Source: Shigella phage SHFML-26
Reading direction: 5' to 3' (one strand)
Sequence record: KX130862
DNA: 64,000 nt
Shown here: one piece after another, positions 1 to 64,000 of the stretch
How positions within the stretch are numbered: position 1 is the first letter of the stretch
Layout: every line of letters starts with the position of its first letter
Made by a program: the position numbers and the translations under genes
The notes under the pieces: generated by a model
Seen by the model: the letters and a program-made list of their open reading frames with translations, nothing else
Told to the model about the DNA's origin: nothing
Databases searched by the model: none

Positions 1-71
1 CCAACTACTACCGCTGAAACCTGTGCAACCCACCACGCACAAGCAATAAGTACAGAATTCAAAATTTTCAT
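1..71 (-). CDS. partial CDS, N-terminal 23 codons only (gene continues past window start); hydrophobic N-terminus
   Basis: ATG at 69-71 (minus) preceded by GAGGT; ORF open to window edge. Confidence 0.3.
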   Translation of the reverse strand, partial: MKILNSVLIACAWWVAQVSAVVV

Positions 72-150
72 AATAACCTCATCACAAAAGTAAATGTTAA
101 ACAAATTAATGGAATACTAATTAACCAAACAAAACACCACCATAATGAAC

Positions 151-414
151 TCATAGTTCAATCTCAGCGATTTTCATTTCATTATTGTTAATAGCATTTT
201 TAAGACTATCCGAAAGAATTACATTCCAGTGGTCATTCATATGACCATTAACTAAGCGTGTAATTTCTTCGGGAGTTGAAAAATAAGGCGTATCAGACTC
301 CCAATGCGATAATCCTAAGCGAGTATAAATCATGCCTTCATCATCGCTAGAATATTCAACTGACACAAACTCATCAGTTATTTTATGTTTAGCGTAATAA
401 AATTTAAATTTCAT
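151..414 (-). CDS. hypothetical small protein (87 aa)
   Basis: ORF track 151..513; start moved to ATG at 412-414 (MKFKFYY) behind GGAG SD and early promoter. Confidence 0.45.
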   Translation of the reverse strand: MKFKFYYAKHKITDEFVSVEYSSDDEGMIYTRLGLSHWESDTPYFSTPEEITRLVNGHMNDHWNVILSDSLKNAINNNEMKIAEIEL

Positions 415-420
415 TTTACT

Positions 421-457
421 CTCCAAATCCGTATCAGTTGATAGTTGTATAGTACCA
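421..457 (-). repeat. conserved promoter-leader cassette CTCCAAATCCGTATCAGTTGATAGTTGTATAGTACCA (copy 1)
   Basis: Near-identical copies at 27018-27054 and 54181-54217; partial copies at 52752-52777, 57783-57803, 8420-8441. Confidence 0.6.
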
Positions 458-494
458 CGGTCCTTGTGGTATGTAAACCATTTTGTGAAATTTT

Positions 495-1052
495 TTAAAT
501 GGAAAGATACCATCCGCTGTAGTTGCTTTTTCTTACAACCTTACGAAGGTCTTCTCTATCACCGATGAACTTCGGAGTGTATTGGATGACACCTGGATGA
601 ATTTCTTTAGTGTTGAATATAATTATACAGTCAGCGACTTGATGATTTAGAATGGGCCCTAGATTTATTCCAGAACCATATGGATACTCTCCGCTGCATC
701 CTGTTGTCACCGAAATCCAACGTGAGTCAGTTTGATGTGTCTTAACTTCTACACGAAGCCCGCAGTATCTTGGATGCGCCAATACATCCCATGCATATGT
801 GTACGGATCATCGACATCTTCTTGACCTTTGTTAACATACCCGCTCATCCAATCTGCTACAAAAAACTCTGCGTACACAGCGATACGGCATCTTTCGATA
901 ACTTCTGCCTTATCCTGATTTGGGTTTTGTTTTAAAGAGTATCTTGCAGTATCAACAATTTTGACCTTCATTTCACTAGTCAAGTCACTGTTCGATAGGG
1001 TAAATGTCGGAATCTGAAATAGTCTCTGTAACCCCGGATTCGTTTTCTGCAT
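495..1052 (-). CDS. denB: putative endonuclease IV (DenB-like), 185 aa
   Basis: 185-aa ORF downstream of rIIB; assignment by size and position only. Confidence 0.4.
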   Translation of the reverse strand: MQKTNPGLQRLFQIPTFTLSNSDLTSEMKVKIVDTARYSLKQNPNQDKAEVIERCRIAVYAEFFVADWMSGYVNKGQEDVDDPYTYAWDVLAHPRYCGLRVEVKTHQTDSRWISVTTGCSGEYPYGSGINLGPILNHQVADCIIIFNTKEIHPGVIQYTPKFIGDREDLRKVVRKSNYSGWYLSI

Positions 1053-1314
1053 TTAAACTTTCCTTTTTACCACTAAGATAAGCGTTATACACTTTAAGAG
1101 TACCATAGTAAATTCGATCATTTTCATCTAAAGAATTACGATCAAGTTCATCGAGATTCTTTTTGTCCATGACTATAACATCATTGCAGTAAAGAACTCC
1201 AAGTTTTTCATGCCCAAACTCGAATTTATTGCAGTACACAATATTAACGTAATGATTACCATGTAGAGAAATTTCTTTTATGTCGGTGTCACCGATATTC
1301 ATACAATAAATCAT
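985..1314 (-). CDS. hypothetical protein
   Basis: ORF track; overlaps start of 495..1052 ORF. Confidence 0.35.
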   Translation of the reverse strand: MIYCMNIGDTDIKEISLHGNHYVNIVYCNKFEFGHEKLGVLYCNDVIVMDKKNLDELDRNSLDENDRIYYGTLKVYNAYLSGKKESLNAENESGVTETISDSDIYPIEQ

Positions 1315-1321
1315 AATTTAC

Positions 1322-1345
1322 CTTAAAACAAAAGGGCCGAAGCCC
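1322..1345 (-). terminator. intrinsic terminator (GGGCUUCGGCCC hairpin + U-run)
   Basis: GC stem with UUCG tetraloop followed by TTTTGTTTT on minus strand. Confidence 0.55.
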
Positions 1346-1540
1346 TTATTTGAATTGTTCAATTCTTTTCTCTAAACAGTCAGCATAAGATTTCATTGAG
1401 ATAAACTGCGAAAGTAACAGTTCTTGCTCAACTGCACTAACTGTTAGAAACTTTGCGCTTTCTAAAAATTTGCTCAGTGCATTAATTTTGAGCATTAATT
1501 GATCGTATTCTTCTTTTACTCGTGCTTGATAACCTAACAT
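1346..1540 (-). CDS. hypothetical protein (64 aa), ends EQFK like rIIB
   Basis: ORF track; flanked by GGGCCGAAGCCC hairpins. Confidence 0.4.
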   Translation of the reverse strand: MLGYQARVKEEYDQLMLKINALSKFLESAKFLTVSAVEQELLLSQFISMKSYADCLEKRIEQFK

Positions 1541-1568
1541 AATTTTCCTTAGTTAAGGGCCGAAGCCC

Positions 1569-2507
1569 TTATTTAAATTGTTCAGTAACGTCTTCAACTA
1601 CTTCGTATTGGCAGGTACGCATTTTAGCATCGTTGTAATCAATCGGAATTGATACTACATCGCGAGGATGAACTTTAACTTTTACAACTCGGCTGGTTGA
1701 ACTACCAAAGTGACGAATATAAGATTTAGAACACACATGCAGACCGCGAGAACAAGTCTGTGTATCATCGTCATTCACACGAGTACGTGGCATTTTAACT
1801 ACTTTACCCGGACTGTTATCAAAGGTGTTTGAGTGACAGTCAAAGTAATTGCTGCGAACTACTTTCCAAGCATAGAAGTAGCCATCTTCTGTAATTTCAA
1901 TATCGTTTGCTACCAAGAAATCAAAGAGTCGAGATACCGCTTTTTGGCTTGGGTTTTCCAACAGATTTTCCAAGAACGGAAAATAAAATTCAAAGTTTTC
2001 GCCTTTTTCCATCGAGTCAAGAATACGATCAACCAAACCAGACCGCAATTCAATATTTTGATAGAACAAGCTTCCACCTTCAATTCGAACATCGCCGGAA
2101 ATATATTTTTCAACAGCGCGACGAACATTAATTTTTTGTGCAGCTTCTTCCAGCTTATCTGCTACAAGCAGATTAAGAATTTCCTGGAAGTTTGAATGAG
2201 TATTAGGAGTTGCGTTATAAGTTACACCGTCAACAGTAATTGAAATGAATTTTTTAGATGCATTCCAAATAATGTCAGATTTAGCAACTGGAGCAATAAC
2301 TGCATCGCTATTAACTTTAACTGTAATATCACCGCTAATAGTAACTTTAGGGCGTTTAGCTTCTTCAGCATTTTTCAAAACACGACGGATTGTGTCAACC
2401 GATACATCCTTCCAATAAGCCAATTCCTGTTGGGTGTAATTACCACTTGAATACAGTTTAACAATTTCAGCTTGTTCGTTTTTGGTCAGGCATTTAATAT
2501 TGTACAT
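1569..2507 (-). CDS. rIIB: rIIB protein (312 aa)
   Basis: 312-aa ORF directly downstream of rIIA; sequence recognised as T-even rIIB. Confidence 0.9.
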   Translation of the reverse strand: MYNIKCLTKNEQAEIVKLYSSGNYTQQELAYWKDVSVDTIRRVLKNAEEAKRPKVTISGDITVKVNSDAVIAPVAKSDIIWNASKKFISITVDGVTYNATPNTHSNFQEILNLLVADKLEEAAQKINVRRAVEKYISGDVRIEGGSLFYQNIELRSGLVDRILDSMEKGENFEFYFPFLENLLENPSQKAVSRLFDFLVANDIEITEDGYFYAWKVVRSNYFDCHSNTFDNSPGKVVKMPRTRVNDDDTQTCSRGLHVCSKSYIRHFGSSTSRVVKVKVHPRDVVSIPIDYNDAKMRTCQYEVVEDVTEQFK

Positions 2508-2518
2508 AATTTTCCTTA

Positions 2519-4696
2519 TTAGGCCGCAAGGGCCTTCATAGTTTTAGCGATTTGAGAAACTTCATCATCACTTAAAGAGTTGCGATAACCGATGAAGTCG
2601 GAAACAATACGGAATTTCTTGGTAAACTCAGCAACCATTTTATCGCTGTTTTTTGAAGCATTATTTGATAATACATCAAAAAGATTAGTTACTGTCCAGA
2701 TGTCATGACCGATGGTATCTTTTCCACCATTAAAATATACGCCCCGTAATGAACTAACCATATTAGCGAGTCGTGTATATTCTTCAGAAACTTCATCTAT
2801 ACTGAAGTACTTCATCATAAAATCTAACTCAGGATACTTGATAATTTTATCAATATATCGTTTAGCTGAACTTGAATAACCTACATACTTATCATAATCT
2901 ACATCATCAAAAGCATCTACATATAAATCACGCAAAGCTTCAAAAATACATTGGCACTGACCGAGTTCTTTTACCTTTTTCTGCAAAAGCGGACGAATAA
3001 CATAAAATTCATTAATGCCAATAAGATTAGCCATACGAATCAAAATATTCATAGATGGATGACAAAGAGATGTAGTACCATCCATAGAGAAAATATCAGA
3101 ACGATGCATATACGCTACATACCCAGTAATTTCATCTGCTTCTGATGTGAGCGTAAATAATTCCTCTTTTTCCCAGCGCCCGTCTTTAATTTCAAACTTA
3201 AATGCTGTAGCAGCTTTAGGACGAGGAGCTTTACTTTTAACTACCTTTGGAATATAACTTTTTACTAAAGCTTCAATTTCTGACAAATAATGAATGTTAA
3301 CTTCATCACTTTCAAACATCGCCATAATATCAGGGAGTAAATCAATCTGCGATTCTACTTCTGGATTAATAAACAGAAGACGTTCGTTATGATGAATATT
3401 CAAAGTGTTATTAAATTCACTATCATCTAACGCTCGTGCTAATCCACGAACAATATTAACACGATTTTTAATATTATCAATAACGATATTAATTTTTGTT
3501 GTATTAATACCAAACAGACGATAACTTGATGCAACGGCTGAAGTTTCATGACTTTGCTTAATGCGCTTCAGTCGAGGGTCAAGATTTACTTCATACACAA
3601 CTCCTGCATTGCATAACTTACTATCAGGTTCAAACATGCTTTGCATCTTCTTATATGACAGATTTTTAGTCGTAAATTTGACTGAATTACTAATCATATA
3701 ATCTCGAGCAGAATACCCCATCTTCATCAATTCACGATATGTGTGACGAGGAGATGTAGATTCTTTAAATCGTTTTACATCTTCATTAAATGCTTTCTCA
3801 CTGAGTTCTTTAACTCGTTCAATAATATTTTTACGAGTGCGATCATCCAGTGAAAGAGCCTCGCGAGATGGAGCAATATCAAGTGAACCCATTGGAAACT
3901 TAATGTAATTCACTTCATTGCGAATGCTTAGCCAGTTACGGTCTCTAATAACACCATCAATAGGATAAACAATACCGCCATAGATAGCATATAATCCACC
4001 ACGATCAGGCCAGTATCTTTCTGGATTTACACCATAATAATCATCAAAATCAGGAAAATAATCAATTTCGCGGTCAAGACCATTAATGATAGCCAAATCT
4101 TTGAACGGTCGCATGATATAAGAAACTTCATAAGCAAAGTTTCTAAAATCTTTTTCTTCAACTGGAACTACGATTTCAATACCAGTTTTATCATCTGGAC
4201 CCATTTCTTTTACGAATGTAGGTTTAATCTGTGGGCCATCACCATCCATGTAAGCTACATAACCACGAATTTCACCTTTATGATACGAAGTAATACTAAA
4301 CGTATCAGTATAACTAAACGGAGATTTAGAACCTAAACCAAATCCGCCAATAAAGTCATTAGATTCAGCTTTAGATGAACTGAAGTATGAATTATACAAC
4401 CCAGGAGAATTATCATCACCTTGAATATCAAAATCACTCATACCCGGACCAAAATCTCGACAAACAAATCGCGGATCTAAACGTCCAGGAACTTGTATAA
4501 TAAATTTTTCAGGATTTCCATTAAGTGCATGAGCATCAATCATGTTAGTAATCAATTCACGGACTACTGCGCGAATCTTGTTTGTATACAAATCAGATGA
4601 CAGAATTTTAAATACTTTAGGAGATGCTGTGATGCTAAATGCTTTTGATTTAGAACCATTACCAAGAATTGTTTCTTTTTCAGTAGTGATAATCAT
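2519..4696 (-). CDS. rIIA: rIIA protein (725 aa)
   Basis: 725-aa ORF, recognised rIIA sequence and length. Confidence 0.9.
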
Positions 4697-4706
4697 AATT
4701 TCCTCA

Positions 4707-4910
4707 TTAATTCATATTACGCTTAATAACTTCGGCAACTTCTAGTAGTTCATCTTTAGTTGCGGTGTCGGATTGAATTTTATCTCTAATATCCTTAAAG
4801 CGGTTTTTAAATTCTTCGGCTTCTCCCATATCGAAAAAGCGTTGAATGATTCTATATTCTCGATGAACTGCTTTATCAAAAAGTTCTAAATTTACTTTAT
4901 ATGATTTCAT
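4707..4910 (-). CDS. rIIA.1-like small protein
   Basis: 67-aa ORF between topoisomerase gene and rIIA, behind an early promoter. Confidence 0.55.
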
Positions 4911-4935
4911 TTCAATATCCTCATTTGCCCAATTA

Positions 4936-4965
4936 ATTATACCACATCCTTGTGGTAAAGTAAAC
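4936..4965 (-). promoter_or_regulatory. T4-type early promoter (GTTTAC -35, 18-nt spacer, TATAAT -10) for rIIA.1-rIIA-rIIB
   Basis: Minus strand reads GTTTACTTTACCACAAGGATGTGGTATAAT. Confidence 0.6.
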
Positions 4966-6782
4966 TACTGACTCATCCATTCTTTACGAAGGTCAGCATT
5001 ATCTCCCATGAGCATTTCAAAAAGCTCTTTCCAGTTCTCAGGAAGTTTAACAACATCATATACTGGGTTTTGAATCATCTCACGATATTCAGATTTTTCC
5101 AAAGAGCCAAGTCCCTTAATATAACGGATGCTATGTTTAGGTAGAGCATCTTTGGCACTCTCATATTCAGCGACTGTATAAAACCATTCTTGTTTTTTAC
5201 CGACCTGAGCGATGATTACAGGAGTTTTGACAAAACGAATTCGTCCTTGCTCAAACAATTCTGGCCAATTACTAAAAAATCCGAGCAGAGAAGGATAAAT
5301 GCTTCCTAGACCATCATGGTCAGCATCAGTCATAATAGCAATATTATGATAATTCAAGTTTTCAGCTTTTTCACCGAGAACTAATCCAGTGATTGCGCAA
5401 ATATCAAACAGTTCTTTGTTTTTAAGCATATCTGCATAAGACATACCCCAACTGTTGAGAACTTTACCGCGCAATGGATAACCACCGTGAAGTTCTTTAT
5501 CACGAACATCAATAAGATATCCGATAGCAGAATCACCCTCAGTCAAGAAAAGAGTAGTATCAGCATCTTTACCGCAAAGATTCGCTTTGATATGTTTATG
5601 AACCTTAGCTTTAGAAGCCTTTTTAGCTGCTTTAGTTTCTGCTGCTTTTTCTGCCGCCAATTTACGAGCCAAAGCAGCTTCAATAATCGGCATTAGAATT
5701 GCTTCATTATTTAGAATAGCACGTGAAATCTTTTTAGCATCAAGCTGAATATGACTACGGATTTCACCAAATGGAGAAGTCAAACGCTCTTTAGTTTGAG
5801 AATCAAATCGCATGTTTTTCATATCACGGACAAACATAACGATAGTCAAACATTCTTTAACGCGTGCTTTAGTCACATCAATTTTGAACTTACGTTTGAT
5901 TTGTGGAATAAGGTCTTCACAAATATCATCCATAACACAGTCAATGTGATGGCCACCATTCTTAGTGTGGATGTTATTCACATAAGTTAATTGACGAAAT
6001 CCATCCGGTGAACGACCAACTGCAATAGAACAATTTTCTTGTTCTTGAACAATAGCATGCTCATCATATTGGCGTGCATATTTCTTAAAATTGCCCTGAA
6101 CCTTTTTACCATTAAAGGTAAATTGAATATCAGGATAAACTACTGCAAGTGTCTGGAGACGATCTAATGTAATGTCAAGATAAACTTGGGACAGCTCATT
6201 AGTTTCAAATGACATAAAATCAGGAATGAAAGTAACACGAGTTCCTTTCCATTTTCCAGGAATATCTTCCCATGATTTATTTTCCATGCCATTTGAACAA
6301 CGAACTACAATATTATTTTGACCATCACCAGTTTCACCGACAAACATCACAGAAAAAATGTTAGTTAAACTAGAACCAACACCGTTCATACCACCGGTGA
6401 CACGTTCTTTATCATCACCGAAGTTACCACCTGCTTTTGGAATAGTCCATGCAGCAACAGGACCAGGAATTTCTTCACCGGTAGGTGTTTTAACCATCGC
6501 TTGTGGAATACCACGACCGTTATCTTCAACTGTTACTTGATTGTTTTTAATAGTAACATTAATTTTATTTGCGAATTTAAACTTAGTACGAATACCTTCA
6601 TCTACTGAGTTATCGATAATTTCATCAATAAGCTTAACAAGACCAGGTACATACTGAACACTTTCCCATTTACCAAACAGAAAGCGCTCATGCATTTCAT
6701 TAGCTGAAGAGCCAATGTACATGCCGCTACGCTTTTTGATATGTTCAATATCACTCAGAATTTTAATTTCATTCTTAATCAT
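4965..6782 (-). CDS. 39: DNA topoisomerase II large subunit (gene 39), single unsplit ORF of 605 aa
   Basis: GHKL ATPase and Toprim-like motifs (DNGRGIP, TEGDSA); ATG at 6780-6782 behind GAGGA; no gene-60 split or bypass gap. Confidence 0.9.
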   Translation of the reverse strand: MIKNEIKILSDIEHIKKRSGMYIGSSANEMHERFLFGKWESVQYVPGLVKLIDEIIDNSVDEGIRTKFKFANKINVTIKNNQVTVEDNGRGIPQAMVKTPTGEEIPGPVAAWTIPKAGGNFGDDKERVTGGMNGVGSSLTNIFSVMFVGETGDGQNNIVVRCSNGMENKSWEDIPGKWKGTRVTFIPDFMSFETNELSQVYLDITLDRLQTLAVVYPDIQFTFNGKKVQGNFKKYARQYDEHAIVQEQENCSIAVGRSPDGFRQLTYVNNIHTKNGGHHIDCVMDDICEDLIPQIKRKFKIDVTKARVKECLTIVMFVRDMKNMRFDSQTKERLTSPFGEIRSHIQLDAKKISRAILNNEAILMPIIEAALARKLAAEKAAETKAAKKASKAKVHKHIKANLCGKDADTTLFLTEGDSAIGYLIDVRDKELHGGYPLRGKVLNSWGMSYADMLKNKELFDICAITGLVLGEKAENLNYHNIAIMTDADHDGLGSIYPSLLGFFSNWPELFEQGRIRFVKTPVIIAQVGKKQEWFYTVAEYESAKDALPKHSIRYIKGLGSLEKSEYREMIQNPVYDVVKLPENWKELFEMLMGDNADLRKEWMSQ

Positions 6783-6834
6783 CACTTATCCTCGTTTGGT
6801 TTCGGGAATATTATACTCCGGTAATCATAAAGCT

Positions 6835-6853
6835 AAAGGCCCGAAGGCCTTTT
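6835..6853 (-). terminator. stem-loop (AAAGGCC-CGAA-GGCCTTT), possible bidirectional terminator
   Basis: 7-bp stem; weak U-run on minus strand. Confidence 0.35.
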
Positions 6854-7121
6854 ATTTAAAACGGATAGTCGAATCCTTAAAGAACAACCCAGAACATACG
6901 GTTCCTTCTACTTTTTGCCCAGTAGGTCCAATAGCACGAAATCCAGTATGCTGGAAATCATTTTCAGAGCAACCGAACCAGTTATATCCAGTGATTTCAA
7001 TATTAGTAAAACCACTTGAAGACAAAATTTTAGTTGCATTATCAGCATCAGTACATCCTACTAAAGACACTACTAGTACTAATGCCGCGATAGAACGATT
7101 AATATATTTCATAATTTTCAC
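6852..7121 (-). CDS. putative lipoprotein (signal peptide with LVGC lipobox)
   Basis: ORF track; N-terminal signal and lipobox. Confidence 0.5.
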   Translation of the reverse strand: MKIMKYINRSIAALVLVVSLVGCTDADNATKILSSSGFTNIEITGYNWFGCSENDFQHTGFRAIGPTGQKVEGTVCSGLFFKDSTIRFK

Positions 7122-7489
7122 TCAAATTTAATGGCTTGAAGGAGACTAATAATTCTCAAGCGACTTCCTTCATCTTTAACTGTAAAAGAAAGAGGGTCAC
7201 CAGACTTCATAGTGATAGTGCATTCAAAATCAAAATCTTCGGGAACTTCTTCGAAGAAGTCAAATTCTTCATCATAAATTAAAACTTCACTCCGAAGACT
7301 GTGAAGAATTTTTCCGTCATTTCCAGATGCTGTACTAATCATTGTAACATTATTACCTTTCATATCTTCAACGATAAATTCGCTTGTAGATATTACATTA
7401 CTAATAGAACCATTCCTATAAATAGCAGAAAATAGATATTTCTTTTCTTCACCTTCGCGAATGCGATATTTCTTACCAATTTTAAACAT
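7118..7489 (-). CDS. hypothetical protein
   Basis: ORF track; 4-nt overlap with upstream gene. Confidence 0.5.
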   Translation of the reverse strand: MFKIGKKYRIREGEEKKYLFSAIYRNGSISNVISTSEFIVEDMKGNNVTMISTASGNDGKILHSLRSEVLIYDEEFDFFEEVPEDFDFECTITMKSGDPLSFTVKDEGSRLRIISLLQAIKFE

Positions 7490-7492
7490 AAT

Positions 7493-7669
7493 TACCCTTT
7501 AAGTAAGTCGTAAAATCCACCATTCACATGCTTAGGGGCAGAGACTAACCGAATAGCAATCCGATGACAATCAGGACATACATCAGTATCTCTTTCAGAA
7601 ATTTTCTTGATTTTTTCGTATTCTTTTGCGCAGTCTTTTGATTGACATTTATAATCATAAAGCGGCATA
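7493..7669 (-). CDS. small zinc-ribbon protein (58 aa, CxxC...CxxC)
   Basis: Own translation of minus strand: MPLYDYKCQSKDCAKEYEKIKKISERDTDVCPDCHRIA...; below ORF-track cutoff. Confidence 0.4.
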
Positions 7670-7670
7670 A

Positions 7671-8084
7671 TTATTCCTTAAAGTGAGCTTTCAACATCTG
7701 ATACAAGGACCATGCCTGTTCATTATTTTCAATAGTAACTTTCATTACAGGGAATTTAGATTGATCAGTTATCGGTGCAGATTCTTCCTGCTCTTCAGCT
7801 GCCTGGTATGGATTTTCAACTTCATTAAAGAATTCAGCTTCATTCGATGAAAGCCAAATAAAATCTTCATCCAAAATATCTTTACCAGAAGATAGTACTA
7901 AATTTCCAGCAAATGACATAATTTTAATAGGACGCCCAAGAGCATCCACATCTAAAATTTTAAAAGGATGCATACCTAAACGGCGTGCATAGATTCCGTT
8001 ATCAGTATGGTCTTTAATAAAATTTTCTTGAGCTTGTTTATTTTTAAATTGATACCATTTATTAACTTCAAATCTAATAGCCAT
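7671..8084 (-). CDS. hypothetical protein
   Basis: ORF track. Confidence 0.5.
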
Positions 8085-8302
8085 TAATAAATTTCCTTCC
8101 AGTAAGTTGTGCCATCTTCAGTGATTTCACGGAATACACCATAAATTGGTTGTTTATCACCGACTTTCTCATATACATAAACCGAAGTCAAGTGAGTAAA
8201 CTTGATAGTGTGTTCCTTTTGAACTACTACCAAATCTGGATCGAATAATACATCTTCAAATTCATCATTAGTGCAATTCTGAACAATTTTACGTTTCATC
8301 AT
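8084..8302 (-). CDS. hypothetical protein
   Basis: ORF track. Confidence 0.45.
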
Positions 8303-8473
8303 AATTTCCTCATTAATTGAACATTGGAGCGATGCGTTTCAGAAGAGTATCAGCGCACCTTTAACGAATTATCCATTTTATTCTTCAAGTTGTTTTCTGT
8401 ATCAGTAGTTGATATTGATATAGTACCATAATCAACTACTGATGTATATAGTTTTATGAAAAAATTTTAAACT

Positions 8474-8965
8474 TTATGCATAGCGAGCTTTGCTGTAGTG
8501 TTTAATCCAACTTTCAGGAATGACTTTGTATGTTCCTAAAAATACCGCGTTGTATAACTTAACGCCATCTTCTACCCATTGATCAGTAATGTATGCACAC
8601 ATAGCGCGAGTACGCTGAGGAAGTGGTTGTCCACCTTCGGTAAATTCAAACTCATAAGGAGCAATGAACTTGATAGCTTGACCAAGTTTCCACTTAAAGT
8701 CTACACCTACATGCGAAGTATCAATCGTTTCAATTCCTTTAGCAGGAACAGCTTTCAAAAACGCAGGCTCAAGAAATTTCCATCGAACATAACCAAACTG
8801 GGGCTTAGACATTCCATCTTTAGCAATGATACGTACTTTTACTTCAGAATCTTCATCTTTAACACCGTGTTTAAGCTGAATGCTTACAACTTCGACCAAT
8901 TTTCCTGCTGCTTTAGAACGGGATTTATCAGATACACGAGCAATTTCACCGATATTAATATTCAT
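8474..8965 (-). CDS. hypothetical protein, apparent paralog of 9042..9584
   Basis: Shared C-terminal motif TDQW(V/I)EDGV.L.N.V. Confidence 0.5.
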   Translation of the reverse strand: MNINIGEIARVSDKSRSKAAGKLVEVVSIQLKHGVKDEDSEVKVRIIAKDGMSKPQFGYVRWKFLEPAFLKAVPAKGIETIDTSHVGVDFKWKLGQAIKFIAPYEFEFTEGGQPLPQRTRAMCAYITDQWVEDGVKLYNAVFLGTYKVIPESWIKHYSKARYA

Positions 8966-9009
8966 AATTATCTCTCACTTGTTAAAAAGATTTTATACTC
9001 CACAGGACC

Positions 9010-9039
9010 ATTATACTCTGGTCCCAAGAGTTTGTAAAC
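9010..9039 (-). promoter_or_regulatory. T4-type early promoter
   Basis: GTTTAC ... TATAAT on minus strand. Confidence 0.55.
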
Positions 9040-9041
9040 TA

Positions 9042-9584
9042 TTAATTCAAAATAGCTACCACTGCACTACGAGGTACTACGCTAAAATCACCTGCATGAA
9101 CAACGTTCAGGAGTTCAACACCATCTTCAATCCATTGGTCTGTTACCCAACCGCAGACGCAAATGAATGGAGTCTTGATAGCAACTGCACGAGTCAAAAG
9201 GTCAGTAGGATCAACTTCTTGGAAGAGGATAAGCTCTGCTTCAAAGACTATAGTTTTAATTACTTCATCATTATCTAAGCGATGTGCTCGAATCACATAA
9301 GCTTTATTCTTATCATGCCAATTACTTTTTGAAAAACTTTTAACCACAAACTCGCCTTCACCAAAAACACTAGTCAATGCTTTATAACCCAAATCTAGTT
9401 CAGTAGTTTTAATTTCAGTTTCAACCAGTTTGTAGGTTTTGCCAATTTCGATGGTCCGAGCAGTCATAAATGTTTCCTTAATTTCTAATGGTTTAATAAG
9501 AGTGCCGTACATGCTTGCTATATCCATATCAAACAGCTTATCTACAGGATTCGGTGTGTATTCAGGATTATAATTAAATTTCAT
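9042..9584 (-). CDS. hypothetical protein, apparent paralog of 8474..8965
   Basis: Shared C-terminal motif; early promoter upstream. Confidence 0.5.
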   Translation of the reverse strand: MKFNYNPEYTPNPVDKLFDMDIASMYGTLIKPLEIKETFMTARTIEIGKTYKLVETEIKTTELDLGYKALTSVFGEGEFVVKSFSKSNWHDKNKAYVIRAHRLDNDEVIKTIVFEAELILFQEVDPTDLLTRAVAIKTPFICVCGWVTDQWIEDGVELLNVVHAGDFSVVPRSAVVAILN

Positions 9585-9586
9585 AA

Positions 9587-10126
9587 TTATCTCATTTCAA
9601 TAAAATCTACAAGTTCAGCATGGGATTTACGGAACATTACTTGGTGTCCGCCAATAATAACTTGGTCATCTGGCACTTCGTATACAGCAAGATAAAATCC
9701 TTTAGAAGATAATTCTTCACGCTCTTCTCGTGTGAACCATCTCATCATATCATATTCGCTAGCGAAAGCAAAATGATAAAGAGCTACAAACCATCCGGGA
9801 ATATGATATTCTACTCCAACATAATCTTTCTTGAACTTAGTATTAATTACGATATTAGCATTTTTAACTAATAGTTTGTCTTCGTGCGGAAGAGGAATTC
9901 TTTTATTATCATTACTATGATGCATAAAATTAGGTCTGTCATAACCTACGTGTAATAACCACTCTTCACTCCATGAATCTATTATACTTCTATATGGCGT
10001 TATTTGAACACAAAGATTTCGACGTATTGTTATAGCATCTTCATAATTAAGAATACTAAAAGATGATTCAACACGATAAATTTTCATTTTATTATCCTCA
10101 GTAGCTATGGTGTTATAATACCACAA
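9587..10126 (-). CDS. hypothetical protein
   Basis: ORF track; early promoter at 10113-10144. Confidence 0.5.
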   Translation of the reverse strand: MWYYNTIATEDNKMKIYRVESSFSILNYEDAITIRRNLCVQITPYRSIIDSWSEEWLLHVGYDRPNFMHHSNDNKRIPLPHEDKLLVKNANIVINTKFKKDYVGVEYHIPGWFVALYHFAFASEYDMMRWFTREEREELSSKGFYLAVYEVPDDQVIIGGHQVMFRKSHAELVDFIEMR

Positions 10127-10144
10127 CTAACCGAGGAAGTAAAC
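10113..10144 (-). promoter_or_regulatory. T4-type early promoter
   Basis: GTTTAC ... TATTAT on minus strand. Confidence 0.5.
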
Positions 10145-10150
10145 AACTTT

Positions 10151-10834
10151 TTATCGTTTTGTTGGAAGAGACAGAGGATCGCATTCTTCCTCTGACGGAG
10201 CATCTTCAAGACCCATAGCATATCGCAAAGCATACTTCATCATCAGGATGTCTTTCGCACAGTCATGAATAGAATCATGCGCAACGAATCCATCTAAAGT
10301 TCCTTTTGGAAGAGGACATGTGGTCATATCACGAACAAGCAGAAGTGCTTCAATTCTGGTACGAATATCACGCTGATTCCAGAATTTACACGGTTCTAAC
10401 TTAAATGTATCAAGCTCATTCTCAGAAACGCCATTAAGACGTTGAATATCACGAATGAGATCGACTAAAATTGGAAAATCAAACGACATTCCACGGCACC
10501 AACCTTGAGATTTCCAAGGATCGATATTATGTGCATTGATGTAATCATTAAATTTTGCAATACCGTCGATAGTGCTTACATCTTCATCGGACGGTGCAAT
10601 ATTTTTTCGAGCTTCAGGGGATTGATTCTTCCACCATTCGATAGTGCTTTTAGTAAAAAGACGGTGTCCTTTTTGGCTTTTTAAATCAAATTTGATTTTA
10701 ATGCCACGTGAAACTAATTCATCGAATGTTTCAACGACTTCTGGATTAGGGTCAAAAGCAATTACAGCTAAATCAATAACAGCTGCCTTTTCGCCGCTTC
10801 CCATTGTTTCAAAATCTATAATAAAATCAAACAT
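10151..10834 (-). CDS. dexA: exonuclease A (DexA), DEDD-type 3'-5' exonuclease
   Basis: 227 aa; N-terminal DFETMG motif; recognised DexA sequence. Confidence 0.8.
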   Translation of the reverse strand: MFDFIIDFETMGSGEKAAVIDLAVIAFDPNPEVVETFDELVSRGIKIKFDLKSQKGHRLFTKSTIEWWKNQSPEARKNIAPSDEDVSTIDGIAKFNDYINAHNIDPWKSQGWCRGMSFDFPILVDLIRDIQRLNGVSENELDTFKLEPCKFWNQRDIRTRIEALLLVRDMTTCPLPKGTLDGFVAHDSIHDCAKDILMMKYALRYAMGLEDAPSEEECDPLSLPTKR

Positions 10835-11076
10835 TAAATTTTCCTTGCTAAATCGCGAATTTGACCTACAGTATAGTCTTGAATATAAACTTTATTAATA
10901 GGCTCATCAATAAATTTTGCCATAGATTCAATGTCTTTTTGTATCTCTTCAAGACTGTATACTATCTTTGAAGCTTTTTCGCGAATAGTAATATTTTCAG
11001 GACCCGGATTTTCTTCAATGACAGCTTTAACATTTGTCATAAGAGATTTAAACTGGTACCAACTCAATTCAATCAT
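10834..11076 (-). CDS. hypothetical protein
   Basis: ORF track. Confidence 0.45.
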   Translation of the reverse strand: MIELSWYQFKSLMTNVKAVIEENPGPENITIREKASKIVYSLEEIQKDIESMAKFIDEPINKVYIQDYTVGQIRDLARKI

Positions 11077-11329
11077 TAATAATCGCCTTATAAAGATAGC
11101 TAATTTCGCCTAAAATATAATCATTGATTGTAACAGTTTTCACTTCACCACAAAAGAATTCTAACGCAATTAAATCTCGTTCAATTTCTTCTAATTGAAG
11201 CCTCAACTTACTAGATTCTATTTTTACAGTTTCACGATTTTTGCTATAAGCAATTTCATAAATTTCGCTTACTTTATCTTGAAGAAGATAAAACTGATCT
11301 TTAGTTATTTCCACGAATAGCTTCCTCAA
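11069..11329 (-). CDS. hypothetical protein
   Basis: ORF track. Confidence 0.45.
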   Translation of the reverse strand: MRKLFVEITKDQFYLLQDKVSEIYEIAYSKNRETVKIESSKLRLQLEEIERDLIALEFFCGEVKTVTINDYILGEISYLYKAIIND

Positions 11330-11561
11330 ATTTAATCAGTAATTTACAAACACTTTCATCTAGTGTAATTACCGTATCTGTATTACTGTGATATGATTGT
11401 TTTTCAATTCGTTTAATTGCTAATATAGTATCACTTATAAGATAAAGCTTATGAAGGAGCTCAGCTCCTGTTACCATAACATTAAGATTATCTTGCTTAT
11501 TAGTATGCTTCCTTATACCATCTATTAGACGATTTAAATATTTTGAATTGATGTTAATCAT
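11301..11561 (-). CDS. hypothetical protein
   Basis: ORF track. Confidence 0.45.
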   Translation of the reverse strand: MININSKYLNRLIDGIRKHTNKQDNLNVMVTGAELLHKLYLISDTILAIKRIEKQSYHSNTDTVITLDESVCKLLIKFEEAIRGNN

Positions 11562-11567
11562 ATATCC

Positions 11568-12887
11568 TCACACATAAAATACATCATAACGACCACGAGT
11601 AACACCAACATAAAGAAGTTGTTGAGCCAATTCAGCATCTGCATAATGAATACAAGGCGTATAAATGAAAGCACGGTCTACAGACATGCCCTGTGCTTTA
11701 TGGAATGTTGATGCAGGAAGTGCTTTCACTTTACTAAACTGTGATTTAGCATCCCAAAAATCACTCCATGGAGCTTTTCCGCCTTTGTTCCAATTTTTAT
11801 AAGTTTCTGCCGTTTTACCTAAAAATAGATTAAACTTATATAGCTCTTCATCAGATGAAATTATTTTAATCTTTTCACGATAATATTCATCATCGCCGTA
11901 AGTTTCTACTGTTAAATCCCAATGACGAATTAAGTATTCTCCAGAAACACCACGAGCTTTAACAAAGGTTGATGTATACTCTGCTTCTATAATACGAACT
12001 AATTGTCCGTTGTTAAAAATAATTTCTGACACAGGCTTTCCATCAATTTTATATGTTTTAATTAATGGTTCCTGCATTACAATAATTTCACCGACAATAA
12101 AATCTTTATCAGTTTCAAAAATCTTTTTACGAATAATGCTATTTAACTTATCAACAGATTTATTCGTAAATGCCATTACGCGATTTTCAAACAAATCATC
12201 TAGAGATTTGACGATTGAAAAATAATTTACCATAAAATCGCGTAAAGCGGTATCACCAGTAAATCCACGTACTCCATGCCCGTCAACAACTTTATCATAA
12301 ATCCACTTACCGTTACGAACGTCAGTAGCTACATCAATAATAGGAGCATTACTGCGTTTAACTTCAGTGAGTTCACACTGATAAAAATCTTTATGTGTAA
12401 AGAATGGACTGATATAAGCAGTGTTTTCTCCTGGGTCAACAGGTCTAATCTGCTTATTATCACCTATTCCAATTATAGTACACCACGGCGGGATAGTTGA
12501 AAGCAGAATTTTAAATAGCTTTCTATCATACATTGACACTTCATCGCAGATTAATACCCTGCATTTAGCTAAATCTGGTACTTCCTTCTGCTCAAAGAGG
12601 ACATTTTCTTCATATGTTACAGGGTTAATTTTAAGAATACTGTGAATAGTACTCGCTTCTTTCCCTGATAGTTTTGAAAGAATCTTTTTAGCTGCATGAG
12701 TAGGAGCTGCTAAAATAATACCAGTTTCACCCGTAGATATTAAAGCTTCAATGATGAACTTAGTAAGAGTAGTCTTACCGGTACCGGCAGGTCCATTAAT
12801 AGTTACATGATGTTTCTTTTCTTTAATAGCCTTCATAACAATGTTAAAGGCATTTTTCTGGCCTTCGGTCAAATCATCAAATGTCAT
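11568..12887 (-). CDS. dda: Dda DNA helicase (SF1B), 439 aa
   Basis: Walker A GPAGTGKT, Walker B CDEVSM; recognised Dda sequence and length. Confidence 0.9.
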   Translation of the reverse strand: MTFDDLTEGQKNAFNIVMKAIKEKKHHVTINGPAGTGKTTLTKFIIEALISTGETGIILAAPTHAAKKILSKLSGKEASTIHSILKINPVTYEENVLFEQKEVPDLAKCRVLICDEVSMYDRKLFKILLSTIPPWCTIIGIGDNKQIRPVDPGENTAYISPFFTHKDFYQCELTEVKRSNAPIIDVATDVRNGKWIYDKVVDGHGVRGFTGDTALRDFMVNYFSIVKSLDDLFENRVMAFTNKSVDKLNSIIRKKIFETDKDFIVGEIIVMQEPLIKTYKIDGKPVSEIIFNNGQLVRIIEAEYTSTFVKARGVSGEYLIRHWDLTVETYGDDEYYREKIKIISSDEELYKFNLFLGKTAETYKNWNKGGKAPWSDFWDAKSQFSKVKALPASTFHKAQGMSVDRAFIYTPCIHYADAELAQQLLYVGVTRGRYDVFYV

Positions 12888-13195
12888 CGTAAATTCCCTG
12901 CAATTGGTATACTAACAATACGCCCAGTATCTAAAATTCGCTGATATAATCTTTGTGTGTCTACGTCAGGCTTAACATGTTTAACTTCTATTTTATTAAA
13001 CCAAAATTTACGTGGAGTCTCAACTAATCTTGGAATTCCCTTACCTAAAGCTAGTCGATACTGCTCTTTAAGAGTAGTAAATACTTTATCAGCAATCTTC
13101 CATTCAAAAAATACAGCAGGACGATGTTCATCAAGAGGAACAGGCACTGCAAATCCATCTTTGTCTCTATAAACTATCGCATATACATAAAACAT
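12884..13195 (-). CDS. hypothetical protein (dda.1 position)
   Basis: ORF track; ATGA overlap with dda. Confidence 0.5.
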   Translation of the reverse strand: MFYVYAIVYRDKDGFAVPVPLDEHRPAVFFEWKIADKVFTTLKEQYRLALGKGIPRLVETPRKFWFNKIEVKHVKPDVDTQRLYQRILDTGRIVSIPIAGNLR

Positions 13196-13196
13196 A

Positions 13197-13943
13197 TTAT
13201 CCTCGGATAAGTTTAAAAATTGAACAATTTAGCGGGTATCCTCTTTTCAGTTTAAGTTTATCAATAAAAGACAAATTTTGATACCGCTCTACACCTTGAA
13301 TAATTTTATCACACATATCATATTGCATTTCTGCTTCTGACAACTTTTTCACAGTTTTCCAATCCGAGCCTTTAAGAAGAACGTTCAATTTAACAACTTC
13401 AGCGCCTTCTGCTATACGAGAACCATCAATACGAGCTTTGAGTGCTACAATCGTTAGCTTAATGTCTGAGGTTTGTTTTGATTTAGAAAGCTGAGAAATG
13501 TGTTCAATTCGGTTTTCACGTTTTTTCTGTATAGCTTTAATTTGATTATAAGTCTTTTTGATTTTAGCCCATTTCTTTTCATCTAAATTTAGTTTATAAA
13601 CTTTTTTCGCAGATGAACGACCAATTCGCAAAGCAAATAAATCACGCTTTTCAATCAACTCTTCTAAAGTATAATCAGAACGAAATGTATTGTACTTTTT
13701 CTTTACTGCAATAACATTCCCTTTAATGTATCCAACGTTATTATCAAAACGTTCTAATGATAATTTCTCTCCTTCAATACGATTATCAAAAGGTTCTCCT
13801 GAGTAAGCACAAACTTTTTGATCTAAAATGTTCTTAATGTAATTGAAGTCTAAGTTAAAATCTTTAGAACGTCTTTTTGCAGATGCCTGAGTATGCTCTA
13901 GACGACGTTTAATTTTACGAATTTGATTATTAGACAGCTTCAT
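13197..13943 (-). CDS. hypothetical protein in the srd position (Srd-like by position only)
   Basis: 248-aa ORF between dda.1 and modA; early promoter upstream. Confidence 0.4.
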   Translation of the reverse strand: MKLSNNQIRKIKRRLEHTQASAKRRSKDFNLDFNYIKNILDQKVCAYSGEPFDNRIEGEKLSLERFDNNVGYIKGNVIAVKKKYNTFRSDYTLEELIEKRDLFALRIGRSSAKKVYKLNLDEKKWAKIKKTYNQIKAIQKKRENRIEHISQLSKSKQTSDIKLTIVALKARIDGSRIAEGAEVVKLNVLLKGSDWKTVKKLSEAEMQYDMCDKIIQGVERYQNLSFIDKLKLKRGYPLNCSIFKLIRG

Positions 13944-13978
13944 ATTTTTCTCACATCTTACGGACGGTTAACTACTTA

Positions 13979-14009
13979 TACTATAACATTTTTACTTTAA
14001 CTTGTAAAC
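13979..14009 (-). promoter_or_regulatory. T4-type early promoter upstream of srd-position gene
   Basis: GTTTACA ... TATAGT. Confidence 0.5.
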
Positions 14010-14066
14010 AACTTTATGTAAAAATGCTTTAAAACTTTCATGGTATAATGAATCTAAGTCCTTCCA

Positions 14067-14669
14067 TTATAGATTAAATCCTTCAAAATCAAGAGTATAG
14101 ATAGTGTATGTTGAACACTTTTTGTACTCATATCTATCTGCAATTCTAAATACACTTCCAGCTGGTATCATTACTTCTTGTTCATCTGAAACTAATTCCA
14201 TATTACGATAACGATGACTATCCGGAAACTTAAAGTTTGGATTGTATTCTTTACAACGTAAAGCTTTTATAGCATACTCCTGGAAATTAAACACCATAGG
14301 AGCTTTGAATTCAAAAATAACTTGTGTGTTGTATTCTAATCCAGAAGCAAAATGTAGAGCTATATTTTTATCATATGAAGCTGATACTACTTTATCAAAT
14401 GTAATAATATCAATTCCTTGATTTAACACCTGTTTAATCTCAACTGGAACACCTCTCCAAAGAGGTTTATCGTTTGGAACCAAACGAGATTTGACTATTT
14501 CATTTAACCAAGAATGATCGTCTGGTTTATTAGTAATACAATGAATTAAAAGTTCAATTTCAGATAAATTAAATCCTTCGGAAAGTAATTCTTCACGAAT
14601 AGAAGCACGCACCGATGCATCCATTGATTTGATTTTAAAATCTTTTAATTGCATTGCTGAATATTTCAT
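14067..14669 (-). CDS. modA: ADP-ribosyltransferase ModA-like (200 aa)
   Basis: R-S-E-type ART motifs (WRG, SASYD, EQEVMIP); size and position. Confidence 0.6.
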   Translation of the reverse strand: MKYSAMQLKDFKIKSMDASVRASIREELLSEGFNLSEIELLIHCITNKPDDHSWLNEIVKSRLVPNDKPLWRGVPVEIKQVLNQGIDIITFDKVVSASYDKNIALHFASGLEYNTQVIFEFKAPMVFNFQEYAIKALRCKEYNPNFKFPDSHRYRNMELVSDEQEVMIPAGSVFRIADRYEYKKCSTYTIYTLDFEGFNL

Positions 14670-15289
14670 TCAACTACCTCAATATCATAAACTTTAAATG
14701 TTCCAAATGAATCGTGTAATTTTTCTTTTGAAATAGAAGTTATTTTATACTTTCCAATTGGAATCATCCATTCTTGTTCACGCACAATCATCATTAAGTT
14801 ATCAGTACGCTCTGAATCTAATCCATCAGTATCTTCATATGTATACTTAAACTCAGTATTAGGAGAAGAAAGTATAATATCGCTGATATGGTCAGAATAA
14901 TTAAAAGCTTTATCAGTTTTTAAGCGAAATATTATTTCAGTGAAATACTCAACATAAGAAAAACCACATGCTGTGTGCAAACTAGTAGTAAATGAATCTA
15001 CTCTGTTCGTTGAAAACACTTCTCCGACTTGTAAATCTTTAATGAGTTCTTTTGTCGATTTTGATATACCACGATATAACTGATATGGTGATTTAGTTAA
15101 ATGCTTTTTAATGATTTTATTCAACTGCTGATGAAGAGCTTCATTCTTTTTAGCTTCCATACATTGCCAAAGAATTGACTGTTCAAAGTCAGTAAATTTT
15201 TCACAGACCTTTTTATACATATCATATTGAAAATCAACGCTTTCAGCTTTTATAGATAACTGTTCAACATCTGCAAGATTAATAATCAT
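14666..15289 (-). CDS. modB: ADP-ribosyltransferase ModB-like (207 aa)
   Basis: ART motifs (YRG, FSTNR, EQEWMIP); ATGA overlap with modA. Confidence 0.6.
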   Translation of the reverse strand: MIINLADVEQLSIKAESVDFQYDMYKKVCEKFTDFEQSILWQCMEAKKNEALHQQLNKIIKKHLTKSPYQLYRGISKSTKELIKDLQVGEVFSTNRVDSFTTSLHTACGFSYVEYFTEIIFRLKTDKAFNYSDHISDIILSSPNTEFKYTYEDTDGLDSERTDNLMMIVREQEWMIPIGKYKITSISKEKLHDSFGTFKVYDIEVVE

Positions 15290-15315
15290 GATAGCCTCCG
15301 TATACTTCAGAAGCT

Positions 15316-15345
15316 ATCATATCATTGTTAGAAAGGAAAGTAAAC
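15316..15345 (-). promoter_or_regulatory. T4-type early promoter upstream of modB
   Basis: GTTTAC ... TATGAT. Confidence 0.5.
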
Positions 15346-15356
15346 AACTTTTTGAA

Positions 15357-15539
15357 TTATTTTGCCCAAGGAGCCCAAGGCGGAGGGTCAAGATGGTATG
15401 AAGCTAGTTCTTCTAGAAGAGCATCTGGGGCTTCAATTCCATAATTCTGTAATACTATACGGTACTCTTTCTTATAATCACTAGAATCATTCTGGATATT
15501 CGTAGAATGATTATCTTCTAACATCTCAAATAAATCCAT
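15357..15539 (-). CDS. hypothetical protein
   Basis: ORF track. Confidence 0.4.
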   Translation of the reverse strand: MDLFEMLEDNHSTNIQNDSSDYKKEYRIVLQNYGIEAPDALLEELASYHLDPPPWAPWAK

Positions 15540-15547
15540 ACTAATTC

Positions 15548-16030
15548 CTAGCGATAAAAACCAAAATAACGATTAGCTTCAATAATCTTTCTTTCTTCTT
15601 CAGACATTCTCCAGCGTAGTCCAACATCAAAATGAGCCCAGACCATCTTAACAAATGCATTTATATCTTTAATATCTTCAATAATGAATGTTTTACTTTT
15701 AGAAGGTTGACCTGCTAAATTAAGTGCTAATTTAACTTTATCGTCTTCAAACAGGGCAAAAAGACCATATTCATGAGCTCTTTTATAGCCTTTAATAGTT
15801 AAAGCTTCAGAAGAAGAAAACGGTGAATCAGTATTCTGTAAAATATCTTCAGTATGCTTTATAATTAGAATAACATTTTCTGGATATTTTCTTTCTTTTA
15901 TATCTTTAATTAAAAGATCCGGATTTTCTGCTAAAGGAATAATTAATGAGCATTTTTTATCAAGTGCATTTACTGATTTACCTTCTTTAGACATAAATTC
16001 TATTGAATAATGTTTTGCTACTTCAATCAT
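15548..16030 (-). CDS. hypothetical protein
   Basis: ORF track. Confidence 0.5.
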
Positions 16031-16183
16031 GCGATTTCCTCTTGCCTACTAATGGACCATCAGGAATTTTGTTTTCCTGGATATATTTCTCATTTTCTTC
16101 CATCATTTTACTGCCAATTTTAAGAAGCAAATCCATTGCTTCATTTGCTTTAGCTTTAGCCTCTTCTAATATCATATCTCTGT

Positions 16184-16387
16184 TCACGATTTATCCCCAT
16201 AGATGTCTCTCATTAATTTAAGCGCTGAGCGTTCTAATTTCTTTTCTTTCTCAGCACTAATCATTGATTTCATCCATTCTTCCGATTCGTTCTGCATTTC
16301 TTTATTTACTTGTTCAACCCAACCATCATCAATGTACATTGAGTTTGGTCTATTGAACCATTCAAACATTTTCTTCAGAACTTTCAT
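16184..16387 (-). CDS. hypothetical protein
   Basis: ORF track. Confidence 0.4.
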
Positions 16388-16859
16388 TTGTTTTACCTAA
16401 AACAACAGTAGGAGCATCATCAAATTCATGAATTTTTAGCAAATTTGGATGTAAACTATTCCATACAGAAGAAATAAAGTATGATAAAGCGTCTTCACTC
16501 GCAATTATAAATTTATTTCCTTTATCTATTTTCCAACTATATACTGAATCATACGAATAAAATGATAAAGGTTTATTATTATAATGTTCTGTGCTAACGT
16601 TAATGTATTCTGATTTAGTAAATGCTTCAATTGCTCTAAACGGAATATTTGGCACAGTTTCAATAATACCAATCTTTTTAAGTTTTATTTCAGCATCTTC
16701 TGGAACTGGCATTGAAACGAAATTTTCTACGAGATACATTGGGTCACAATAACCCTTATCAATCATTACTGCTACAGTAATTGGAACATCTTTAGCAAAC
16801 GACATGCTATTACTGCTAATATACATTTCAAACAAAATCGCTTCCATAATTTTCCTCAA
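16362..16859 (-). CDS. hypothetical protein
   Basis: ORF track. Confidence 0.5.
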
Positions 16860-17194
16860 TCACAAGATGTAGATGAACAACTAGAATCACAAGAACTTCC
16901 ACATGAATCGCCCGTCCATACATGAACAGGAACATTAGTGTCATATGAATCAGAACTAGACTGTGTATTCTGCGTATTAGATGATGTAGGTGTTGACCAG
17001 CGCCAAGGATTTTTATAATATTCTTGGGCTTCTTCATAAGTCATAGTAACTGCTTCTACTGTTCCATCTCCCATATAAACATATTCAACTACAGTTAAAG
17101 GAAGGTAGTCATTTGAAATAGGAACTACACCTTCTCCGGGAGTTGTAGAGAAAAAATCCGTAAAGAAACTTTTAAACCAATTAAAGATAAACAT
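16856..17194 (-). CDS. hypothetical protein with Cys/Ser-rich C-terminal tail
   Basis: ORF track; C-terminus [15 protein letters not shown]. Confidence 0.45.
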
Positions 17195-17400
17195 TACAAA
17201 AAGCCTCTTTTGAATTCAACTTGCTTCTCGCCATAATCATATCGAATCTCTGCATTAAATTCAACAGAACCATCTGCGTACATCATAAATGAATGCACAA
17301 CAACTTCTGTAGACCATGGCTGTAGTTCATATTTCTTCATTACATGCCGTGAAATGATAATATCTAAATCTTCATTTGGTTTAATCCAGCGATTTAACAT
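17194..17400 (-). CDS. hypothetical protein
   Basis: ORF track; early promoter at 17427-17456. Confidence 0.45.
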   Translation of the reverse strand: MLNRWIKPNEDLDIIISRHVMKKYELQPWSTEVVVHSFMMYADGSVEFNAEIRYDYGEKQVEFKRGFL

Positions 17401-17426
17401 AGTGCTCTCCTCTATAAGATAATTCT

Positions 17427-17456
17427 ATTATACCATACTCATTTTGGAAAGTAAAC
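17427..17456 (-). promoter_or_regulatory. T4-type early promoter directly after soc terminator
   Basis: GTTTAC ... TATAAT. Confidence 0.55.
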
Positions 17457-17460
17457 CGGT

Positions 17461-17490
17461 AAAATGAAAAAAGGACTCCCGAAGGAGTCC
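17461..17490 (-). terminator. intrinsic terminator after soc
   Basis: GGACUCC-UUCG-GGAGUCC then UUUUUUCAUUUU. Confidence 0.65.
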
Positions 17491-17498
17491 TTGAATTA

Positions 17499-17735
17499 TT
17501 AACCACCTATTTCTGTAGGCGTAAACATTGCAGCATTCTTAGTTTTCCAAGTTGCTGCATCGGAAACTACATCAGAATAAGCTGCTTTTTCTGAAGGAAA
17601 GATTTGATAATGAGAATCTGCAATACGGTGTTCATTTGAATATACATCAAATGCTACAGAAACTTCCATACCTTTAACTTCTTTGCCTTCACCCGCTGGA
17701 TGAGTAAAGGTCTTGATGTTAACGAAACCACCCAT
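17499..17735 (-). CDS. soc: small outer capsid protein Soc
   Basis: 78-aa ORF recognised as Soc; late promoter TATAAATA upstream; terminator downstream. Confidence 0.8.
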   Translation of the reverse strand: MGGFVNIKTFTHPAGEGKEVKGMEVSVAFDVYSNEHRIADSHYQIFPSEKAAYSDVVSDAATWKTKNAAMFTPTEIGG

Positions 17736-17766
17736 AATAAACTCCTTTATTGTTTAATTACAGGTG

Positions 17767-17774
17767 TATTTATA
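17767..17774 (-). promoter_or_regulatory. T4 late promoter TATAAATA upstream of soc
   Basis: Exact TATAAATA on minus strand ~30 nt before soc start. Confidence 0.6.
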
Positions 17775-17944
17775 TCAGTCTTCAATGAAAACTTGTGCCA
17801 GGAATTCGTGTTCATCTTGAATTTGTTTATATAAAGCCATTACAGCATTTATATTAGAGCTATCTACTTTAAGTTGATAGGCATACCACTCGTATAAATT
17901 AATTAAAGCTTTTTGTCGTCTAATAAATTCTTCTTTGGATATTT

Positions 17945-18145
17945 TCATTTTGAATGCTCTATAATTAATTTTAAGGCTTCTTTACTGACAAAAATTTCAT
18001 CAAGACCTTCTTCTACACCCCAATCAACTACACGAAGCTGATTAGATAAGAGCTCGTATGTGAGCTCCTTGTCATAATTTTTAAATAGCTGGTCAATACG
18101 TTTCTTGTGGGCTTTCTTAAGCTGGCGTTTATTTAAACGAGCCAT
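17945..18145 (-). CDS. hypothetical protein
   Basis: ORF track. Confidence 0.4.
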   Translation of the reverse strand: MARLNKRQLKKAHKKRIDQLFKNYDKELTYELLSNQLRVVDWGVEEGLDEIFVSKEALKLIIEHSK

Positions 18146-18663
18146 TAATAACCTCGGTCTTGACGAGCGAAGTTTTCAGCATTTTTCAGATAATAAAGTT
18201 TAAAGATTTCTTCAGCCGTAAGACCGAGGCCTTGGAACATGTTCAGAACGAAATGAAGAATATCAATCATTTCGAATTTAATTTCCAACTGGTCTTGTGG
18301 AGACAAATCAGTAATCAGAGTTTCACGTCGTTCACCATGTTGAGCTTTCCAAGGCTTCCATACAGCAGATGCATCTTTTTCACCATTGCTCATACCACCA
18401 AGAGAAGTCAATAGTTCGCGGAATTCATCATCAATATAATCTTTCTGATTACGCAGCCAATCAACAACTTCACCCGCAGTAGCCAAATCATCAGGATGAC
18501 GGTTATATTCAGGTTTATCTTTAGCTAAACGAACCTGCAGAGATTTCTGCATATCAAGCATAACTTGCAACGGGTCTTTTTCATCACCGAGAATATCCCA
18601 GTATTCATTTTGAGCTTTATCAGCGCCTTCAATCAGTTGTGAACATTCATTAAAGTATGCCAT
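18145..18663 (-). CDS. 56: dCTP pyrophosphatase (gene 56, MazG-like)
   Basis: Start moved to ATG at 18661-18663 (MAYFNECSQL) behind AAGGAAA; 172 aa. Confidence 0.8.
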   Translation of the reverse strand: MAYFNECSQLIEGADKAQNEYWDILGDEKDPLQVMLDMQKSLQVRLAKDKPEYNRHPDDLATAGEVVDWLRNQKDYIDDEFRELLTSLGGMSNGEKDASAVWKPWKAQHGERRETLITDLSPQDQLEIKFEMIDILHFVLNMFQGLGLTAEEIFKLYYLKNAENFARQDRGY

Positions 18664-18734
18664 TATTTTTCCTTTCAATTCATGGGTTAGTAGATTAATT
18701 ATACAATAAATATATAAAGCAATAAGGAGGATAT

Positions 18735-18935
18735 ATGGTACAAAAATTAATGGCACTTGTTAATGCCATAAAAGGTAATAAAAAACGTATAGCTTTTACT
18801 ATTTCTGCTATGGTAGGAATTTTACTCTGGAATTTTGTTTTATCACCAATTGCTATTGCTCATGGTGTTAATATTCCAGTAATTACTCTTGATACATTCG
18901 TAGATTTAGCATTTGCTTTAGTTGGGTTAATTTAA
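18735..18935 (+). CDS. small hydrophobic membrane protein (66 aa)
   Basis: Only convincing plus-strand ORF; AGGAGG SD 6 nt upstream of ATG; lies between genes 56 and 61. Confidence 0.4.
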   Translation: MVQKLMALVNAIKGNKKRIAFTISAMVGILLWNFVLSPIAIAHGVNIPVITLDTFVDLAFALVGLI

Positions 18936-19960
18936 ATCTTAGCGTATTTAGATAGCCGCATTTTAGCCATCAACCCTTGGGCAATATTATTTTTCATATA
19001 TTCCATAATTTGTTTAGGGGTTGCACCTTCCTTTCTAATCATATCATTAACATCTTTTGATTTCCAGGGAGATTTATCCCAAAACATAACCCTTTCTCCT
19101 GCATCAACTAATTTAGTCATTCGTTTAATAGTGTCAGGGTGACGAGGTTCATTATCTAAAACCCATACACGTCTATCTTTAAATGGAACAATTTCTAGGT
19201 CTAATTGACCACCCGTAATAGCTATACCATTTTCAATAAAAAGTGAATCTATAGGTCCTTCTAGAACATATACATCACCATCTTTGACTCGTTCGACTCC
19301 ATAAATTTTTGTTGCCTCAGGATAAGCTTTGATGGTGATATATTTTTGAGGAGCATCTTTCTTTAATGCACGTCCTTGAAAAGACTCAGCTTTTCCGTTA
19401 GCATTATAAATTGGAATAACAAGACGAGGCTCAGGTATTTCCTTTTTATATGTTCCTGGCGCTATACTATTAACTAATTTAGGCCATTCGGTTGTAAACC
19501 AAAGATATTTCCATTTATCCTTTGGAATACAACGAGCTTTTACATATTTTATAATTGGATGGTCTTCCGCCAGTTTATCTAATCTAATGCATGACGGAAG
19601 AGATTTAATTATTTTCTTCTCAGGTTGTTTAGGAAGTTCTTTAGGTTTTTCTACTGGACGACTTTTACCTTTTTCCTTTCTTATTTCAAAGATATACTCA
19701 CGATATAAATCAGGTTCAAACTCCTTTAAATATATTCCGATTGGTGCATGATAGTTACAGTTATAACAATGAATATTTCCTTCATTATTATCGCCATAAT
19801 ACCATCCACGGGCTTTATTTTGGTCGGTTTTTGAATCTCCACAAACAGGACATCTAAACCGTAATTTAAAAGTTGAACTATTATTTACTTGTGTGAATTT
19901 AGGTAAATGAGCTAATGCACGGTATGCAAACTCATTATCAATCCAAGGTATTGATGACAT
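18932..19960 (-). CDS. 61: DNA primase (gene 61)
   Basis: 342 aa; N-terminal zinc ribbon CPVCGDS...CYNC; Toprim-like core. Confidence 0.85.
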   Translation of the reverse strand: MSSIPWIDNEFAYRALAHLPKFTQVNNSSTFKLRFRCPVCGDSKTDQNKARGWYYGDNNEGNIHCYNCNYHAPIGIYLKEFEPDLYREYIFEIRKEKGKSRPVEKPKELPKQPEKKIIKSLPSCIRLDKLAEDHPIIKYVKARCIPKDKWKYLWFTTEWPKLVNSIAPGTYKKEIPEPRLVIPIYNANGKAESFQGRALKKDAPQKYITIKAYPEATKIYGVERVKDGDVYVLEGPIDSLFIENGIAITGGQLDLEIVPFKDRRVWVLDNEPRHPDTIKRMTKLVDAGERVMFWDKSPWKSKDVNDMIRKEGATPKQIMEYMKNNIAQGLMAKMRLSKYAKI

Positions 19961-19962
19961 TT

Positions 19963-20127
19963 TTACTCTTCTTTTTCTTTAGATTCCTCTTTTTTCTTTT
20001 TAGGAATCTGTTCAGGACCTTTATTTACTACAGCGCCTGACGTTGTTCCAGTGGAGATATTTTCAGGATTACCACCTGAATCTCCAGCTACCATATCTTC
20101 TTTAATAAATTCTTTATATGTTTTCAT
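19963..20127 (-). CDS. small acidic/basic protein (54 aa)
   Basis: Own translation (MKTYKEFIKEDMVAGDSGGNPEN...); GAGGT SD. Confidence 0.35.
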   Translation of the reverse strand: MKTYKEFIKEDMVAGDSGGNPENISTGTTSGAVVNKGPEQIPKKKKEESKEKEE

Positions 20128-20128
20128 A

Positions 20129-20755
20129 TTAACCTCTATTCATAAAAGCATTAAAAATTTGGTCATCAATAGAAACATCTACTTTAGACTGTTTTTCTGA
20201 TGGTAATTCATATCCACATATTACAATTTTGTGATCAATATCAAAATACACAGAAGCAATATGATTAATGATGTTTTCAGTAAAGTCTAAATCAACATCA
20301 ATATCTTTTTGACCACAGCCCAAAGGATAAATAATGCGAGTAATTCGATTATCTTTAACAAAGATTCCACCGACATACTCTGTGCTGTGTTTAAAGTCTA
20401 CACGCCGACGAAATGAAAAATATTCAGGCTCTTTATGAGCTCTGCTCATAGGACACAACGAGTAACTAGAATAAGAGATGTCAAATCCTACGCCTTCGAT
20501 ATGAGCCAAAGTGTCATGATTAAACCAATTATAATCGTACGCCAAATCCATTAGATTATAATATGTAAAAGGCACCGGATTAACATCATTAGTCACAAGC
20601 ATATAATTAGCAACTGCTATAATTTCATTGTTTTTAACGAATACAAACCGTGATTGATGTGAATGACCCGGACCCGCGTTTTCACGATTAATGATATAAC
20701 ACTGGGCACCTTTATATTTGTATGTATCTTTACACTTGTGCATTTGATAGAGCAT
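20129..20755 (-). CDS. hypothetical protein (61.2 position; possible AdfA-like by position)
   Basis: 208-aa ORF between primase and sp. Confidence 0.45.
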   Translation of the reverse strand: MLYQMHKCKDTYKYKGAQCYIINRENAGPGHSHQSRFVFVKNNEIIAVANYMLVTNDVNPVPFTYYNLMDLAYDYNWFNHDTLAHIEGVGFDISYSSYSLCPMSRAHKEPEYFSFRRRVDFKHSTEYVGGIFVKDNRITRIIYPLGCGQKDIDVDLDFTENIINHIASVYFDIDHKIVICGYELPSEKQSKVDVSIDDQIFNAFMNRG

Positions 20756-21048
20756 TATTCACCTACTACTTCAGCAATGATATTTTTATTATTAAAGTTT
20801 TTATCGCAATACAGAACATAATTATACTGCATTACACCACCAGACTTAAGCTGTTTTTGTACTTCAGCTTTCATTTCAGGACGATCACGCTCAACGATAT
20901 TCATAATATCTGCTTCAATTTGAGTTTCAACCTCAGTCTGATCTGCAGTCATAGACCATTCGCACAAATCTTTGTCATAACCCGCCATAGCAGGCTGAGC
21001 AGCGCAAGAAGATAAAGCAAAAATTGCAGCAAAGATAAATTTTTTCAT
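20755..21048 (-). CDS. sp: Spackle (Sp) periplasmic protein
   Basis: 97 aa with signal peptide, recognised Sp sequence; late promoter upstream. Confidence 0.75.
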   Translation of the reverse strand: MKKFIFAAIFALSSCAAQPAMAGYDKDLCEWSMTADQTEVETQIEADIMNIVERDRPEMKAEVQKQLKSGGVMQYNYVLYCDKNFNNKNIIAEVVGE

Positions 21049-21069
21049 GATAATCTCCTCAGTAGTTTA

Positions 21070-21077
21070 TATTTATA
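21070..21077 (-). promoter_or_regulatory. T4 late promoter TATAAATA upstream of sp
   Basis: Exact TATAAATA on minus strand. Confidence 0.5.
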
Positions 21078-21111
21078 GTATCTCAATTTCCAATAAAAGT
21101 AAACAGTTATT

Positions 21112-21363
21112 TTAAAACTTCTGCAAATCACATGTTACAAACTGTTTCTCTAACTTGGCGATTTTACGAAAGTATCTTTTGCATTGACGAATCTGTCGCT
21201 TTGTAGGGCGCACAACAAACTTAATAAATTCCACTCGACCAAATGGAGGGCTTTCTTCTGCCGGAATATCTAATACTAATTCCCACGTATCTGCAATAAG
21301 TGCTTTGAATTGAGTATTTTTCCTGACGTTATACGGAGTAGGTTTAAATAAAACAATATGCAT
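21112..21363 (-). CDS. basic small protein (61.4 position; possible TifA-like)
   Basis: ORF track 21112..21405; start moved to M15 to abut dmd; K/R-rich. Confidence 0.4.
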   Translation of the reverse strand: MHIVLFKPTPYNVRKNTQFKALIADTWELVLDIPAEESPPFGRVEFIKFVVRPTKRQIRQCKRYFRKIAKLEKQFVTCDLQKF

Positions 21364-21364
21364 A

Positions 21365-21547
21365 TTATCCTCGGCAATCCACTTCACATACTTTCTTGTC
21401 ATCAATGAAAGCTTTAACTAATGCTTTATTAACTTCAGCATATTGAGTAGTAGCCCATTGAACGTCATCTTTCATCATTGTGATCTCTTTAGTAAACATG
21501 CTTTCGTTCTTAAACCACCCCATAAAAACTACCTTTACCAATTCCAT
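21365..21547 (-). CDS. dmd: Dmd antitoxin (inhibitor of RnlA/LsoA)
   Basis: 60-aa ORF recognised as Dmd; directly upstream of gene 41 region. Confidence 0.75.
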   Translation of the reverse strand: MELVKVVFMGWFKNESMFTKEITMMKDDVQWATTQYAEVNKALVKAFIDDKKVCEVDCRG

Positions 21548-21576
21548 AACAATCTCCTCATTTAACCAACAAGACT

Positions 21577-21606
21577 ACTATACCATAGTCTTGTCAGCTT
21601 GTAAAC
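21577..21606 (-). promoter_or_regulatory. T4-type early promoter upstream of dmd
   Basis: GTTTAC ... TATAGT. Confidence 0.5.
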
Positions 21607-23033
21607 TAAAATTTTAATTCATTTGCCAAAGCATCTAACTGAGCTCGAGCGGATTCGTTTCTTTGATAGCGATTCTGTTCAGCCTGAATCTGCTGTGAAC
21701 CTGCTACTTCGTTCACTTCAGTTGGAGTAGAATCTTGTTCAATTTCTACCCATTTCTGATTTCCTTTTTGAACACCCATCAAAAACTTATTCCATTTATT
21801 CTTATCACCGTATCGTGATTTGATTTGCTTAATAAGTTGTTGTTCAGCAGCTGCTAGCTCCTCGGTTTCAATGACCGCAAGCATAAAATCGGCTGTTGCT
21901 GGAAGGCCGGCAGATTCTGCAATATCGCTCATGTTAACATCAGAAGAGTCCCAAGCTTGTTTACCAACCTGTGCTGCGGTCCAAAGAACAGTTTCGGTTT
22001 CAACAGCCAGAGCACGCAATTCCTCTGCGATAGCTTTAACAGTTGTGTAACTATTTTCTGAATAAACTCTGATGCGGCAAGATTTACAAATACCCAGATA
22101 GTCAACAATAATGATTGTTGGAACAAAATTCTTCTTGAGCTTCAATTCATTCAAGAGAGACCTGAATGTATTAGCGTCTGCTCCACCAGTAGGATACTGT
22201 TTAACGATTAAACGTCCAAGAGTAGATTTCTCACGCCATTTTTCCATTTTTCCTTTATACTCAGCGTAAGAAATATGCCCATCATCAATGTCATCAAGAG
22301 AAACATCAAGCATATTAGCATCAATACGCTTAGCACAGACTTCTTCTGCCATTTCCATGGAAATGTAAAGAACATTATGTCCGAGCTGCAAATAATCTGC
22401 TGCCAATGAACACAGACCTAATGACTTACCGACGTTAACACCAGCCATTAAAACGTTCAGTGTTCCAGTTTCAGCTCCACCTTTAGTAATTTTATTTAGA
22501 ATTTTGAGTCTAAATGGAACCTTACGAGCTTTATTCATATAAGATAGCCAACGTGCTTCGTAGTCATCCATCCAATCATGACCAACGTAACTATCAAATG
22601 AAATTGATAATGCTTGGCGCATGATGTCAGGAATAGCACCTACATCTGGCATTTTCTTATTTCGTTTTTCCGGAGGAAGCTCAGCATTAGTTTGAATTTC
22701 AATTATTTTAGACGTAGCATTAAACATCGCCCTTTGCTGAACATATTTTTCTGTTTCTTTTACTAACCAGCTATGGTCTTCTGGAGAATCGGCTAGTTTC
22801 GAAATAAGTGTTTTTACACCAGAATATTCTGTTTCAGTAAATGAACTATTTTCTAATGCAACATTTAACGCATTAATAGATGGAACGCTATGGTACTCAT
22901 TAACATGAGATTTAATTAATTTGAATGTATTTTTAGCTGGACCACTTTCAAAATATTCTGAATCCATATATGGCCAAACTTTTGAAAAATAAGCTTGATC
23001 AAATATGAGATGAGAAAGAATAATTTCTACCAC
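21606..23033 (-). CDS. 41: replicative DNA helicase (gene 41, DnaB-like)
   Basis: 475 aa; Walker A GVNVGKS; recognised gp41 sequence. Confidence 0.9.
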   Translation of the reverse strand: MVEIILSHLIFDQAYFSKVWPYMDSEYFESGPAKNTFKLIKSHVNEYHSVPSINALNVALENSSFTETEYSGVKTLISKLADSPEDHSWLVKETEKYVQQRAMFNATSKIIEIQTNAELPPEKRNKKMPDVGAIPDIMRQALSISFDSYVGHDWMDDYEARWLSYMNKARKVPFRLKILNKITKGGAETGTLNVLMAGVNVGKSLGLCSLAADYLQLGHNVLYISMEMAEEVCAKRIDANMLDVSLDDIDDGHISYAEYKGKMEKWREKSTLGRLIVKQYPTGGADANTFRSLLNELKLKKNFVPTIIIVDYLGICKSCRIRVYSENSYTTVKAIAEELRALAVETETVLWTAAQVGKQAWDSSDVNMSDIAESAGLPATADFMLAVIETEELAAAEQQLIKQIKSRYGDKNKWNKFLMGVQKGNQKWVEIEQDSTPTEVNEVAGSQQIQAEQNRYQRNESARAQLDALANELKF

Positions 23034-23042
23034 ACTTACTCC

Positions 23043-23405
23043 TTAAAAGAATTTAAATTTTTTCTTTGACCTTTTATTAAATGCATCTTGTAGTTGCATT
23101 GTAATACATTTTTCTACATGAGGAGCTAACTCAGCTTTTCTTTCTTGGTCAAGAACAGCAAAGTCCATTACGACTTTTCCATCAACCCAATCTAATTTTG
23201 TCACATACACAATGTGTGTAGAACCGTCTTCTAGTTTAATGACAATCTCCTGGATAACATTTTCCATAGCGGATTTAATTATCTTAAGAGACTCATTAAA
23301 AAGACGTTCTTTTCTTTCTTCTTCCCCCTCCGAAGAGGGGGATTCATCGATAATTTCTAGATCTAAATCTAAATCATCTTTATTCATTAAATTCTTCCAT
23401 ATCAC
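23043..23405 (-). CDS. 40: gene 40-like protein (120 aa)
   Basis: Position between 41 and uvsX; size. Confidence 0.5.
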   Translation of the reverse strand: MIWKNLMNKDDLDLDLEIIDESPSSEGEEERKERLFNESLKIIKSAMENVIQEIVIKLEDGSTHIVYVTKLDWVDGKVVMDFAVLDQERKAELAPHVEKCITMQLQDAFNKRSKKKFKFF

Positions 23406-24561
23406 TTAACTGCTCGAGGTCAGTTTCTAAATCAGCAGCTGATTTACTTTTACTTTCTGGAGATTTAAATTTTTCAACCTTTGAGTTAATCAATTCATCA
23501 ACTTCAGCTTCAACAATTTCATTACTATCAATAGCACCTAACTGATAAGCACGTTTAATAGCATCTCGGAATGGTTGATGCTTAAATAAAGGACCCCAGA
23601 ATGTAGTGCAGTTGGTATCTTTTGCACGCCAAGATTTTTCTTCGCGAATCATCTCACCGGTTTCTTCATCAAGAAATTCACGAGCATACCAGCCATTTTT
23701 AGGTTTTACCACGAATCCTAATTCTAGAGCCATATCTAACAATCCAGAATAAGGATCGATACCACCGTCAAATTTAACATCAATAAAGAATTTACTTTTT
23801 TCTTTAACGGTACGAGATTTTTCTACATTTAGAACAAATTGATACCCCTGAAGATCGGAACCATCTTTAATCTGGCGCTTACCGATAATGAATACAGTAT
23901 CAGCCGAATACATTACGCCTGTACCACCTGTCATCACGGTTTTACTAAACATTTCGATTGTTTCAATTGTATGGTTAACCGCAACACATGGAATATTTTT
24001 AATGCTAAAATAAGGAGTAACAATACGGAATAATGACTTCAGTGATTTAGCACGAGTCATATCTGCCACAGATTTTTCATTCAAGGCATCTTCCGTTTCT
24101 TTCTTAGAAGCCATATTACCAATTGAGTCGATGAATACAATAACTTTTTCACCACGCTCAATAGCTTCAAGCTGATTCACCATATCAATTTTCAGCTGTT
24201 CAACTGACTGGATTGGTGTGTGAATTACTCGTTCCGGGTCAACTCCCATGGATCGCAAATAAGCTGGAGTAATACCAAATTCGCTATCATAGAATAGACA
24301 AACCGCGTCAGGATATTTGTTCAAATACGCCGCAACCATAGTCAAAGACATATTTGATTTAAAGTGTTTAGAAGGACCTGCAAAAATGGTTAAACCAGAC
24401 TGCATACCACCGTCAATCGCACCTGAAATAGCGATATTAAGCATTGGGATTTTTGTACGGATTACATCCTTTTCATTAAAGAATTTAGATGTAGTCAGTT
24501 CAGCAGTCATTTTAGAAGTGGAAGCTTTAATCAAACGGGATTTTAAATCTGCAATAGACAT
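23380..24561 (-). CDS. uvsX: UvsX recombinase (RecA-like)
   Basis: Walker A GPSKHFKS; recognised UvsX sequence. Confidence 0.9.
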   Translation of the reverse strand: MSIADLKSRLIKASTSKMTAELTTSKFFNEKDVIRTKIPMLNIAISGAIDGGMQSGLTIFAGPSKHFKSNMSLTMVAAYLNKYPDAVCLFYDSEFGITPAYLRSMGVDPERVIHTPIQSVEQLKIDMVNQLEAIERGEKVIVFIDSIGNMASKKETEDALNEKSVADMTRAKSLKSLFRIVTPYFSIKNIPCVAVNHTIETIEMFSKTVMTGGTGVMYSADTVFIIGKRQIKDGSDLQGYQFVLNVEKSRTVKEKSKFFIDVKFDGGIDPYSGLLDMALELGFVVKPKNGWYAREFLDEETGEMIREEKSWRAKDTNCTTFWGPLFKHQPFRDAIKRAYQLGAIDSNEIVEAEVDELINSKVEKFKSPESKSKSAADLETDLEQLSDMEEFNE

Positions 24562-24638
24562 TCATTTTTTCCATAGGCATCATTATATTTTCCTCACTGG
24601 TTAAAGATAGAGTAATTATAACACAATAAATTTAGGCA

Positions 24639-25481
24639 TTAATCAACTGCTATTGGATGAATAGCATTAAACTTATGAAACGCTTCTGATTTTTCTTTGC
24701 GCGAAACACACATGCGAAGAACCTTTAATGGCTCGTCTTCTTCACCTAATGATTTTCGTTTTTCAATATTAGAAGTTTTCCAACGAGCTTGCTCTGGAAA
24801 CTCTCTATTGATTTGCTCAAGCGCTCTATTATGTTTAGAATTACTACGAATTGAGCTACATCCGCCTGGAGCTTGCGCTTTTCCAGATACAACCAGATAT
24901 TTGAACAAGGCCAAATGCGGATAACCTTGATTAATTAAATTGAGAAATGCATACATATCTTCGCATAAATCAATTTTTCCATACCCAATTTGTTCTGTTG
25001 TAAGTTTTCCAAGGTCATACCAAGTATTCGTGAATCCATATGAATTTTCACGATAATTACCCCAAGATGAAGTAATTTTAAAAATTGGTAAACGAGCATG
25101 ACCATGATAATACCCGCAATCCATGGCATCTTCAACGTATTGAATCAATTCATAGAACTGTTCACGAGTTAGCTGATTAATTTTATCTACGCAGCGACGA
25201 TCATCTTTCTTTCGCATTGAACTCATACGAATAGTAGTATCATCATCAATCATCCAAATTCGTTGACCTGCATACATATCAGTAATTGCTTTACGAGTAC
25301 CAGCAATTCCGTTAACATCATCAGGAATAGTTATAATTTTAGCTCTAGACCCGTAAGCGTCATAATAAGCTTTTTCTTCGTGTTCACGCACTACAATATG
25401 AGGTTCATAATCAGTCGGAAACATATCAAGGGCAGAAACTGCCCCTACGCGTTGATAGCTTGGAATTACGAATTGAATCAT
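24639..25481 (-). CDS. glycosyltransferase (GT-A-like with DxD motif) in the DNA glucosyltransferase position
   Basis: MIDDD motif; ATG at 25479-25481 forms ATGA overlap with gene 42 stop. Confidence 0.6.
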   Translation of the reverse strand: MIQFVIPSYQRVGAVSALDMFPTDYEPHIVVREHEEKAYYDAYGSRAKIITIPDDVNGIAGTRKAITDMYAGQRIWMIDDDTTIRMSSMRKKDDRRCVDKINQLTREQFYELIQYVEDAMDCGYYHGHARLPIFKITSSWGNYRENSYGFTNTWYDLGKLTTEQIGYGKIDLCEDMYAFLNLINQGYPHLALFKYLVVSGKAQAPGGCSSIRSNSKHNRALEQINREFPEQARWKTSNIEKRKSLGEEDEPLKVLRMCVSRKEKSEAFHKFNAIHPIAVD

Positions 25482-26218
25482 TTCCACTCACCGTTATAAT
25501 CTTTTTTCGCAATATGAGTTTCGCCAGTTTTCCACCAATGGTCAACCAAATAAAAATGACGGGAATACACATGAAGGCTCCCGACATTCCATATAATGGA
25601 ACCTGCTTTATACTGACGAGTTGAATCACCTGCATTCAAATCAGATACTAATTTATCTAGTACGTATTTTTGCCATGCATAATCATTACGGAATCCGAAA
25701 ACCACGTCATTTGAACGCATGCTTACTACTGCATTGACTTTCTTGTCACGAATCAGATACTGTACGGTATTCGTACACATGAAATCTGACATACCATCTT
25801 TATTGTAGTCAAACTGCATAGATGGACGAGTATAAATCATGATACCACGTCGAGAATCAGGATTTTGACCAAGTTCAGCTAGACACATATCATATTGAGC
25901 ATAGTTATCTTCTGACCAGATAGCCCAACCATAATTCGAGTTAATTTCACCTTTAGAAGATGCTACCTGCTGCCAAATCTTTGGTGTTTCACCTGGAATA
26001 TCTTTAACAAACAAGCTCTTAGATTTATACCATTCAAGTTCACGCTGGATGTATTCATCATTAAGAGCGCCAAAAATAAACGGTTCATCTGCTACAAATG
26101 ATGCGCCAATAATTTCAATAGTTTTAACGCCAGTTTTATCAACTACGAAATCTTTTTCTTTTAATGCAAGCCCCAAATGAAGACGGATTTCTTCAACTGT
26201 CATAGAGTCACTAATCAT
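25478..26218 (-). CDS. 42: dCMP hydroxymethylase (gene 42)
   Basis: 246 aa; thymidylate-synthase-like fold; recognised sequence. Confidence 0.9.
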   Translation of the reverse strand: MISDSMTVEEIRLHLGLALKEKDFVVDKTGVKTIEIIGASFVADEPFIFGALNDEYIQRELEWYKSKSLFVKDIPGETPKIWQQVASSKGEINSNYGWAIWSEDNYAQYDMCLAELGQNPDSRRGIMIYTRPSMQFDYNKDGMSDFMCTNTVQYLIRDKKVNAVVSMRSNDVVFGFRNDYAWQKYVLDKLVSDLNAGDSTRQYKAGSIIWNVGSLHVYSRHFYLVDHWWKTGETHIAKKDYNGEWK

Positions 26219-26225
26219 TTAAACC

Positions 26226-26375
26226 TCAATTGATACATTCATATTTAACTTGTAACAGTAATAAACCCCAACCTAAAATAATAGTTGGAATCATAAGAGG
26301 AACCGTTACACTATAGTATATACTTATTATAATCATCAAGATTAAAAGCAATACTGCTAAAATTTTGCTTTTCAT
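26226..26375 (-). CDS. small membrane protein (49 aa)
   Basis: Own translation MKSKILAVLLLILMIIISIYY...; ATGA overlap with imm stop. Confidence 0.35.
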   Translation of the reverse strand: MKSKILAVLLLILMIIISIYYSVTVPLMIPTIILGWGLLLLQVKYECIN

Positions 26376-26623
26376 TCCTTCTCTCTGATGATAATTACCT
26401 GATTTGGCTGTGCAGACTTTTTGGTTTCACCCGCAATTGACCAAATAAAGGTAATAAACCAACCAATAATTGACCAGTTAAACAGTAAAGATGTAAAAAA
26501 GATTCCTACTGTCGATTTTGACCCACGCATCAAGGCGATGAACCATGGAAGCATGTATATAATAATAGCCAACACGCCTGAAACTAAAACCATAAAAATT
26601 GAACCTGCTACTAAAGTTTCCAT
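26372..26623 (-). CDS. imm: immunity protein Imm (membrane)
   Basis: 83-aa two-TM protein, recognised Imm. Confidence 0.75.
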   Translation of the reverse strand: METLVAGSIFMVLVSGVLAIIIYMLPWFIALMRGSKSTVGIFFTSLLFNWSIIGWFITFIWSIAGETKKSAQPNQVIIIREKE

Positions 26624-26630
26624 GTTTTCC

Positions 26631-27011
26631 TCACTTAGTCAAATTTTTTACGCATGAATTATAAGAATTCACTACATACTCCATCGGAGCATTTTTACCA
26701 GTACGCCATTGGTAATTATTAGCCCAATTAGCCCAAAGTTCGGCACAGTAGTTTTCAATTTTTTCTTCGCGTGTAATTACATCTGAATTACGATACGCTT
26801 GAGCAGATTCATCTGGACGAATAGCTTCGTCAAAATTCGCCTGCATTTGTTCTACTGTCTGTTTTGGAGCCTCTTTATAACACTTAACATTAGGATTATA
26901 AAATTTGCTTGAACAATTTACAATTTTTCCTACATCAGACTGATTTACTACCGGTCCTTGAGCTACACAACCAGTAAGACCTAATGCAATAACCAAAATA
27001 GCGATTTTCAT
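26631..27011 (-). CDS. lipoprotein (imm.1 position)
   Basis: Start moved to MKIAILVIALGLTGC; lipobox; early promoter and GGAG SD. Confidence 0.5.
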   Translation of the reverse strand: MKIAILVIALGLTGCVAQGPVVNQSDVGKIVNCSSKFYNPNVKCYKEAPKQTVEQMQANFDEAIRPDESAQAYRNSDVITREEKIENYCAELWANWANNYQWRTGKNAPMEYVVNSYNSCVKNLTK

Positions 27012-27017
27012 TTTACT

Positions 27018-27054
27018 CTCCAAATCCGTATCAGTTGATAGTTGTATAGTACCA
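27018..27054 (-). repeat. conserved promoter-leader cassette (copy 2)
   Basis: Identical 37-mer to 421-457. Confidence 0.6.
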
Positions 27055-27075
27055 TGGAAGAACAGGGATGTAAAC
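27046..27075 (-). promoter_or_regulatory. T4-type early promoter upstream of imm.1-position lipoprotein gene
   Basis: GTTTACA ... TACTAT. Confidence 0.5.
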
Positions 27076-27161
27076 CGTTTTAGTTGAAAAATTTTTAAAT
27101 TGAATCCAAAGGGTCCAGAATCATCTGTTTTTCATAAGTATAGATTTATATTACTTGTATG

Positions 27162-27186
27162 AAAAAGGGACCCGGAGGTCCCTAGA
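27162..27186 (-). terminator. intrinsic terminator after gene 43
   Basis: GGGACC-UCCG-GGUCCC then UUUUUCAU. Confidence 0.6.
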
Positions 27187-27195
27187 TTTATTCTA

Positions 27196-29895
27196 TCAGC
27201 CAAACAGGAAGTCTAACGAAGCTTTTTCTTCATAGTCCATACCTGCCGATTCACACATACCTGCAAGCGGCTTAACAAACGATTTTTGGAACAAAGTTGA
27301 GTAGTCAATCCAAGATAGTACGTCAGAACGAATTTCTTTTGGAAGTTCTGTACCTGATGGCCAAGCAATGCACTTGTCACCAAATGGATTTCCTTCACGT
27401 AATGGAAGAACCATTACTTTATTTCCATCCAAAATTGGAGCTACACCTAAACCACTAACAGCTCGACGATAAGTTAGCACACCACGAATATGGAATGGGC
27501 ATTTAAATCCTGGCCAACCTTTATCATCATATTTCGCTATATCGTTCGCAGTTTTTACTTCAGCAATAACTTTATAGTCAAGTTGACGATATTCTTTCTC
27601 GAAGTTCTTGTAGTATTCTTGGACAGACTCTTCACCTTCCTGAAGAATACGACGAATACTTTCTTCGAGAGCTTCTTGCACCGCTTTTGGTGTTGAACTC
27701 TGCTGAGTTTCCATACCCATGATTTTTAGATGCGGTTCGGCAAATCGCTTATCTTCCATATCATAAACGTTCAGAGCATAACGTTTTTTCGCTTTCCAAA
27801 ATCCACCAACACCCTTTGAACCAAGCGGAGGGCAAGAAATAGCTTCACGGTCCATATGCATCAGATGCTCGCGGTTATTCATATAATCACATAACTCACG
27901 ATATGCAACATCAATCATAGGTTCCATCTTTTTCTTACCAAACTGATTCATGAATTCAACTAAATCATTTTGTTCTTTAAAGCGGTCAAGACCTACTTTT
28001 TCAATTACTTTATCTACACAAACATATACCGAATCAGTATCACCTGCTGCGATGAAATCTTCACCATTAGTTCCACATACTTTATTCAGATATTCATTAA
28101 TTTTGCGAGCAATCCATTGAATACCGACTTGACCGAAAATTGTGATAGCAGTAGCATTTCGCAAATCATAGTAGCGGAAATGAATATTACCAAGAGCACC
28201 ATAAAGACTGTTAATAAGAATTTTACGGTTCAACTGATTTGTGTTAGCAAGTGTAGCAGCTTTTTCACATTCTTCAATCAGACTGTTAAGAACAGATTCG
28301 GTGTAATTCGATAATTCGTTTAAGAAATCATCATTGAACTTAACATATCGTTCAACTTCCGGTTTAGTTGAACAGGACCCTGCGCCTTTCATAATAATCT
28401 TTTTAATAGCTTCGGCATTCATTTCTTCAGCGAACATTTTCTTTTTCCAATCTTTACGCTGGAAAAATACTTTAGCGATTTCCTTTGGAATGATACCTTC
28501 TTGATGCTTATCATACATCCATCCATTCGGAGAACAAGAATATTCATCACTCGGTTTAGGAGCTGTTCCTGCGATATATTCATGAATTGGATGAACTTTA
28601 AACTGCCCACGAATAGTCTCAGGACTAATGTTAACCTGACGAATAATGCTCGGATACAGAGACGTCAAGTCAAAACTCATAATATATCGACGAGCAATTG
28701 GTTTAGGTTCAAATACAAATGCACCCGGAAAACTCTGTTTAACGTGCGAACCTTGTTGAGGAATAACCTTATGTTCACCTTTCAATGAGTTAAAAATAAT
28801 AGCATCCCAAGTTTTAATAGGACTCATTACACCAGAAAAAGGCATTTTAGCATAATAAGACATACTTAAAACTAGATCGATAAACCCGCGAATTTTATCA
28901 ATTGCTTGAACTGATTCTACGTCAATGATGTTATAACTAATGTATCGTTGATGATTAGTCTCACGAAGTTTATTAATAGGACCGTCGTATGGTAATTTAC
29001 CTTTTTTGGTTTCATGTTGAGCAACTGATTCCAAAGAGAATGACGGCAAATTAGTAAATGCGAATTTCTTATACAAATCTAAATAATCAAGAATAGATAC
29101 GCCATCAATAGAATAAATTTCTTTGCTACCGTACATATTTTGAATTAGTTTAGATTTTACCCGACCGATTGGAGAGAAACGTTTCATACTGCGTTCACCT
29201 AGAATCATTTTAACGCGATTCATAATATATGGAACGTCAAACCCCTCAATATTCCAACCAGTAAAAATAGCAGGTCGTTTCTGTTCCCAGAGATTGATAT
29301 ATTCCATGAGCATATCACGCTCATTATCGAATGGCATATAAATTACTCGGTCAAGAATTTCTTGAGGAACTTCATCACCACCTTCACAGTCAAGCTTAGC
29401 AGCTAACTTTGCATCCCATTTTGATACTGAACCGTACATTGAATTCAAAAGGTCGAAAACATAAAAACGATCATCAATTGAATCGTAATGAGTGATAGCA
29501 TCAATTTCATATTCAGCTTTCATTGGGTCAGGAAATTTATCACCAGTAACCTCAATGTCACAGTTAGCTACACGAACAAATTTTCGGTCATAAACAATTT
29601 CTGAACCATACGTATCACTGATATAAGCGAGTTTAAAATCGTTCATACCGAGAGCTTCGAGACCGATGTCTTCCATTCGTTTCATCCAATCTCGAGCATA
29701 TTTCATTGATGGTAAATTTTTGAGGTAGCGCTAGTTTTTACCATAGATGTCTTTGTACTTTGACTCTTCCTTACAATGCCTAAACATAGTTGGAAGATAT
29801 TCTACTTCACGAGTACGTTCCTTTCCGTTTTCATCAATATAACGTTCAACAATGTTATTTCCGACTGTTTCAATAGAGATATAAAATTCTTTCAT
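27196..29895 (-). CDS. 43: DNA polymerase (gene 43, family B), interrupted by in-frame TAG at 29731..29733 (codon 55); longest ORF 27196..29706
   Basis: ATG at 29893-29895 ([14 protein letters not shown]...); exo and pol motifs (FDIE, YGDTDS); translational operator hairpin upstream. Confidence 0.85.
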
Positions 29896-29945
29896 AGATA
29901 TTCCTTAGTTTATAGCCCGAGTTATTAGGCTCTTGATATATTATA
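29896..29945 (-). promoter_or_regulatory. gene 43 leader: translational operator hairpin (GAGCCUAAUAACUCGGGCU) plus SD, with upstream TATAAT -10 element
   Basis: Hairpin read directly at 29914-29932; matches known gp43 autoregulatory operator. Confidence 0.6.
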
Positions 29946-29947
29946 CT

Positions 29948-29969
29948 CCAAATAAGGGGCCGAAGCCCC
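29948..29969 (-). terminator. stem-loop/terminator upstream of gene 43 leader
   Basis: GGGGCUUCGGCCCC then UUAUUUGG. Confidence 0.5.
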
Positions 29970-29973
29970 TTGC

Positions 29974-30195
29974 TTAAATTAGTACTATTTGTCGGTGAAA
30001 AATTGTCATTCCATCTGCATTAATTGACTTAACGACCGCAGTAAAGTGTTTTTGTTCTGGGTGAATTAATTTTTGAAATTCTACCTGAAATTTTAGTTGA
30101 AGGTTTTCTGGTAAATCGAAAAGTGTTTCTGTTGCAGAAAGATTATATTTTTCTTTAAGAGACGCCATGTATTCTTGTGGAGTTATAGCAGTCAT
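29974..30195 (-). CDS. hypothetical protein (73 aa) between regA remnant and gene 43
   Basis: ATG at 30193-30195, 1 nt after upstream TAA; ends just before terminator hairpin. Confidence 0.45.
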   Translation of the reverse strand: MTAITPQEYMASLKEKYNLSATETLFDLPENLQLKFQVEFQKLIHPEQKHFTAVVKSINADGMTIFHRQIVLI

Positions 30196-30196
30196 A

Positions 30197-30976
30197 TTAA
30201 TTACCAATCGTATATTTAGGAACGAGTTTCCATTCATGCTTTTGTTTAAAAGAAATAACTCGGAAGTTATTAGTTAAATCTTTCATAAAAGTTCTTTGAC
30301 CAGGAACGATTTCAATCAGTCCCCAATCTTCTAATAGCCATGCAATCGAATCACGACGAACTTCATCTTCTTCTGTCATTTCAACTTGGCGACCATCCAT
30401 ACGAAGCATTTCTTTAAAATGAACGATATAGTGCTTGCAGATTTCAGTCAATCGACGAATCATCTGCTTCATCATTTCAATTTTATCTTCATCGGTCGGT
30501 TGACCGAACGTAATAACTCGGCAGCGTGACTGAAGTGGTTTAATAATACCATCAATATTATTAGCAGTAATAATAATACTGCAGTTTGAACTATAAGCTT
30601 CCATAAAGGAACGAAGATGTCGCTGAGACTCTGCTAACCCTGAGCGGTCAAATTCATCAATAACGATTACTTTTTGACGACCATCAAATGAAGCTGCACT
30701 AGCAAAATTAGTCAAAGGACCACGAACGAAATCAATTTTACAGTCTGATCCATTCACAAACATCATATCAGCATTTACATCATGACACAATGCTTTTGCT
30801 ACAGTTGTTTTACCTGTTCCTGGAGAAGGAGAATGAAGAATAATATGTGGAATTTTACCTTTACTTGTAATAGATTTAAAGGTTTCTTTATCAAAGGCGG
30901 GAAGAATACATTCATCGATAGTAGATGGACGATATTTCTGTTCAAGAATGTGTTCTTTTTCATTTACAGTAATCAT
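30197..30976 (-). CDS. 44: clamp-loader gp44 N-terminal 182 aa fused in frame to RegA C-terminal 77 aa (gene 62 absent)
   Basis: ATG at 30974-30976 behind GAGGA; Walker A GTGKTT, Walker B VIVIDEFD, SRC motif; tail YIVHFKEM...KYTIGN matches RegA C-terminus. Confidence 0.7.
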   Translation of the reverse strand: MITVNEKEHILEQKYRPSTIDECILPAFDKETFKSITSKGKIPHIILHSPSPGTGKTTVAKALCHDVNADMMFVNGSDCKIDFVRGPLTNFASAASFDGRQKVIVIDEFDRSGLAESQRHLRSFMEAYSSNCSIIITANNIDGIIKPLQSRCRVITFGQPTDEDKIEMMKQMIRRLTEICKHYIVHFKEMLRMDGRQVEMTEEDEVRRDSIAWLLEDWGLIEIVPGQRTFMKDLTNNFRVISFKQKHEWKLVPKYTIGN

Positions 30977-31002
30977 AATTTCCTCATTCAAGTTTTAGTG
31001 TA

Positions 31003-31026
31003 AATTATAAAGGGCCGAAGCCCTTT
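31003..31026 (-). terminator. intrinsic terminator after gene 45
   Basis: AAAGGGCUUCGGCCCUUU then UAUAAUUU. Confidence 0.55.
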
Positions 31027-31027
31027 A

Positions 31028-31714
31028 TTAAAAATCGTGGGTAGAATCAGCTTCAAGAGCTACTACATAATTCGCATGTTCACCTTCAAATTTAGCAGCA
31101 CCTTGTTTACCTTTTGCCCAGAGCAGAAGTTTATAATTTCCTGGTTGCATTTTCATATTTGCCATGTTGATAATGAAATTAAATGTATTTTCACCATCAT
31201 AATCACCAAGAGTCAAAGAATATTTAACACGGGTCAAAGCAGAATCTTCTACTTTATTAAAACCGTTAATTACGATTTTACCTTCTTTTACTGTGATAGC
31301 AATTGTATCAATCTGCAGACCACGAGATACACGCAACAGCTGTTGAAGGTCTTCAGCTTTAATTTCAGTAACAACAGATGCTACCGGGAATGGAATTGGT
31401 TTATTAGGAGCAACTACTGTGCTCGGATCAGCTGCTGGCCAAAAAATTGTTGAACGAGCATCAGCAATTTTAATATTTCCATCTTCTGACTGGGAAATTT
31501 CTGCATCGTCATTAACTAGGGACAGAATACCGAGAAAACCGTTCAAATCGTAAATTGCTACATCAAAATCAATAGTGTCAGAAATATTTGCTTCCGCATA
31601 AGTTGTACCATTAACTGCGCGAGTCATAATAAATTGACCAGATTTAAGCATAATGCCAGAGTTAATAGTAGCGAAATTTTTAAGCAGAGCAGTAGTATCT
31701 TTAGACAGTTTCAT
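31028..31714 (-). CDS. 45: sliding clamp (gene 45)
   Basis: 228 aa, recognised gp45 sequence. Confidence 0.9.
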   Translation of the reverse strand: MKLSKDTTALLKNFATINSGIMLKSGQFIMTRAVNGTTYAEANISDTIDFDVAIYDLNGFLGILSLVNDDAEISQSEDGNIKIADARSTIFWPAADPSTVVAPNKPIPFPVASVVTEIKAEDLQQLLRVSRGLQIDTIAITVKEGKIVINGFNKVEDSALTRVKYSLTLGDYDGENTFNFIINMANMKMQPGNYKLLLWAKGKQGAAKFEGEHANYVVALEADSTHDF

Positions 31715-31769
31715 GTAATTTCCTTCAATTCAAATGAGATTTAATTTTATAACTAATTTAATAAAGCAA

Positions 31770-32159
31770 TTAACGATTAAAATCGGCAGCAATTGTTTCC
31801 GCAACAATTTGAGCAGCAACAATTAGACGTTCATCTGCATTACCACAATAATCATCTTCAAGACGTTCACCACATGAAGTCATAATAAATTTAGCACCAG
31901 CATTTAGAGATTCTGTAGTATGTTTGCGCATTAGTTCAATCCATTTATTACTTACTTCACGATCGATAGCTTCATAATACGCATGACGAGCAGGTGCAGA
32001 TTTAATTTTGTTCTGAATAACTTCCATTGCGTTATCAGAAAGAGACAAAACCCATGCTCGACGAATTTTATTTTGGTTTTGTGGATTTGATTCAGAACGC
32101 ACGTGTTTTGGCTGAATATCTTTTACATCAACAGTATAATTCACAGTAATTTTAGTCAT
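31770..32159 (-). CDS. rpbA: RNA polymerase-binding protein RpbA
   Basis: 129 aa, position between 45 and 46. Confidence 0.7.
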
Positions 32160-32168
32160 AATACACCT

Positions 32169-32357
32169 TTAGTCATAATAATCAGTAACAGTCCAAGCTT
32201 CATTTCTATTGGACATTATTTTTGTATATTCTGCTTTAAATGCATTCTTAAGCATAGATTCAGTAACTATATGCTCTTCATTAGAAAAATTATTTCTCAG
32301 AATATATCGTTTTATTTCAGGAATAGTTAATAGATGCTGTCCAGTTGAATATTCCAT
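32169..32357 (-). CDS. hypothetical protein (45.2 position)
   Basis: ORF track. Confidence 0.5.
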   Translation of the reverse strand: MEYSTGQHLLTIPEIKRYILRNNFSNEEHIVTESMLKNAFKAEYTKIMSNRNEAWTVTDYYD

Positions 32358-32412
32358 GTTTTTCCTCCATAGAGATTATACTCTAATAAATTAAAGCATA
32401 ATCTCTTATAAA

Positions 32413-34095
32413 TTAAACCATTACAGTAAATCGACCAACTTTCTTCATTTGAAGATGCTGACCATATGCTTGCGGGTCGTGGTCTCTATGTGAAATAACA
32501 AAAACATTAGTATTTTTTAAACTATCTAAAATAGTTGAAATAGCTTTTACACCTTCAACATCGGTTGCTGAATCAAAAACTTCGTCAAGAATTAACGTGT
32601 TTATTTTAACACCTGAAACTTTTTCAGCAATATCACGCCAAGTAAATAAAAGAGCAATATCAATTCGTGCTTTTTCGCCTTGACTGAATGAAGCATAACT
32701 AAAATCTTCACGACCGCGGGATTTAATTGTCTCATTAAATTCTTCATCTAATGTAAACACATAATCCGCTTCCATTATTTTAAGATAATGGTTAATCTGC
32801 TTATTAAATAATGGAATGTACTTTTTAATAATAGCACCTTTAATACCAGAATCTTTGAGCATATCAGTCAAAATTCCTCGGTGGTATTTTTCCATTACTA
32901 AATTAGTTTTTGTCTTAACAATTTTATCAAGTTCTTCTTGAAGCAGTGCTATTTCATCAGCATGGTCAATAAACTCGGATGATGCTTTTTCTATAGCTGC
33001 TTTAACTTTTTTAGCTTTATCTACAGTCGTGATTAGAGATTGCTTTTTATTGCGAATATCATTCGCCAACGTCTGCTGAGTTTTAATATTATCTCGGTAT
33101 TCATCAACAAGAACTTTTAAATTATCACGATGTGTTGAAAGCTGTTCAAACGAATGCGTACATTCAGAAACTTTATCTTTAATTTTAGAAACAACTTTAT
33201 CACCGGAACTCAATTGTGACAAACAGGTTGGACATAATCCACCTTCGTGATACATATTAATGACTTTATTATACGAGTCAATTTTTGATTTAATTAAAAC
33301 TGCTTCTTGACCGATTTTATTAAATGCATCAGTCGGGTCTTCATCTAAAACAATATTAACTAATCTTTCATTAGCTTTTTCTATTTCCGATTTTAGCGTT
33401 CTAGCTTCTTTTGCCAAATCATCATACATATTTTGCAGACGAGTAAGATTGTCACCCGTTAATTTTTTCTGGCGTTCAACGTTATCATTATATATTTTAA
33501 TTTGTTGGATAATACTATCTTTTTTAACGTCAAGCACTTGGTTTTGTGAATTTAATTCACGTATTAGTGCTTTATTAAGCTTATCCATTTCAGCTAATGT
33601 TCCTACCTCAAGCAGGTCTTCCACAAGCTTTCTTCGCGCAGGGGTCGACAAACCCATGAAAGGGGTATACCCTGCTGTACCAAGGACAACAATCTGCTTG
33701 AAACTGGCATATGACATTCCGATAAGCTGTTCAAATTCTGCTTGGAAATCTTTACTGCTGGCAGATTCATTAAGACGTGTACCGTTAACGGTGATTTCAA
33801 AAACGTTCGGTTTTTGTCCTCTTTTGATATAGTACTTTTTCTCATCATATTCCATCCACAGTTCAACTAAAAGTTCTTTCTTATTTGTGCTGTTTATTAA
33901 TTGGCCTTTCTTTACATCACGAAATGGCTTGCCAAAAAGCCCAAATGTGATGGCTTCTAACATAGTAGACTTACCACCGCCATTTCGTCCAGTAATAAGA
34001 GTTTTTTGAACCTTATCTAATTGAATGTCAACTCCATTTTGACCAACTGACATTATATTTTTATATTTTACTCTATTAAGTTTAAATGATTTCAT
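32413..34095 (-). CDS. 46: recombination endonuclease subunit gp46 (SbcC/Rad50-like ATPase)
   Basis: 560 aa; Walker A GRNGGGKST, coiled-coil middle, CPTC zinc hook, signature and D-loop at C-terminus. Confidence 0.9.
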   Translation of the reverse strand: MKSFKLNRVKYKNIMSVGQNGVDIQLDKVQKTLITGRNGGGKSTMLEAITFGLFGKPFRDVKKGQLINSTNKKELLVELWMEYDEKKYYIKRGQKPNVFEITVNGTRLNESASSKDFQAEFEQLIGMSYASFKQIVVLGTAGYTPFMGLSTPARRKLVEDLLEVGTLAEMDKLNKALIRELNSQNQVLDVKKDSIIQQIKIYNDNVERQKKLTGDNLTRLQNMYDDLAKEARTLKSEIEKANERLVNIVLDEDPTDAFNKIGQEAVLIKSKIDSYNKVINMYHEGGLCPTCLSQLSSGDKVVSKIKDKVSECTHSFEQLSTHRDNLKVLVDEYRDNIKTQQTLANDIRNKKQSLITTVDKAKKVKAAIEKASSEFIDHADEIALLQEELDKIVKTKTNLVMEKYHRGILTDMLKDSGIKGAIIKKYIPLFNKQINHYLKIMEADYVFTLDEEFNETIKSRGREDFSYASFSQGEKARIDIALLFTWRDIAEKVSGVKINTLILDEVFDSATDVEGVKAISTILDSLKNTNVFVISHRDHDPQAYGQHLQMKKVGRFTVMV

Positions 34096-34110
34096 TTTGT
34101 ATCCAATTGT

Positions 34111-34965
34111 TCACAATGAAGAAAATTCTTTAACTAAAGCCTGTAATGAAGCCTCTATTGGATATCCATTCTTAACTAACATTTTCCTAAACATCACATG
34201 TTTAGGACGATTATATGATATCCACAATTCATACAATTTATCTTTATTATCCCAATGATAGCCTTTTCGTCGAGATGCTATATGAGCTTTTCTAATCTCC
34301 GGATTTTTCCAACTAGCAGCTACTGAATTTGATATAGCTATTTTATATTCAGGTTTTGATAAAGCAGCACGAACAGCCTTTTGGTGTTTAATTTTATTTT
34401 CTTCGTTATTAAACCATTCCCTTGAAGCCATTGAAATTTTTTGTTTTGTTTTAAAATTATTTAATCTTTCTTTGTTATCTTTCCTATTTTTTGCTACTGA
34501 AAAATATTTTAATGCCCTTTCTCTAGCAGCATTTCTATTTTGCGGATTTGAATAATATTGTTGAAGCCTTTTTGATATTGTGTCACTTACATCTTGTTTT
34601 ATAAAACTATATTCAGCAGCTATTAAATCAACTTCGGCTAAAGATAAATTTTTATATGTTTTTCCTGACATCATTCTATTTAAAGCATTTAGCATTTTTC
34701 CATTTTTACCTTTTGCTAATAAGAAATGTGCTTTAAAATGATTAAAATGACTTAAATTAACTAAATTCCATGTAGATTTTAAATATTCAGGAAATATTGA
34801 TTTAGGAAGCACGTGATGTGCTTCCGTTTTACCTGGAGTTTTAACAGTTGAATTCATAGAAATAAAATTAATGTAAGACTTGGCGTCTTCTTCACTCAAC
34901 GCTAATTTTTCAACTAATTCCTTTATTAAAAATTCATCATTAATGTCAAGTTTAAAATTCTTCAC
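34111..34965 (-). CDS. free-standing HNH homing endonuclease
   Basis: HNH-like motif (EAHHVLP...NLVNLSHFNHF); GTG start at 34963-34965 behind AAGGAA; inserted between 46 and 47. Confidence 0.65.
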   Translation of the reverse strand: MKNFKLDINDEFLIKELVEKLALSEEDAKSYINFISMNSTVKTPGKTEAHHVLPKSIFPEYLKSTWNLVNLSHFNHFKAHFLLAKGKNGKMLNALNRMMSGKTYKNLSLAEVDLIAAEYSFIKQDVSDTISKRLQQYYSNPQNRNAARERALKYFSVAKNRKDNKERLNNFKTKQKISMASREWFNNEENKIKHQKAVRAALSKPEYKIAISNSVAASWKNPEIRKAHIASRRKGYHWDNKDKLYELWISYNRPKHVMFRKMLVKNGYPIEASLQALVKEFSSL

Positions 34966-35165
34966 AAAAGATTCCTTTTAATGTATCTTTTAGACCATTC
35001 TATCATATCATCATAATCTAAAAAGTATTCATCAAATTCAGCCATGCAAACAACGCCTTGTGCTGTTTTTGATGTAATATAAATTATTCCAACATATCTA
35101 GAATCTTCTTCGGTATAATCAATATTTGCTATGAATTCATCATTAATGTCAAATGTCGAAAACTT
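34962..35165 (-). CDS. hypothetical protein (46.1 position)
   Basis: Start placed at GTG 35163-35165 behind AGGA; N-terminus KFSTFDINDEF repeats the HNH gene start. Confidence 0.4.
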   Translation of the reverse strand, partial: KFSTFDINDEFIANIDYTEEDSRYVGIIYITSKTAQGVVCMAEFDEYFLDYDDMIEWSKRYIKRNLL

Positions 35166-35412
35166 CACAATACGCATCCTTAATACAAGATACAGCCATA
35201 TCTCGTAATGATTTAAGTGTGTCATTATCTAAAATGTTGAAGTTAAAAGATACAGCCCAATCTGTACAGACCGTAACCTTTTTAATACAATTATCTTCAA
35301 CCTCTAACGGTTCAAACCAATATTCAATAATTTCTTTATGACCAATATCATCTTTTACTTCGCATTCAAAATGCTGACTCATCATAACATTTTTAAATTC
35401 ATCAAAAGTCAT
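35149..35412 (-). CDS. hypothetical protein (46.2 position)
   Basis: ORF track; ATGA overlap with gene 47. Confidence 0.45.
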   Translation of the reverse strand: MTFDEFKNVMMSQHFECEVKDDIGHKEIIEYWFEPLEVEDNCIKKVTVCTDWAVSFNFNILDNDTLKSLRDMAVSCIKDAYCEVFDI

Positions 35413-36428
35413 TGTGTTGCCTCTACATATAGCTGATTTGCATATTGAATAAGTGCTTCACGGTCAGAATCAGTGATGTCTGGAATTGCATTAATGTATT
35501 CTTCCATCAATGTCTGAAGCGATTGAACTTCAACTTCTTCACTGTCATCTGACTCGACAGAGTTATCAATCTTTGACACAACTCGTAATGAATGCACAAC
35601 TTTTTCTAGTTCAGATTCGAACTTCGTTAGATTTTTGTCTACTTCAGTTACTATAACACGTACTGATAGATTTGTAAAATCTTTATAGTCAATTTTTCCT
35701 TTAAATGGATAATGAATTCTACGATGCCAGGTAGTATTGTTTGGAATAAATTCCATTCGTTCTGTTTCTGTATCAAACATCCAGAACCCACGAGGGTCAT
35801 TCTCGTCACCTGCAGTTAGTGTCCATGGTGTCCCAATATATCTAACGTTAGCAGCCTCAGAGATAGTATGGAAGTGACCAGACCACACTTCTTTATAAGT
35901 CTTAAGGAAATCAGGTTCAAGACCGTGAGATTTCATTCCTTTATAAAAATAAAATCCATTCAGTTCCCAGTGACCAACACAAAAAGAAGCAGATGAAGTT
36001 TTGATGTGCTCAAGAATTTCACCAGTATTTTCTTCGCACATCCAAGGAATTAAATCAATTAAACATCCGTCAAAATCTACTGTAGTAGGCTTATCATATA
36101 CTTTAACATTAGGATATTTAGCCAAAAGCTCAGTAGAAGCATTTGGATGCATTACATTTTTGTAGTGGAGATCGTGATTTCCTACAATAGTATGTAATGT
36201 GATTCCAGCACCATCAAGCATTTGAACTATTTCACGGGCAAACTCCATAGTTTTATGCGTGATCGCTTTTCGTACATCAAAAATATCACCGTATTGAATC
36301 CATACCGTAATTCCATTTTTCTTAGAATATTCTATCGCTTGCTTAATTCCATCAATTTGAATACCGCGAATCCACTCATCATCAGCTTTAACGCCTAAAT
36401 GCCAATCACCCAAGTTTAGTATTTTCAT
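35409..36428 (-). CDS. 47: recombination endonuclease subunit gp47 (SbcD/Mre11-like)
   Basis: 339 aa; phosphoesterase motifs (GDWHLG, GNHD, GHWE). Confidence 0.9.
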   Translation of the reverse strand: MKILNLGDWHLGVKADDEWIRGIQIDGIKQAIEYSKKNGITVWIQYGDIFDVRKAITHKTMEFAREIVQMLDGAGITLHTIVGNHDLHYKNVMHPNASTELLAKYPNVKVYDKPTTVDFDGCLIDLIPWMCEENTGEILEHIKTSSASFCVGHWELNGFYFYKGMKSHGLEPDFLKTYKEVWSGHFHTISEAANVRYIGTPWTLTAGDENDPRGFWMFDTETERMEFIPNNTTWHRRIHYPFKGKIDYKDFTNLSVRVIVTEVDKNLTKFESELEKVVHSLRVVSKIDNSVESDDSEEVEVQSLQTLMEEYINAIPDITDSDREALIQYANQLYVEATQ

Positions 36429-36565
36429 ATATCAAGAACCGTCATTGAAATGCAAAATAAAATTATTGAAATAAATCCATCTGGAGTGCTAAAGAACCCA
36501 ATCCAACATGCTCTAGTGAATAGATAAAATGCGAGAAAAAGTATCACATATCCAAGAAATATCAT
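36425..36565 (-). CDS. small membrane protein (46 aa)
   Basis: Own translation MIFLGYVILFLAFYLF...; ATGA overlap with gene 47 start. Confidence 0.3.
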   Translation of the reverse strand: MIFLGYVILFLAFYLFTRACWIGFFSTPDGFISIILFCISMTVLDI

Positions 36566-36579
36566 TATATCAAACTCCG

Positions 36580-36606
36580 TATAAAGCTAAAGGGCCGAAG
36601 CCCTTT
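36580..36606 (-). terminator. stem-loop/terminator after a-gt
   Basis: AAAGGGCUUCGGCCCUUU overlapping a-gt stop. Confidence 0.45.
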
Positions 36607-37807
36607 ATTTTGTAATAATGTCAAACTGTTCTTTAAAGCAGAAGCTTGAATCTTGATGCTGATACAAAAATTCATAAGCTTTTTCTCGCTCACGGTCATA
36701 AAGAGCTCGGTCAGATGACAGTTCTTTAATACGTTCAAATGTTGATTCCATGTCATTTTCATCAAACCAAATGATACCGCTATCATGCGAGGTCAAAGGA
36801 GTATTATCAACACGGAATTTTAAATTTTCGCCAGTAGATTTCCAAAATACCGGAATTGTTCCACATGCACCAAGCTCGAGATGAGTATATTCTAAAGAAC
36901 GTTGTAGATATTTTTTGTCCAACTTACTCAACTGATAACCAAATCCGGATTTACTCATGCGTTCAAGCATTTCGCTATTTACATAACGGTCAAGAATTTG
37001 CGTTGGCAAATTAGGAGCAATTTTAATTTGGTCTACTTGATGAAGACGATAATACTCATATGGAATTCCTTTTTCTTTAATAGGAATGAACGCTGGAGAA
37101 CGTTCCAGACCTTCCATAATAGTACTTAGCCCAGCAGGTTTAAGATGTTTTTCGTGAAAATCAAACATCTGATAAAAACCTTTCCATGTAGTCGTACGAC
37201 CAATCCAGCGGTTGACATTCATGTTAATTTCAGAAACATCTTTCCAGTAGGTTGATCGAACCTTCGCAATATCCATAGGAGGCTGAAAGTTGTATACAGT
37301 CGGTGCTTCTTCAATATCATCAAACAAAGAAACAGTTTCTGGATACCATTCTTTCATCAGAACTTTATTAAAATCACCATTATCAGAATGACTAAAAATA
37401 ACATCAGCTCGACGAACAGTTTCTTCTAATCCCAAATTTCGGCGCAAAGAAAGAGAAGAATGGTCATGTTGATAAACTACAACACGAACTGAAGGTTTAA
37501 TGTTATCAATAATTTTTTTATAGTTATTAATAGTGTCTTCTTCGACTGAAGTAGCAGGAACTGAATTGATAATTAGAATATCACAATCATTTACCAGCTT
37601 AAGTGTTTTATCGTATTCTTTTGCCAATAAAACCGGAATTGAAAATGATTTATAATCATGTGCACAGTTACGAGTAAATGATTTATCTTTAGCATAAACC
37701 AAAGTTACTTCATGACCATTTTTAATAAACCAATCACGTTGCTCAAGAGAAAATTTAGTTACACCGCAACCTTCAAGACCTCGAGCCATAAAAATACATA
37801 CTTTCAT
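36605..37807 (-). CDS. agt: DNA alpha-glucosyltransferase (a-gt)
   Basis: 400 aa, GT-B-like; position after gene 47. Confidence 0.8.
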   Translation of the reverse strand: MKVCIFMARGLEGCGVTKFSLEQRDWFIKNGHEVTLVYAKDKSFTRNCAHDYKSFSIPVLLAKEYDKTLKLVNDCDILIINSVPATSVEEDTINNYKKIIDNIKPSVRVVVYQHDHSSLSLRRNLGLEETVRRADVIFSHSDNGDFNKVLMKEWYPETVSLFDDIEEAPTVYNFQPPMDIAKVRSTYWKDVSEINMNVNRWIGRTTTWKGFYQMFDFHEKHLKPAGLSTIMEGLERSPAFIPIKEKGIPYEYYRLHQVDQIKIAPNLPTQILDRYVNSEMLERMSKSGFGYQLSKLDKKYLQRSLEYTHLELGACGTIPVFWKSTGENLKFRVDNTPLTSHDSGIIWFDENDMESTFERIKELSSDRALYDREREKAYEFLYQHQDSSFCFKEQFDIITK

Positions 37808-37844
37808 TTAATATCCTCTTTGTTTTGGTTTATTTTACCAAAAA

Positions 37845-37874
37845 TTTATAAAGCAATATAGGAGCCGAAGCTCC
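37845..37874 (-). terminator. intrinsic terminator
   Basis: GGAGCUUCGGCUCC then U-rich tract. Confidence 0.5.
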
Positions 37875-38047
37875 TATCCACATAATACGCCATACAGAGG
37901 CTCGTTAGAACTTTTAAATTTTATGCGCTTATATTTTATAGTTCCTTCTGCTTTAGCTTTATCATGAGACTCTTTAAAGCGTCTCATCATTTCCTCTTTA
38001 GAGAAACGAATTTTATTATAATCTATTTCAGAAGTCTGGGTGTTCAT
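37874..38047 (-). CDS. small basic protein (57 aa)
   Basis: Own translation MNTQTSEIDYNKIRFSKEEMMRRF...; terminator hairpin at stop. Confidence 0.35.
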   Translation of the reverse strand: MNTQTSEIDYNKIRFSKEEMMRRFKESHDKAKAEGTIKYKRIKFKSSNEPLYGVLCG

Positions 38048-38050
38048 CTT

Positions 38051-38257
38051 TCATAACTGCCACCATTTTTTGACTTGATAAGAATCAACCCACACTTTCA
38101 TATTAGGGTCTGCTCTTACAATAGGAGGATTAACTTCTTTAATTGAACTATCATGGTATTCTTTTTCAGAAATTTTCACACAAAGATGACCATTCAAAGA
38201 TTCAGTAAATCCTGCATTAATTTTAAGACGCTTGAATTTTACGTGTGTAAGCATCAA
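38051..38257 (-). CDS. hypothetical protein
   Basis: ORF track. Confidence 0.45.
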   Translation of the reverse strand: MMLTHVKFKRLKINAGFTESLNGHLCVKISEKEYHDSSIKEVNPPIVRADPNMKVWVDSYQVKKWWQL

Positions 38258-38540
38258 TCATATCCTCAATTTGCGATCTAGTAGTCTTCCAAAGAATACT
38301 GATGAGTTCATCGTTATATGGCTGTTTTAGAATATCCCGACTTTTCTTGATAGCATATTCGTATTGAGCAAAATTATTATTTTCAGCTGCAATCTGAGCG
38401 TGCTTATAAAGACGATTCAGTTCGCGTTTGTTTTTAGACAATAACTTATTTGCTTTTCTTTCTGCTTCAAGACGGTTCTTTTCTTCAATAGAAGAAATAA
38501 GCTTTTCCACTTCATTATTAATTTCGGGTTTATCAGTCAT
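38223..38540 (-). CDS. hypothetical protein
   Basis: ORF track. Confidence 0.45.
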   Translation of the reverse strand: MTDKPEINNEVEKLISSIEEKNRLEAERKANKLLSKNKRELNRLYKHAQIAAENNNFAQYEYAIKKSRDILKQPYNDELISILWKTTRSQIEDMIDAYTRKIQAS

Positions 38541-38541
38541 A

Positions 38542-38760
38542 TTATTTCTCTAATATAAAATAAAAATCATCATCTGTTAAATGATACCGATAGTTTAATT
38601 CTACACCATTAGATTTAAAAGCGGTATCATACGGATTTTCTGGATCAATATCAATGTCAAGAGCTAAAACTTCCCTGAGATACATTTTAAGTAAATAGGG
38701 AATAGCTTCAACTTCAGGTATTTCTTCCAAGAATCCGGAGAGGTTAATCGTTAGCCTCAT
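38542..38760 (-). CDS. hypothetical protein
   Basis: ORF track. Confidence 0.45.
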
Positions 38761-39301
38761 ATAAAAAATCCAAACTAGGAGAATCGTCTACAACACTTTT
38801 CTTTTCAGCCCCCGGTGTTCTATAGGTTGATTCTTCGTAATGCGTCATTTTATCGTAGATGTCTTGAATAAAAGTTTCATCTACTAACGCAACCATATCG
38901 TCGTCACGACTGTCATAGACATTGTGAACGAAGTAACTGTATTTCTTTGCAACTTCCTTACGTTCTTTTTTAATACGTTGGACGAATGCATTAAAACAAG
39001 CTTGAGTTATATACGCATGTGGGTTTTTATATTTCGTTTCATCAAAATTATGAAGCCCCTTAATAGAAGCTTCTATACCATCTGCAATCATTTCTTGTTT
39101 CCAAGACTGGGTGTATCCTGAAAAGTTGAAACGTTTAGATAAGCCTTCTGCAATAAGCATAATGGCTAATCCGATAGTATCATTCTGACGAACTACTTTA
39201 TTTGGGTCTTTATTATTTGCTAATTCTGTTTTCCAATCAATAATAGCTTGTAAAAGCTCTTTATTGTTTACGTAATTATATTTAGGCTTAGTTTCTGACA
39301 T
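38744..39301 (-). CDS. 55: late sigma factor gp55
   Basis: Recognised gp55 sequence ([20 protein letters not shown]...); 185 aa. Confidence 0.85.
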
Positions 39302-39379
39302 TTTCACCTCTTAGCTCAATTCATAGATCTATTATATCATAATATTTGAAGATCTATCTTAAAGCATAGAGGATATCAG

Positions 39380-39649
39380 TTATCTAAGTAAACAATATGC
39401 TTGGAACACTTTCTCCATCATCTTTTTAAATTCATGAATATCTATATAATGACTAGTTAAATCAGCATGATATAAAAAGTCTAAAAACTTTTCATGTGTG
39501 CTAACATATTCACTTTCATTTAATTCAGAAACATGACTTTCCCAATATCCAACACCAGTCTTATTTGGGAAAAATGAAATTTTCATGTATTGGTCAACAT
39601 AGAAAATGCCATAATTTTCAATAGTAATAGAAATATTAATAAATTTCAT
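39380..39649 (-). CDS. hypothetical protein
   Basis: ORF track. Confidence 0.45.
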   Translation of the reverse strand: MKFINISITIENYGIFYVDQYMKISFFPNKTGVGYWESHVSELNESEYVSTHEKFLDFLYHADLTSHYIDIHEFKKMMEKVFQAYCLLR

Positions 39650-39861
39650 ACATTCATCAACTTAGCCGCTTCAAGAGCTGCATCTAGTGAATCAAATTGG
39701 TCAACATATTCAATCAATTCGCCGTAATTGGCATATAACCACCATTGGCTAAATTCATACTCAAGGATGAATCCGTTTCCTTCAATTTGAGTTAAACCAA
39801 TGCCATTTGTATTTACTTCATATCCAGCAAGACGCAAATCGTTAATAAGAGCTTCGTTCAT
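39646..39861 (-). CDS. hypothetical protein
   Basis: ORF track. Confidence 0.45.
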   Translation of the reverse strand: MNEALINDLRLAGYEVNTNGIGLTQIEGNGFILEYEFSQWWLYANYGELIEYVDQFDSLDAALEAAKLMNV

Positions 39862-39863
39862 AA

Positions 39864-40190
39864 TTATACCTTAGTAATTTTCAGGTCTGCAAATTTTTTC
39901 TTACGTTGATTTTTCATGCGACGAATAGTTTTATCGGAAATTTCATGCTTTTGATAAGCTTTAGATTCTACACCAAAAGCTTTAACATCAAATTCTGACA
40001 AGATATATTGAACCAACAATTCACGGACAGTATTGCGTCCAATCTTCTGATCATTCTGTTTCATCGTCTGATGAAGCTCTTTTTCCCATTTATCCAAAAT
40101 TTGAGGAGTTACAATATCGCCTTTTTCTAGCAAAGAAACTACTTTATCATATGCGTAAGAATTGATGGCGTTTTTAATTTGAATAGTCAT
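39864..40190 (-). CDS. hypothetical protein
   Basis: ORF track. Confidence 0.5.
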   Translation of the reverse strand: MTIQIKNAINSYAYDKVVSLLEKGDIVTPQILDKWEKELHQTMKQNDQKIGRNTVRELLVQYILSEFDVKAFGVESKAYQKHEISDKTIRRMKNQRKKKFADLKITKV

Positions 40191-40221
40191 ACATTATCCT
40201 CAATTACGTTAAAATTTTATT

Positions 40222-40242
40222 ATCCAAAAAGGGCCGAAGCCC
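40222..40242 (-). terminator. intrinsic terminator
   Basis: GGGCUUCGGCCC then UUUUUGG. Confidence 0.55.
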
Positions 40243-40443
40243 TTAGCTAAACTTTTTGGCACCCTTCCAGCCTTCGTACATCATTGCGACTGACAATGAC
40301 AAAGCTCCTTCACATGCTGCATACTTATTATTCCAGAACCAATTTAGAAAAACTTCATCCTCAATACCATTGTGTTTCATGTTCTGGAAAAATTTGGCGC
40401 GTTCTTCAGCAATTCGCTGCGATAATTTAGATTCAGGATTCAT
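40243..40443 (-). CDS. hypothetical protein
   Basis: ORF track; terminator hairpin at 3' end. Confidence 0.45.
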   Translation of the reverse strand: MNPESKLSQRIAEERAKFFQNMKHNGIEDEVFLNWFWNNKYAACEGALSLSVAMMYEGWKGAKKFS

Positions 40444-40575
40444 TTAAATTTCCCAATTACCATTTTCATCAATAAATTTAATCCAGTCATTTACTGACCA
40501 CTTAGTTGTATCACCTTTTGGAGTAACATTTAAAATATATAGCCCTTGCTTAAAAAGCATTCGTTTGATATTCAT
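40444..40575 (-). CDS. hypothetical small protein
   Basis: ORF track 40444..40659 trimmed to internal Met to avoid overlap. Confidence 0.3.
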   Translation of the reverse strand: MNIKRMLFKQGLYILNVTPKGDTTKWSVNDWIKFIDENGNWEI

Positions 40576-40582
40576 ATTTTCC

Positions 40583-40876
40583 TCAGCTGTAACGATAGCG
40601 CTCGTTTGATTTACGTTTAGCAACTCGTTGAGAAATATTATAATCAAAATCATCGTCAATGTAAACTGATTTTTTCAACTTTCTTACTTCACCACGTAAT
40701 TGACGATTCAATTCATTCTTAACCTCTGAATCAACACCTCGCATACGTCGCCATTTATCTGAGCGAAAAATGTTTTCAACCATATCTTTATGACTTACAC
40801 CATCAGGAGCTTTACGCTTTCCGAAATAGTCATAATCACGCACTTTTAAGTCTTTACGACGATACGTTTTACCCAT
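40583..40876 (-). CDS. hypothetical basic protein
   Basis: ORF track 40583..40921 trimmed to internal Met. Confidence 0.4.
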   Translation of the reverse strand: MGKTYRRKDLKVRDYDYFGKRKAPDGVSHKDMVENIFRSDKWRRMRGVDSEVKNELNRQLRGEVRKLKKSVYIDDDFDYNISQRVAKRKSNERYRYS

Positions 40877-41051
40877 GGAGTTTAATTTCCTTAGCAACTG
40901 AACTAAATACAGCACGGTCACAAATCATGTGTTTATGTAACTTAAGTATAAGATAATAAACATCATAACCATTTACGTAAGTAACGCGAACAGCATTACC
41001 ATTAATAAGATAATACTGTCCCTTTTTAATTTCTTTATCAATCATAACCAT
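40869..41051 (-). CDS. hypothetical protein
   Basis: ORF track; early promoter at 41082-41110. Confidence 0.4.
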   Translation of the reverse strand: MVMIDKEIKKGQYYLINGNAVRVTYVNGYDVYYLILKLHKHMICDRAVFSSVAKEIKLHG

Positions 41052-41177
41052 ATCAATTCCTCAAAGGCAATTCATGTGTTAATAATACCACAGTTTGAGC
41101 TCGTTGTAAACAACTTTGTGAAAATTATTTTAGGGAATGATAAGAAAGGAACGATAGCTTAGAATGGTAATATACAG

Positions 41178-41206
41178 AATGTGAGAAAGAAAGGCCCAGA
41201 GGGCCC
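41178..41206 (-). terminator. intrinsic terminator after nrdH
   Basis: GGGCCCUCUGGGCC then UUUCUUUCU. Confidence 0.5.
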
Positions 41207-41209
41207 GTC

Positions 41210-41533
41210 TTAATCTTCTATGATATCTCTATCATATCCAAGTGAAATGAGAGTTTCTTTGAAGTGTTTAATGTTCTTTTGTCTAGAATCATTAATGAAA
41301 ATGACTGGATAACGAATGTTAAGAGATGTGAATCCAGCGCGTTTAGCAAGAGATACAATCAGCGGACGATCATACTCAATCTTACCGTTATTTGTAAGAA
41401 CTTTATAGAAAGTAAAAGGAGCATTGAGCTCCTTTAGAAGTTTTGTAACTGATTGACATCCAGGACAACGACCTACTTCTTCGGGGATGCCATAGATTTC
41501 AATCTTATTCTTTAAGTTCGAGTTTTGTTCCAC
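41210..41533 (-). CDS. nrdH: glutaredoxin-like protein NrdH (CPGC active site)
   Basis: CPGC motif; start placed at GTG 41531-41533 behind AAGGAA because upstream ORF overlaps first 52 codons. Confidence 0.55.
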   Translation of the reverse strand: MEQNSNLKNKIEIYGIPEEVGRCPGCQSVTKLLKELNAPFTFYKVLTNNGKIEYDRPLIVSLAKRAGFTSLNIRYPVIFINDSRQKNIKHFKETLISLGYDRDIIED

Positions 41534-41816
41534 GAGAAATAATTCCTTGATAAGCCCAGTATGGCGGGTTAACAGAATCCTCACCAGAGTTTTCTTCAGG
41601 AAAATAAACCTGGATAACGAAGCCGGATTCATCAAAGGTGAAATAAGTAGTAGGCAGTTCACCTAACAAATCGGCACGAGCGTTGATTTCTTCGAGGTCT
41701 TGTTCACGTCCAGCCCAGAAGCTTGGGTTCAGACTACATTCATAGAAATAATAGTCATTACCGAACATATCAAAACCATTCCAACTCTCTACTACATACC
41801 GCTCAAAACTAATCAT
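41505..41816 (-). CDS. hypothetical protein
   Basis: ORF track. Confidence 0.45.
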   Translation of the reverse strand: MISFERYVVESWNGFDMFGNDYYFYECSLNPSFWAGREQDLEEINARADLLGELPTTYFTFDESGFVIQVYFPEENSGEDSVNPPYWAYQGIISRGTKLELKE

Positions 41817-41818
41817 AA

Positions 41819-42034
41819 TTAAGCCTTTTTATCAAGAACAGCATTCAGCTTGTTAGTAATTTTATCCAGACGCTCATTAAACTCACTAGAAGATAAGCCC
41901 TTTTCTGGAGAAATTAAACTAATCACGAAAAATATAGCAATAAAAGGAATAAGGAAAATAGCTCCAACTGCCATAAACAGAAAGAATGTTACAGTTGTAA
42001 GAAAATCAGCTAAACCTTTACGAAATTTATACAT
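41819..42034 (-). CDS. small membrane protein
   Basis: ORF track; one hydrophobic segment. Confidence 0.45.
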   Translation of the reverse strand: MYKFRKGLADFLTTVTFFLFMAVGAIFLIPFIAIFFVISLISPEKGLSSSEFNERLDKITNKLNAVLDKKA

Positions 42035-42149
42035 ATTTTACCCTTAATTAATTAACCAAGCATTGATAAGCACTAAACTATATTGGGAATAAAATTCTGG
42101 ACCAAAATGAAAAATCATATCATTTATAGTATCCATAATGTAATTCAGT

Positions 42150-42620
42150 TTAATCATGTTTCCACACCCCATCGGTATTTGACCAAAGTCGCTGATTATC
42201 TGATCCTCGCCACAGCTTTTTAGTCGGAAGATTTTTCTCATACTTCCCATCAATAATAACATCAACATATTTAAGCATTTCTAGCTGTTTAATATCTTCA
42301 AACTTATATCCTGTCCACAACCAAATGCTTTTATTGGGATAAAGATTTTTAATAGTTTGAACCACAGAGTGAATCACGTCTCTGTTATCAGGATAAAGAG
42401 GGTCTCCTCCAGTTATAGTTAATCCTTCTATATAATCATTATTCAAACATTCAATCAATTGTTCTAGTGTTTCACCGGTGAATGGAATACCATTTCTAGC
42501 ATTCCATGTTGATTTATTATAACACCCTTCACATTTATGCAAACAACCTGTAACGAAAAGAACAGTTCTGCAACCAGGGCCATTCACAAAGCAGCACGGG
42601 TATATTCTGTCATAATTCAT
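42150..42620 (-). CDS. nrdG: anaerobic ribonucleotide reductase activating protein NrdG (radical SAM)
   Basis: Cys-rich radical-SAM-like cluster; start moved to MNYDRIY (ATGA overlap with upstream gene). Confidence 0.8.
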   Translation of the reverse strand: MNYDRIYPCCFVNGPGCRTVLFVTGCLHKCEGCYNKSTWNARNGIPFTGETLEQLIECLNNDYIEGLTITGGDPLYPDNRDVIHSVVQTIKNLYPNKSIWLWTGYKFEDIKQLEMLKYVDVIIDGKYEKNLPTKKLWRGSDNQRLWSNTDGVWKHD

Positions 42621-43447
42621 AATAATATCCAATTTTTCCAAGCTTCATCAGTAGAATTACAGCGTTTTAGTATAAGATGTCTAGAAACTTTTATGGCATT
42701 TGAGCACTTTTTAATTGAATCATATTTAATACCGTCAACTGAAACGGTTTTGCTAGTTGGAGAAATTTTTCCATACATTGGATTTTTTGAACCAACTTGA
42801 AGTCCTTTTAAAGCTTTTGAAAGCTTTTGTCTAGATTCCAATGACATGGGAGAATTCTTTTTACCTTCAATAATTCGCTTGCGATGAAGTTCGCGTTCTT
42901 CTTCACTCAAAGAATTGTAATATTTTTTAACACCGTTTGATATAGATAATTTATCTTTCTCAGACCGCTCTCCAGCTAATTTACTTCTAACATCTTTTCG
43001 CTTCATAGCTATGCTTACGGCTTTATTTAAATTTGCTTGATGCTCTGGCGTACGTTTATATTTCTTTAAAGCACGTGAAATAGCTATTTTAGTTTCTTCT
43101 GTTCTCTTTTTACCTTTATTTGCTAAACTATTTTTGTGGCGATGTTCAAGTGTCTGTTCATAGGCAGTTCCACCTTTTCCACCAGGTTTAATATTATATG
43201 TATTTTCTTTTAGACAATACTCTTCAGTTACAAGTTCAGCTTCTTTATCATACATTTGCTTTTCATTATCAAAAACATATAAAATTTCTTTATAAAAATT
43301 TTTTCTACCATATTTTAATAAAGCAGCACGAATCAATGTTCCTGATCCCATATAACCGTCATTTATATTATCGGTGCTATGCGCACCGATATATTCCTTT
43401 GAATTAATTATATTTGTTATTTTATAAATTATATAATACCTATGCAT
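42617..43447 (-). CDS. free-standing GIY-YIG homing endonuclease
   Basis: N-terminal GIY-YIG motifs (YYIIYKITN...EYIGAHS...YMGSG); overlaps nrdG start and nrdD end. Confidence 0.7.
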   Translation of the reverse strand: MHRYYIIYKITNIINSKEYIGAHSTDNINDGYMGSGTLIRAALLKYGRKNFYKEILYVFDNEKQMYDKEAELVTEEYCLKENTYNIKPGGKGGTAYEQTLEHRHKNSLANKGKKRTEETKIAISRALKKYKRTPEHQANLNKAVSIAMKRKDVRSKLAGERSEKDKLSISNGVKKYYNSLSEEERELHRKRIIEGKKNSPMSLESRQKLSKALKGLQVGSKNPMYGKISPTSKTVSVDGIKYDSIKKCSNAIKVSRHLILKRCNSTDEAWKNWILL

Positions 43448-45257
43448 GTTTTACTCGTTTTACCATTTCTTTCATTTTACCTAAATTCCATGGAACAACG
43501 CTAGGAGTTCCAAGATATCCGCATGTTCTTCTTATTGTATTCATCTTTTTAGGATCAGTTTCTCCACAAATAGAACAAACAAATCCGTTTTCAGTAGGAG
43601 TCATTTCATGGGTACTTCCGCATGTAAAACACTTATCTACTGGCATGTTAACACCAAAATAATCTAAATGTTGTACAGCATAATCCCATACAGCCTCAAG
43701 ACCTTTTAGGTTATTTTTCATATCAGGAAGTTCAACATAAGAAATGTGACCACCTGTCGCAATGAAATGATATGGCGCTTCACGAGAAATTTTTTCAAAC
43801 GGAGTAATATTTTCTTCTACTGAAACGTGGAAACTATTAGTGTACCAGCCTTTATCGGTAACATCTTTTACACTTCCATATTTTTCTGTATCAAGTTTAC
43901 AGAAGCGATAACAAAGGTTTTCAGCAGGAGTCGAATATAAACTAAAAGCAAATCCAGTTCTTTCAGTCCACTGTTTAAGATGAGCATTCATTTTAGTTAA
44001 AATTTCTTGTCCAATATCACGACCGACAAGAATATTCAATTCGTGAATACCAATGTATCCTAGGGACACTGAACTTCTACCATTTTTAAATAACTCAATT
44101 ATATCGTCATCAGGTTTAAGACGAACCCCGAATGCACCTTCTTGGTAAAGAATAGGAGCAACAGTCGCTTTAACTCCTTTTAAGGAACTAATTCTACACA
44201 TCAAAGCTTCAAAACATAAATCCATTCGTTCATTGAATAATTCAACAAATTTCTGTTCATTGAACTGTGTTCCAATATAAGAATCTAACGCGATGCGAGG
44301 AAGATTCAGTGTTACAACACCAAGATTATTACGTCCATCAAGAATTTCATTACCAGTCGAATCTTTCCATACGCTCAAGAAACTACGGCAACCCATTGGA
44401 GAAACAGGAATAGATGAACCAGTGATAGCTTTATTGTTCTTAGCTGAAATAATATCAGGATACATTCTTTTGCTTGCACACTCTAGAGCAAGCTGCTTAA
44501 TATCATAGTTCGGATCGTCTTTATAAAGATTAACACCTTCTTCAACAAACATAACAAGCTTAGGGAAAATAGGAGTTATCCCATCACGACCAAGACCTTT
44601 AATACGATTTTTCAGAATTGCTTTCTGAATCATTCGTTCAGTCCAGTCAGTTCCTGTACCAAATGTAATTGTTACAAAAGGAGTCTGTCCGTTTGAACTA
44701 AAGAGAGTATTTACTTCATATTCATAAGCTTGGAATGCATCGTATACGTCTTTTTCTGTTTTAGATTGAGCATAATTTAACGCATCAGCGATTTGCCATT
44801 TTTCTGCATCCTCAATATGTTTTGCATAGGTGCGTTTAACATAAGGAGAAAGTACTTTATCTACATTAGCAAAAGTCGTTCCGCCGTATTGGTGAGAAGC
44901 AACCTGTGCAGTAATTTGTGCCATAATTGCAGTAGCAACGCCAATTGATTTAGGAGTTTCAATCTGCGCATTACCTAGCTTAAATCCGTTCTCAAGCATT
45001 CCTTTTAAATCTACTAAACAGCAATTAGTAAATGGAAGAGCAGGGGAATAATCAATATCGTGGAAATGAATAATTCCGCTTTCATGCGCTTTCATAATAA
45101 AAGACGGGACCATATTTTTGGCAATGTGTTTAGACACAATACCAGCCATAAGGTCCCGTTGAGTTGGAAAAACACGAGAATCTTTATTAGCATTCTCGTT
45201 TAAAAGGTCTTTATTAGTTTTATGAATCAATCCTTCAATTTCTTTTTCAATTGTCAT
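43440..45257 (-). CDS. nrdD: anaerobic ribonucleoside-triphosphate reductase NrdD (intronless)
   Basis: 605 aa; C-terminal glycyl-radical region and Cys-rich zinc site; continuous ORF. Confidence 0.9.
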   Translation of the reverse strand: MTIEKEIEGLIHKTNKDLLNENANKDSRVFPTQRDLMAGIVSKHIAKNMVPSFIMKAHESGIIHFHDIDYSPALPFTNCCLVDLKGMLENGFKLGNAQIETPKSIGVATAIMAQITAQVASHQYGGTTFANVDKVLSPYVKRTYAKHIEDAEKWQIADALNYAQSKTEKDVYDAFQAYEYEVNTLFSSNGQTPFVTITFGTGTDWTERMIQKAILKNRIKGLGRDGITPIFPKLVMFVEEGVNLYKDDPNYDIKQLALECASKRMYPDIISAKNNKAITGSSIPVSPMGCRSFLSVWKDSTGNEILDGRNNLGVVTLNLPRIALDSYIGTQFNEQKFVELFNERMDLCFEALMCRISSLKGVKATVAPILYQEGAFGVRLKPDDDIIELFKNGRSSVSLGYIGIHELNILVGRDIGQEILTKMNAHLKQWTERTGFAFSLYSTPAENLCYRFCKLDTEKYGSVKDVTDKGWYTNSFHVSVEENITPFEKISREAPYHFIATGGHISYVELPDMKNNLKGLEAVWDYAVQHLDYFGVNMPVDKCFTCGSTHEMTPTENGFVCSICGETDPKKMNTIRRTCGYLGTPSVVPWNLGKMKEMVKRVKHA

Positions 45258-45727
45258 TTTAAACTCTTTCTAAGCTGCTTCTTAAATGAAGCTATTAACT
45301 GTGTTTTGGTGTCAGATTCATTATATTCAAATCCTCTTTGAAGCATCTCGGCCATCATTTCCTCTTTTCCTAAACGAGAAAATTCCTTTGATTTATCTCC
45401 AACAAAGTTAGGGTGAATATTATTTTGGGTGTAATCGGATTTTAAATAAGTAAGTAAATTTTCTAACCATTCAAGATAATCAACACCTTGACCCTTTAAG
45501 CCAGAACGATTAAATTTGTGCTTCATTTGACCTTCTGCAGCATTGCAGAGATTACAAAGCAATCCACGTACCTTTCCTGCTTTTGGTCCATTTAATTCAT
45601 GGTCATGATCGAGGTGATTAGATTGAACATCAGGATTTAATTCTCGTTGGCAAATTAAGCATTTACCGTTTTGTGCATCATAAAATTTCTGTTTTTCTTC
45701 TTTGTATAATTTGCCAGTCAATAACAT
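45254..45727 (-). CDS. 49: endonuclease VII (gene 49), Holliday junction resolvase
   Basis: 157 aa; CxxC...H-N-H-like zinc motif; recognised sequence. Confidence 0.85.
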   Translation of the reverse strand: MLLTGKLYKEEKQKFYDAQNGKCLICQRELNPDVQSNHLDHDHELNGPKAGKVRGLLCNLCNAAEGQMKHKFNRSGLKGQGVDYLEWLENLLTYLKSDYTQNNIHPNFVGDKSKEFSRLGKEEMMAEMLQRGFEYNESDTKTQLIASFKKQLRKSLK

Positions 45728-45767
45728 AATAAAACCCTTACCTTAAATAGATAAGGGTATTTATTAT

Positions 45768-45944
45768 TTAAGTATTGTAAAACATTCGATGCAATCGTTT
45801 ATACTGTCGAATCATCTTTTTAGTAGGACGAGAATAGGTTCCTACGCAAGTGGTCATATGAGGGTCCGTAGAATGTCCTTTAATAAAAAGTTTCCAAACC
45901 TTACCGCCATTTAACTTTTCAGTATAAACCAATTCGGTTTTCAT
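45768..45944 (-). CDS. small protein (58 aa) sharing C-terminus MIRQYKRLH.MFYNT with next gene
   Basis: Own translation; below ORF-track cutoff. Confidence 0.3.
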   Translation of the reverse strand: MKTELVYTEKLNGGKVWKLFIKGHSTDPHMTTCVGTYSRPTKKMIRQYKRLHRMFYNT

Positions 45945-45980
45945 TAAAATGCCTTGTCAGAAAAAGAATTTTGAGTTTTT

Positions 45981-46484
45981 TCAAGTATTATAAAACATTT
46001 GATGCAATCGCTTATATTGCCGAATCATTTGGTCAGAAAAAGAATTTTGTGTTTCAAGCCATTCAATGTACTCTGCGGCAGCTTGCATTAAATTTCCTTC
46101 ATAACCATCAATATCTTTTTTCAATGCCACTTTAGCTAATGCATATGAAATACGTTCACCTTGAAAAGCGGCTTTAGGCTTCTGAGCATCTTGGCTAGTT
46201 CTCTCTACAACTTCTTCAATTTCGCCATTTTCAACGGATTCAGTATTCCACAAGCACCAATACGTAATTGGCTTATCATAGATGTTAATAATCTTTCCGT
46301 CGGAAAGTTCAATTTCAATAATTCCAGTATCAGGCTCTATATCATCTTCACATTCTTTTGTAAGTTCACGAACTTTAAAGACAGTACCTGCACTAAGTTC
46401 CGGCCAGTAATTACATAGCCCTGTATCAACACGATTAATTCTAAACCACTTATCTACTGTAATCATGTCCCATCTCCATATCAA
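45981..46484 (-). CDS. hypothetical protein (pin position)
   Basis: 167-aa ORF after gene 49; assignment by position only. Confidence 0.4.
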   Translation of the reverse strand: MIWRWDMITVDKWFRINRVDTGLCNYWPELSAGTVFKVRELTKECEDDIEPDTGIIEIELSDGKIINIYDKPITYWCLWNTESVENGEIEEVVERTSQDAQKPKAAFQGERISYALAKVALKKDIDGYEGNLMQAAAEYIEWLETQNSFSDQMIRQYKRLHQMFYNT

Positions 46485-46588
46485 TTAAGTCATTTATCGT
46501 TGGTTCATTATATACTGTTTCTTCATCAGTGTAAACCGGTTCTTCCGGCTCTGGCTCTACAGTTTCCCATCTAGCCGCCCACCAGGGT

Positions 46589-46798
46589 TTAACCCCGAAG
46601 CTTATTAAGTTCTTCATAATCAATCCAGGATTCTAGTCCTGATGGCAAATCAGATTCAATTTCCCAAAGAAGCTCTTCAATTTTCTGAAGACGATCTAGT
46701 TCTTCAGCTGGAATAGTAACCATTGATGGAGTTCTTGATACACTAATATCGTAAATCATATTTACCCCAGTTTGACCATGCAATCGCCGTATTTCCAC
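46589..46798 (-). CDS. hypothetical protein
   Basis: ORF track. Confidence 0.4.
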   Translation of the reverse strand: MEIRRLHGQTGVNMIYDISVSRTPSMVTIPAEELDRLQKIEELLWEIESDLPSGLESWIDYEELNKLRG

Positions 46799-46977
46799 TT
46801 AGAAATAGACTTTTCGCCATTAGAATAATAAACTTCGAGTTTAGCACGGTTATTTTTAATTTGAATAACCTTGGCTGTCATTAAAGTTCCATACCCATAG
46901 TAAACTGCAACTTCATCACCTACATATACCGCGCTTCCGCGGTAATCATGGATATAATCAGTTCCTTCGAGCATCAT
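46762..46977 (-). CDS. hypothetical protein
   Basis: ORF track. Confidence 0.4.
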   Translation of the reverse strand: MMLEGTDYIHDYRGSAVYVGDEVAVYYGYGTLMTAKVIQIKNNRAKLEVYYSNGEKSISKWKYGDCMVKLG

Positions 46978-47237
46978 TTAAAGTATTCCCGCAATTGGTC
47001 AAATCCACCAATATGACTTCCATCAGGAGCAAATACCTGAGGCATTGTTAAGCCGATTTGAGTATCACGACCTAGTTTAGTCAGAAGCTCAGCGATTTTC
47101 TCATCATCAAAAACACCTTTTTCCGGCATAATGTTGATAAATTCAAACGGCTGTTTCTTCACGGTCAAAAGACGTTTTGCATTATCGCAATACACGCATT
47201 TGTGGATGTTGCTATCATAACCATATACTTTAAACAT
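46974..47237 (-). CDS. nrdC: glutaredoxin/thioredoxin NrdC (CVYC)
   Basis: 87 aa, CVYC active site. Confidence 0.8.
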   Translation of the reverse strand: MFKVYGYDSNIHKCVYCDNAKRLLTVKKQPFEFINIMPEKGVFDDEKIAELLTKLGRDTQIGLTMPQVFAPDGSHIGGFDQLREYFK

Positions 47238-47238
47238 A

Positions 47239-47481
47239 TTATTCCTTAATTCCTAATACTTGTTTAAAAGTCTCGTCGTAATCAAGACTTTGGCCTGTTT
47301 GTTCTTTATGTTTGTATATAATATCACTTACTTCTGATAGCATATTTTTATATGAACGAGTTAAAGCAGATTTAAGCACGCTGTATCTATCAGGAAATTT
47401 ACCGTGTTCATTATAATAAGCTATTGCTAATTCACGGACTGCCTTTTCAGCAGCCTCCATATATTCTTTACGCTTTGTCAT
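47239..47481 (-). CDS. hypothetical protein
   Basis: ORF track 47239..47622 trimmed to internal Met ([13 protein letters not shown]). Confidence 0.4.
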
Positions 47482-47782
47482 TTTCTTCTCGGTCAAATCG
47501 GTGTTTACAATGGCGACATTTATAACGAAGATTACTAGTCTGCCAATGGACCAATTGCACCTGTTCAGTTCCACATTCAGGGCAATTAGGAACGTTTTTA
47601 GAAGCACGTTCGCGGCGTTCAACCATGACCATTACAGAATCCCAATTAATAGGGCTGCTATAATCATCACAACCATGAATCTTTCCACGCATTTCCAAAT
47701 CGTCTTCTTCACCGGCCATAATAATTTTAATTAAACTGGAATTACTTGAAGCTGCAATGTCTTCTAATAGACGCTTTTTCAT
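47468..47782 (-). CDS. zinc-ribbon protein
   Basis: CPECG...CRHCKH motif. Confidence 0.5.
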
Positions 47783-48708
47783 TTCAATACCTCAATAGCA
47801 TTACGTAAACCATTTGCTTTTGCATTAAGAGCTTTTAACAATTTGGTGTGTTCTGCAATTTGGGCTTCAACTTCAATCAAACGAGCATTGAGATATTCGC
47901 GTTCTTCACTCAGATTATCAGCCTTTTCTGCTTTAGGTTCTTTTACAACTTGCTTATATGTATTAGGGTTCTTCAGTTTAATTAGAATGCGTGAACTGTA
48001 CAGCATTGAACCATTATCTTCGGTTTCGTCATACATTTCCACTACGTCCATCATCTCCACCATCGTGCAGAGTTTATAAGACAACGAACGAATAATTTTG
48101 TTGTGCTTATTAATTTCTCTAGCTGTCATGGTGCCGAGATTACGTGAGTAATAATAAGGAACCTGGATATTAATTAATACTGATGAACCACCTGGCTTGT
48201 GTGTTACTTCATCAGCAATAACCCAATCCTTAACATGAACTGTATTTGTACGGTCATCGCCCGCGGTAAATAGTTTACGAGCATGCTTAAAAAGCATATT
48301 CACTTGGTCATTGAATTGACAAGCGAATTTATCAGCAAATTTAGTTTCGGGAATGGTAGATAACCAATCAGCCAAATGGGTCCTTTTAACATCGTTAACA
48401 ATAGTAAATTCAACCAAATCGGTTATAGATGTCTCAGATTTAATGAAGCTCGGCTTCATAAAGTTTTTAATGTTATCACTAGCTACAGTAGAAGATAACA
48501 GACGAGAACGTTTAAACCATTGAAGCAAATTGCCTAACGAATGAGAATAAGCGTTCTGAGTATCTTTACAGATATGATTTTCCTGGCCAACATATTGAAG
48601 GAAATCACGAAGAATATTATTGATTACTGCCCTGTGTCCTATCTGATAATTACGATGTTTAGTAATAAGACTGTCAAAATAATCAATATAATGTTTACGA
48701 GTTTTCAT
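47779..48708 (-). CDS. hypothetical protein with C-terminal coiled coil (array member 1 of 4)
   Basis: ORF track; heptad-like tail. Confidence 0.55.
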   Translation of the reverse strand: MKTRKHYIDYFDSLITKHRNYQIGHRAVINNILRDFLQYVGQENHICKDTQNAYSHSLGNLLQWFKRSRLLSSTVASDNIKNFMKPSFIKSETSITDLVEFTIVNDVKRTHLADWLSTIPETKFADKFACQFNDQVNMLFKHARKLFTAGDDRTNTVHVKDWVIADEVTHKPGGSSVLINIQVPYYYSRNLGTMTAREINKHNKIIRSLSYKLCTMVEMMDVVEMYDETEDNGSMLYSSRILIKLKNPNTYKQVVKEPKAEKADNLSEEREYLNARLIEVEAQIAEHTKLLKALNAKANGLRNAIEVLK

Positions 48709-48760
48709 GTTCTTCTCACTTTGTTAATGGTTTATACTCCGAGCCATCCTTGGCTTTAAA

Positions 48761-49762
48761 TTACTTAATTAACTGTAAAGCTTGTTCAAGACGATCCAGG
48801 CGATTAACAGATTCTTCCCAAATCCTTTTAGCCTGCTCATATTCTTTCTGTGCTTTATTAGAAATTTCTAGAACTTCTTTATAAGCTTTTTCTAGTGCAA
48901 TAACTTCTGGACGAATTTCTATCGGTTCAGGTGAATCGTCAAGACATTCCATTAGTTCCTCAAGGGTAGTTTCTTCTTTAGGAGTATTCACAATTTCATC
49001 ACATTTTTGTTGGTAAATTTCTTTATCAGTCGGTGAGTACGCGCACTTTACTTCACGAAGACTAACTACAATTTTATATCCTTCCCAACCACCCATATTT
49101 TTGAAAGGATATGTATGAATACTTTTTACAGTTTCCATACAATCCAAAGCCGTCTCTAATTGATGAGTTATAGTGCTAGCAATTGAGAAAAATTTATTAA
49201 TATTCTTTTGGTTAGCTTCTGGTGTAAAAAATTCGTAATTCACAAAAATAGCTACTTTATTTTTATCAAGCTCATATTCTTTTACGATAATCATATCAGA
49301 AGCCAAAGGATGAATTTGACGATAATCGCCATAACATAATTTAGAAGCTGATTTTAGAATTTGTCCTTTAAAAAGTCTGAAATTACTAATCCAACGACGA
49401 GTAAAAATATTCTTAGGGTCTTCTTTGATATTAAGATGATAAGAATTAACATCACCGAACCAATTGTATCCTATTACACCTTTAGTTCGTTTAATTTCTT
49501 TCCCAAAATTATCAAGAATATCCCGATTAACCAAATATGAAAGAAGACGAGACCCTTTAAAGGTTTTCTTGATAACATCTTTATCTACACGGCTAGAAAT
49601 TTTACGAATTTCATGAATAAATTTAGTAGAAGAAACAATACTTGCATCAATACTACTGAGCCATTGATTGATAATAGAAAGAACAGCGTTCTGACTAGAC
49701 ATGGGTTTAACTTTATCATCAATAACCCTATTGAATGATTTGATATATTCGTTACGAGTCAT
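48761..49762 (-). CDS. hypothetical protein with C-terminal coiled coil (array member 2 of 4)
   Basis: Start moved to MTRNEYIKS behind GAGGAG because early promoter -10 overlaps track start. Confidence 0.55.
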   Translation of the reverse strand: MTRNEYIKSFNRVIDDKVKPMSSQNAVLSIINQWLSSIDASIVSSTKFIHEIRKISSRVDKDVIKKTFKGSRLLSYLVNRDILDNFGKEIKRTKGVIGYNWFGDVNSYHLNIKEDPKNIFTRRWISNFRLFKGQILKSASKLCYGDYRQIHPLASDMIIVKEYELDKNKVAIFVNYEFFTPEANQKNINKFFSIASTITHQLETALDCMETVKSIHTYPFKNMGGWEGYKIVVSLREVKCAYSPTDKEIYQQKCDEIVNTPKEETTLEELMECLDDSPEPIEIRPEVIALEKAYKEVLEISNKAQKEYEQAKRIWEESVNRLDRLEQALQLIK

Positions 49763-49790
49763 ATTAATCTCCTCAGTAGAAAGTAAGAAC

Positions 49791-49820
49791 ATTATACCAC
49801 ATCCTTGTGGAAAAGTAAAC
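49791..49820 (-). promoter_or_regulatory. T4-type early promoter inside coiled-coil gene array
   Basis: GTTTAC ... TATAAT. Confidence 0.55.
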
Positions 49821-50842
49821 TAGTTCAGTGCATTTAGTGCATTGTTCAGTTTAGAACGTTGCTTCGTAAGATTTTTGACTTTTTCTTGAGCTTTTTCCAG
49901 CATCTTTTCAGCTTCTAACACTTCATTAGTTGCTTTAACAAGTTCATCATCTACTGCCTTGATAGACTTCTCAATCGCATCCGCGTGCCATTTTTCAACA
50001 GGTTTAAGACTCGGATTTTCAACAGGAAGAAAATTCACTTTATTAAATTTCCATGCGTCTTTATTACCTGAGCTATACATCCAAAATTTAGGATCGTTTG
50101 ATGAGCAATTAGATAAATTTAAGTTATCTTGCACTTCCTGCTTTTTCTCTTGCGGGACTTCGTCCTTTCTCAAAAAATCGTATTTAAATGAAACGATCAT
50201 ATCAAGTTCATATGTTGTTGTATGTTCCCAATTTCGCTCAAAACGAGGTAAAATCTTAGATTGAACAGCAGCAACAACATCCATATACTTAAATGCTTCT
50301 GTCAGCTGTGATTTAAGACATTCACAAATTGAAAGAGAATTTTTAGTATTAGGCTTAAAGCTAATTCGTGCAGTTCTATTATTTTCTTTTAATGGTCTTA
50401 CTTCCATCTGAAGAGTATAACCATCAAATTTCAGATTCTTTAAGTTAATATCAGAGCCTTTTAATCGACTAGCAGTAGACAAAATTTGCTTTAATTGTCT
50501 ACGGAACAGAGCAATAAATCTCCATTCAATACGATAATGATTTGGATTGAAAAATCCAGATGATAAATCGACCTTACTTTGACCAACGCCTTGAACAATC
50601 AAAGGATTTTTATAATCAATAGTTTTACAGAAATCGGTGAGCTGTTCACGAGCAGTCATTTGCGTAATATACCCTGCTTTACTAAAATTACGCACCCATT
50701 CGCTGCTATTCAGATATTTAAAGTGATGAATAGCACGATTAACTTTATCAGGGTCTAAATTATTTTCACACAAAAATGTCATAACATCACGAGTATAGCT
50801 GGCATTACGAACCATATCTTCAATTTGAGAACGAGTTTTCAT
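49820..50842 (-). CDS. hypothetical protein with C-terminal coiled coil (array member 3 of 4)
   Basis: ORF track. Confidence 0.55.
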   Translation of the reverse strand: MKTRSQIEDMVRNASYTRDVMTFLCENNLDPDKVNRAIHHFKYLNSSEWVRNFSKAGYITQMTAREQLTDFCKTIDYKNPLIVQGVGQSKVDLSSGFFNPNHYRIEWRFIALFRRQLKQILSTASRLKGSDINLKNLKFDGYTLQMEVRPLKENNRTARISFKPNTKNSLSICECLKSQLTEAFKYMDVVAAVQSKILPRFERNWEHTTTYELDMIVSFKYDFLRKDEVPQEKKQEVQDNLNLSNCSSNDPKFWMYSSGNKDAWKFNKVNFLPVENPSLKPVEKWHADAIEKSIKAVDDELVKATNEVLEAEKMLEKAQEKVKNLTKQRSKLNNALNALN

Positions 50843-50850
50843 AGTGTTCC

Positions 50851-51756
50851 TTAAGATTTAAGTAAATCGACAATTTTAATTAACTTTTCACGCTCAGATT
50901 TAGCTTTACTACTCAGTCCAGATAGTCTGAAAATTTCATCATCATATTGTTGAATAGAAATATTTAGCTCTTCAATCTGCTTATTAAAATAAGCAATTTG
51001 TTCAGAATGTTTTTCATTACTACGAACTGGTACAGGTTTTGTAGGCAATTTAGTTGAACTGGATTCATCTGGGCGATAAATTAAAATACAACTTGAACCA
51101 ATCGGACATTTAGCACCAGACACATATTCTAATGTTCCGGCTTCTTTTAAAACTTCAAAAGCTAAACAGAGATGATGCCCCATATTAACATAATCAGTAG
51201 AGCGAGCTCTGATGTAATAATCATCTCCGCGAATACTAAATTTAAAGCATTTAAGGTCTTCTGTATTATTGGTCTTAAAAATCATTTGTTTATCTAGACC
51301 TTTAGCTAATCGAGCGCCTAATGCTAATAATCGTCGTTGATTTTCCCACAAATCCGCAATCATTTGATCGAATGACAATTTCGGCATTAGTCTACCATAA
51401 AGGTCATATCCTTTATTATAATTGCGAAGAATTTCACTCGCGTTAATACGAGACAACGCTCCAATTTTATTAAGGGCTTTCATGATGCGATTAGATAAAC
51501 TCATTCCAGACCCGTTTGTTCGCTGTAAATGTTTTTCTAATCCAAATCCAATATCAACTTTAAATTTATCTAAAATTTTGGCATGAACATCTCTGTCAAT
51601 AACATTCAAATCCAAAGTTGGGTTAAATCTATGAAAAAATTTATCTGGCTCTCCACGACGAAGTACAGTCCATTCATTCATCATTTTTTTATTAACTAAA
51701 GATTTAATTACTGCATTGACATTATTAATTACTACTGACATATTTTCCTCACTCAA
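50851..51756 (-). CDS. hypothetical protein with C-terminal coiled coil (array member 4 of 4)
   Basis: ORF track. Confidence 0.55.
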   Translation of the reverse strand: MSEENMSVVINNVNAVIKSLVNKKMMNEWTVLRRGEPDKFFHRFNPTLDLNVIDRDVHAKILDKFKVDIGFGLEKHLQRTNGSGMSLSNRIMKALNKIGALSRINASEILRNYNKGYDLYGRLMPKLSFDQMIADLWENQRRLLALGARLAKGLDKQMIFKTNNTEDLKCFKFSIRGDDYYIRARSTDYVNMGHHLCLAFEVLKEAGTLEYVSGAKCPIGSSCILIYRPDESSSTKLPTKPVPVRSNEKHSEQIAYFNKQIEELNISIQQYDDEIFRLSGLSSKAKSEREKLIKIVDLLKS

Positions 51757-52157
51757 TTTTCAATTTTACTAAATACACAGAATATGATGGAAAAGACTAT
51801 ATAAGCACCGCACACAGATTGAACTAATACCATTCCAAAGAACCAAATAATATTATCAAACAGTGTCTGTTTTACGTCGAAAGGACGTAAACTTACAGTA
51901 ATATTATCACCTTTTTCTATTGAAGAATACATCTCTGGGGAAATATATTCACTAAATCTATAACCGTCTTTGAGTTCATATACAGCAATAAACGATAAAC
52001 TAGACCCCTTTCCTTGAGTTCCTGTAAGGGTATTAACTACAGTAACATCATAATCTTTATAATGCATATAATCATTAATTGCGTAATAACCATATGCAAC
52101 TACTACACATAAACAACATATCAATAAATTCAATCTTTTAATTATCAACTGTTTCAT
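51753..52157 (-). CDS. membrane protein (two TM segments)
   Basis: ORF track; ATGA overlap with downstream gene. Confidence 0.5.
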   Translation of the reverse strand: MKQLIIKRLNLLICCLCVVVAYGYYAINDYMHYKDYDVTVVNTLTGTQGKGSSLSFIAVYELKDGYRFSEYISPEMYSSIEKGDNITVSLRPFDVKQTLFDNIIWFFGMVLVQSVCGAYIVFSIIFCVFSKIEN

Positions 52158-52212
52158 AATAATCTCAATTAAAAGGGCTTAGAACCATTATACCATCCTT
52201 GGTATAAAGCGG

Positions 52213-52740
52213 TTATGCGAGTACCGTCTTTAACCGTTCTTCAAACTTCCGAAGAGTATTCTGGCGTTCAGCTCTTTGCTTTTTGTAAGTTTCAATACGC
52301 TCTGAAATGAGAGTGTATCGTTCATTTACTGATTCTTTCATAAAATCAGGAATTTCACGAGAAGCTTTAATCTCATCAAATTTATCAATAACAGCTTGCT
52401 CTTCAGCAATTAAGTTATCATACATCAAAATATCTTTCTTGATGAACTCAATATCTTCTTGAGTTACACGAGATAATTTAGATGCTTTATCCTTTTTGTA
52501 TTGTTCGTTAGTATCACGAGACCAGTGTAATGTACGATTTTTATTCGTATTCTTGTAAATTTCTACAATACCAATCTCATCAATAATAACGATCCAATTC
52601 CAACGGGATTTGTAAATTTGTCCTCCATCAACTGTAATTTCACCTCCGATTGAGATGTCATTAAAGAACTTGCTTTGTGCTTCAGATTTAAATTTACCAT
52701 CGTTGTAATTTACCAGGTTGAAAATATCTTTAGCGTTCAT
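52213..52740 (-). CDS. hypothetical protein
   Basis: Start moved to MNAKDIF behind GGAGG and early promoter. Confidence 0.5.
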   Translation of the reverse strand: MNAKDIFNLVNYNDGKFKSEAQSKFFNDISIGGEITVDGGQIYKSRWNWIVIIDEIGIVEIYKNTNKNRTLHWSRDTNEQYKKDKASKLSRVTQEDIEFIKKDILMYDNLIAEEQAVIDKFDEIKASREIPDFMKESVNERYTLISERIETYKKQRAERQNTLRKFEERLKTVLA

Positions 52741-52800
52741 TTTGTGTTCCTCCGTAGTTGATAGTTGTATAGTACCACAGAGGAACGGTCTTGTAAACAA

Positions 52801-53115
52801 CTAAAAGAAACTTCTTTCACAATTTTTTCCACTGAACCAAGCGCTCACTGCTTTCTTAGTCTCAGGAGCGGTGTTATCCATAAACCATTCAAAGGCAGCC
52901 TTTTTATGATTCTGGAGGGCTTCTCGGGCTTTAATCTGCTCACGGTCTATTAACACTAACATATGAGCCTTTCTTGTCACCATGGGCTTCTTATGATTTT
53001 TTGAATACTCCCAATCATTTGTCCATCGCATTGTCGTTGCGAACTGAAATACTGCTTCTTTAATTTTAGTTTCGTAAATTTCACGAGCCTTTGAGTATAA
53101 CATCATTACCTCCAT
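52801..53115 (-). CDS. hypothetical protein
   Basis: ORF track. Confidence 0.45.
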   Translation of the reverse strand: MEVMMLYSKAREIYETKIKEAVFQFATTMRWTNDWEYSKNHKKPMVTRKAHMLVLIDREQIKAREALQNHKKAAFEWFMDNTAPETKKAVSAWFSGKNCERSFF

Positions 53116-53205
53116 TTACCAGTTTAATTCTAGTCATCTTTTTAATGGCAGTCCATATAATCTATTTCTGAACTGCCTTTTTGTCTTAGAAGTCCTCTTA
53201 TGAAT

Positions 53206-54174
53206 TTATTTCAGAAGAGTAACCTCAGCGATTTCTTCCCAACCGTTTTTGTCGGTCATAATAAAGTCAGCAAGATAAAGAGCAGTACGCAGTGAAACAT
53301 TACGTAAACGGTTAACATTGACTTTCATCCATGATAATGCTTTATAAGTTTCTTCATCAGAAAGACCGCGCTTTTGCATCATGTCGGTTGAAAGAATAAC
53401 ATCTTCAACCCTGACCATAATTTCTTCATTAGTGTGAACACCCAAATCTAAATAAACTGAGCGGGACACTAATGCTTGTAAATGTGGAGCAAGTTTAGTA
53501 CCACGGTCTAATTCGCGGTCAATATCAACGTTTGTGATAAAAACAATTGTTCCTTTAAATTCAAACTCACGGTCAATGCCTTTTTCTTCTAAGTAAGAAG
53601 ATGCAGTGCTCCAGCAGACTTTACGGGTCTCTCCAGTGTCCAGAGCAGCTTTCAGAAGATTAAGAATGTCCATATCAGAGAAAACATCCACATCATCAAT
53701 CAAAAGGACAGAATTCTCTTCACGATTATTCCAAAGCTGCTCATAAAGACCAATACCAGAGATTTTACCATTAATGCTTTTATATTCAATGTATCCAATA
53801 TCATTTGCTTTATTCAAAGCTTTATCTAAAGAATACGTTTTACCAATACCCGCCGCACCAGAGATAATTAATGAACGAATGTTTCCGTTAATAATACCAT
53901 TCGTCATCATTCCCATAACATTAAATCTTTTATTAATGCGGGTTTTCATATCTTCATACGATTCTTTAACTTCTTCAACTTTTACACCATCATATGAAAT
54001 GTCTGATTTGTAAACCCAAACACCGCGACGCTTACCGTCAATTTCAACAAAAACTTTACCATCTCCTTGTGCATCTACCGGAGCATTATCTGGGAACCAT
54101 TCGCCTAAGAGCTCAAAAGTTCCAGAGATTTCTTTACCGAAGTAGATACCCTTATTGATAGTTACAGTTTTCAT
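53206..54174 (-). CDS. P-loop NTPase (Walker A GAAGIGKT, Walker B VLLIDDVD)
   Basis: Motifs read in translation; start moved to MKTVTINKG behind GGAG. Confidence 0.6.
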   Translation of the reverse strand: MKTVTINKGIYFGKEISGTFELLGEWFPDNAPVDAQGDGKVFVEIDGKRRGVWVYKSDISYDGVKVEEVKESYEDMKTRINKRFNVMGMMTNGIINGNIRSLIISGAAGIGKTYSLDKALNKANDIGYIEYKSINGKISGIGLYEQLWNNREENSVLLIDDVDVFSDMDILNLLKAALDTGETRKVCWSTASSYLEEKGIDREFEFKGTIVFITNVDIDRELDRGTKLAPHLQALVSRSVYLDLGVHTNEEIMVRVEDVILSTDMMQKRGLSDEETYKALSWMKVNVNRLRNVSLRTALYLADFIMTDKNGWEEIAEVTLLK

Positions 54175-54180
54175 TTTATT

Positions 54181-54217
54181 CTCCAAATCCGTATTAGTTG
54201 ATAGTTGTATAGTACCA
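54181..54217 (-). repeat. conserved promoter-leader cassette (copy 3, one mismatch)
   Basis: 37-mer with single substitution. Confidence 0.6.
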
Positions 54218-54238
54218 TAAAGCTTTATGCTTGTAAAC
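54209..54238 (-). promoter_or_regulatory. T4-type early promoter upstream of P-loop NTPase gene
   Basis: GTTTACA ... TACTAT. Confidence 0.5.
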
Positions 54239-54254
54239 CGTTTTGTGAAAAATT

Positions 54255-54287
54255 TTTGAAATAAAAAAGGGAGCCCGAAGGCTCCCT
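54255..54287 (-). terminator. intrinsic terminator after nucleotidyltransferase gene
   Basis: GGGAGCCUUCGGGCUCCC then UUUUUUAUUU. Confidence 0.65.
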
Positions 54288-54288
54288 A

Positions 54289-55302
54289 TCATTTATAATA
54301 ACTTCGGTGGTTTTCAAGATAGACCTTCTCAAGGAAGTCATCCCAGAAACCCATGTCTACTTTTTGCTGCATACCGTTCTTAGAAGCTTCAGTAGATGCT
54401 GCTTCTACTTGATCGACCACATCTTCCAAAAACTCTTGAACCGTTTTAAATGGATGTTTACCCAACTTCACGTCGAGAATAAATGGAGCGTCTTGAAGTG
54501 GATAAATCAAGTCGCCAGTTTTGTAAATTTCCAATAGTTGGAGTCCACCACGACAAGCATGGCTCAGAGCTTTCCAGTCAATACCTTCATTGGCTTCAGC
54601 CTTACGAGCGCGTTCACCATATTCAGCATCTAATTTGTTCAGTGACTGCTTAAGCTCAATAAGAGAAAGAGTTGTCTGATATTTACGACCCAACACTGTG
54701 TAAAACGTCTGTGGGCCTGTTTTCTCATGATTATGGAACACCCATTCACAGAATTCGTTTTCTGGAAGACGATGCTTAATATCTTCAACTTTAGTGCGAC
54801 GCTGCTTAATAGAACCATCTTCTTGATAATCAATCCATTGCTCAGGGATTTGATTAACTACTTTCAATACATCACGTAATGCAGCCAAACGAGAACCCTT
54901 GACACCGTATTTAGAAGCTTGCTTACGGACATATCCTAAATAGGATTTCATGTTAGTCGTATAAAAACGAGAACGGTTGTCTTGAATAAACTTCCATACA
55001 TCAGGCAAATCGGATTTAACCACTAGTTCAGGTGGAGTGTGAAGCATATCCAACGCTACAGTTTCACCATCTGCTGCTAATTTAAAGAAATACTTAAGAC
55101 TGTATAGTTCATGGTCAATATCATCTTTAGTGTTTTTAGATGATGTGTTGTTAGTGTTTTTACTCATATGCTCTTTAACATTTCCGATAAGAATATCGCG
55201 AGCAGGAGGAACAAAGATTTCTTTAAAATCTACATCAGATTCTGGGGTAGAAGTTCCATAAAGATGACTACCAAAATAGCTTTTCATTACTGTTTTCATC
55301 AT
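54289..55302 (-). CDS. Pol-beta-superfamily nucleotidyltransferase-like protein
   Basis: N-terminal GS...D.D signature (GSHLYGTSTPESDVDF). Confidence 0.55.
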   Translation of the reverse strand: MMKTVMKSYFGSHLYGTSTPESDVDFKEIFVPPARDILIGNVKEHMSKNTNNTSSKNTKDDIDHELYSLKYFFKLAADGETVALDMLHTPPELVVKSDLPDVWKFIQDNRSRFYTTNMKSYLGYVRKQASKYGVKGSRLAALRDVLKVVNQIPEQWIDYQEDGSIKQRRTKVEDIKHRLPENEFCEWVFHNHEKTGPQTFYTVLGRKYQTTLSLIELKQSLNKLDAEYGERARKAEANEGIDWKALSHACRGGLQLLEIYKTGDLIYPLQDAPFILDVKLGKHPFKTVQEFLEDVVDQVEAASTEASKNGMQQKVDMGFWDDFLEKVYLENHRSYYK

Positions 55303-55760
55303 TCAGCCTTATATTCAATAACAGGACATACTTTAGCTTTACGAGCTTTTAAAAATTCAACGATAATCGATTTCTTGGGTTGAATAGGAGGTAAACCTTT
55401 ATACGCCCTATCAATATTTTCTACGTGTAAAGCATAATCCTTTTTCCATTTATAATCTTTATATTTTTCACGCAAATGTGCAGGAATAACAAATGAACCG
55501 ATAATAAGTAAAACAACCAAAAGCGCAAGTATAAATGCCGATGGAAGAAGAGTCCATAAACTACCGAAAATAAGCCAACGTTGTAGGCTTTCTGCACAAA
55601 TAATTGTTAGCCCTACGAGTATAGCACATCCAAAAATAGAAACGAAAAATGTAGGAATGGCAATAGACCAAAAATATGCGCATAGTGTCTTAGGTCGTTG
55701 CCATTCATCGTTAAATAGTTTAAATAATTTATAGTGCCAAGAGTTTTCATTAATAATCAT
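55299..55760 (-). CDS. membrane protein (multiple TM segments)
   Basis: ORF track; ATGA overlap with nucleotidyltransferase gene. Confidence 0.5.
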   Translation of the reverse strand: MIINENSWHYKLFKLFNDEWQRPKTLCAYFWSIAIPTFFVSIFGCAILVGLTIICAESLQRWLIFGSLWTLLPSAFILALLVVLLIIGSFVIPAHLREKYKDYKWKKDYALHVENIDRAYKGLPPIQPKKSIIVEFLKARKAKVCPVIEYKAE

Positions 55761-55762
55761 AA

Positions 55763-56284
55763 TTATCCTTTCATTGAAGGCGTAACAGTTGTTAAATACT
55801 TAATCATAGCCTCAGCTTCTGATTTTGATAATGAAATTTCTCCATTGTTTTGACGAATAGAAATAAAATCCGGATGACGGTCACCACCAGCTTTTAAAAC
55901 ACACATATAAGTATCAGTTTCATCTTCAATATTTGAAATGATTGAAGCAGTTCCACATGAATGCGGTTTTTGATAAATCAATACAGCTTTTCTTCCGCCA
56001 TTTGACTGTTCATAAACTTTTAATACATCAAACAAATCACTTCTTTTATCAATAGCTAAAATGTTATTTTCATCTTCAATGTTAAATCCTTCGGATACTT
56101 CATAAAGTGTCACCCATAAATCGCCAATATCAATAACAGCGTTCACTTTTCCATGACTTTCAAGAGCATGACAAATTTTCTTGATTTCGTCATAACTCAT
56201 TTTAATAATATCATCTCCTTGAATAAGAAAGATGTCATTTTTAAATTCAACACGAATTAAACCACTTCCACTTGAAATAAACAT
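55763..56284 (-). CDS. hypothetical protein, paralog of 56291..56848
   Basis: Similar architecture and C-terminal motif (KYLTTVTPSM vs KTYLDSVIPTM). Confidence 0.5.
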   Translation of the reverse strand: MFISSGSGLIRVEFKNDIFLIQGDDIIKMSYDEIKKICHALESHGKVNAVIDIGDLWVTLYEVSEGFNIEDENNILAIDKRSDLFDVLKVYEQSNGGRKAVLIYQKPHSCGTASIISNIEDETDTYMCVLKAGGDRHPDFISIRQNNGEISLSKSEAEAMIKYLTTVTPSMKG

Positions 56285-56290
56285 ATTTCC

Positions 56291-56848
56291 TCACTTTGAA
56301 ATCATAGTTGGAATGACAGAATCAAGATAAGTCTTTAGTGCAATAGCTTCGTCTTTGGTAAATGTGACAATATGTGATCGAAAATCGTCGATTTGGCGAA
56401 TAGTTAAGACATCTCCCTCTTCATAACATTTTGATACATTTAAAAGAGTTTCATCATTCTGATTGCAAGCGTTAGTAATAATAGCATTGCAATTTTTGAG
56501 CCATTTTAAACTATGTTTTCTTTCATTAGAATAATAAAAATATTTAATCTTAGCTATAAAACTATCCCAATGGATAACTGATAAACACATTGACTCACTT
56601 TTAATATTAAATCCTGGGCATGAAGAATAAAAATGAATTTTGTGCTCATCATTGATACTTACTATTTTATCAGTATAAGGATATTCAATTTGGGTTAAAT
56701 GAATGATTTCACTAGGCGTAAAATATAGCATATCGTCTTCTTGCGTCAAACGATACATGTTATTTACTTTTTCTATAGCCAATTCACCAAAAAGCGGACT
56801 AACTTCTAATACTAATCGTTTCATATTGATTCTCTTCGACTCACTCAC
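56291..56848 (-). CDS. hypothetical protein, paralog of 55763..56284
   Basis: ORF track; early promoter upstream. Confidence 0.5.
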   Translation of the reverse strand: MSESKRINMKRLVLEVSPLFGELAIEKVNNMYRLTQEDDMLYFTPSEIIHLTQIEYPYTDKIVSINDEHKIHFYSSCPGFNIKSESMCLSVIHWDSFIAKIKYFYYSNERKHSLKWLKNCNAIITNACNQNDETLLNVSKCYEEGDVLTIRQIDDFRSHIVTFTKDEAIALKTYLDSVIPTMISK

Positions 56849-57015
56849 AATTACATACTCCTTTGAATAATATCAATAATGTTGTTCATCAGATTATAAG
56901 TAAACATTGGGTAATTATATTGAATCATTACATACACAACAAACAAAACTTTCATTCTCTTCTCCTTGACAGTTGACAAGATTACTATACCATAACCTTG
57001 CCAACTTGTAAACCG

Positions 57016-57189
57016 TTAAATGTTGTTTTCAATAAAATTCTGAAGCTTTGTGTGAGCATCAACCATGATTTTCATTTCTTCCTTTGCGAAAGCTGTACCT
57101 CTTTCCCGAGCAGAATACTCATAGTCAGAAACTGCATTAGCATATTCTTCAATTAGCTTCATTAAAAACATCTGCTTTTCAGTTTTCAT
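57016..57189 (-). CDS. small protein (57 aa) starting MKTEKQ
   Basis: Own translation; shares N-terminus with 57376..57579. Confidence 0.35.
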   Translation of the reverse strand: MKTEKQMFLMKLIEEYANAVSDYEYSARERGTAFAKEEMKIMVDAHTKLQNFIENNI

Positions 57190-57373
57190 TATTCCACCTA
57201 ATCATTTCAAGATATTGGACTAACTTAGCTTTAGATTTATCCAAATCCCTTTTAGCTGATTCTATACCATCGTATGAATATCCTTCACAATGCTCAACTG
57301 CTAATTGATATGAATCTATTTCAACATCACGTGCTAATTTAATGATTTTTTCAAACTGTTCGTGCGTTAGCAT
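57179..57373 (-). CDS. hypothetical small protein
   Basis: ORF track. Confidence 0.4.
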   Translation of the reverse strand: MLTHEQFEKIIKLARDVEIDSYQLAVEHCEGYSYDGIESAKRDLDKSKAKLVQYLEMIRWNNEN

Positions 57374-57375
57374 AC

Positions 57376-57579
57376 TTAAACTCTCGTATTATGATCGATA
57401 ATTTCATCAAGAAACATATCTAACGCTTCTAAAGCATTATCGACTTTAGTTTCAAAGTCTTTAATGCCTTTATTCGAAATACCCGATGAATACCAAGCAA
57501 AGTCAATCAGCTCTTCATCTGCTTTACGAATTGAAGCCACTAATTCCTTAATTTTATCCGCTTGCTTTTCAGTTTTCAT
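57376..57579 (-). CDS. small protein (67 aa) starting MKTEKQ
   Basis: ORF track 57376..57615 trimmed to MKTEKQ. Confidence 0.4.
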   Translation of the reverse strand: MKTEKQADKIKELVASIRKADEELIDFAWYSSGISNKGIKDFETKVDNALEALDMFLDEIIDHNTRV

Positions 57580-57767
57580 TATTCCACCACATATGACAGA
57601 GAGAATATTGCACACGCCATATGAGTTGCAGCTTCATCACACATATCATAACGTTTCTTAAGAAGTTCTACAAGTTCTTCACTAGTAACTTCATCCATGT
57701 CGACGAAAAAATCACCATTAATGATGACGTAGATATTTCCTTCTTGATTAAGTGCTTCAATTTTCAT
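57579..57767 (-). CDS. hypothetical small protein
   Basis: Start moved to ATG 57765-57767 behind GAGGAG and early promoter. Confidence 0.4.
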
Positions 57768-57830
57768 GATGTTCTCCTCTTTATCCGATAGTTGTATAGT
57801 ATCACAGTTCAAATGGAAAGTAAACCGGTA

Positions 57831-57857
57831 AAATGAAAAAAGTCTCCCGAAGGAGAC
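57831..57857 (-). terminator. intrinsic terminator
   Basis: GUCUCCUUCGGGAGAC then UUUUUUCAUUUU. Confidence 0.6.
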
Positions 57858-57862
57858 TAATG

Positions 57863-58249
57863 TTATTCGAGGGAAAGAAGATATTTACTCTGGTAAAACA
57901 TCCCAGTAATATCATCTATCGTGCTTTGAATGGCTGGAGGCATTTCTTTATAAATGCTGTTAGATTGGTCTAGTATGCGATCAATCATTTTAATTGTGTC
58001 GGTAGGAAGTTTACTGGCATCTGGAATAGAAGGCGTGTATTTTCTACCAGAATACCCCAAATATTGCTCACCAAATTTATCAATCAAATCTGGCAACTCA
58101 GAGAAAATAAAATCGTATGCTTTGTGTCTAGCATAACTTTTAGTTTCAAAATGCGCAGAATGAAAATAAGCTTGTGCAGCCATTAATAAACCTAAGTATT
58201 CATCTGCCTTTGAAGGTTTTCCACTTTGTGAAAAGTCGCTGAATTTCAT
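57863..58249 (-). CDS. hypothetical protein (rI.1 position)
   Basis: ORF track; ATGA overlap with rI. Confidence 0.5.
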
Positions 58250-58539
58250 TCAGTCTCCAATTTAATGTTCATAATTCTAGCGTATGATTGTGCCATCTCC
58301 GCGCCTCGCTCTATACATTCAAAATCAGAAGAGCACGGGTCATTTTTATAAGTCGTTCGCATAAAACTATAGAACTGTTCAGATGATTCTACGCTTTTAT
58401 TTTCAAAAAGCATATAAACGTGTCTAATACCAGATTCCATAAATTTATCAAAATGAGGATCGACATTCGCTTCAATTGGTGGAGATAAAGCAAACGCTAA
58501 TCCTAGCATGGCAAATAGTGCCGTTGCTTTTAAGGCCAT
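58246..58539 (-). CDS. rI: lysis inhibition regulator RI (signal-anchored)
   Basis: 97 aa with N-terminal signal; recognised RI sequence. Confidence 0.7.
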   Translation of the reverse strand: MALKATALFAMLGLAFALSPPIEANVDPHFDKFMESGIRHVYMLFENKSVESSEQFYSFMRTTYKNDPCSSDFECIERGAEMAQSYARIMNIKLETE

Positions 58540-58551
58540 AAAGGCCTCCTA

Positions 58552-58764
58552 TCATTTTTGTCCTGTATTTACTTTATGCCGATGCACGGCCTTAACTTTA
58601 TCAAGGTATTTTTCAAAATTTCGCAATCTAGTATAGTCTGCCGGAGATTGGTTGAGTGATACTTCTCGACGCAAAGCTGAAATGATATTTCCAACTTCCC
58701 TACGAATTTCATCTAATTGAAGAACAGTAAGATTGCGAAGTTGCTTTTCAGTTAATTGTAGCAT
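58552..58764 (-). CDS. hypothetical protein
   Basis: ORF track; late promoter upstream. Confidence 0.45.
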
Positions 58765-58789
58765 ATATACCCCTTTAGTTAGATAAACC

Positions 58790-58797
58790 TATTTATA
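58790..58797 (-). promoter_or_regulatory. T4 late promoter TATAAATA upstream of 58552..58764 gene
   Basis: Exact TATAAATA on minus strand. Confidence 0.5.
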
Positions 58798-58806
58798 ACT
58801 TTTGCA

Positions 58807-59388
58807 CTAACCGAGCTTTTTAGTTAATTCGTTCCAATGTTTTCTACACAAAGAAACATAAATTTCATCACCAATACAGATTTGATTACCTTCTTTAACT
58901 GGTGTTCCATCTTCCATTAATCGAGCTGTCATAATAGCTTTTTTACCACAATGACAAACTGCCTTTAGTTCAATAAGTTTATCTGCAATCGCCAAAAGTT
59001 CTTTAGAACCTTCAAATAATTTTCCAGCGAAATCAGTCCTTAGCCCATAAGCCATAACAGGAACATTATATGTATCAACAATTCGACTTAATTGATGCAC
59101 CTGTTCGGTTTTTAAAAACTGAGCTTCATCTACAAATACACAATGAATATCTTTTTGTGCTTCAGCCCATTTATAGAACTCAAAAATATCCATATCATCC
59201 GTAATAATATTCGCTTCCTGCTTAATTCCAATGCGAGAAACGACTTCACAGACAGAATCACGAGTATCAATAGCAGGCTTAAGAACTAATACACCCATTC
59301 CGCGTTCTTTATAATTATGTGCAGCAGTCAAAAGAGAAGCAGATTTTCCAGCATTCATTGCTGCGTAAGTAAAAATTAAACTCGCCAT
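58807..59388 (-). CDS. tk: thymidine kinase
   Basis: 193 aa; P-loop AAMNAGKS; C-terminal zinc Cys pairs. Confidence 0.9.
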   Translation of the reverse strand: MASLIFTYAAMNAGKSASLLTAAHNYKERGMGVLVLKPAIDTRDSVCEVVSRIGIKQEANIITDDMDIFEFYKWAEAQKDIHCVFVDEAQFLKTEQVHQLSRIVDTYNVPVMAYGLRTDFAGKLFEGSKELLAIADKLIELKAVCHCGKKAIMTARLMEDGTPVKEGNQICIGDEIYVSLCRKHWNELTKKLG

Positions 59389-59397
59389 ATCACCTTC

Positions 59398-59583
59398 TTA
59401 AAGCGTATTCACATAAGCTATTAATTCGTTTTCTTTCTTATCAAACCGATCAGCAAATTCTTCTTGCTGATCGGGAGATAGCGGGCCGTATTCATCATAA
59501 AAGGTGTTTGCTTCTGTATGCTCATCTAGAAGTTCATGGATAAGCTCAAACAATTTATCTTTTTGTTCTTTACTCAGACTCAT
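59398..59583 (-). CDS. hypothetical acidic small protein
   Basis: ORF track. Confidence 0.4.
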   Translation of the reverse strand: MSLSKEQKDKLFELIHELLDEHTEANTFYDEYGPLSPDQQEEFADRFDKKENELIAYVNTL

Positions 59584-59753
59584 ATATTAATTTCCAGGAG
59601 TTTTAAAATAATTCGCTTTTGCTTAAATATTTCCATAGTTAAATGACCAGTATCTTTTTGACCGATTCCAATGGCAAAACCTTTATTGACAGCGAGTTCA
59701 ATTAAATTATCAAGCTCACGTAACACTTCATATTGTAACTCAAAACTATTCAT
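59580..59753 (-). CDS. small protein (57 aa)
   Basis: Own translation MNSFELQYEVLRELDNLIELAVNKGF...; ATGA overlaps at both ends. Confidence 0.35.
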   Translation of the reverse strand: MNSFELQYEVLRELDNLIELAVNKGFAIGIGQKDTGHLTMEIFKQKRIILKLLEINI

Positions 59754-59962
59754 TTTGGTTTACCTTCTTTAACGAAATCAGGATAAGGATAAAATCCTGA
59801 ATAAAATCCTTCACCTTTATGATTGATGCATCCTTTATTAGAACAATAGCACCAATAATCGAAATCACAAGCCATTTCATCATTACATAAAGCAAAAACA
59901 ATCGGCCATTCACACTTTTCGCAGTGGGCATTTTTAAGAATACTAGTTTGGCTCATAACCAT
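59750..59962 (-). CDS. Cys-rich small protein (putative zinc-binding)
   Basis: ORF track 59750..59977 trimmed to internal Met; many Cys. Confidence 0.4.
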   Translation of the reverse strand: MVMSQTSILKNAHCEKCEWPIVFALCNDEMACDFDYWCYCSNKGCINHKGEGFYSGFYPYPDFVKEGKPK

Positions 59963-60165
59963 GTAACCTTTAAACAATATTCTTCTACATGTTGTTTACG
60001 ACCTTTCCTATCAATAAAGGTATATTCAACGAATGTTCCAATATAGTCTTTATCTACATCATGTGGACTATTAATTGGGCATTTAGTACGGCAAATGCGT
60101 TCCCATTGACGAATAATTTCCACTTTGTTTTTAGGATCAAACGGATGCGGGTAATGTACTTTCAT
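59953..60165 (-). CDS. hypothetical protein
   Basis: ORF track. Confidence 0.4.
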   Translation of the reverse strand: MKVHYPHPFDPKNKVEIIRQWERICRTKCPINSPHDVDKDYIGTFVEYTFIDRKGRKQHVEEYCLKVTWL

Positions 60166-60616
60166 AATCCACCACTATTAAATCAATATCAGGAGTAAAC
60201 ATGTCGATTAATTTAGAAACCTTATCCCAATCGCCGCCAGCAATACCGCAACCTATGCGTGGAATGTAAATTACTGGTTTAAACAAAAGGGTTTCTGCCT
60301 GTAGATTTAATTCTATCATGCAGTTTACTAAAGCACCATAATCAAGATTAGGACCCGGTTCGTATTGTGTATACAGGTTATAGCATATACCAAATCCCGT
60401 AGGACTATGTTTAAAAACAATAGACATATCGCCTAATTTATCACGAGAACCGTACTCGGTAGTGGTTTTATCTATTTCTAAAATTTTGGGATAGGCTCTT
60501 GCTAATTGACCTGCTACGCCAGAGCCCATTGTGTGGAAGCAATTGCACCCGTGCGCAATAATATTACCTTGAAGAAATAGGGCGACAATATCGCCCTTGA
60601 TATATTTTACAATCAT
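60137..60616 (-). CDS. macro-domain (ADP-ribose-binding/processing) protein
   Basis: Motif HGCNCFHTMGSGVAGQ resembles macro-domain NAAN + G-rich loop. Confidence 0.5.
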   Translation of the reverse strand: MIVKYIKGDIVALFLQGNIIAHGCNCFHTMGSGVAGQLARAYPKILEIDKTTTEYGSRDKLGDMSIVFKHSPTGFGICYNLYTQYEPGPNLDYGALVNCMIELNLQAETLLFKPVIYIPRIGCGIAGGDWDKVSKLIDMFTPDIDLIVVDYESTLPASV

Positions 60617-60954
60617 CTAGTACTCAATCCTCGATTATAAGAATCTACTAAACGGTCAACCATTGAATGACAAGCGGCTTTATCTTTCTCCTCCGCAACT
60701 GAACATTCTAAGGTATTCCACTTTTTAGCATATCGTTTTAACAATGTATCATTTTTGTATCTGCTTGATTTATCTCTTTCTCCGTCTTTATATGCATATA
60801 TTAATTTCTGCGCAAATTCAGCTTGGCATGCTTTATTTTTCCCGCAATAATCCGCTGCAGTACGGTTTACATACTCTCTAATTTCAGTATATGATGTATC
60901 TGCTAACGCAGAAAATGAAATTAATCCTATACATAAAACCAAAATTTTAGTCAT
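60613..60954 (-). CDS. secreted protein (signal peptide)
   Basis: ORF track; N-terminal signal sequence. Confidence 0.45.
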   Translation of the reverse strand: MTKILVLCIGLISFSALADTSYTEIREYVNRTAADYCGKNKACQAEFAQKLIYAYKDGERDKSSRYKNDTLLKRYAKKWNTLECSVAEEKDKAACHSMVDRLVDSYNRGLSTR

Positions 60955-61321
60955 TTACTATTTCCAAAAGTTTATTATTTTTAAGGTAATTAGCCTTTTC
61001 TAGGACTTCAGAAGCATATTTAGAACCTGCTTTAACATTCCATCCCGAATTATAAGAGGATATTGCTTTTCTTATATCGCCCTTATGTATATTTAACCAA
61101 TAAGAAAGTTCAATGTACGCCCAGGAAGCTGAATTGGACCGTTTATTCAACATTCTTTTTATTTCAGCATCGGTCATATTATAACCAAGTTCCTTGACTC
61201 TCGCTCGCATAGTAGGCAAATAATTTTGGAACATTCCATAGGCATGATGCTTTGGTTTAGATTTTAAATTAACTCCGGCAGAGCTTTCTTGCCACAAAAT
61301 AGCAGCCATTATATGACCCAA
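60947..61321 (-). CDS. lytic-transglycosylase-like (SLT domain) protein
   Basis: ES...AYGMFQ-type SLT motif. Confidence 0.5.
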   Translation of the reverse strand: MGHIMAAILWQESSAGVNLKSKPKHHAYGMFQNYLPTMRARVKELGYNMTDAEIKRMLNKRSNSASWAYIELSYWLNIHKGDIRKAISSYNSGWNVKAGSKYASEVLEKANYLKNNKLLEIVND

Positions 61322-61491
61322 TCCGCTCTTATGGATGTTTTTGTGTGTTTTATATTTTCCATCCTTAGAAAATTGTTCCCGAATTGATACGCGTAACGCA
61401 TGTTATCGAGTTGGACATTACTGAAAGTATGCTCGGAGCTATGTGCCATCATTGAAATGGCCAATAGACCAGCGAGTAGTGCTTTTCTCAT
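61309..61491 (-). CDS. small secreted protein
   Basis: ORF track; signal-like N-terminus. Confidence 0.35.
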   Translation of the reverse strand: MRKALLAGLLAISMMAHSSEHTFSNVQLDNMRYAYQFGNNFLRMENIKHTKTSIRADWVI

Positions 61492-61498
61492 GCTTACC

Positions 61499-61960
61499 TC
61501 ATTGAGTTTTAATTACTGCTTTAGAAGCCTTTCCTGGTAAACGACGACTGTTGATAATTGCCATCCTGCATTGAAGTGACGGGTTTTTGAACTTCTCATT
61601 AGGCTTACAAACCGTAAATCCAAGCCAAAGATTTCCATCTGTGATTTCTAAACGTCCAGGACGATATTCAACCCCATCAATAAAATCCTCGTCAATGTCA
61701 GGACGCGGAGGCATACTCAGGAATTCATTAACTTCTAAAACATGGTCTTTTATTTTATGGAATAATTCAAAAACATATGTCTCATCAATCTCCCGTTGAA
61801 TTGCACGATCAAGAAGATGTTGAGAATATTTTAGATGAAACGATGAGACTCCTGCTGCTTTTGATGCCTCACGAATCTCATTGTTAATTTGACGAAACTC
61901 CGACTCAAAATGACGACGAAGCTTATTTCGACGGATAAAAACTTCTGTATTGATAGTCAT
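61499..61960 (-). CDS. regB: RegB endoribonuclease
   Basis: 153 aa; recognised RegB sequence; early promoter upstream. Confidence 0.8.
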   Translation of the reverse strand: MTINTEVFIRRNKLRRHFESEFRQINNEIREASKAAGVSSFHLKYSQHLLDRAIQREIDETYVFELFHKIKDHVLEVNEFLSMPPRPDIDEDFIDGVEYRPGRLEITDGNLWLGFTVCKPNEKFKNPSLQCRMAIINSRRLPGKASKAVIKTQ

Positions 61961-61987
61961 GTTGTTCTCCTCTTAACTGATAGAAAA

Positions 61988-62017
61988 ATTATACCACAGT
62001 CAAGAGGAAAAGTAAAC
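61988..62017 (-). promoter_or_regulatory. T4-type early promoter upstream of regB
   Basis: GTTTAC ... TATAAT. Confidence 0.55.
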
Positions 62018-62019
62018 AG

Positions 62020-62340
62020 TTATTCTTTAAATCTAATCAATTTATTCATAGACTTTGAAACTTCTGCACGAACCTCATGTAGATTTTTGAGCTGTTCAAG
62101 ACGCTGCGTATAGTAAGCAATTTCATCTTCTTCGAGACAGTCCTGTGAATCTTCTTTAAGATAACGTGCATAGTCCTGGAAAGCGTTACGGACTACTTCC
62201 TGGAAATCATCAAGACTTTGAATTTTCTTAGGAGCAACAGATACACGACGAGGGGCAGTATAATACTCATAACCAAACCCTGCGCTTAATTGAGCCATTA
62301 GTATTTTTCCTCTGGTTGGAACACTGCACGACAAGCCCAC
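62020..62340 (-). CDS. hypothetical protein (vs.3 position)
   Basis: ORF track. Confidence 0.45.
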
Positions 62341-62564
62341 ATACTGGATTCTTTGAGTTTCGTTTTAGCAATAGTTAACTGATCGAGGCTTTCGGCGTAA
62401 TTCTTCGCGAGTTCATCATCTTCACAGCTATCAAATGCTTCCCAAAATTCATCGTATAAAGCATCAAAGATAAGTCCTAAACGAACTTCAGCGTCTTTAA
62501 TAGCATTTACTTTACCGATTTTTTCGTCGGTATGTGGCTTATAACCTTTAATATCTTCAATCAT
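62298..62564 (-). CDS. hypothetical protein (vs.4 position; possible Acb2-like cyclic-nucleotide sponge)
   Basis: ORF track trimmed to MIEDIKGY; assignment by position only. Confidence 0.35.
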
Positions 62565-62778
62565 ATTTGACTTCCTCACCAGTACATAAATCGTATTCAA
62601 CTAAACGAATAGGTTCATGAATGCCATATCCCTGAACAGAAATTTCTGTAGTAGGATAAATTCCATTAATATCACCCATGTTCCATGCTTCGTTAAATTG
62701 CTGTTCGCCTGAATTACTAAACCATTCGGCGAAAGCATTTAGCACATCTTCAGAACCTTCAATAATTATCTTTGCCAT
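62557..62778 (-). CDS. hypothetical protein
   Basis: ORF track. Confidence 0.4.
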   Translation of the reverse strand: MAKIIIEGSEDVLNAFAEWFSNSGEQQFNEAWNMGDINGIYPTTEISVQGYGIHEPIRLVEYDLCTGEEVKYD

Positions 62779-63140
62779 TACAAACTCTCGGTAAAGGTAC
62801 GAGCGATAACATCGCGCTGCTGTTCCGGAGTCAGAGAGTTAAAGCGAACTGCATAACCGGATACACGGATGGTCAGCTGCGGATATTTTTCCGGATGCTT
62901 AACTGCATCTTCCAGAGTTTCACGACGCAGAACGTTAACGTTCAGGTGTTGACCACCTTCAATTTTAACTGTAGGCTGTTGCTCAATTTCAATTTCACGG
63001 GCATGCAAACCGTAGAAAATTTCTGGGTCTACAAAAGAGTCCTCTTTAAAGGTTTTAGAGACAATAATTCGTGCTTGAATACCATCTTCAAAATAAATAG
63101 TACCTTTATGTGTGCCTTCAAGAATTTGATATGCTTTCAT
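62778..63140 (-). CDS. autonomous glycyl-radical cofactor-like protein (GrcA/YfiD-like)
   Basis: C-terminal glycyl-radical motif [11 protein letters not shown]. Confidence 0.6.
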
Positions 63141-63147
63141 ATAAACC

Positions 63148-63528
63148 TCAATTAGAAAATAAATTTATCCAAGATTGTTCTTTAATTAAAAACGGCTCAG
63201 AATCATATGCCATTAAACTTTGCGTAATTAATCCTTTAAAAGGTCCATCAATAAATTCCATGGTAAAATATGGAATTTTATTCATTAGCCGTGCATTAGG
63301 AGCAGTGCACAAAACTCTGCATCCTTTGAATACGCCTTTTTGTAATTTGTATTGCTTAGGATAAAATTCGCTTAAAATGTTATTTTTTGCCAAAATTTCA
63401 AAATGATTCACCAATTTATTTTTAATAGTTTTTGGCGAAAAATAAAGATATTCGAAAAGCTGAGTGTCTGTCATCATTGCATTCCGATTACGAAAAACTG
63501 CGGACGAGTAATACCACCAATGCAACAT
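63148..63528 (-). CDS. hypothetical protein
   Basis: ORF track. Confidence 0.4.
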
Positions 63529-63977
63529 TTACTATTACAGCAGTGTTGCACAGTTTCAATATGAATATCGTAAATTTTATCCATATCAGGAGATTTAACA
63601 GGCTCATCGATTATATACAAAATTCGCGAAAGAGATAAACCTCTGAACTTGCTTCCTTTATTACCGATAAAACTACGGACAGAATCAGTAAATAAGCGGA
63701 ATCGAATATCATCACTAGAATAACGAGAAAATTCTTTTTTAATGTGGCCTGCAGAAATTTTAGCGTAAGCTGAAGTATTAGAAAGAACAATAACTGTTCC
63801 ACCGTCATACAGCCAATTAGCAGCAAAGTTAGTCACAGCAGTTGATTTACCAGATTGGCGTCCACCATCTAGTCGAAGTGTACAATATTGTTTAAGCAAG
63901 TCTTCAAATGGTGGGGTATAATCGTTTTTACAAATTTCTTCTACTCTAGCATCAGAATGGTGTGTAAAAGCATTCAT
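63474..63977 (-). CDS. P-loop-containing hypothetical protein
   Basis: Walker A-like GGRQSGKST. Confidence 0.45.
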   Translation of the reverse strand: MNAFTHHSDARVEEICKNDYTPPFEDLLKQYCTLRLDGGRQSGKSTAVTNFAANWLYDGGTVIVLSNTSAYAKISAGHIKKEFSRYSSDDIRFRLFTDSVRSFIGNKGSKFRGLSLSRILYIIDEPVKSPDMDKIYDIHIETVQHCCNSKCCIGGITRPQFFVIGMQ

Positions 63978-64000
63978 CAGGGATAGATAAGGACCAGTTA

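Follow-up and report, generated by a model that had tools for sequence, protein, structure and literature searches.

A predicted Mob-type homing endonuclease gene that opens with the first six codons of gene 46 in a T-even Shigella phage

The DNA analysed here, referred to as the window, is a stretch of 64,000 nucleotides from Shigella phage SHFML-26 (KX130862), a T6/T2-like Tequatrovirus. All features described below lie on its minus strand. Gene 46, which encodes a Rad50/SbcC-like recombination nuclease subunit and the 5' end of which is the predicted target, occupies 32413..34095, as delimited from the ORF list and from comparisons. Upstream of it lies an ORF of 284 aa (34111..34965; GTG start, TGA stop), and upstream of this ORF is gene 46.1 (34962..35168; 68 aa, GTG start), which matches Pfam DUF5487 with an E-value of 4.5e-50 (residues 1–66 of 66). 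The initial annotation of this DNA, made from the sequence alone, had described a 284-aa HNH-motif ORF between genes 46 and 47. The ORF was indeed found there, placed more precisely between 46 and 46.1. The gene 46 ribosome-binding site AAGGA (about 34973–34977) precedes the GTG of the ORF, and this start overlaps the stop codon of 46.1 (GTGA). Between the stop codon of the ORF and the ATG of gene 46 is a 15-nt spacer, ACAATTGGATACAAA (34096..34110), defined by the T4 alignment and by a three-way alignment of the gene starts.

The ORF matched PHROG 655 'homing endonuclease' (E 7.8e-45) and PHROG 12434 'HNH endonuclease' (E 4.4e-15). In tblastn searches, it showed 30% identity to T4 MobD across aa 47–281 (E 3e-11) and also matched annotated Mob-like and MobE-like genes of other T4-like phages. 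The HNH-type motif noticed earlier is present as H50 H51...N67...H76...H80, and these residues, as well as P54, are invariant in 59/59 diverse homologs. The predicted catalytic beta-beta-alpha core, residues 47–84 (EAHHVLPKS...WNLVNLSHFNHFKAH; 34714..34827), was assigned from motif conservation and from an AlphaFold model with a mean pLDDT of 87, in which strands 47–51 and 68–72 are followed by a helix at 73–84. Confidence of the model is lower over the first 10 residues, and the HH motif stands at residue 50 in the ORF as against a median of 41–42 in 54 homologs. Modules found on homologs of the N-terminal domain (n = 1032) are NUMOD3, NUMOD1, the I-TevI DNA-binding domain, HTH or an intein domain. 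A further, word-indexed protein search with this domain gave nothing but fragments nearly identical to it.

Pfam HNH models matched neither the ORF, at E-values up to 1, nor 58 of its homologs. Searches of NCBIfam, and of the PDB by sequence (single sequence and two profiles), gave no match to the ORF. The model also had no match among solved structures upon fold comparison; the teneurin matches given by Foldseek (probability ≤0.25) are uninterpretable, and those of an earlier shallow model (pLDDT 53) were meaningless. Because of the missing Pfam HNH and PDB matches, the HNH assignment is based on motif, predicted topology and homology to the T4 Mob proteins, and on these grounds the ORF is predicted to be of HNH type. 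An N-terminal HNH domain is common to all the Mob proteins (PMC2790892). We assign the ORF, with a probability of about 0.75, to the T4 Mob (HNH) family as a free-standing homing endonuclease gene that is specialised in targeting the 5' end of gene 46.

The comparison with T4 revealed a cassette of 870 bp that interrupts gene 46 after codon 6. Gene 46 of T4 starts with GTGAAGAATTTTAAACTT followed by AATAGAG. In the window, the same 18 nt, identified from the T4 and the three-way start alignments, open the endonuclease ORF (34948..34965), and gene 46 begins anew 870 bp further downstream, as ATGAAATCATTTAAACTT followed by AATAGAG. The insertion point after codon 6 thus means that the endonuclease uses the ribosome-binding site and the first six codons of gene 46. 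The segment absent from T4 (34078..34947, 870 bp) consists of the endonuclease from codon 7, the spacer, and the replacement gene 46 start (34078..34095), which forms the 3' end of the cassette (ATGAAATCA...) and encodes MKSFKL compared to MKNFKL in T4. The spacer probably supplies the new translation initiation region of gene 46. T6 and one ENA contig have the same cassette junctions as the window. The cassette is bounded by a 9-nt direct repeat, TTTAAACTT (left copy 34948..34956, right copy 34078–34086), which corresponds to the conserved codons 4–6 of gene 46, that is, to a crossover point. The Ser codon TCA of the replacement start occurs elsewhere in gene 46 starts of Mosigvirus genomes lacking the endonuclease. 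A 15-nt identity with Mosigvirus gene 46 starts, ATGAAATCATTTAAA, is mostly constrained by the protein.

When compared with the sequences that precede gene 46 in other phages, the spacer resembled none of them significantly. A candidate origin of the spacer and the 3' end of the endonuclease as a remnant of a Mosigvirus-type 46.1 was rejected, as local alignments against 10 such regions were no better than those of shuffled sequences (best p about 0.08; RB69 0.24).

The initial annotation had also reported that the start of the ORF is nearly repeated at the start of the next small gene, and had taken this as a gene-start or target-site duplication left by a mobile cassette. Both sequences are present. 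The endonuclease start GTGAAGAATTTTAAACTTGACATTAATGATGAATT (34965→34931) and the 46.1 start GTGAAGTTTTCGACATTTGACATTAATGATGAATT (35168→35134) are identical at 29 of their first 35 nt, in register; the small gene is 46.1, and its start is at 35168, 3 nt away from the 35165 given earlier. An exact 19-mer, TTGACATTAATGATGAATT, occurs within the window only at 34931–34949 and 35134–35152, where 0.02 matches were expected with two mismatches allowed (100 shuffles). The pair was also retrieved by a repeat search, which reported a direct repeat of 46 nt at a spacing of 203 nt. The 19-mer is made up of 17 nt of codons 7–12 (DINDEF; 34931..34947 in the endonuclease, 17/17 nt identical to codons 7–12 of 46.1 by the repeat searches and the start alignment) and the two bases before them. 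A gene start is therefore duplicated as claimed, but the repeat shared with 46.1 flanks the body of 46.1 and not the cassette, and hence is no target-site duplication. It is the start of gene 46 itself whose duplication marks the insertion, and this had been overlooked.

Homing endonucleases make no staggered-cut duplications. A transposon-type insertion was considered and rejected: the longer repeat flanks 46.1, TTTAAACTT is gene 46 coding sequence found in donors and recipients alike, the repeat search of the window found no inverted repeats at the cassette ends, and the sole ORF of the cassette is the Mob-like nuclease.

Homologs of the 46.1 family have NLDDEF, HEF or HDF at the position of DINDEF. 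Because the divergent 46.1 proteins keep the DEF/HEF position, the DINDEF-type motif is native to the 46.1 family, and the direction of transfer was probably from 46.1 to the endonuclease. The best explanation for the 46.1-like codons 7–12 is that the endonuclease was once fused to the 5' end of 46.1 and kept them as a relic, because Mosigvirus homologs still show such a fusion: there, the endonuclease homolog replaces 46.1 and opens with the first seven 46.1 codons.

A further likeness was observed between the starts of 46.1 and 46. In S16 compared with STML-198, GTGAAA is common at the same position, and in L014 the two starts agree at 17/21 nt, which is suggestive of 46.1 being itself an older capture of the gene 46 start. 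This likeness is short and is partly explained by homology among the 46.1 genes, and we do not claim an older capture.

Homologs of the endonuclease were found in 10/162 Mosigvirus-type and 5/16 Gelderlandvirus records. They align along their full length at about 43% amino-acid identity and occupy the same position, directly upstream of gene 46. Among them, Salmonella phage Melville (Gelderlandvirus) and Escherichia phages phiEC1, F2 and AV112 (Mosigvirus-type locus) have a MobD-like gene upstream of gene 46 and the same SVGQ-type gene 46 patch (see below) as the window, and in phiEC1 and F2 the endonuclease also opens with captured 46.1 codons. The arrangements differ in other respects. The endonuclease of the window coexists with 46.1 and opens with codons of gene 46 and then codons of 46.1, unlike the Mosigvirus homolog that takes the place of 46.1. 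The Gelderlandvirus gene, unlike that of the window, directly follows gene 47, and in both genera the 3' end of the endonuclease overlaps the start of gene 46, where the window has the 15-nt spacer.

The BEU50 record contains about 1.24 kb of Tequatrovirus sequence within a Mosigvirus backbone, spanning the 3' end of 46.2, 46.1, the endonuclease and nt 1–82 of gene 46. This is a possible case of cross-genus transfer of the endonuclease; the mosaic could also be an assembly artefact, the record being a 193-kb entry flagged UNVERIFIED_ORG. The BEU50 copy has two synonymous changes within the 19-mer, which argue against a strict nucleotide constraint on this sequence. They bear on the proposal that the 19-nt identity is a common functional signal, such as a −35 element (TTGACA) or a site for a translational regulator, or else a short gene-conversion patch. 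The repeat does open with TTGACA, equidistant from the two start codons, and a loose likeness at the N-terminus of some endonuclease homologs (MDINFKS, MIDAET) could have seeded conversion. However, a promoter common to both genes was rejected, as a consensus scan called none at either copy and the number of promoter-like sites in the region was not above that of shuffled sequence (12 versus 9.7 ± 3.4). Moreover, the sequence common to the Mosigvirus homolog and its local 46.1, ATGACGAAGACTGATTATGAAA, is a different one, as predicted by local gene-start capture and not by a conserved signal. We consider a shared signal or a conversion patch very improbable, and retain the capture of 46.1 codons as the origin of the 19-mer.

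We observed the following distribution. About 70 of some 510 Tequatrovirus records contain the full cassette, with identical junctions, and about 437 lack it, the flanks being about 98% identical; these counts include duplicate GenBank/RefSeq entries, and the records are not phylogenetically independent. T4 has no endonuclease gene at gene 46. Presence and absence among near-identical phages, together with the MobD homology and the PHROG matches, bears out the initial view of a mobile-type endonuclease. All 70 endonuclease-positive records have the architecture of the window. A Tequatrovirus donor with the 46.1 start fused to the endonuclease and without the 46.1 body was found in 0/70 of them and in neither IMG/VR nor the JGI metagenomes; ENA contigs show the architecture of the window.

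The same survey bears on a different reading, in which the ORF has become domesticated or inactive and survives as an immobile relic, vertically inherited in a T2/T6-like clade, and the repeat has no current function. The copy in T2 is frameshifted and that in RB68 is truncated, no endonuclease-specific flank haplotype is visible beyond about 100 nt, and neither IMG/VR nor the JGI metagenomes gave an exact match to the endonuclease sequences, all of which would suit a relic. On the other hand, most copies are intact with all the invariant catalytic residues, 51 records are ≥99% identical, and the carriers are diverse (Escherichia, Shigella, Citrobacter, Hafnia and Salmonella isolates). The possible cross-genus transfer in BEU50 also argues against immobility, as does the fact that presence or absence of the endonuclease tracks a target-side patch in three genera. 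An immobile relic is therefore unlikely in our view, and we favour an endonuclease gene that is still mobile.

This patch comprises nt 17–66 (codons 6–22) of gene 46 (34030..34079) and adjoins the insertion point on its 3' side. It is hypervariable upon allele comparison, is of the 'KYKNIMSVGQNG' type in the window, and is the predicted recognition/immunity region. Among the 70 endonuclease-positive records, at least 68 carry the T4-type patch. Of the endonuclease-less records, about 365, RB3 among them, carry an alternative (B-type) patch, and about 72, T4 included, also have the 'protected' T4-type patch. Endonuclease-positive genomes of Tequatrovirus, Mosigvirus and Gelderlandvirus have a distinct short patch in these codons, with the amino-acid contrast YQ..SVGG versus Y[K/S]..SVGQ in each of the three genera. 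Codons 6–22 are thus likely, as judged from the alleles, to be the recognition and immunity site. Because the 'protected' patch also occurs in about 72 endonuclease-less records, it could instead be a hitchhiker and not the immunity determinant. The nucleotide identity of the patch across genera is far above the identity of the endonuclease proteins, for which we offer no explanation.

The T4-type patch in empty genomes is also relevant to the polarity of the insertion. If the ancestral order were 46.1–endonuclease–46, a deletion between the 9-nt TTTAAACTT repeats would have given the T4-type genomes, and the GTGAAGAAT start of gene 46 would originally have been the endonuclease's own. A deletion between 34948–34956 and 34078–34086 would restore the T4 sequence exactly, and the endonuclease-positive patch of the T4-type empty genomes fits with loss in at least some lineages. 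However, all genera examined have FKL (codons 4–6) within the conserved gp46 N-terminus, and therefore the 18 nt are gene 46 sequence by origin. Also against a derived T4, gene 46 of the Tegunavirus fHe-Yen9-01 starts with MKNFKL without an endonuclease there, the about 365 B-type endonuclease-less records start with GTGAAGAATTTTAAACT too, and TCA-type gene 46 starts were found within Tequatrovirus only alongside the endonuclease. We regard it as rather unlikely that the T4 arrangement is the derived one; insertion into gene 46 is the preferred reading.

The following course of events is proposed for such an insertion. The endonuclease would be made at a low level via translational coupling in the 47–46.2–46.1 operon. 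In a mixed infection, it would nick or cut endonuclease-less gene 46 alleles, probably within the YQNIMSVGG-coding stretch at about nt 30–60 of gene 46, and recombinational repair would then copy the cassette plus a protective patch. The donor form behind the Tequatrovirus arrangement may have been 46.2–[46.1 codons 1–12::endonuclease]–46. An in-register illegitimate crossover between the similar 46.1 and 46 starts (12/18 nt identical) would yield a product that retains 46.1 and has an endonuclease start composed of both genes.

Taken jointly, these observations may describe one endonuclease lineage for which the 5' end of the Rad50-like gene 46 is the dedicated target and the YQNIMSVGG-coding stretch the recognition site. 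This lineage would have moved among at least three T4-like genera, each time building its reading frame by in-frame capture of the start of the displaced gene (46.1 in Mosigvirus; 46 and 46.1 in the window). We hold this joint reading tentatively and give it somewhat less than an even chance. If it is true, T4 is a 'resistant-empty' allele, reached via deletion between the 9-nt repeats or by acquisition of the patch only, and the locus shows the whole homing cycle (susceptible, invaded, decaying and resistant-empty) in a single sequenced population.

The locus offers a clear natural example of how a promoter-less selfish gene can enter an essential gene harmlessly, taking its ribosome-binding site and first codons and providing the host gene with a substitute start. 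The two-part chimeric start of the endonuclease records a move between adjacent slots, and the parallel gene 46 patch in three genera provides a hypothesis for target recognition and immunity. As T2 and T6 have the endonuclease gene and T4 does not, this is directly testable in the classical phages. The Rad50-like nuclease subunit encoded by the targeted gene has been named as a possible contributor to end processing in homing (2010 review). The general picture of intronless homing is unchanged by these findings; what they add to the T-even homing model is a new member of the Mob-type family with a predicted target. An endonuclease at the gene 46 locus is not listed in the tables of the 2010 review.

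Like the T4 Mob family, the endonuclease of the window has a predicted N-terminal nuclease domain with the HH...N...H motif and a variable C-terminal region, is encoded by a promoter-less ORF that is tightly fitted between conserved genes and overlaps the stop codon of the gene before it, and has a patchy occurrence among T-even phages. T4 MobD is homologous in sequence, but at only about 30% identity, and is located at nrdC.11/mobD.1, not upstream of gene 46. Unlike mobD, the endonuclease gene of the window interrupts the coding sequence of its downstream neighbour, after codon 6, and opens with captured host codons. The best functional analog is T4 MobE, located between nrdA and nrdB. The mobE gene is promoter-less, its start overlaps the upstream stop codon, and its product nicks nt 122–126 of the downstream essential gene nrdB, as mapped in vivo (PMC2790892). 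Between mobE-positive and mobE-negative genomes there is a short polymorphic stretch at the target, for which self-immunity was proposed (PMC2790892). The patch at nt 17–66 of gene 46 is comparable, the target in the window being predicted only. MobE stands between intact genes and leaves the downstream start codon alone, whereas the endonuclease of the window takes that of gene 46. In Aeromonas phage Aeh1, a mobE-like insertion is reported to split nrdA into two polypeptides that must reassemble (PMC3045599). In Aeh1 as in the window, a free-standing endonuclease gene interrupts the coding region of an essential gene the function of which is retained; in the window, six N-terminal codons are displaced and near-equivalent codons are carried on the cassette, so that gp46, in contrast to the split Aeh1 protein, remains a single protein.

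The SHFML-26 window is Tequatrovirus (T4-like) DNA, and over 33900–35500 its nearest relatives are vB_Eco_F26, FJ1, Lutter, RB51 and T6 (98.5–99.2% identity). The minus strand carries gene 45 (31028–31714), rpbA (31770–32159), 45.2 (32169–32357), gene 46 (32413–34095), the endonuclease ORF (34111–34965; 284 aa, GTG start), the small DUF5487 gene 46.1 (34962–35168; GTG start), 46.2 (35149–35412), gene 47 (35409–36428) and a-gt (36605–37807). The initial annotation had placed an HNH homing endonuclease between genes 46 and 47; the 284-aa ORF with a GTG start is present, its immediate neighbours being 46 and 46.1. At 24639–25487, a 282-aa ORF adjoins gene 42, at the position of the 351-aa beta-glucosyltransferase gene in T4; this size difference would fit a T2/T6-type, not a T4-type, glucosylation gene set. 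A variable gene near this operon in a relative is the 207-aa ORF (437–1060) that one ENA Tequatrovirus contig carries between a-gt and 47; the corresponding interval of the window contains small ORFs only.

We observed that PHROG 655 ('homing endonuclease') matches the ORF over its full length (E 7.8e-45) and PHROG 12434 ('HNH endonuclease') over aa 14–132 (E 4.4e-15). By tblastn, T4 mobD showed 30% identity over aa 47–281 (E 3e-11), and many genes of other T4-like phages with Mob-like or MobE-like annotations were also matched. A search of 1.8 billion cluster representatives with the N-terminal 134 residues gave 1032 homologs (E up to 0.001). When 59 diverse homologs were aligned, Y31, H50, H51, P54, N67, H76 and H80 proved invariant; the partner modules in these homologs are NUMOD3 (12/59), NUMOD1, I-TevI DNA-binding, HTH or intein domains, a modular composition characteristic of homing endonucleases. 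In an AlphaFold model from this alignment (mean pLDDT 87), H50/H51 lie on strand 47–51, N67 before strand 68–72 and H76/H80 on helix 73–84, a predicted beta-beta-alpha core. Because no HNH model in Pfam, no NCBIfam entry and no PDB sequence matched the endonuclease, and fold searches with its models gave no significant match, we regard it as a probable Mob-family member by homology and as HNH by motif and predicted topology only. The homing endonuclease call of the initial annotation is supported by the PHROG and mobD matches, with its HNH label so qualified. An N-terminal HNH domain is common to all T4 Mob proteins (PMC2790892), and a published table lists the T4 mob genes as HNH (PMC2988022). 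Within the codons of the catalytic EAHHVLP motif lies a GC-rich palindrome, GGAAGCAC(N5)GTGCTTCC (34805–34825), which a scan scored as resembling a terminator on the antisense strand; on the sense strand, no U-run follows the hairpin. MobE has an internal terminator (PMC2790892).

The 5' end of the ORF had also been reported to be nearly repeated at the start of the next small gene. Both start sequences were found in the window, with 46.1 starting at 35168 and not at 35165. Aligned in register, the opening 35 nt of the ORF (34965→34931) and of 46.1 (35168→35134) agree at 29 positions, and a repeat search listed the two as a direct repeat of 46 nt, spaced 203 nt apart. Within the 64 kb, an exact copy of the 19-mer TTGACATTAATGATGAATT is present only at these two starts (0.02 matches expected even with two mismatches allowed). 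The feature is real and had been correctly spotted. That the 19-mer is a shared promoter or regulatory site is very improbable, as a promoter scan gave this no support and the Mosigvirus endonuclease captured a different sequence, which contradicts a shared signal. A transposon-type target-site duplication was considered and rejected; the gene-start duplication stands, and the repeat arises because the endonuclease start is chimeric and captured.

T4 has an empty site: its 46.1 directly adjoins 46 with no endonuclease between. Alignment of the window with T4 showed that T4 gene 46 starts with GTGAAGAATTTTAAACTT followed by AATAGAGTAAAATAT, its GTG overlapping the 46.1 stop. The upstream sequence and these 18 nt are shared by the window, where GACATTAATGATGAATTT and the remaining endonuclease ORF come next; the endonuclease stop is followed by a 15-nt spacer, ACAATTGGATACAAA, and then by ATGAAATCATTTAAACTT and AATAGAGTAAAATAT. 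The difference is an 870-bp cassette (34078–34947), with the 9-nt repeat TTTAAACTT, gene 46 codons 4–6, at both ends. Because the alignment puts the insertion after the shared 18 nt, the ribosome-binding site, start codon and first six codons of gene 46 are now used by the endonuclease. This start codon is coupled to the 46.1 stop (GTGA), and cassette sequence re-starts gene 46 with MKSFKL in place of MKNFKL. The real gene-start duplication, unseen in the initial annotation, is that of gene 46, and the locus is a clean example of start-codon capture by in-frame insertion. The cassette junctions in T6 and one ENA contig are those of the window; inverted repeats were sought at the cassette ends and none was found. 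The endonuclease TGA, the spacer and the gene 46 ATG (34096–34113) form a single reading frame with no additional stop, so that TGA read-through would yield an endonuclease–gp46 fusion; the frame agreement may be chance (1 in 3).

It is unlikely, though it may hold for some T4-type genomes, that the T4 arrangement was derived by deletion from an endonuclease-bearing ancestor. Such a deletion leaves the origin of the 18 captured nt unexplained, since in every genus these nt code for the conserved N-terminus of gp46.

The captured start is an in-register chimera: nt 1–18 are gene 46, nt 19–35 are 46.1, and endonuclease sequence follows. The DINDEF motif is native to 46.1: divergent DUF5487 proteins have at this position NLDDEF (an IMG/VR genome, L014), HEF (RB69, S16) or HDF (pEC-M719, fHe-Yen9-01), encoded by differing nucleotides. 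The endonuclease N-terminus is about nine residues longer than that of its family (HH at residue 50 versus a median of 41–42 in 54 homologs). Its nearest distant homologs (∼43% identity) sit in the same slot in other genera. Mosigvirus-type phages phiEC1, F2 and AV112 have the order 47-46.2-endonuclease-46 without 46.1 (10/162 records); their endonuclease start, ATGACGAAGACTGATTATGAAA, equals the initial 22 nt of 46.1 at this locus in RB69 and PTE-Eco05, and the gene is fused to the first 46.1 codons. Among gelderlandviruses, STML-198 has 47-46, S16 has 47-46.1-46 and Melville has 47-endonuclease-46 (5/16 records). From these gene orders we concluded that in both genera one slot can be filled by either the endonuclease or 46.1. 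In S16 (690–896), the 40 aa annotated for a gp46.1-like protein are probably not the whole product: the ORF continues upstream to a GTG overlapping the stop of gene 47, and this GTG lies where gene 46 begins in STML-198. Read from there, the ORF encodes a full-length DUF5487 homolog (VKLHEFNLGNGWYG...).

In the simplest history, a donor 46.2-[46.1 codons 1–12::endonuclease]-46 would once have existed. An in-register illegitimate crossover, or a break end at gene 46 codon 6 primed on the 46.1 start, would then have given 46.1-[46 codons 1–6 + 46.1 codons 7–12::endonuclease]-46; the two gene starts are alike (12/18 nt identical). This donor, lacking the 46.1 body, was not found in 70 Tequatrovirus records, IMG/VR, JGI metagenomes or ENA contigs. 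In L014 (IMGVR_UViG_2706795408_000001, 2501–2760), a T4-type stretch from about codon 13 of 46.1 to the gene 46 start codon lies in a pEC-M719-like background; its left boundary is the DEF codon where the endonuclease and 46.1 of the window diverge, which suggests a recurrent recombination point.

The entire arrangement is present in 70 phage records, including T6, T2, RB51, RB68 and PP01 and some isolates on Citrobacter, Hafnia and Salmonella, and ∼437 Tequatrovirus records lack the endonuclease, as expected of a mobile rather than a conserved gene. The T2 copy is frameshifted and the RB68 copy truncated; individual copies like these could be dead relics, but as a general reading this is quite unlikely, since it does not cover the intact majority. 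RefSeq already annotates the ORF as 'homing endonuclease'. Petrov et al. (2010) counted the HNH genes of T2 and T6 without describing the gene 46 locus, and we found no paper characterising this endonuclease; a free-standing Mob-type homing endonuclease gene at this locus is undescribed in the literature searched. It is of use chiefly as a homing system open to experiment and as a case of start-codon capture.

Directly 3' of the insertion point lies a hypervariable patch (gene 46 codons 6–22; 34030–34079), both flanks of which are nearly identical within each genus. With the endonuclease, the patch reads KYKNIMSVGQNGVD in the window and T6, RYKNIMSVGQNFID in phiEC1 and F2, and KYSNIMSVGQVPID in Melville. 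Without it, the patch is RYQNIMSVGGNPID in B-type tequatroviruses and RB69, KYKNIMSVGQNGID in T4 and KYQNIMSVGGSPID in STML-198 and S16; PTE-Eco05 has the phiEC1 patch. Two classes, SVGQ-type and SVGG-type, recur in the three genera (loci L004, L005, L008–L013, L015, L019–L022). Every aligned endonuclease-positive genome is SVGQ-type, and T4 has an SVGQ patch without the endonuclease. By record counts, which are not phylogenetically independent, the T4-type allele is present in at least 68 of the 70 endonuclease-positive Tequatrovirus records, and those without the endonuclease comprise ∼72 T4-type and ∼365 B-type. Parts of the patch are far more alike across genera than the endonuclease proteins: Melville equals T4 at 24/24 nt (gene 46 nt 10–33), and phiEC1 differs from the window at 2/30 (nt 31–60; 9–10 in neighbouring bins). 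F2 has another variable gene near the operon: a second putative homing endonuclease (3486–3755), which follows gene 46 closely and is encoded on the other strand.

BEU50 (OM632671.1; locus ∼190–1430, gene orientation) carries ∼1.24 kb of Tequatrovirus sequence in a Mosigvirus backbone. This segment begins 85 nt before the 3' end of 46.2, spans a T4-type 46.1 and the endonuclease, and stops at nt 82 of gene 46, the rest of 46.2 and 46 being Mosigvirus-type. It resembles a product of homing across genera, with short tracts of co-conversion; it may also be an assembly chimera, as the record is flagged UNVERIFIED_ORG and oversized (193 kb).

We predict a recognition or cleavage site within about nt 20–70 of B-type gene 46. 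If so, T4-type empty genomes would be resistant; they may have lost the endonuclease, e.g. through a deletion from one 9-nt repeat to the other, or have acquired only the patch. This prediction is made because the correlation between patch and endonuclease resembles that seen for MobE, an enzyme whose nick falls in the 5' region of the gene downstream, nrdB (PMC2790892). At that nick site a short polymorphic stretch differs between mobE-positive and mobE-negative genomes (PMC2790892).

Follow-up and report, generated by a model that had tools for sequence, protein, structure and literature searches.

The open reading frame (ORF) at positions 42617-43447, minus strand, of the window (the whole 64,000-nt stretch of Shigella phage SHFML-26, sequence record KX130862, that was analyzed) is very probably segH, which T-even phages (Tequatrovirus) carry as a selfish, free-standing homing endonuclease gene and which occupies the junction of nrdD and nrdG as a promoter-less cassette. 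We put the probability of this reading at about 0.93, and there was no evidence against the identification. The presence of segH at the nrdD/nrdG junction is already known and named, since GenBank records carry the gene under that name and it was reportedly described in 2005. The three genes that make up the locus are as follows.

42617-43447, minus strand: segH coding sequence, a free-standing GIY-YIG homing endonuclease gene, 276 aa, with an ATG start
43440-45257, minus strand: nrdD, intronless, 605 aa, a continuous ORF that matches Pfam NRDD over positions 1-562 of 562
42150-42620, minus strand: nrdG, radical-SAM activase, 156 aa (Fer4_12, E=1.4e-48), with its start embedded in the segH stop (ATGA)

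The initial annotation had placed a free-standing ORF between nrdG and nrdD with short overlaps at both ends, and this arrangement was confirmed. The coding-strand sequence aaacATGCATAGgtat holds the segH ATG (43447-43445) and the nrdD TAG (43442-43440), which gives an overlap of 8 nt, and the coding-strand sequence ttattATGAatt holds the segH TGA (42619-42617) and the nrdG ATG (42620-42618), which gives an overlap of 4 nt. The sequence directly upstream of the nrdG start is supplied by segH. Counted from its ATG, nrdG is 471 nt long, as annotated in T6, T4 and fPS-65; the automatic ORF call reaches back to an upstream TTG. The nrdD ORF includes the glycyl-radical domain (Pfam). The gene order of T4 (gene 55, nrdH, nrdG, nrdD, gene 49, pin) is kept in the window, which is a segment of a T-even (Tequatrovirus) genome whose closest database records are ~96.8% identical over 14 kb.

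The ORF is 831 nt (276 aa) long, equal to reference segH, and its DNA was 99.0, 98.9, and 98.2% identical to the segH genes of LZ2 (AY262139.2), RB3 (AY262138.2), and T6 (AY262137.2), respectively. The nrdD-segH-nrdG layout is common to these three records and the window. The translated protein was 99% identical to LZ2 SegH, 97% identical to T6 SegH and 90% identical to the copy in Salmonella phage KM16; two substitutions separate it from LZ2 SegH, with Y52 for N and Y57 for H in the window allele. When the ORF was used as a query, 71 phage records matched at 92-99% nucleotide identity and 462 protein homologues were found. These matches, together with dN/dS values of 0.08-0.22, argue that the ORF is not a chance reading frame. 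The ORF also matched PHROG 314, 'homing endonuclease' (E=2.4e-60). The proposal of a Seg-like, free-standing GIY-YIG homing gene beside an intronless nrdD thus corresponds to a gene that already has a name. segH was reportedly first described, between nrdD and nrdG in some T4-like phages, by Sandegren, Nord, and Sjöberg in Nucleic Acids Res 2005, 33:6203, and the LZ2, RB3, and T6 segH GenBank records are said to accompany that paper. SegH is said there to have endonuclease activity and to cleave close to its own gene, reportedly in both segH-plus and segH-minus DNA, and reportedly homes in mixed infections.

The naming of this gene varies among records. The genome annotations of T6 (MH550421), PP01, F2, KM16, and SYGD1 use the name segH. 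The same gene is labeled segD in the genome records of RB3 and RB5-10, a label in conflict with the RB3 record that names the gene segH at the nrdD/nrdG locus; segD of T4 is located between genes 23 and 24 (PMC2988022 Table 1). Several data sources give SegH relatives the name 'group I intron endonuclease'. The gene should be annotated as segH and neither as segD (RB3 and RB5-10 records) nor as a group I intron endonuclease. segH lies between nrdD and nrdG, where T4 has mobC (PMC2988022 Table 1; bioRxiv 10.1101/2022.08.31.505936), and the 2005 SegH paper is cited in PMC2988022 and elsewhere.

Structure modeling and profile searches showed a predicted modular architecture for SegH, in which a GIY-YIG nuclease at the N-terminus is joined by a helical NUMOD3 linker to an I-TevI-type DNA-binding domain at the C-terminus. 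The segments of the gene that encode these parts are listed below.

43169-43447, minus strand: N-terminal GIY-YIG catalytic domain, residues 1-93, with 'IIY' at 6-8, 'YIG' at 19-21, E69 and N85
42764-43153, minus strand: helical linker and NUMOD3-type repeat region, residues 99-228 (NUMOD3 match, predicted helices)
42629-42772, minus strand: C-terminal I-TevI-type DNA-binding domain, residues 226-273 (Foldseek match and a sub-cutoff Pfam match)

The AlphaFold model of SegH, which was built on 39 homologues, had a mean pLDDT of 84 and a pLDDT of 95-98 across residues 1-90. Strands were predicted at residues 4-12, 18-25, and 51-59 and helices at residues 37-46 and 62-72 (pLDDT above 95), so that the modeled domain has the alpha/beta fold with a three-stranded sheet expected of a GIY-YIG protein. 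Foldseek comparison with the PDB gave the I-TevI catalytic domain (1mk0) as the best match (probability 1.00, TM 0.64), and the only meaningful PDB matches of the model were the catalytic and DNA-binding domains of I-TevI. Alignment of the SegH family with I-TevI residues 1-97 by hhalign had a probability of 89.7% (E=1.8e-6). The 39-sequence family profile found I-TevI alone, and weakly (E=0.11), among PDB sequences, and a phmmer search of PDB sequences with the single SegH sequence returned only noise; the assignment was settled by Foldseek and hhalign.

Residues Y8 (GIY), Y19 and G21 (YIG), E69, Y84, and N85 were invariant in 121 of 121 SegH homologues. The isoleucine of the second motif is also fixed, making Y19-I20-G21 invariant in the family, and H23, T25, D30, Y32, and S35 were invariant or nearly so among the 121 members. 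SegH Y8 aligned with I-TevI Y6 and Y19-I20-G21 with I-TevI Y17-V-G19; in the HMMER alignment to 1mk0/1ln0, N85 fell on I-TevI N90, and E69 lay at most one residue from E75. The invariance of Y8, Y19-I20-G21, E69, and N85 and the match of the fold to the I-TevI catalytic domain support the N-terminal GIY-YIG motifs recognized in the initial annotation. That annotation had named the absence of catalytic residues on alignment as the observation that would count against it; the residues were present, and only the equivalent of Arg27 could not be aligned. The window SegH had no match to the general Pfam GIY-YIG model (PF01541) and scored 15.3 bits against PF19835 (SegE_GIY-YIG), below the cutoff of 25. 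Several SegH homologues carry precomputed matches to PF01541 or PF19835. The Pfam miss reflects the limited sensitivity of these models for the SegH clade and is no argument against the fold.

The hhalign alignment left a 9-residue gap in SegH opposite I-TevI residues 23-31, the helix that carries R27 and H31, and the canonical GIY-YIG arginine (I-TevI R27) had no aligned equivalent in the SegH clade. The SegH model has a loop at residues 26-36 and no helix there. Of the 121 homologues, 120 had a lysine or arginine at position 37 or 40; the window SegH has T37 and R40 and the KM16 copy has K37 and Q40. This pattern suggests that a basic residue at 37 or 40 may stand in for the canonical arginine. 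The SegH/SegD-like clade may be a reduced form of the domain that draws its positive charge from a movable lysine or arginine in the first turn of the next helix, the position of which is swapped between the window and KM16 proteins.

Pfam NUMOD3 matched residues 200-228 (42764-42850) at 31.9 bits, above the cutoff of 20.4, and AlphaFold predicted helices at residues 100-213. The linker region was 30% identical to I-TevII over 128 aa (E=1e-5). The Pfam I-TevI_DNA-bd model scored 21.1 bits, below its cutoff of 27, and Foldseek matched the SegH C-terminus to 1i3j, the I-TevI DNA-binding domain on its substrate, with a probability of 0.98. Residues 235-274 of the model consist of two short strands followed by three helices.

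The comparison of the nrdG-nrdD junction across phages, recommended as a check in the initial annotation, was done with a 701-nt query in which the two flanks were joined with segH removed. The junction was present in 878 records and was empty in most of them (a 705-nt span for the 701-nt query); in empty-site genomes the two genes overlap each other through ATGA. The occupants of the junction were segH (71 records), T4-type mobC (32 records), and a longer PST-type mob gene (32 records); Klebsiella phages have a small, unrelated ORF there. Moonvirus KM16 and the window were 92% identical in segH and 96% identical in the nrdD tail, and only 72-77% identical in the remaining nrdD, nrdG, and gene 49. 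These identities show a transfer of segH between genera, which lends indirect support to the reported endonuclease activity and homing, and the patchy distribution of the gene is consistent with mobility. The dN/dS values of the window segH against four other copies ranged from 0.08 to 0.22 and were alike in all three domains, which shows that the gene is under purifying selection. Decayed and replaced forms were also detected. A frameshift of +4 nt disrupts the segH of sutha near codon 30, the segH of PD112 has lost residues 47-242 in frame so that residues 1-46 are fused to 243-276, and SHFML-11 carries a derivative of the segH locus in which mobC has replaced segH.

Two stretches of the neighboring genes differ from the ancestral sequence in genomes with segH.

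43440-43512, minus strand: segH-linked alternative 3' end of nrdD, the last 22 codons, with TPSVVPWNLGKMKEMVKRVKHA replacing NPNERGFNLGKNKEIMHRVKHQ, each read to the stop codon
42588-42620, minus strand: first 11 codons of nrdG in their segH-linked form, which read MNYDRIYPCCF where the other form has MNYDRFYPCDF (alignment)

The alternative nrdD tail starts directly after the glycyl-radical motif RRTCGYLG and was 96-100% identical in all segH-bearing or segH-remnant genomes examined, including Moonvirus KM16. The ancestral tail, NPNERGFNLGKNKEIMHRVKHQ, is common to Tequatrovirus, Mosigvirus, Moonvirus, and Klebsiella phages. The segH-type tail had no match in the empty-site or mobC genomes compared, with SHFML-11 as an exception, and it was present in 79 phage records versus 71 for segH. 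A strict linkage of tail and segH was ruled out by SHFML-11, in which the tail lies beside mobC; the linkage is strong and not absolute. The SHFML-11 sequence passes from the segH-type tail into the ancestral 'GGTTAAACACCA' and then into a mobC that is 99% identical to that of T4. The join falls exactly at ATGCATAGG, 9 nt common to both tail alleles, which looks like the crossover point at which mobC replaced segH. In segH genomes this 9-mer, ATGCATAGG, encodes the Met-His-Arg with which segH starts, and in ancestral genomes it encodes a Met-His-Arg of nrdD; most SegH homologues start two residues later than the window SegH. The shared 9-mer and the later start in most homologues suggest that the segH start, ATG-CAT-AGG, was captured from the ancestral nrdD codons.

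The nrdG 5' variant (PCCF) was present in T6, EC128, KM16, PD112, and sutha and was also detected beside the PST-type mob gene; HY03 has segH with the ancestral, empty-type nrdG 5' end (PCDF). The mobile unit may extend beyond the ORF as a cassette that also replaces the final 22 codons of nrdD, an essential gene. The linked tail is most simply explained as a donor flank that was co-converted, and the recoded tail may represent a variant of the target site. If SegH cuts its own genome, as the abstract of the 2005 paper reportedly states, the tail would not be a simple immunity allele. The joint proposal that the SegH clade is a reduced GIY-YIG variant without the arginine helix and that the mobile unit is a cassette that includes the nrdD tail is a tentative one, which we regard as possible and rather unlikely to hold in full.

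Three other explanations for the gene were considered. The segH of the window could be a decaying or inactive relic, fixed in its lineage and no longer cutting DNA, as decayed copies do occur at the site in sutha and PD112 and the window allele departs from LZ2 SegH at Y52 and Y57. However, the window ORF is full length with all invariant family residues intact, its dN/dS values are 0.08-0.22, Y52 is common to the KM16 copy, and tyrosine is frequent at position 57 in the family (11/39), which makes a relic very improbable. A gene kept mainly for the benefit of the phage, through exclusion of competitor markers, local recombination or amplification, or DNA-binding regulation of nrdD and nrdG, is a less remote explanation, although still an improbable one. 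Purifying selection on all three domains is compatible with such a benefit, as are the autorepressor activity of I-TevI (PMC2988022), the report that T6 SegB aids immune evasion by amplifying anti-defence loci (PMC13096335), and the position of segH directly before the nrdG start. Against this, segH is dispensable since most Tequatrovirus genomes have no gene at the junction and their nrdD and nrdG genes overlap directly; moreover, a selfish element would account for the patchy occurrence of segH, its transfer between genera, and its decay products.

An origin of segH as an intron-encoded endonuclease, or as the remnant of a group I intron of nrdD, is suggested by its 30% identity to the intron-encoded I-TevII over 128 aa and by the 'group I intron endonuclease' label given to its relatives in several data sources. 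An Rfam scan detected no group I intron in 41000-47000, even at E<=1, but recognized the intron in the T4 nrdD region used as a positive control at 105 bits (Intron_gpI). The segH ORF overlaps two complete genes, and the position that corresponds to the T4 I-TevII intron site in nrdD, between window positions 44719 and 44722, is ~1.27 kb upstream of segH. The scan with its T4 control refutes an intron origin, which we regard as almost certainly wrong. The same scan and the full NRDD coverage substantiated the earlier description of nrdD as a continuous, 605-aa ORF without a group I intron. The accompanying statement that the site carries an intron endonuclease in T4 was imprecise; the T4 junction holds mobC, a free-standing HNH gene, and the I-TevII intron is ~1.27 kb away inside nrdD. 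EC128 carries both the nrdD intron and segH, and the FL23 and FL44 records have the same pattern of a two-piece nrdD and two endonucleases, so segH and the nrdD intron are independent of one another.

The region was also searched for expression signals. No late promoter (TATAAATA) was found in the 42-46 kb region (four were found in the whole window), and a sigma-70 scan detected no sigma-70-like site upstream of segH and fewer sites than in shuffled sequences. The absence of a segH promoter fits the promoter-less cassettes formed by other seg and mob genes (PMC2988022). No hairpin that could sequester the ribosome-binding site was found at the segH start, where the predicted fold was no better than that of shuffles (z=0.32). 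segH would be transcribed by read-through from nrdD. The 8-nt overlap, together with a weak Shine-Dalgarno sequence (GAG, 6 nt upstream), may couple a low level of SegH translation to termination of nrdD.

In a mixed infection, SegH would cut both DNA strands of the co-infecting phage near the nrdD/nrdG junction, and recombinational repair on the segH genome as template would copy segH and its flanks into the recipient (intronless homing with co-conversion). We infer these steps from the reported behavior of SegH and of other Seg enzymes. The breaks that GIY-YIG Seg enzymes introduce into the genomes of co-infecting relatives are double-stranded and leave 2-nt, 3' extensions, and the repair that follows copies the endonuclease gene and its flanks, resulting in intronless homing and marker exclusion (PMC2988022).

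As a discovery, the gene has small value since the name segH already exists for the gene at this junction, many T-even genome annotations include it, and the 2005 paper reportedly characterized it experimentally. The 4-nt nrdD/nrdG junction is a compact example of homing-endonuclease turnover, with empty, segH, T4-type mobC, PST-type mob, and decayed or recombinant forms, and each endonuclease gene at the junction goes together with divergence in a stretch of a neighboring essential gene. The missing arginine helix, the recoded nrdD tail with the captured start codon, and the SHFML-11 recombinant may be new leads; the loss of the arginine helix or the nrdD-tail cassette may already be in the 2005 paper.

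The closest known systems are the segH genes of LZ2, RB3, and T6, which have the same insertion site, length, and overlaps as the window segH, but the genome that surrounds the window gene is a different mosaic. T4 MobC is likewise encoded by a free-standing cassette that overlaps its neighbors at the same nrdG/nrdD junction (PMC2988022 Table 1), but the protein, an HNH endonuclease, is unrelated to SegH (BLASTP E=0.5), and the window SegH had no Pfam HNH match. A DNA-binding domain shared by SegH and MobC-type proteins was sought as a possible explanation of their common insertion site and was rejected (BLASTP E=0.5 for T4 MobC and E=0.088 for the PST 'MobC'). The two cassettes also differ in their flanks: mobC opens with a duplicate of the 5' codons of nrdG and leaves the ancestral nrdD tail in place, whereas the alternative tail comes with segH. 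In addition, the nrdG allele that accompanies T4-type mobC is divergent, with 77% identity to the nrdG of the window.

I-TevI of the T4 td intron (PDB 1mk0, 1ln0, 1i3j) has the same arrangement of a GIY-YIG domain, flexible linker, and C-terminal helix-turn-helix as SegH. Unlike SegH, which is free-standing, I-TevI is intron-encoded, and the catalytic domains are only ~22-25% identical. In contrast to I-TevI, NUMOD3-type helices make up the SegH linker, and SegH gave no Zn-finger match. I-TevII of the T4 nrdD intron is a GIY-YIG and NUMOD protein tied to nrdD, as is SegH, and is distantly related to it; I-TevII, however, is encoded by an intron (group I, 1.27 kb upstream) and is absent from the window. 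Other T4 endonuclease genes have a hairpin that sequesters the ribosome-binding site, whereas segH does not. SegA-G of T4 are also free-standing GIY-YIG genes located between conserved genes, often promoter-less and spreading with co-conversion of their flanks (PMC2988022), but their insertion sites and targets differ from those of SegH.

The presence of segH, the free-standing GIY-YIG endonuclease gene between nrdD and nrdG, was associated with a distinct 3' end of nrdD, which begins directly after the glycyl-radical motif:

43440-43512, minus strand, alternative nrdD 3' tail of 22 codons, TPSVVPWNLGKMKEMVKRVKHA

The alternative tail accompanied segH throughout the compared loci (L001, L003, and L012-L015 vs. 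L002, L007-L011, L016, and L017). The ancestral tail, NPNERGFNLGKNKEIMHRVKHQ, is kept across several genera. In the Moonvirus KM16, a Salmonella phage with a segH copy, the alternative tail was 96% identical to that of the window even though the flanks were only 72-77% identical.

The junction of Shigella phage SHFML-11 combines the two nrdD alleles. At L018 1440-1600, a segH-type nrdD tail is joined to the last 12 nt of the ancestral tail, GGTTAAACACCA, and the adjoining gene is a mobC 99% identical to the free-standing HNH gene of that name in T4. Comparison with window positions 43439-43447 showed that the join falls at a 9-nt sequence common to both tail alleles, ATGCATAGG, with GGTTAAACACCA standing immediately 3' of it. 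This 9-mer forms the start of segH (MHR) and, in the ancestral tail, the nrdD codons for MHR. The arrangement of these sequences looks like a replacement of segH by mobC through recombination at the 9-nt microhomology.

The mobC-type genes opened with duplicated 5' codons of nrdG, MNYDRIY in T4 mobC (L002 3480-3620) and MNYDRFYPCDFVN in the longer PST-type "mobC" reading frame (L007 1420-1560), which places their insertion within the nrdG start, with the start regenerated downstream. The T4-type mobC was linked to a divergent nrdG allele, which was 77% identical to that of the window compared with 93-97% for other Tequatrovirus.

The intronless nrdD of the window encodes the same peptide as T4, QAYEYEVNTLFS, at 44680-44765, around the position of the I-TevII intron (44719/44722). 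At this site, the two nrdD genes differed by seven synonymous substitutions, located between the codon spanning the intron insertion point and approximately 25 nt downstream. These differences look like an exon polymorphism linked to the intron, or like a variant of the homing site.

Decayed copies of segH were detected in two phages. The copy in sutha (L015 993-1827) carries a +4-nt frameshift near codon 30, and that in PD112 (L014 2380-2760) is reduced to an in-frame fusion of residues 1-46 and 243-276 only. In PD112, the 5' part of nrdD was only 85.5% identical, and a different homing endonuclease gene adjoins nrdD upstream, in the place of gene 49 in the window.

The interval between gene 49 and pin contains a further duplication:

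45768-45944, minus strand, 58-aa reading frame between gene 49 and pin, C-terminus MIRQYKRLHRMFYNT
45981-46484, minus strand, pin, C-terminus MIRQYKRLHQMFYNT

The end of the 58-aa product, MIRQYKRLHRMFYNT, nearly matches the 15 C-terminal residues of pin, MIRQYKRLHQMFYNT, so that the 3' end of pin is duplicated around an insert of approximately 210 nt. This insert was found in some relatives (ES12, YUEEL01) and was missing from many, T6 and AR1 included.

Naming of segH varied among database records. The junction gene is labeled "segD" in the RB3 and RB5-RB10 records (KM606994-KM606999 and NC_025419); a 2005-era RB3 record (AY262138.2), however, gives this sequence the name segH. Elsewhere, the gene appears as "group I intron endonuclease" or as "hypothetical protein." Several records, including HY03, start the gene at an internal methionine (735 nt) despite an intact 831-nt reading frame, and the 831-nt frame of SYGD1, likewise annotated as 735 nt from an internal methionine, is apparently intact.

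Within segH, an inverted repeat at 43369-43391 runs across the YIGAHSTD codons; its 9-bp arms pair perfectly and enclose a loop of 5 nt, TATCGGTGC TATGC GCACCGATA. It was flagged on the non-coding strand by a terminator scan and may be due to chance. In the hhalign alignment, a 9-residue gap within the region of SegH residues 24-40 (43328-43378) stands opposite the stretch containing R27 of I-TevI, the T4 td intron endonuclease, and the structural model has a loop there. Lysine or arginine occurred at position 37 or 40 in 120 of the 121 homologues; the two positions are swapped between SegH of the window (T37/R40) and the KM16 copy (K37/Q40). Nothing in the SegH/SegD-like clade aligns with I-TevI R27, the canonical arginine of GIY-YIG enzymes.

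Follow-up and report, generated by a model that had tools for sequence, protein, structure and literature searches.

The question raised by this locus is whether four consecutive genes form one family and what such a family may do. The window, the whole stretch of 64,000 nucleotides of Shigella phage SHFML-26 (KX130862) analysed here, comes from a T4-like coliphage (Tequatrovirus), and the region has 96.7% identity to RB3 and RB14. A first-pass annotation, made from the sequence alone, had noted four consecutive ORFs of 309, 333, 340 and 301 aa. All four are present on the minus strand, where the T4 annotation gives the names nrdC.3, nrdC.4, nrdC.5 and nrdC.6 to four adjacent ORFs:

47779..48708, minus strand: nrdC.3, 309 aa, from the ORF list and T4 annotation; phrog_1435 (E 4e-115)
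48761..49762, minus strand: nrdC.4, 333 aa, from the ORF list and T4 annotation; phrog_1435 (E 6e-166)
49820..50842, minus strand: nrdC.5, 340 aa; DUF7235; ortholog of the T4 anti-Dsr1 gene
50851..51741, minus strand: nrdC.6, 296 aa counted from the ATG; phrog_2257; the most divergent paralog

The first three lengths stand, and for nrdC.6 a product of 296 aa is more likely than one of 301 aa. The long form (50851-51756, minus strand, 301 aa) begins at a TTG without a ribosome-binding site, whereas the ATG at 51741 is preceded by GAGGAA and gives the 296 aa found in database homologues. For nrdC.4, 333 aa is correct because the 343-aa alternative starts within the gene's own promoter; a precomputed assignment places this gene in Pfam family PF26897. 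Among the neighbouring genes, the T4 annotation lists Pin, which inhibits Lon and is a classic factor of host takeover.

The annotation had proposed a diversified paralog family with divergent N-terminal domains. BLASTP among the four proteins connected NrdC.3 and NrdC.4 as the sole pair, and Pfam and PHROGs place the four in three families. With shallow profiles, hhalign left NrdC.5 and NrdC.6 unlinked; both were linked by profiles deepened with orthologues from other genera and by a merged profile. The comparison gave E 2.5e-13 for NrdC.3 against NrdC.4, 8.7e-6 for NrdC.4 against NrdC.5, and 1.5e-8 for NrdC.6 against the merged profile of the other three (its decoy, 0.35), while twelve cross-family reversed decoys ranged from 0.13 to 0.81. 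Similarity was thus detected among all four by profile-profile comparison. Klebsiella phage F48 has a single-copy member that bridges three of the families over its full length (NrdC.5, 4.5e-8; NrdC.4, 1.2e-6; NrdC.3, 1.7e-4), and the same two collinear sequence motifs were aligned in all pairs of the four.

Structural comparison covered the AF2 models of NrdC.4 (pLDDT 85) and NrdC.6 (pLDDT 77). Their secondary-structure elements stand in identical order, and in BFVD the two models have six uncharacterised Straboviridae proteins as common matches, with E-values from 1e-7 to 1e-3, and also match adjacent genes of Acj61. Paralogy is demonstrated because the profile-profile matches beat the decoys, the motifs are collinear, and the two models have common structural neighbours. 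Accordingly, NrdC.3 to NrdC.6 are true paralogs of one ancestral gene, and their N-terminal domains are divergent yet homologous rather than unrelated. From sequence profiles, NrdC.5 (and NrdC.3) are predicted to adopt the common fold. The proposed layout would begin with a helical, variable N-terminus, followed by a conserved core in the order helix-helix, beta-beta, alpha, beta-beta, which carries the two collinear motifs; then come a variable or disordered linker and, at the C-terminus, a conserved, heptad-patterned helical tail of ~50 residues. The core shows weak fold matches to tail-terminator and tail-completion proteins (lambda gpU, SPP1 gp17-like, T5 p142).

For three of the proteins, Pfam, NCBIfam and PDB sequence searches returned noise only, which included a weak XerD N-terminal match and matches to designed helical repeats. 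KP15_227 of a Slopekvirus (319 aa, with a helical tail) was considered as a relative and set aside, its similarity not being detectable. In the literature, we found no description of the paralogy, common fold or common tail of NrdC.3 to NrdC.6, and nothing further on nrdC.3, nrdC.4 or nrdC.6. The paralogy of the four appears to have been undescribed until now.

The C-terminal tails were compared by a crude, home-made heptad score (not COILS or Marcoil), by which the 73 ORFs of the window were ranked. The four tails rank 1, 3, 4 and 5, and non-family neighbouring proteins score 2-5:

47782..47916, minus strand: NrdC.3 tail, residues ~265-309; heptad score 12.7, rank 3 of 73
48764..48910, minus strand: NrdC.4 tail, one predicted 48-residue helix, 285-332 (DSSP on AF2); score 12.2
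49823..49987, minus strand: NrdC.5 tail, residues ~286-340; score 14.3, the window maximum
50854..51015, minus strand: NrdC.6 tail, predicted helical hairpin, 243-272 and 278-295 (DSSP on AF2); score 12.1
52213..52743, minus strand: nrdC.8, a neighbour, 176 aa; score 13.1, rank 2 of 73

The tails combine hydrophobic residues at heptad positions a and d with a long helix that lacks Pro and Gly, the helices being AF2-predicted for two members. When anchored at the C-terminus, the best heptad register is identical in all four, with hydrophobic residues at d-a-d and then K or N at e. The ~50-aa heptad tails that had been noted at all four C-termini are therefore borne out by the scores and the common register, but the tail of NrdC.6 is predicted as a hairpin, a helix-turn-helix after a disordered linker in the AF2 model, rather than as one long helix. 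In tail-only alignment, NrdC.3 and NrdC.5 matched in register (E 6.7e-4; decoy 0.07), and the remaining pairs were indistinguishable from composition. The NrdC.5 tail is almost invariant across orthologues, and the tail is kept in homologues from Klebsiella, Citrobacter and Acinetobacter phages. We also considered nrdC.8 as a fifth member and rejected it: its tail is similar, but hhalign gave E of at least 0.12 against all four profiles. In P0231, a tail identical to that of NrdC.5 follows an unrelated N-terminus, but we did not accept this protein as evidence of tail swapping: it derives from one metagenome contig of 803 bp, nothing in phages matches its N-terminus, and we treat it as unverified or chimeric.

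The NrdC.3-NrdC.6 family was found only in T4-like phages (Straboviridae). It adjoins nrdC across Straboviridae, with 1-2 copies in distant genera and 3-4 in coliphages, and has expanded from the former number to the latter. The paralogs change much faster than the flanking genes. Against Mosigvirus and Dhakavirus, the paralogs share 24-51% identity, the exception being NrdC.3 at 75% to Mosigvirus ST0, whereas most flanking genes (NrdC, endonuclease VII, NrdC.8, NrdC.10 and NrdC.11) share 70-91%. The most allelically variable member is nrdC.3, whose product has only 60% identity to T4 NrdC.3, when the flanking genes have 96-100%. Within the proteins, the core motifs and tail are the best-conserved parts. 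Laboratory phages often carry broken members, such as a frameshifted nrdC.6 in T4 and a split nrdC.4 in T2 and G8. These broken copies are compatible with dispensable accessory genes and are uninformative about role.

One gene had been credited with its own early promoter. This gene is nrdC.4; its promoter is listed here with a hairpin found upstream of nrdC.3:

49791..49819, minus strand: nrdC.4 early promoter with internal stem-loop (PeSL), TTTACT-tttCCACAAGGATGTGG-TATAAT
48739..48753, minus strand: intergenic hairpin GCCA-AGGA-TGGC upstream of nrdC.3, then TATAAA

The nrdC.4 promoter, GTTTACT-N17-(TG)TATAAT, is followed 22 nt downstream by a GAGGAG ribosome-binding site and holds the stem-loop CCACA-AGGA-TGTGG in its spacer. 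T4, Dhakavirus E33, phage 212 and Mosigvirus ST0 all retain this PeSL, and its stem shows compensatory changes over four genera. A generic sigma-70 scan showed no enrichment (37 found against 36.9 expected from shuffles). The promoter call draws instead on a motif specific to T4, together with the strand bias and conservation of that motif: the PST/T4 PeSL consensus is TTTACW-N17-TAYWAT plus a stem-loop (PMC4122927), and the window holds 15 matches to TTTACW-N17-TAYWAT, every one of them on the coding strand. On the one hand, the nrdC.4 element resembles described PeSL cassettes (PMC2839356, PMC4122927) in its fit to the consensus, its stem-loop in the spacer and its location in a hyperplastic region beside variable genes. 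On the other hand, those cassettes are a regulatory and shuffling vehicle rather than a protein family, and are silent on paralog function. PeSL elements may account for the variation in number and order of paralog copies. The hairpin upstream of nrdC.3 has the core CCA-AGGA-TGG in common with the nrdC.4 PeSL and resembles a degenerate PeSL.

The annotation had likened the family to host-takeover or anti-defence effectors and had found no function to assign. The likeness is supported by the published anti-Dsr1 phenotype of one member, since expression of T4 nrdC.5 restores infection against the Dsr1 sirtuin defence (Srikant et al. 2022, PMC9391042). Function is thereby assignable for one of the four, NrdC.5, whose link to the published gene includes a primer match: primers SS-45/SS-46 encode MKTRSQI...ALNALN*, which are both ends of the 340-aa ORF. 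This ORF has 94% identity to T4 NrdC.5 and lies, as in T4, between nrdC.4 and nrdC.6, and it is the only one to match Pfam PF23882 (DUF7235), over its full length (432.6 bits; cut-off 30). Judged by its sequence, the 340-aa ORF is the ortholog of T4 anti-Dsr1 NrdC.5, with which it agrees in position, Pfam family and primer-matched ends. The published study differs from ours in that it presented nrdC.5 singly, as an uncharacterised early gene, and left the flanking paralogs unmentioned; its evidence for NrdC.5 is genetic rescue only. Dsr1 is a SIR2 NADase whose TPR sensor is reportedly triggered by the major capsid protein (PMC12803255). In the adjacent locus, gp49.2 is another anti-defence gene, which counters OLD.

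Considering these results together, we find it reasonably probable that the four genes, a fast-evolving tandem paralog array, act as blockers of immune sensors, NrdC.5 being the member directed against Dsr1. The genes are transcribed early, nrdC.4 at least from its own PeSL early promoter, and the proteins would be made ahead of the late capsid proteins. The tails may mediate an assumed oligomerisation (that of NrdC.6 being predicted as an intramolecular hairpin instead), and the variable head surfaces would attach to the sensor of some host immune protein, blocking it. In the case of NrdC.5, the target would be the Dsr1 TPR sensor, so that NAD+ is not depleted. NrdC.3, NrdC.4 and NrdC.6 may act likewise against other immune proteins or other Dsr1-like alleles. 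One member of the four has a phenotype, that of genetic rescue, and the blocking mechanism of NrdC.5 is our inference. DSAD1 of SPbeta-like Bacillus phages, as far as the available description of it goes, is a phage protein neutralising a SIR2-domain NADase that senses a virion structural protein, and would be a mechanistic precedent for direct sensor blocking. However, its target is DSR2, which is triggered by the tail tube, and it belongs to another phage lineage; the two, likened by description, are analogous at most.

Other explanations share part of this evidence. The family may be real while NrdC.3, NrdC.4 and NrdC.6 serve as early factors of host takeover or of competition between phages, such as proteins that modulate host transcription, proteolysis or superinfection, with the anti-Dsr1 activity of NrdC.5 as a recent specialisation. 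That the genes are early, non-essential, fast-evolving and often lost would suit such factors, as would the presence of Pin nearby and a defence target known for one of four members. We nevertheless regard it as rather unlikely, considering that the sole tested member, NrdC.5, is anti-defence, that the flanking gp49.2 is as well, and that genus-specific copy-number expansion and allelic replacement are typical of arms-race genes. NrdC.5 could also counter Dsr1 indirectly, by masking or chaperoning the major capsid protein or by acting downstream of NAD+ loss. Such a route is consistent with evidence from genetic rescue, with a Dsr1 trigger that is itself a phage protein, and with the weak core matches to tail-terminator and tail-completion folds, which bind other virion proteins. 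It is made improbable by timing, NrdC.5 being early and the capsid protein late, and by the precedent of DSAD1, described as binding DSR2 directly; NAD+ salvage is also unsupported, since Pfam and NCBIfam scans gave no enzymatic motif or cofactor-binding family suited to it.

At the other extreme, the four could be unrelated genes that each converged on a terminal amphipathic helix. The single BLASTP connection, the split into three Pfam/PHROGs families and the similar tail on the non-homologous nrdC.8 would agree with this. Profile-profile E-values down to 1e-13 against decoys of at least 0.13, together with the bridging sequence, the collinear motifs, the same secondary-structure order and the common structural neighbours, effectively refute it. 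Returning to sensor blocking, a broader and quite doubtful version would see a modular decoy platform across Straboviridae, in which a virion neck- or tail-like core, derived or a mimic, sits on an oligomerising coiled-coil tail and the paralogs pre-emptively occupy different sensors; the coliphage array would then be a PeSL-shuffled, multi-specific blocker cassette. These would be host pattern-recognition sensors of conserved virion proteins, the candidates being the Dsr1/Avs7-type TPR sensors and possibly further Avs or DSR receptors.

Sensors of the Dsr1 type are widespread, and evasion by T4 has been known by one gene name. Membership of the family nominates three more T4 genes as anti-defence candidates, and likewise the relatives in Klebsiella, Citrobacter, Acinetobacter and other T4-like phages. 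The conserved tail and core, set against variable surfaces, offer a guide for mutagenesis, and the paralogs are natural specificity variants for mapping sensor blocking. In many GenBank records these genes carry a thioredoxin label, which we reject: Pfam and NCBIfam scans gave no thioredoxin-family match for the four, and the secondary-structure order in the NrdC.4 and NrdC.6 models is not thioredoxin-like. The label appears to have spread from the gene name nrdC.x, and our results correct this widespread error, which affects hundreds of phage genomes, including some therapeutic candidates.

We found that T4 genes nrdC.3 to nrdC.6, which form an adjacent set on the minus strand, constitute a diversified family of phage proteins, and we consider this overall finding to be solid. 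The genes themselves and one function are already known. What appears to be undescribed is that the four belong to one family, that they have a conserved tail in common and that the family is distributed Straboviridae-wide. This adds a set of new candidates to a known kind, the phage anti-defence proteins, and does not define a novel type of system. The 3978-bp region showed 96-97% identity to many Tequatrovirus genomes, RB3 and RB14 among them, and is present in 648 phage records. It is flanked on one side by NrdD, endonuclease VII, Pin and the NrdC thioredoxin, and on the other by NrdC.10 (AAA-like) and NrdC.11 (nucleotidyltransferase).

Genes of the family, following the T4 reference annotation
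47779-48708, minus strand: nrdC.3, 309 aa
48761-49762, minus strand: nrdC.4, 333 aa
49820-50842, minus strand: nrdC.5, 340 aa
50851-51741, minus strand: nrdC.6, 296 aa

The first-pass annotation had given the first three lengths correctly, but its last ORF of 301 aa begins at a TTG without a ribosome-binding site; the ATG five codons further on is preceded by GAGGAA and gives the 296-aa length of the database homologues. In many GenBank records nrdC.3 to nrdC.6 are called "thioredoxin", a label that seems to have spread from the gene name; none of the four matched a thioredoxin family. In the same locus, nrdD (43440-45257, minus strand) is a continuous 605-aa ORF, whereas the T4 reference copy is split by a group I intron encoding I-TevII.

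By BLASTP among the four proteins, NrdC.3 and NrdC.4 were the only linked pair (25.6% identity, 160 aa); PHROGs joins only these two, and Pfam places the four in three separate families. Profiles of the collected homologues, together with orthologues from Mosigvirus, Dhakavirus and a related coliphage, were compared with hhalign, and cross-family comparisons with reversed profiles (n = 12) served as the decoy control, giving E-values of 0.13-0.81.

Profile-profile comparison (hhalign)
NrdC.3 vs NrdC.4: E 2.5e-13, 224 columns
NrdC.4 vs NrdC.5: E 8.7e-6, 164 columns, globular part only
NrdC.3 vs NrdC.5: E 3.9e-3, 232 columns
NrdC.5 vs NrdC.6: E 4.1e-3, 85 columns
NrdC.3 vs NrdC.6: E 6.6e-3, 66 columns
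NrdC.4 vs NrdC.6: E 0.099, 100 columns

The single-copy member of Klebsiella phage F48 matched NrdC.5 (4.5e-8), NrdC.4 (1.2e-6) and NrdC.3 (1.7e-4) from end to end, also in the tail, and NrdC.6 matched a merged profile of the other three and three bridging sequences (E 1.5e-8, 95.5% probability; reversed decoy 0.35). Two motifs line up in all pairwise alignments, the one being roughly F-x-x-S/G-x-L-S-x-x-x-A-x-x-x-L-x-N-F-x-K and the other F-x5-Q-I-L-x-S-A-S-R/K-L-x-x-G-D. From the first motif onward, the AlphaFold2 models of NrdC.4 and NrdC.6 run as helix-helix, short beta, helix-helix-helix, beta-beta, alpha, beta-beta, linker and tail. In a Foldseek search of BFVD, both models shared six uncharacterised proteins of 300-370 aa (E 1e-7 to 1e-3, TM 0.3-0.5) from phages of Enterobacter, Pectobacterium, Acinetobacter, Klebsiella, Erwinia and Yersinia, and they matched two adjacent genes of Acinetobacter phage Acj61, both adjoining nrdC. 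The common fold is seen directly, as predicted structure, for these two members only. Based on the profile matches beyond the decoys, the F48 bridge, the collinear motifs and the shared structural neighbours, all four proteins are established as paralogs, as had been proposed from the sequence alone.

The architecture of a globular head and a heptad tail is real and non-random in all four. When window ORFs of at least 100 aa were scored in a simple scheme, with credit for hydrophobic residues at a/d and for polar or charged residues at the remaining heptad positions (b, c, e, f, g) and a penalty for Pro and Gly, the four tails ranked 1, 3, 4 and 5 among 73. Their best registers, counted from the C-terminus, are identical, and all end in L(d)-x3-hydrophobic(a)-x2-hydrophobic(d)-K/N(e). 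The models, computed with alignments, showed a lone 48-residue terminal helix (285-332) in NrdC.4 (pLDDT 85) and, in NrdC.6 (pLDDT 77), a helix-turn-helix (243-272, 278-295) that comes after a disordered linker; an inter-chain coiled coil is putative. The second rank belongs to nrdC.8, two genes away (52213-52743, minus strand, 176 aa), whose tail ends in a similar L-x-x-x-L-x-x-V-L, whose N-terminus looks beta-rich, and for which homology to NrdC.3-NrdC.6 was not detectable. A 173-aa protein (P0231) on an 803-bp metagenome contig has a tail 100% identical to that of the window NrdC.5, and its N-terminus matched nothing in the phage collection; either a chimeric assembly or a genuine tail-swap may account for it. 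A weak match of the N-terminal helical residues 30-86 of NrdC.3 to the XerD-type tyrosine recombinase core-binding domain (E 0.0015, far below the cut-off) is probably noise.

The first-pass annotation could assign no function, but T4 nrdC.5 has a published role against Dsr1: its expression brought back plating on MG1655 with dsr1 (Srikant et al., PMC9391042). The primers of that study encode MKTRSQI... and ...ALNALN*, which are both ends of the 340-aa ORF, and the window and T4 NrdC.5 proteins are 94% identical. We found no literature on nrdC.3, nrdC.4 or nrdC.6. The suggested anti-defence type holds for one member, and the other three are candidates. According to a 2026 preprint (PMC12803255), the TPR sensor of Dsr1 is common to Avs7 and its trigger is the phage major capsid protein. 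NrdC.5, made early and minutes ahead of the capsid protein, could occupy the sensor of Dsr1 or keep the NADase locked, and DSAD1 acting on DSR2 offers a precedent for direct binding. Indirect action, such as masking of the trigger, is a possible alternative. The conserved tail and variable head surfaces suggest a common oligomerisation or docking module with specificity-determining heads. Also, gp49.2, a few genes off in T6, was described in a 2026 paper as an inhibitor of OLD, and therefore the neighbourhood holds other anti-defence content. A tblastn search for T4 genes 49.2 and 49.3 gave no homologue in the window (E above 0.5); their position (46589-46977, minus strand) holds two small ORFs, of 69 and 71 aa, that are unrelated to them.

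Beside nrdC, Tequatrovirus carries four copies; Mosigvirus ST0 three (NrdC.6-, NrdC.5- and NrdC.3-like); Dhakavirus E33 and phage 212 three (NrdC.6-, NrdC.5- and NrdC.4-like); Acj61 two; and Marfavirus, Jiaodavirus and Moonvirus one each, with no detectable copy in Slopekvirus KP15. When 1.84 billion representatives were searched exhaustively with an NrdC.5 profile HMM, only 13 clusters matched, and this branch is therefore very narrow.

Sequence change in the paralogs has been far more rapid than in the flanking genes. Against ST0, NrdC.5 and NrdC.6 showed 25% and 32% identity, but NrdC.3 75%, whereas the flanks showed 91% (NrdC), 89% (endonuclease VII), 84% (NrdC.8) and 79% (NrdC.10 and NrdC.11). 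Against E33, the values were 24% (NrdC.5), 45% (NrdC.4) and 51% (NrdC.6), compared with 87% (NrdC), 70% (NrdC.8), 78% (NrdC.10) and 82% (NrdC.11). Even between the window and T4, NrdC.3 identity falls to 60%, as against 96-100% for the genes directly beside it; across the phage collection, NrdC.3 identities are strongly bimodal (at least 90% in about 356 records, 60-80% in about 272, only 4 at 80-90%). Within each family, the most conserved parts are the tail and the two core motifs, and variation is greatest at the N-terminus and in the beta-alpha-beta region.

Broken or rearranged copies of the genes are common. In the T4 reference (NC_000866, about 10067-10200; window about 50940), a 1-nt deletion in nrdC.6 (ctaaatatt to ct-gatatt) frameshifts the tail, which is still encoded intact in the +1 frame; the deletion arose by mutation in the laboratory strain or is an error of sequencing. 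In T2 and vB_EcoM_G8, nrdC.4 is split into two pieces annotated as two ORFs, and fragments of 155-158 aa are present in BFVD, which looks like pseudogenisation in some isolates. One phage lineage (contigs up to 167 kb) has lost nrdC.4 and carries an NrdC.5(146-272)::NrdC.3(135-309) fusion (P0161) joined at a short FN..VN.L motif common to both parts, and Shigella phage Sf25 has an NrdC.6 with residues 182-264 duplicated (P0001).

The genes are early, and the early promoter noted for one of them is that of nrdC.4: GTTTACT-N17-TGgTATAAT, 22 nt upstream of a GAGGAG ribosome-binding site and conserved in T4, E33, phage 212 and ST0. Its spacer forms a hairpin, CCACA-AGGA-TGTGG, of which the stem changes are compensatory (ATCCA/TGGAT in E33, AACCA/TGGTT in ST0) and the AGGA loop is kept. 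It is a promoter-early stem-loop (PeSL), matching published cassettes, which, according to Krisch and colleagues, mediate the modular shuffling of genes in the hyperplastic regions of T4-type phages.

PeSL-type early promoters in the window
49791-49819, minus strand: upstream of nrdC.4, CCAC(A)-AGGA-(T)GTGG spacer hairpin
4936-4964, minus strand: near-identical to the nrdC.4 copy, 45 kb apart
449-477, minus strand: CCAC(A)-AGGA-(T)GTGG spacer hairpin
near 48739-48753 (minus strand) and 52190-52205: degenerate copies upstream of nrdC.3 and nrdC.7

These repeats could mediate recombination, and PeSL-mediated exchange could plausibly explain why genera differ in their paralog sets. The T4-type early motif TTTACW-N17-TAYWAT, the T4/PST PeSL consensus (PMC4122927), matched 15 times in the whole window, always on the coding (minus) strand and never on the plus strand, in agreement with a GC skew that is negative throughout and with early transcription running in a single direction across the window.

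Follow-up and report, generated by a model that had tools for sequence, protein, structure and literature searches.

What does a small macrodomain gene do in a T4-like phage, and on which ADP-ribose mark does its product act? The question is raised by positions 60137..60616 (minus strand) of a 64,000-nucleotide stretch of DNA from Shigella phage SHFML-26 (record KX130862), the whole of which we call the window. These positions encode a 159–amino acid, single-domain macrodomain protein with an ATG start. A sequence-only reading had called the protein a macro-domain protein on the strength of one motif, had coupled it to the ModA and ModB ADP-ribosyltransferases of the same genome as a reader or eraser of their marks, and had suggested that it could also counter host ADP-ribosylating defenses. 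We find that the first and the last of these proposals stand, and that they lead to a phage gene whose T4 counterpart protects against a host defense system.

The macro-domain call was borne out by independent kinds of evidence. The protein matches Pfam PF01661 (Macro) at 32 bits against a 22-bit gathering cutoff (E = 1.3e-7), over positions 2 to 117 of the 118-position profile, and it matches PHROG 335 at E = 1e-71. A phmmer search against PDB sequences matched BT1257, Poa1p, SCO6735, Mtb DarG, and TARG1, and a 78-sequence profile lifted those matches to E-values of 1e-19 through 6e-10. Structure prediction answered the question of whether the fold might be absent, because AlphaFold run with the 78-sequence alignment produced it with high confidence (pLDDT 94.6, pTM 0.89). 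A database twin stands in for the T4 Tk.4 entry in this alignment, and an initial single-sequence model (pLDDT 34) was discarded in its favor. The predicted structure has the three layers (α/β/α) and the central mixed sheet of the macrodomain fold and can be superposed on solved members of the family, and a Foldseek search of PDB with this model ranked TARG1, Poa1p, BT1257, and DarG at the top (probability 1.0). Together, the Pfam, PHROG, PDB profile, and Foldseek matches place the protein in the ALC1-like/TARG1-like macrodomain class. The motif that had been read as an ADP-ribose–binding loop also proved well chosen. It comprises residues 22 to 37 (HGCNCFHTMGSGVAGQ; 60506..60553, minus strand), in which a catalytic H-G-C-N segment (H22, N25) is joined to the first Gly-rich ADP-ribose/phosphate loop. 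This loop (MGSGVAG, residues 30 to 36) and the second Gly-rich loop (GCGIAGG, residues 122 to 128) are conserved in the 78 homologs.

The genomic setting identifies the gene. The window comes from a T4-like phage, a Tequatrovirus, and over the 2 kb surrounding the gene it shows 99.5% identity to Escherichia phage vB_EcoM_OE5505, in which the counterpart coding sequence (CDS; QBQ79441.1) is already annotated as "macro domain protein." Phage PBM-1 carries an exact copy of the protein, annotated as "phosphatase." In T4, the matching slot (NC_000866, 60922..61389) is occupied by tk.4, annotated as "phosphatase; contains A1pp phosphatase motif." The gene order vs, tk.4, tk.3 is common to the window and T4, and the two proteins align over 155 amino acids with zero gaps at 58% identity (E = 1e-70). 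Synteny and sequence thus both point to the window gene as the tk.4 (adfM) ortholog of a T4-like phage.

On one side of tk.4 lie vs (60613..60954, 97% identical to T4; PHROG "valyl tRNA synthetase modifier"), the adjoining vs.1 (60947..61491, minus strand; 181 amino acids in T4), and regB (61499..61960, 99%). On the other side are tk.3 (59953..60165, 91%), which the 3' end of tk.4 overlaps by 29 nt; three small open reading frames (ORFs) of unknown function (59398..59583, 59580..59753, and 59750..59962; PHROGs 653, 3452, and 2306); and tk (58807..59388, 99%). Relative to T4 Tk.4, the window protein has a four-residue C-terminal extension. The interval from tk to tk.4 is a recombination patchwork in which the three small ORFs replace T4 tk.1 and tk.2 and the body of tk.4 is a different allele; tk.3, in between, and vs, on the far side, are for the most part 92 to 100% identical to T4. 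A 1-nt deletion in a C-run of vs.1 (CCCC to CCC on the plus strand, at about 61377), relative to both T4 and OE5505, splits that gene into ORFs at 60947..61321 and 61309..61491; it is either genuine (a frameshift or pseudogene) or a homopolymer sequencing error.

Several features bear on how tk.4 is expressed. By ORF coordinates and sequence, vs ends and tk.4 begins within one ATGA, in which the stop and start codons overlap (60613..60616, minus strand), an arrangement indicative of translational coupling, and in the mRNA sense a GAGGA Shine-Dalgarno sequence, identical in T4, precedes the tk.4 ATG by 11 nt (60628..60632, minus strand). Inside the CDS, a terminator-like match consists of an 8– to 9–base pair GC-rich hairpin followed by a U-rich tract in codons 7 to 13, 17 nt after the start codon (60579..60597, minus strand; predicted RNA folding energy −12.9 kcal/mol here, −13.4 kcal/mol for T4). 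The hairpin is identical in T4, although the two alleles diverge just downstream, and in record OL631480.1 a "terminator" is annotated beneath the match to this region. It may act as an attenuator of read-through from vs into tk.4 or as a stability element. Between regB and tk, no terminator was found except this hairpin. The strongest σ70-like promoter match of the region is found immediately before regB (61988..62016, minus strand; TTTACT-17-TATAAT with an upstream TG, 10/12). This consensus match is a plausible candidate for the early promoter of a regB-vs.1-vs-tk.4 unit.

The proposed role against host ADP-ribosylating defenses is supported by the T4 ortholog. When HIDEN-SEQ was applied on a host expressing DarTG2, tk.4 was the one T4 gene that came out as significantly required (a November 2025 preprint, bioRxiv 10.1101/2025.11.20.689424), and knocking tk.4 out cleanly sensitized the phage to DarTG2 (same preprint); hence the name adfM, for anti-DarT factor Macrodomain. 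Earlier work had found T4 without both AdfA (gp61.2) and AdfN (gp30.3, a NADAR protein) to be still DarTG2 resistant, and a further anti-DarTG2 factor was therefore predicted. The preprint authors also saw structural similarity of Tk.4 to Mtb DarG and inferred, on genetic evidence only, that Tk.4 removes ADP-ribose (ADPr) from DNA (bioRxiv 10.1101/2025.11.20.689424). PhiKZ gp104, independently named AdfM, strips ADPr from DarT2-modified DNA in vitro, for which N23 is needed (Cell Rep 2026, PMC13309987). Because the gene is annotated in public records and the role of its ortholog has been published, both are already known: the window phage carries the T-even anti-DarTG2 macrodomain. For the window-type allele itself, as in the BASEL T-even phages, we found no published DarTG2 tests, only the general statement that tested Tevenvirinae are DarTG2 resistant.

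The sensitization of T4 to DarTG2 by deletion of tk.4 points to removal of thymine ADPr as the most likely function. We consider it probable that window Tk.4 is an early, orphan ADP-ribosylglycohydrolase that takes DarT2-made thymine-ADPr off single-stranded phage DNA and so restores replication; sequence suggests the same activity for the window allele as for its 58%-identical T4 counterpart. The product would be made early, from the regB-vs.1-vs-tk.4 transcription unit. Host DarT2 would attach ADP-ribose to thymine within the TNTC motifs of phage DNA in its single-stranded form, and Tk.4 would then hydrolyze the N-glycosidic thymine–ADP-ribose bond, leaving free ADP-ribose and a replicable template. 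Being free-standing and "orphan-antitoxin-like," such an enzyme would allow escape from DarTG2 without any need to bind the toxin.

The active site indicates how this chemistry might proceed. Twelve residues are invariant among the 78 homologs (H22, G23, N25, C26, G33, A35, D49, N80, Y82, Q84, P119, and W130), all of them present in both the window and T4 alleles, and conservation is 90% or higher at five more (G122, G124, A126, G127, and G128). The segment NLYTQ (residues 80 to 84; 60365..60379, minus strand) puts Gln84 where TARG1 and DarG have their catalytic Lys (K84 and K80, respectively); in the profile alignment, it lies opposite K84 in the "LITK" of TARG1 and the Gln in the "GQ" of BT1257. 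The second Gly-rich, diphosphate-binding loop occupies residues 122 to 130 (GCGIAGGDW; 60227..60253, minus strand), where Ala126 is opposite the catalytic Asp125 of TARG1 ("IGCGLDRLQW"). Window Tk.4 is therefore not of the TARG1/DarG catalytic type, having neither the catalytic Lys nor the Asp of TARG1. It has the residues of a Gln-type enzyme: Gln at the catalytic-Lys position, Asn25, and His22 of the H-x-C-N segment. Asn25 falls at the position of SCO6735 Asn27 and PhiKZ AdfM N23, whose mutation cripples activity.

The precedent for such a site is SCO6735. Its Gln85 corresponds structurally to TARG1 K84 and DarG K80 (PMC9411070), its Q85A mutant is inactive and N27S almost inactive (PMC9411070), and it cleaves DarT-made thymine-ADPr on single-stranded DNA, for which a water-mediated mechanism has been proposed (PMC9411070). 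The thymine-ADPr cleavage has been confirmed with synthetic substrates. The match of Q84, N25, and H22 to SCO6735 marks T4-type Tk.4 as a Gln-type (SCO6735/BT1257-like) macrodomain, not the Lys type of DarG or PhiKZ AdfM. With SCO6735-like chemistry, Gln84, held by Asn25, would position the distal ribose and a water would act, with no catalytic Lys or Asp. A hydrolytic mechanism for T4-type Tk.4 is suggested by analogy, the in vitro demonstrations being those for SCO6735 and PhiKZ AdfM. Note that the extended mobile loop of SCO6735 carries the DNA-binding lysines K89 and K94; the loop that follows Q84 in the window protein (YEPGPNLDY) contains no Lys, and BT1257 has a six-residue insertion at that place.

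The window and T4 carry strongly diverged alleles of this gene. Most syntenic proteins in the 64-kb window are 90 to 100% identical to T4, as are ModA (98%), ModB (96%), AdfA (96%), and DNA polymerase (99.5%), whereas Tk.4 (58%) belongs to the three or four most divergent. In a 60-nt identity profile of the window against T4, in which the borders are sharp, nucleotide identity is 82 to 97% in tk.3 (59961..60140), 52 to 70% in the diverged body of tk.4 (60141..60500, minus strand), 80 to 88% at the 5' end of tk.4 (60501..60620), and 92 to 100% from vs onward (from 60621); the tk.1/tk.2 region (59400..59960) is essentially unrelated to T4. Residues 1 to 14 of the two proteins are identical, and residues 1 to 38 differ at five positions.

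Tk.4 is under purifying selection. Between the window and T4 genes, dN is 0.38 and dS 1.9 (ratio ~0.2); residues 1 to 38 have a dN of 0.06, and residues 39 to 155 a dN of 0.52 with dS saturated. We considered positive selection between the alleles and rejected it, given the ratio of ~0.2 and the saturated dS. Mean column conservation is 0.38 at allele differences, compared with 0.66 at identical positions. Where the alleles differ, the residue agrees with the family consensus 32 times in the window allele and 17 times in the T4 allele, in a comparison set chosen by similarity to the window protein. In the second Gly-rich loop, the window's GCGIAGGDW is the consensus, and T4 has GAGIGKGNW, with its deviations (A126G, G127K, and D129N) in columns that are 83 to 96% conserved. 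Thus, the T4 allele, which is the one studied by experiment, is atypical in its diphosphate loop, and the window allele is the consensus form.

Among the phage records in our collection, window-type tk.4 occurs in 311 at ≥90% identity, and the T4 type occurs in 224 at ≥90% and in 159 more at 80 to 90%; a Tk.4 homolog of some kind is present in 2788 records from diverse phage groups. By this count, the window-type allele is at least as common as the T4 type in sequenced phages (comparing the records at ≥90%). These patterns fit two old, purified alleles that have been swapped by recombination in a hyperplastic region and not a recent adaptive divergence. The tk.4 locus would then be a recombination hotspot with two old alleles, offering a natural allele-swap test of nucleic acid de–ADP-ribosylation specificity.

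The existence of two alleles raises the question of whether both act on the same substrate. Tk.4 could be a broader base de–ADP-ribosylase, acting on DarT2 marks in DNA and also on uracil-ADPr in RNA, or on the products of other host ADP-ribosyltransferases (ARTs), with allele classes that differ in substrate range. SCO6735, which among characterized enzymes has the closest type of active site, hydrolyzes both T-ADPr DNA and U-ADPr RNA, the latter more efficiently than DarG does (PMC13036486). Enzymes of the SCO6735 type also accept U-ADPr in RNA and Glu-ADPr in proteins, so that Tk.4 may have targets other than DNA. The two ancient allele classes coexist in Tequatrovirus-like genomes, in hundreds of records each, and their diphosphate loops are not the same (T4 has G127K). 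However, no bacterial defense based on a uracil-RNA ART is known, and the low dN/dS (~0.2), together with the conservation of the catalytic residues, is what functionally equivalent alleles would show. CmdTAC, whose CmdT makes adenine-RNA ADPr, was rejected as a Tk.4 target, because it strongly defends against T4, which carries tk.4, and CmdT is therefore not neutralized by Tk.4. We regard a broader substrate range as unlikely.

A related reading holds that the two alleles are non-equivalent, are shuffled into near-identical Tequatrovirus genomes, and are kept there by balancing selection, the Gln type being a counter-defense lineage recruited independently of PhiKZ AdfM. Balancing might stem from a difference in substrate range (for instance, variants of DarT2, ADPr on uracil in RNA, or further host ARTs) or from hosts that sense or inhibit one of the alleles. 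We hold this reading, including the proposed grounds, to be unlikely as well.

The "phosphatase" and "A1pp motif" annotations arise from Poa1p, the yeast ADP-ribose-1''-phosphate (Appr-1''-p) phosphatase, and they suggest an alternative in which Tk.4 mainly processes small-molecule ADPr derivatives, either as a Poa1p-like phosphatase or by hydrolyzing immune signals or toxic metabolites that derive from ADPr. The H-x-C-N-C motif is common to the two proteins: H22 aligns with Poa1p H23 and T29 with S30, a conservative change, where the roles of the Poa1p residues are those suggested by the titles of PDB entries. A motif held in common with an Appr-1''-p phosphatase makes another or an additional substrate possible, and phage macrodomains in general have been proposed to act in this way (PMC9503650). 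Yet the only known phenotype of the ortholog is specific to DarTG2, and T4 infection has no known source of Appr-1''-p, to judge from the T4 RNA-repair pathway. Furthermore, many macrodomains have such phosphatase activity in vitro with no physiological meaning attached to it. A small-molecule substrate is thus distinctly unlikely.

Still less probable is the pairing that the sequence-only reading had drawn with the phage's own transferases, that is, a write/erase cycle in which Tk.4 erases or reads the ADPr (or RNA-ADPr) marks made by Alt, ModA, or ModB. The ModA and ModB genes are indeed present in the window (14067..15289), and Arg-specific macrodomains do occur in nature, in the form of the MavL class as cited in PMC13036486. 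However, the marks concerned are arginine N-glycosides. ModA targets Arg265 of RNA polymerase α (PMC8120803), and ARH1 takes off the ModB marks, whereas neither NH2OH nor ARH3 does so (PMC10468400). The documented substrates of the TARG1/DarG/SCO6735 class are ADPr on thymine or uracil bases and Glu/Asp esters (PMC9411070 and PMC13036486). The structural neighbors of the predicted Tk.4 model are all of the TARG1/DarG/Poa1p type, with none of the MavL type. Genomic and transcriptional linkage is also lacking, as tk.4 lies 45 kb from modA and modB in a different transcription unit. T4 tk.4 scored on DarTG2 hosts only, and more than 2700 phage records from diverse groups carry Tk.4 homologs. The proposed writer/eraser pair therefore found no support; given that MavL-class enzymes exist, erasure of the phage's own marks is very unlikely rather than impossible. 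A catalytically inactive ADP-ribose "reader," which the missing Lys and Asp of TARG1/DarG might suggest, is the least credible reading of all, because the Gln/Asn/His constellation is that of the active SCO6735 and is invariant in the family, and because the T4 ortholog, in which these residues are identical, confers protection from a toxin that is itself an enzyme.

Removal of DarT2-made thymine-ADPr from phage DNA remains the reading that we prefer, and the window holds a second gene of related purpose. A homolog of AdfA (T4 gp61.2, the anti-DarT1 factor) lies at 20129..20755 (minus strand), is 96% identical, and keeps the His of the T4-like "IINHIAS" segment; together with tk.4, it gives the window at least two anti-DarT genes. 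AdfN (30.3) would fall outside the window. Other differences from T4 lie elsewhere. In place of the segA and β-glucosyltransferase genes of T4, the window has at 24639..25481 (minus strand) a gene for a 280–amino acid β-glucosyl-HMC-α-glucosyltransferase (PHROG 842, E = 6e-89), and alpha-gt is retained (36605..37807, 91% identical); by sequence, these two genes would make up a T2/T6-style DNA glucosylation set. Homing-endonuclease genes at 34111..34857 and 42617..43447 (minus strand), which match PHROG 655 (HNH type) and PHROG 314, are weakly similar to T4 genes sited elsewhere (mobD and segA). A soc-like head protein (17499..17735) is 46% identical to T4 Soc.

How, then, does window Tk.4 compare with known systems? 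Its closest relative among characterized proteins is T4 Tk.4, with which it has in common the genomic slot, the length class, a gap-free alignment, and H22, N25, and Q84. It differs in being only 58% identical, when most of its neighbors are 90 to 100% identical, and in being four residues longer at the C terminus. Outside phages, the best sequence and structure matches are SCO6735 of Streptomyces coelicolor (PDB 5E3B) and BT1257 (PDB 2AFC/2FG1). They too have Gln in place of the catalytic Lys, the Asn and His of H-x-C-N, and no catalytic Asp, and they are likewise orphan genes with no adjacent toxin. At the one locus of a bacterial homolog that we inspected (P0094 of Pelagimonas), no DarT-like toxin or ART was adjacent, the gene being an orphan among housekeeping genes. 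The differences are that BT1257 is ~26 to 29% identical to window Tk.4, that SCO6735 has Val25 where window Tk.4 has Gly23, and that both are cellular, DNA damage–linked proteins, not phage counter-defense factors.

Two further enzymes belong to the same fold class. Human TARG1 removes T- and U-ADPr too but does so with a Lys84/Asp125 dyad that is absent from window Tk.4. Yeast Poa1p (PDB 6LFQ-6LFU) has the H-x-C-N-C motif in common with it, but its physiological substrate is not to be expected in T4 infection, again judging from what is known of that infection. Among phage countermeasures against DarTG, T4 AdfN and AdfA are comparable in purpose, and AdfN (gp30.3, NADAR) is also an orphan antitoxin-like glycohydrolase; however, both have unrelated folds and act against DarTG1 (guanine-ADPr), not DarTG2. 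ICP1 AdfB was rejected as a homologous macrodomain, as it is a 77–amino acid direct binder of DarT with no enzymatic fold.

Window Tk.4 is only remotely related to DarG. The DarG macrodomain (PDB 5M3I, 5M31, and 7OMU) has the catalytic Lys80 where window Tk.4 has Gln. We considered true DarG membership and rejected it, because the Lys is missing, the protein is a single domain of 159 amino acids, and the HMM thresholds are not reached: NCBIfam NF048014 (DarG) gives 27.7 bits against a 250-bit cutoff, over the macrodomain part of the model only. With the PADLOC DarG model, window Tk.4 scores 27.5 bits, T4 Tk.4 36, and PhiKZ gp104 133. Neither a C-terminal DarT-binding domain nor an adjacent darT was found, the neighbors being vs and tk.3.

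PhiKZ gp104 resembles window Tk.4 in being a free-standing phage macrodomain that counters DarTG2 and in having the conserved Asn. It differs in carrying the "FPTK" lysine of DarG, in matching Mtb DarG at E = 9e-25, and in aligning with window Tk.4 in two short patches only. The Lys-type, DarG-like gp104 and the Gln-type Tk.4 are not subfamily-level homologs but belong to separate branches of one fold class, so that the name "AdfM" covers two independently recruited enzymes. We did not find a statement to this effect in PMC13309987 or in bioRxiv 10.1101/2025.11.20.689424. Phages have thus recruited two TARG1-like branches for the same job.
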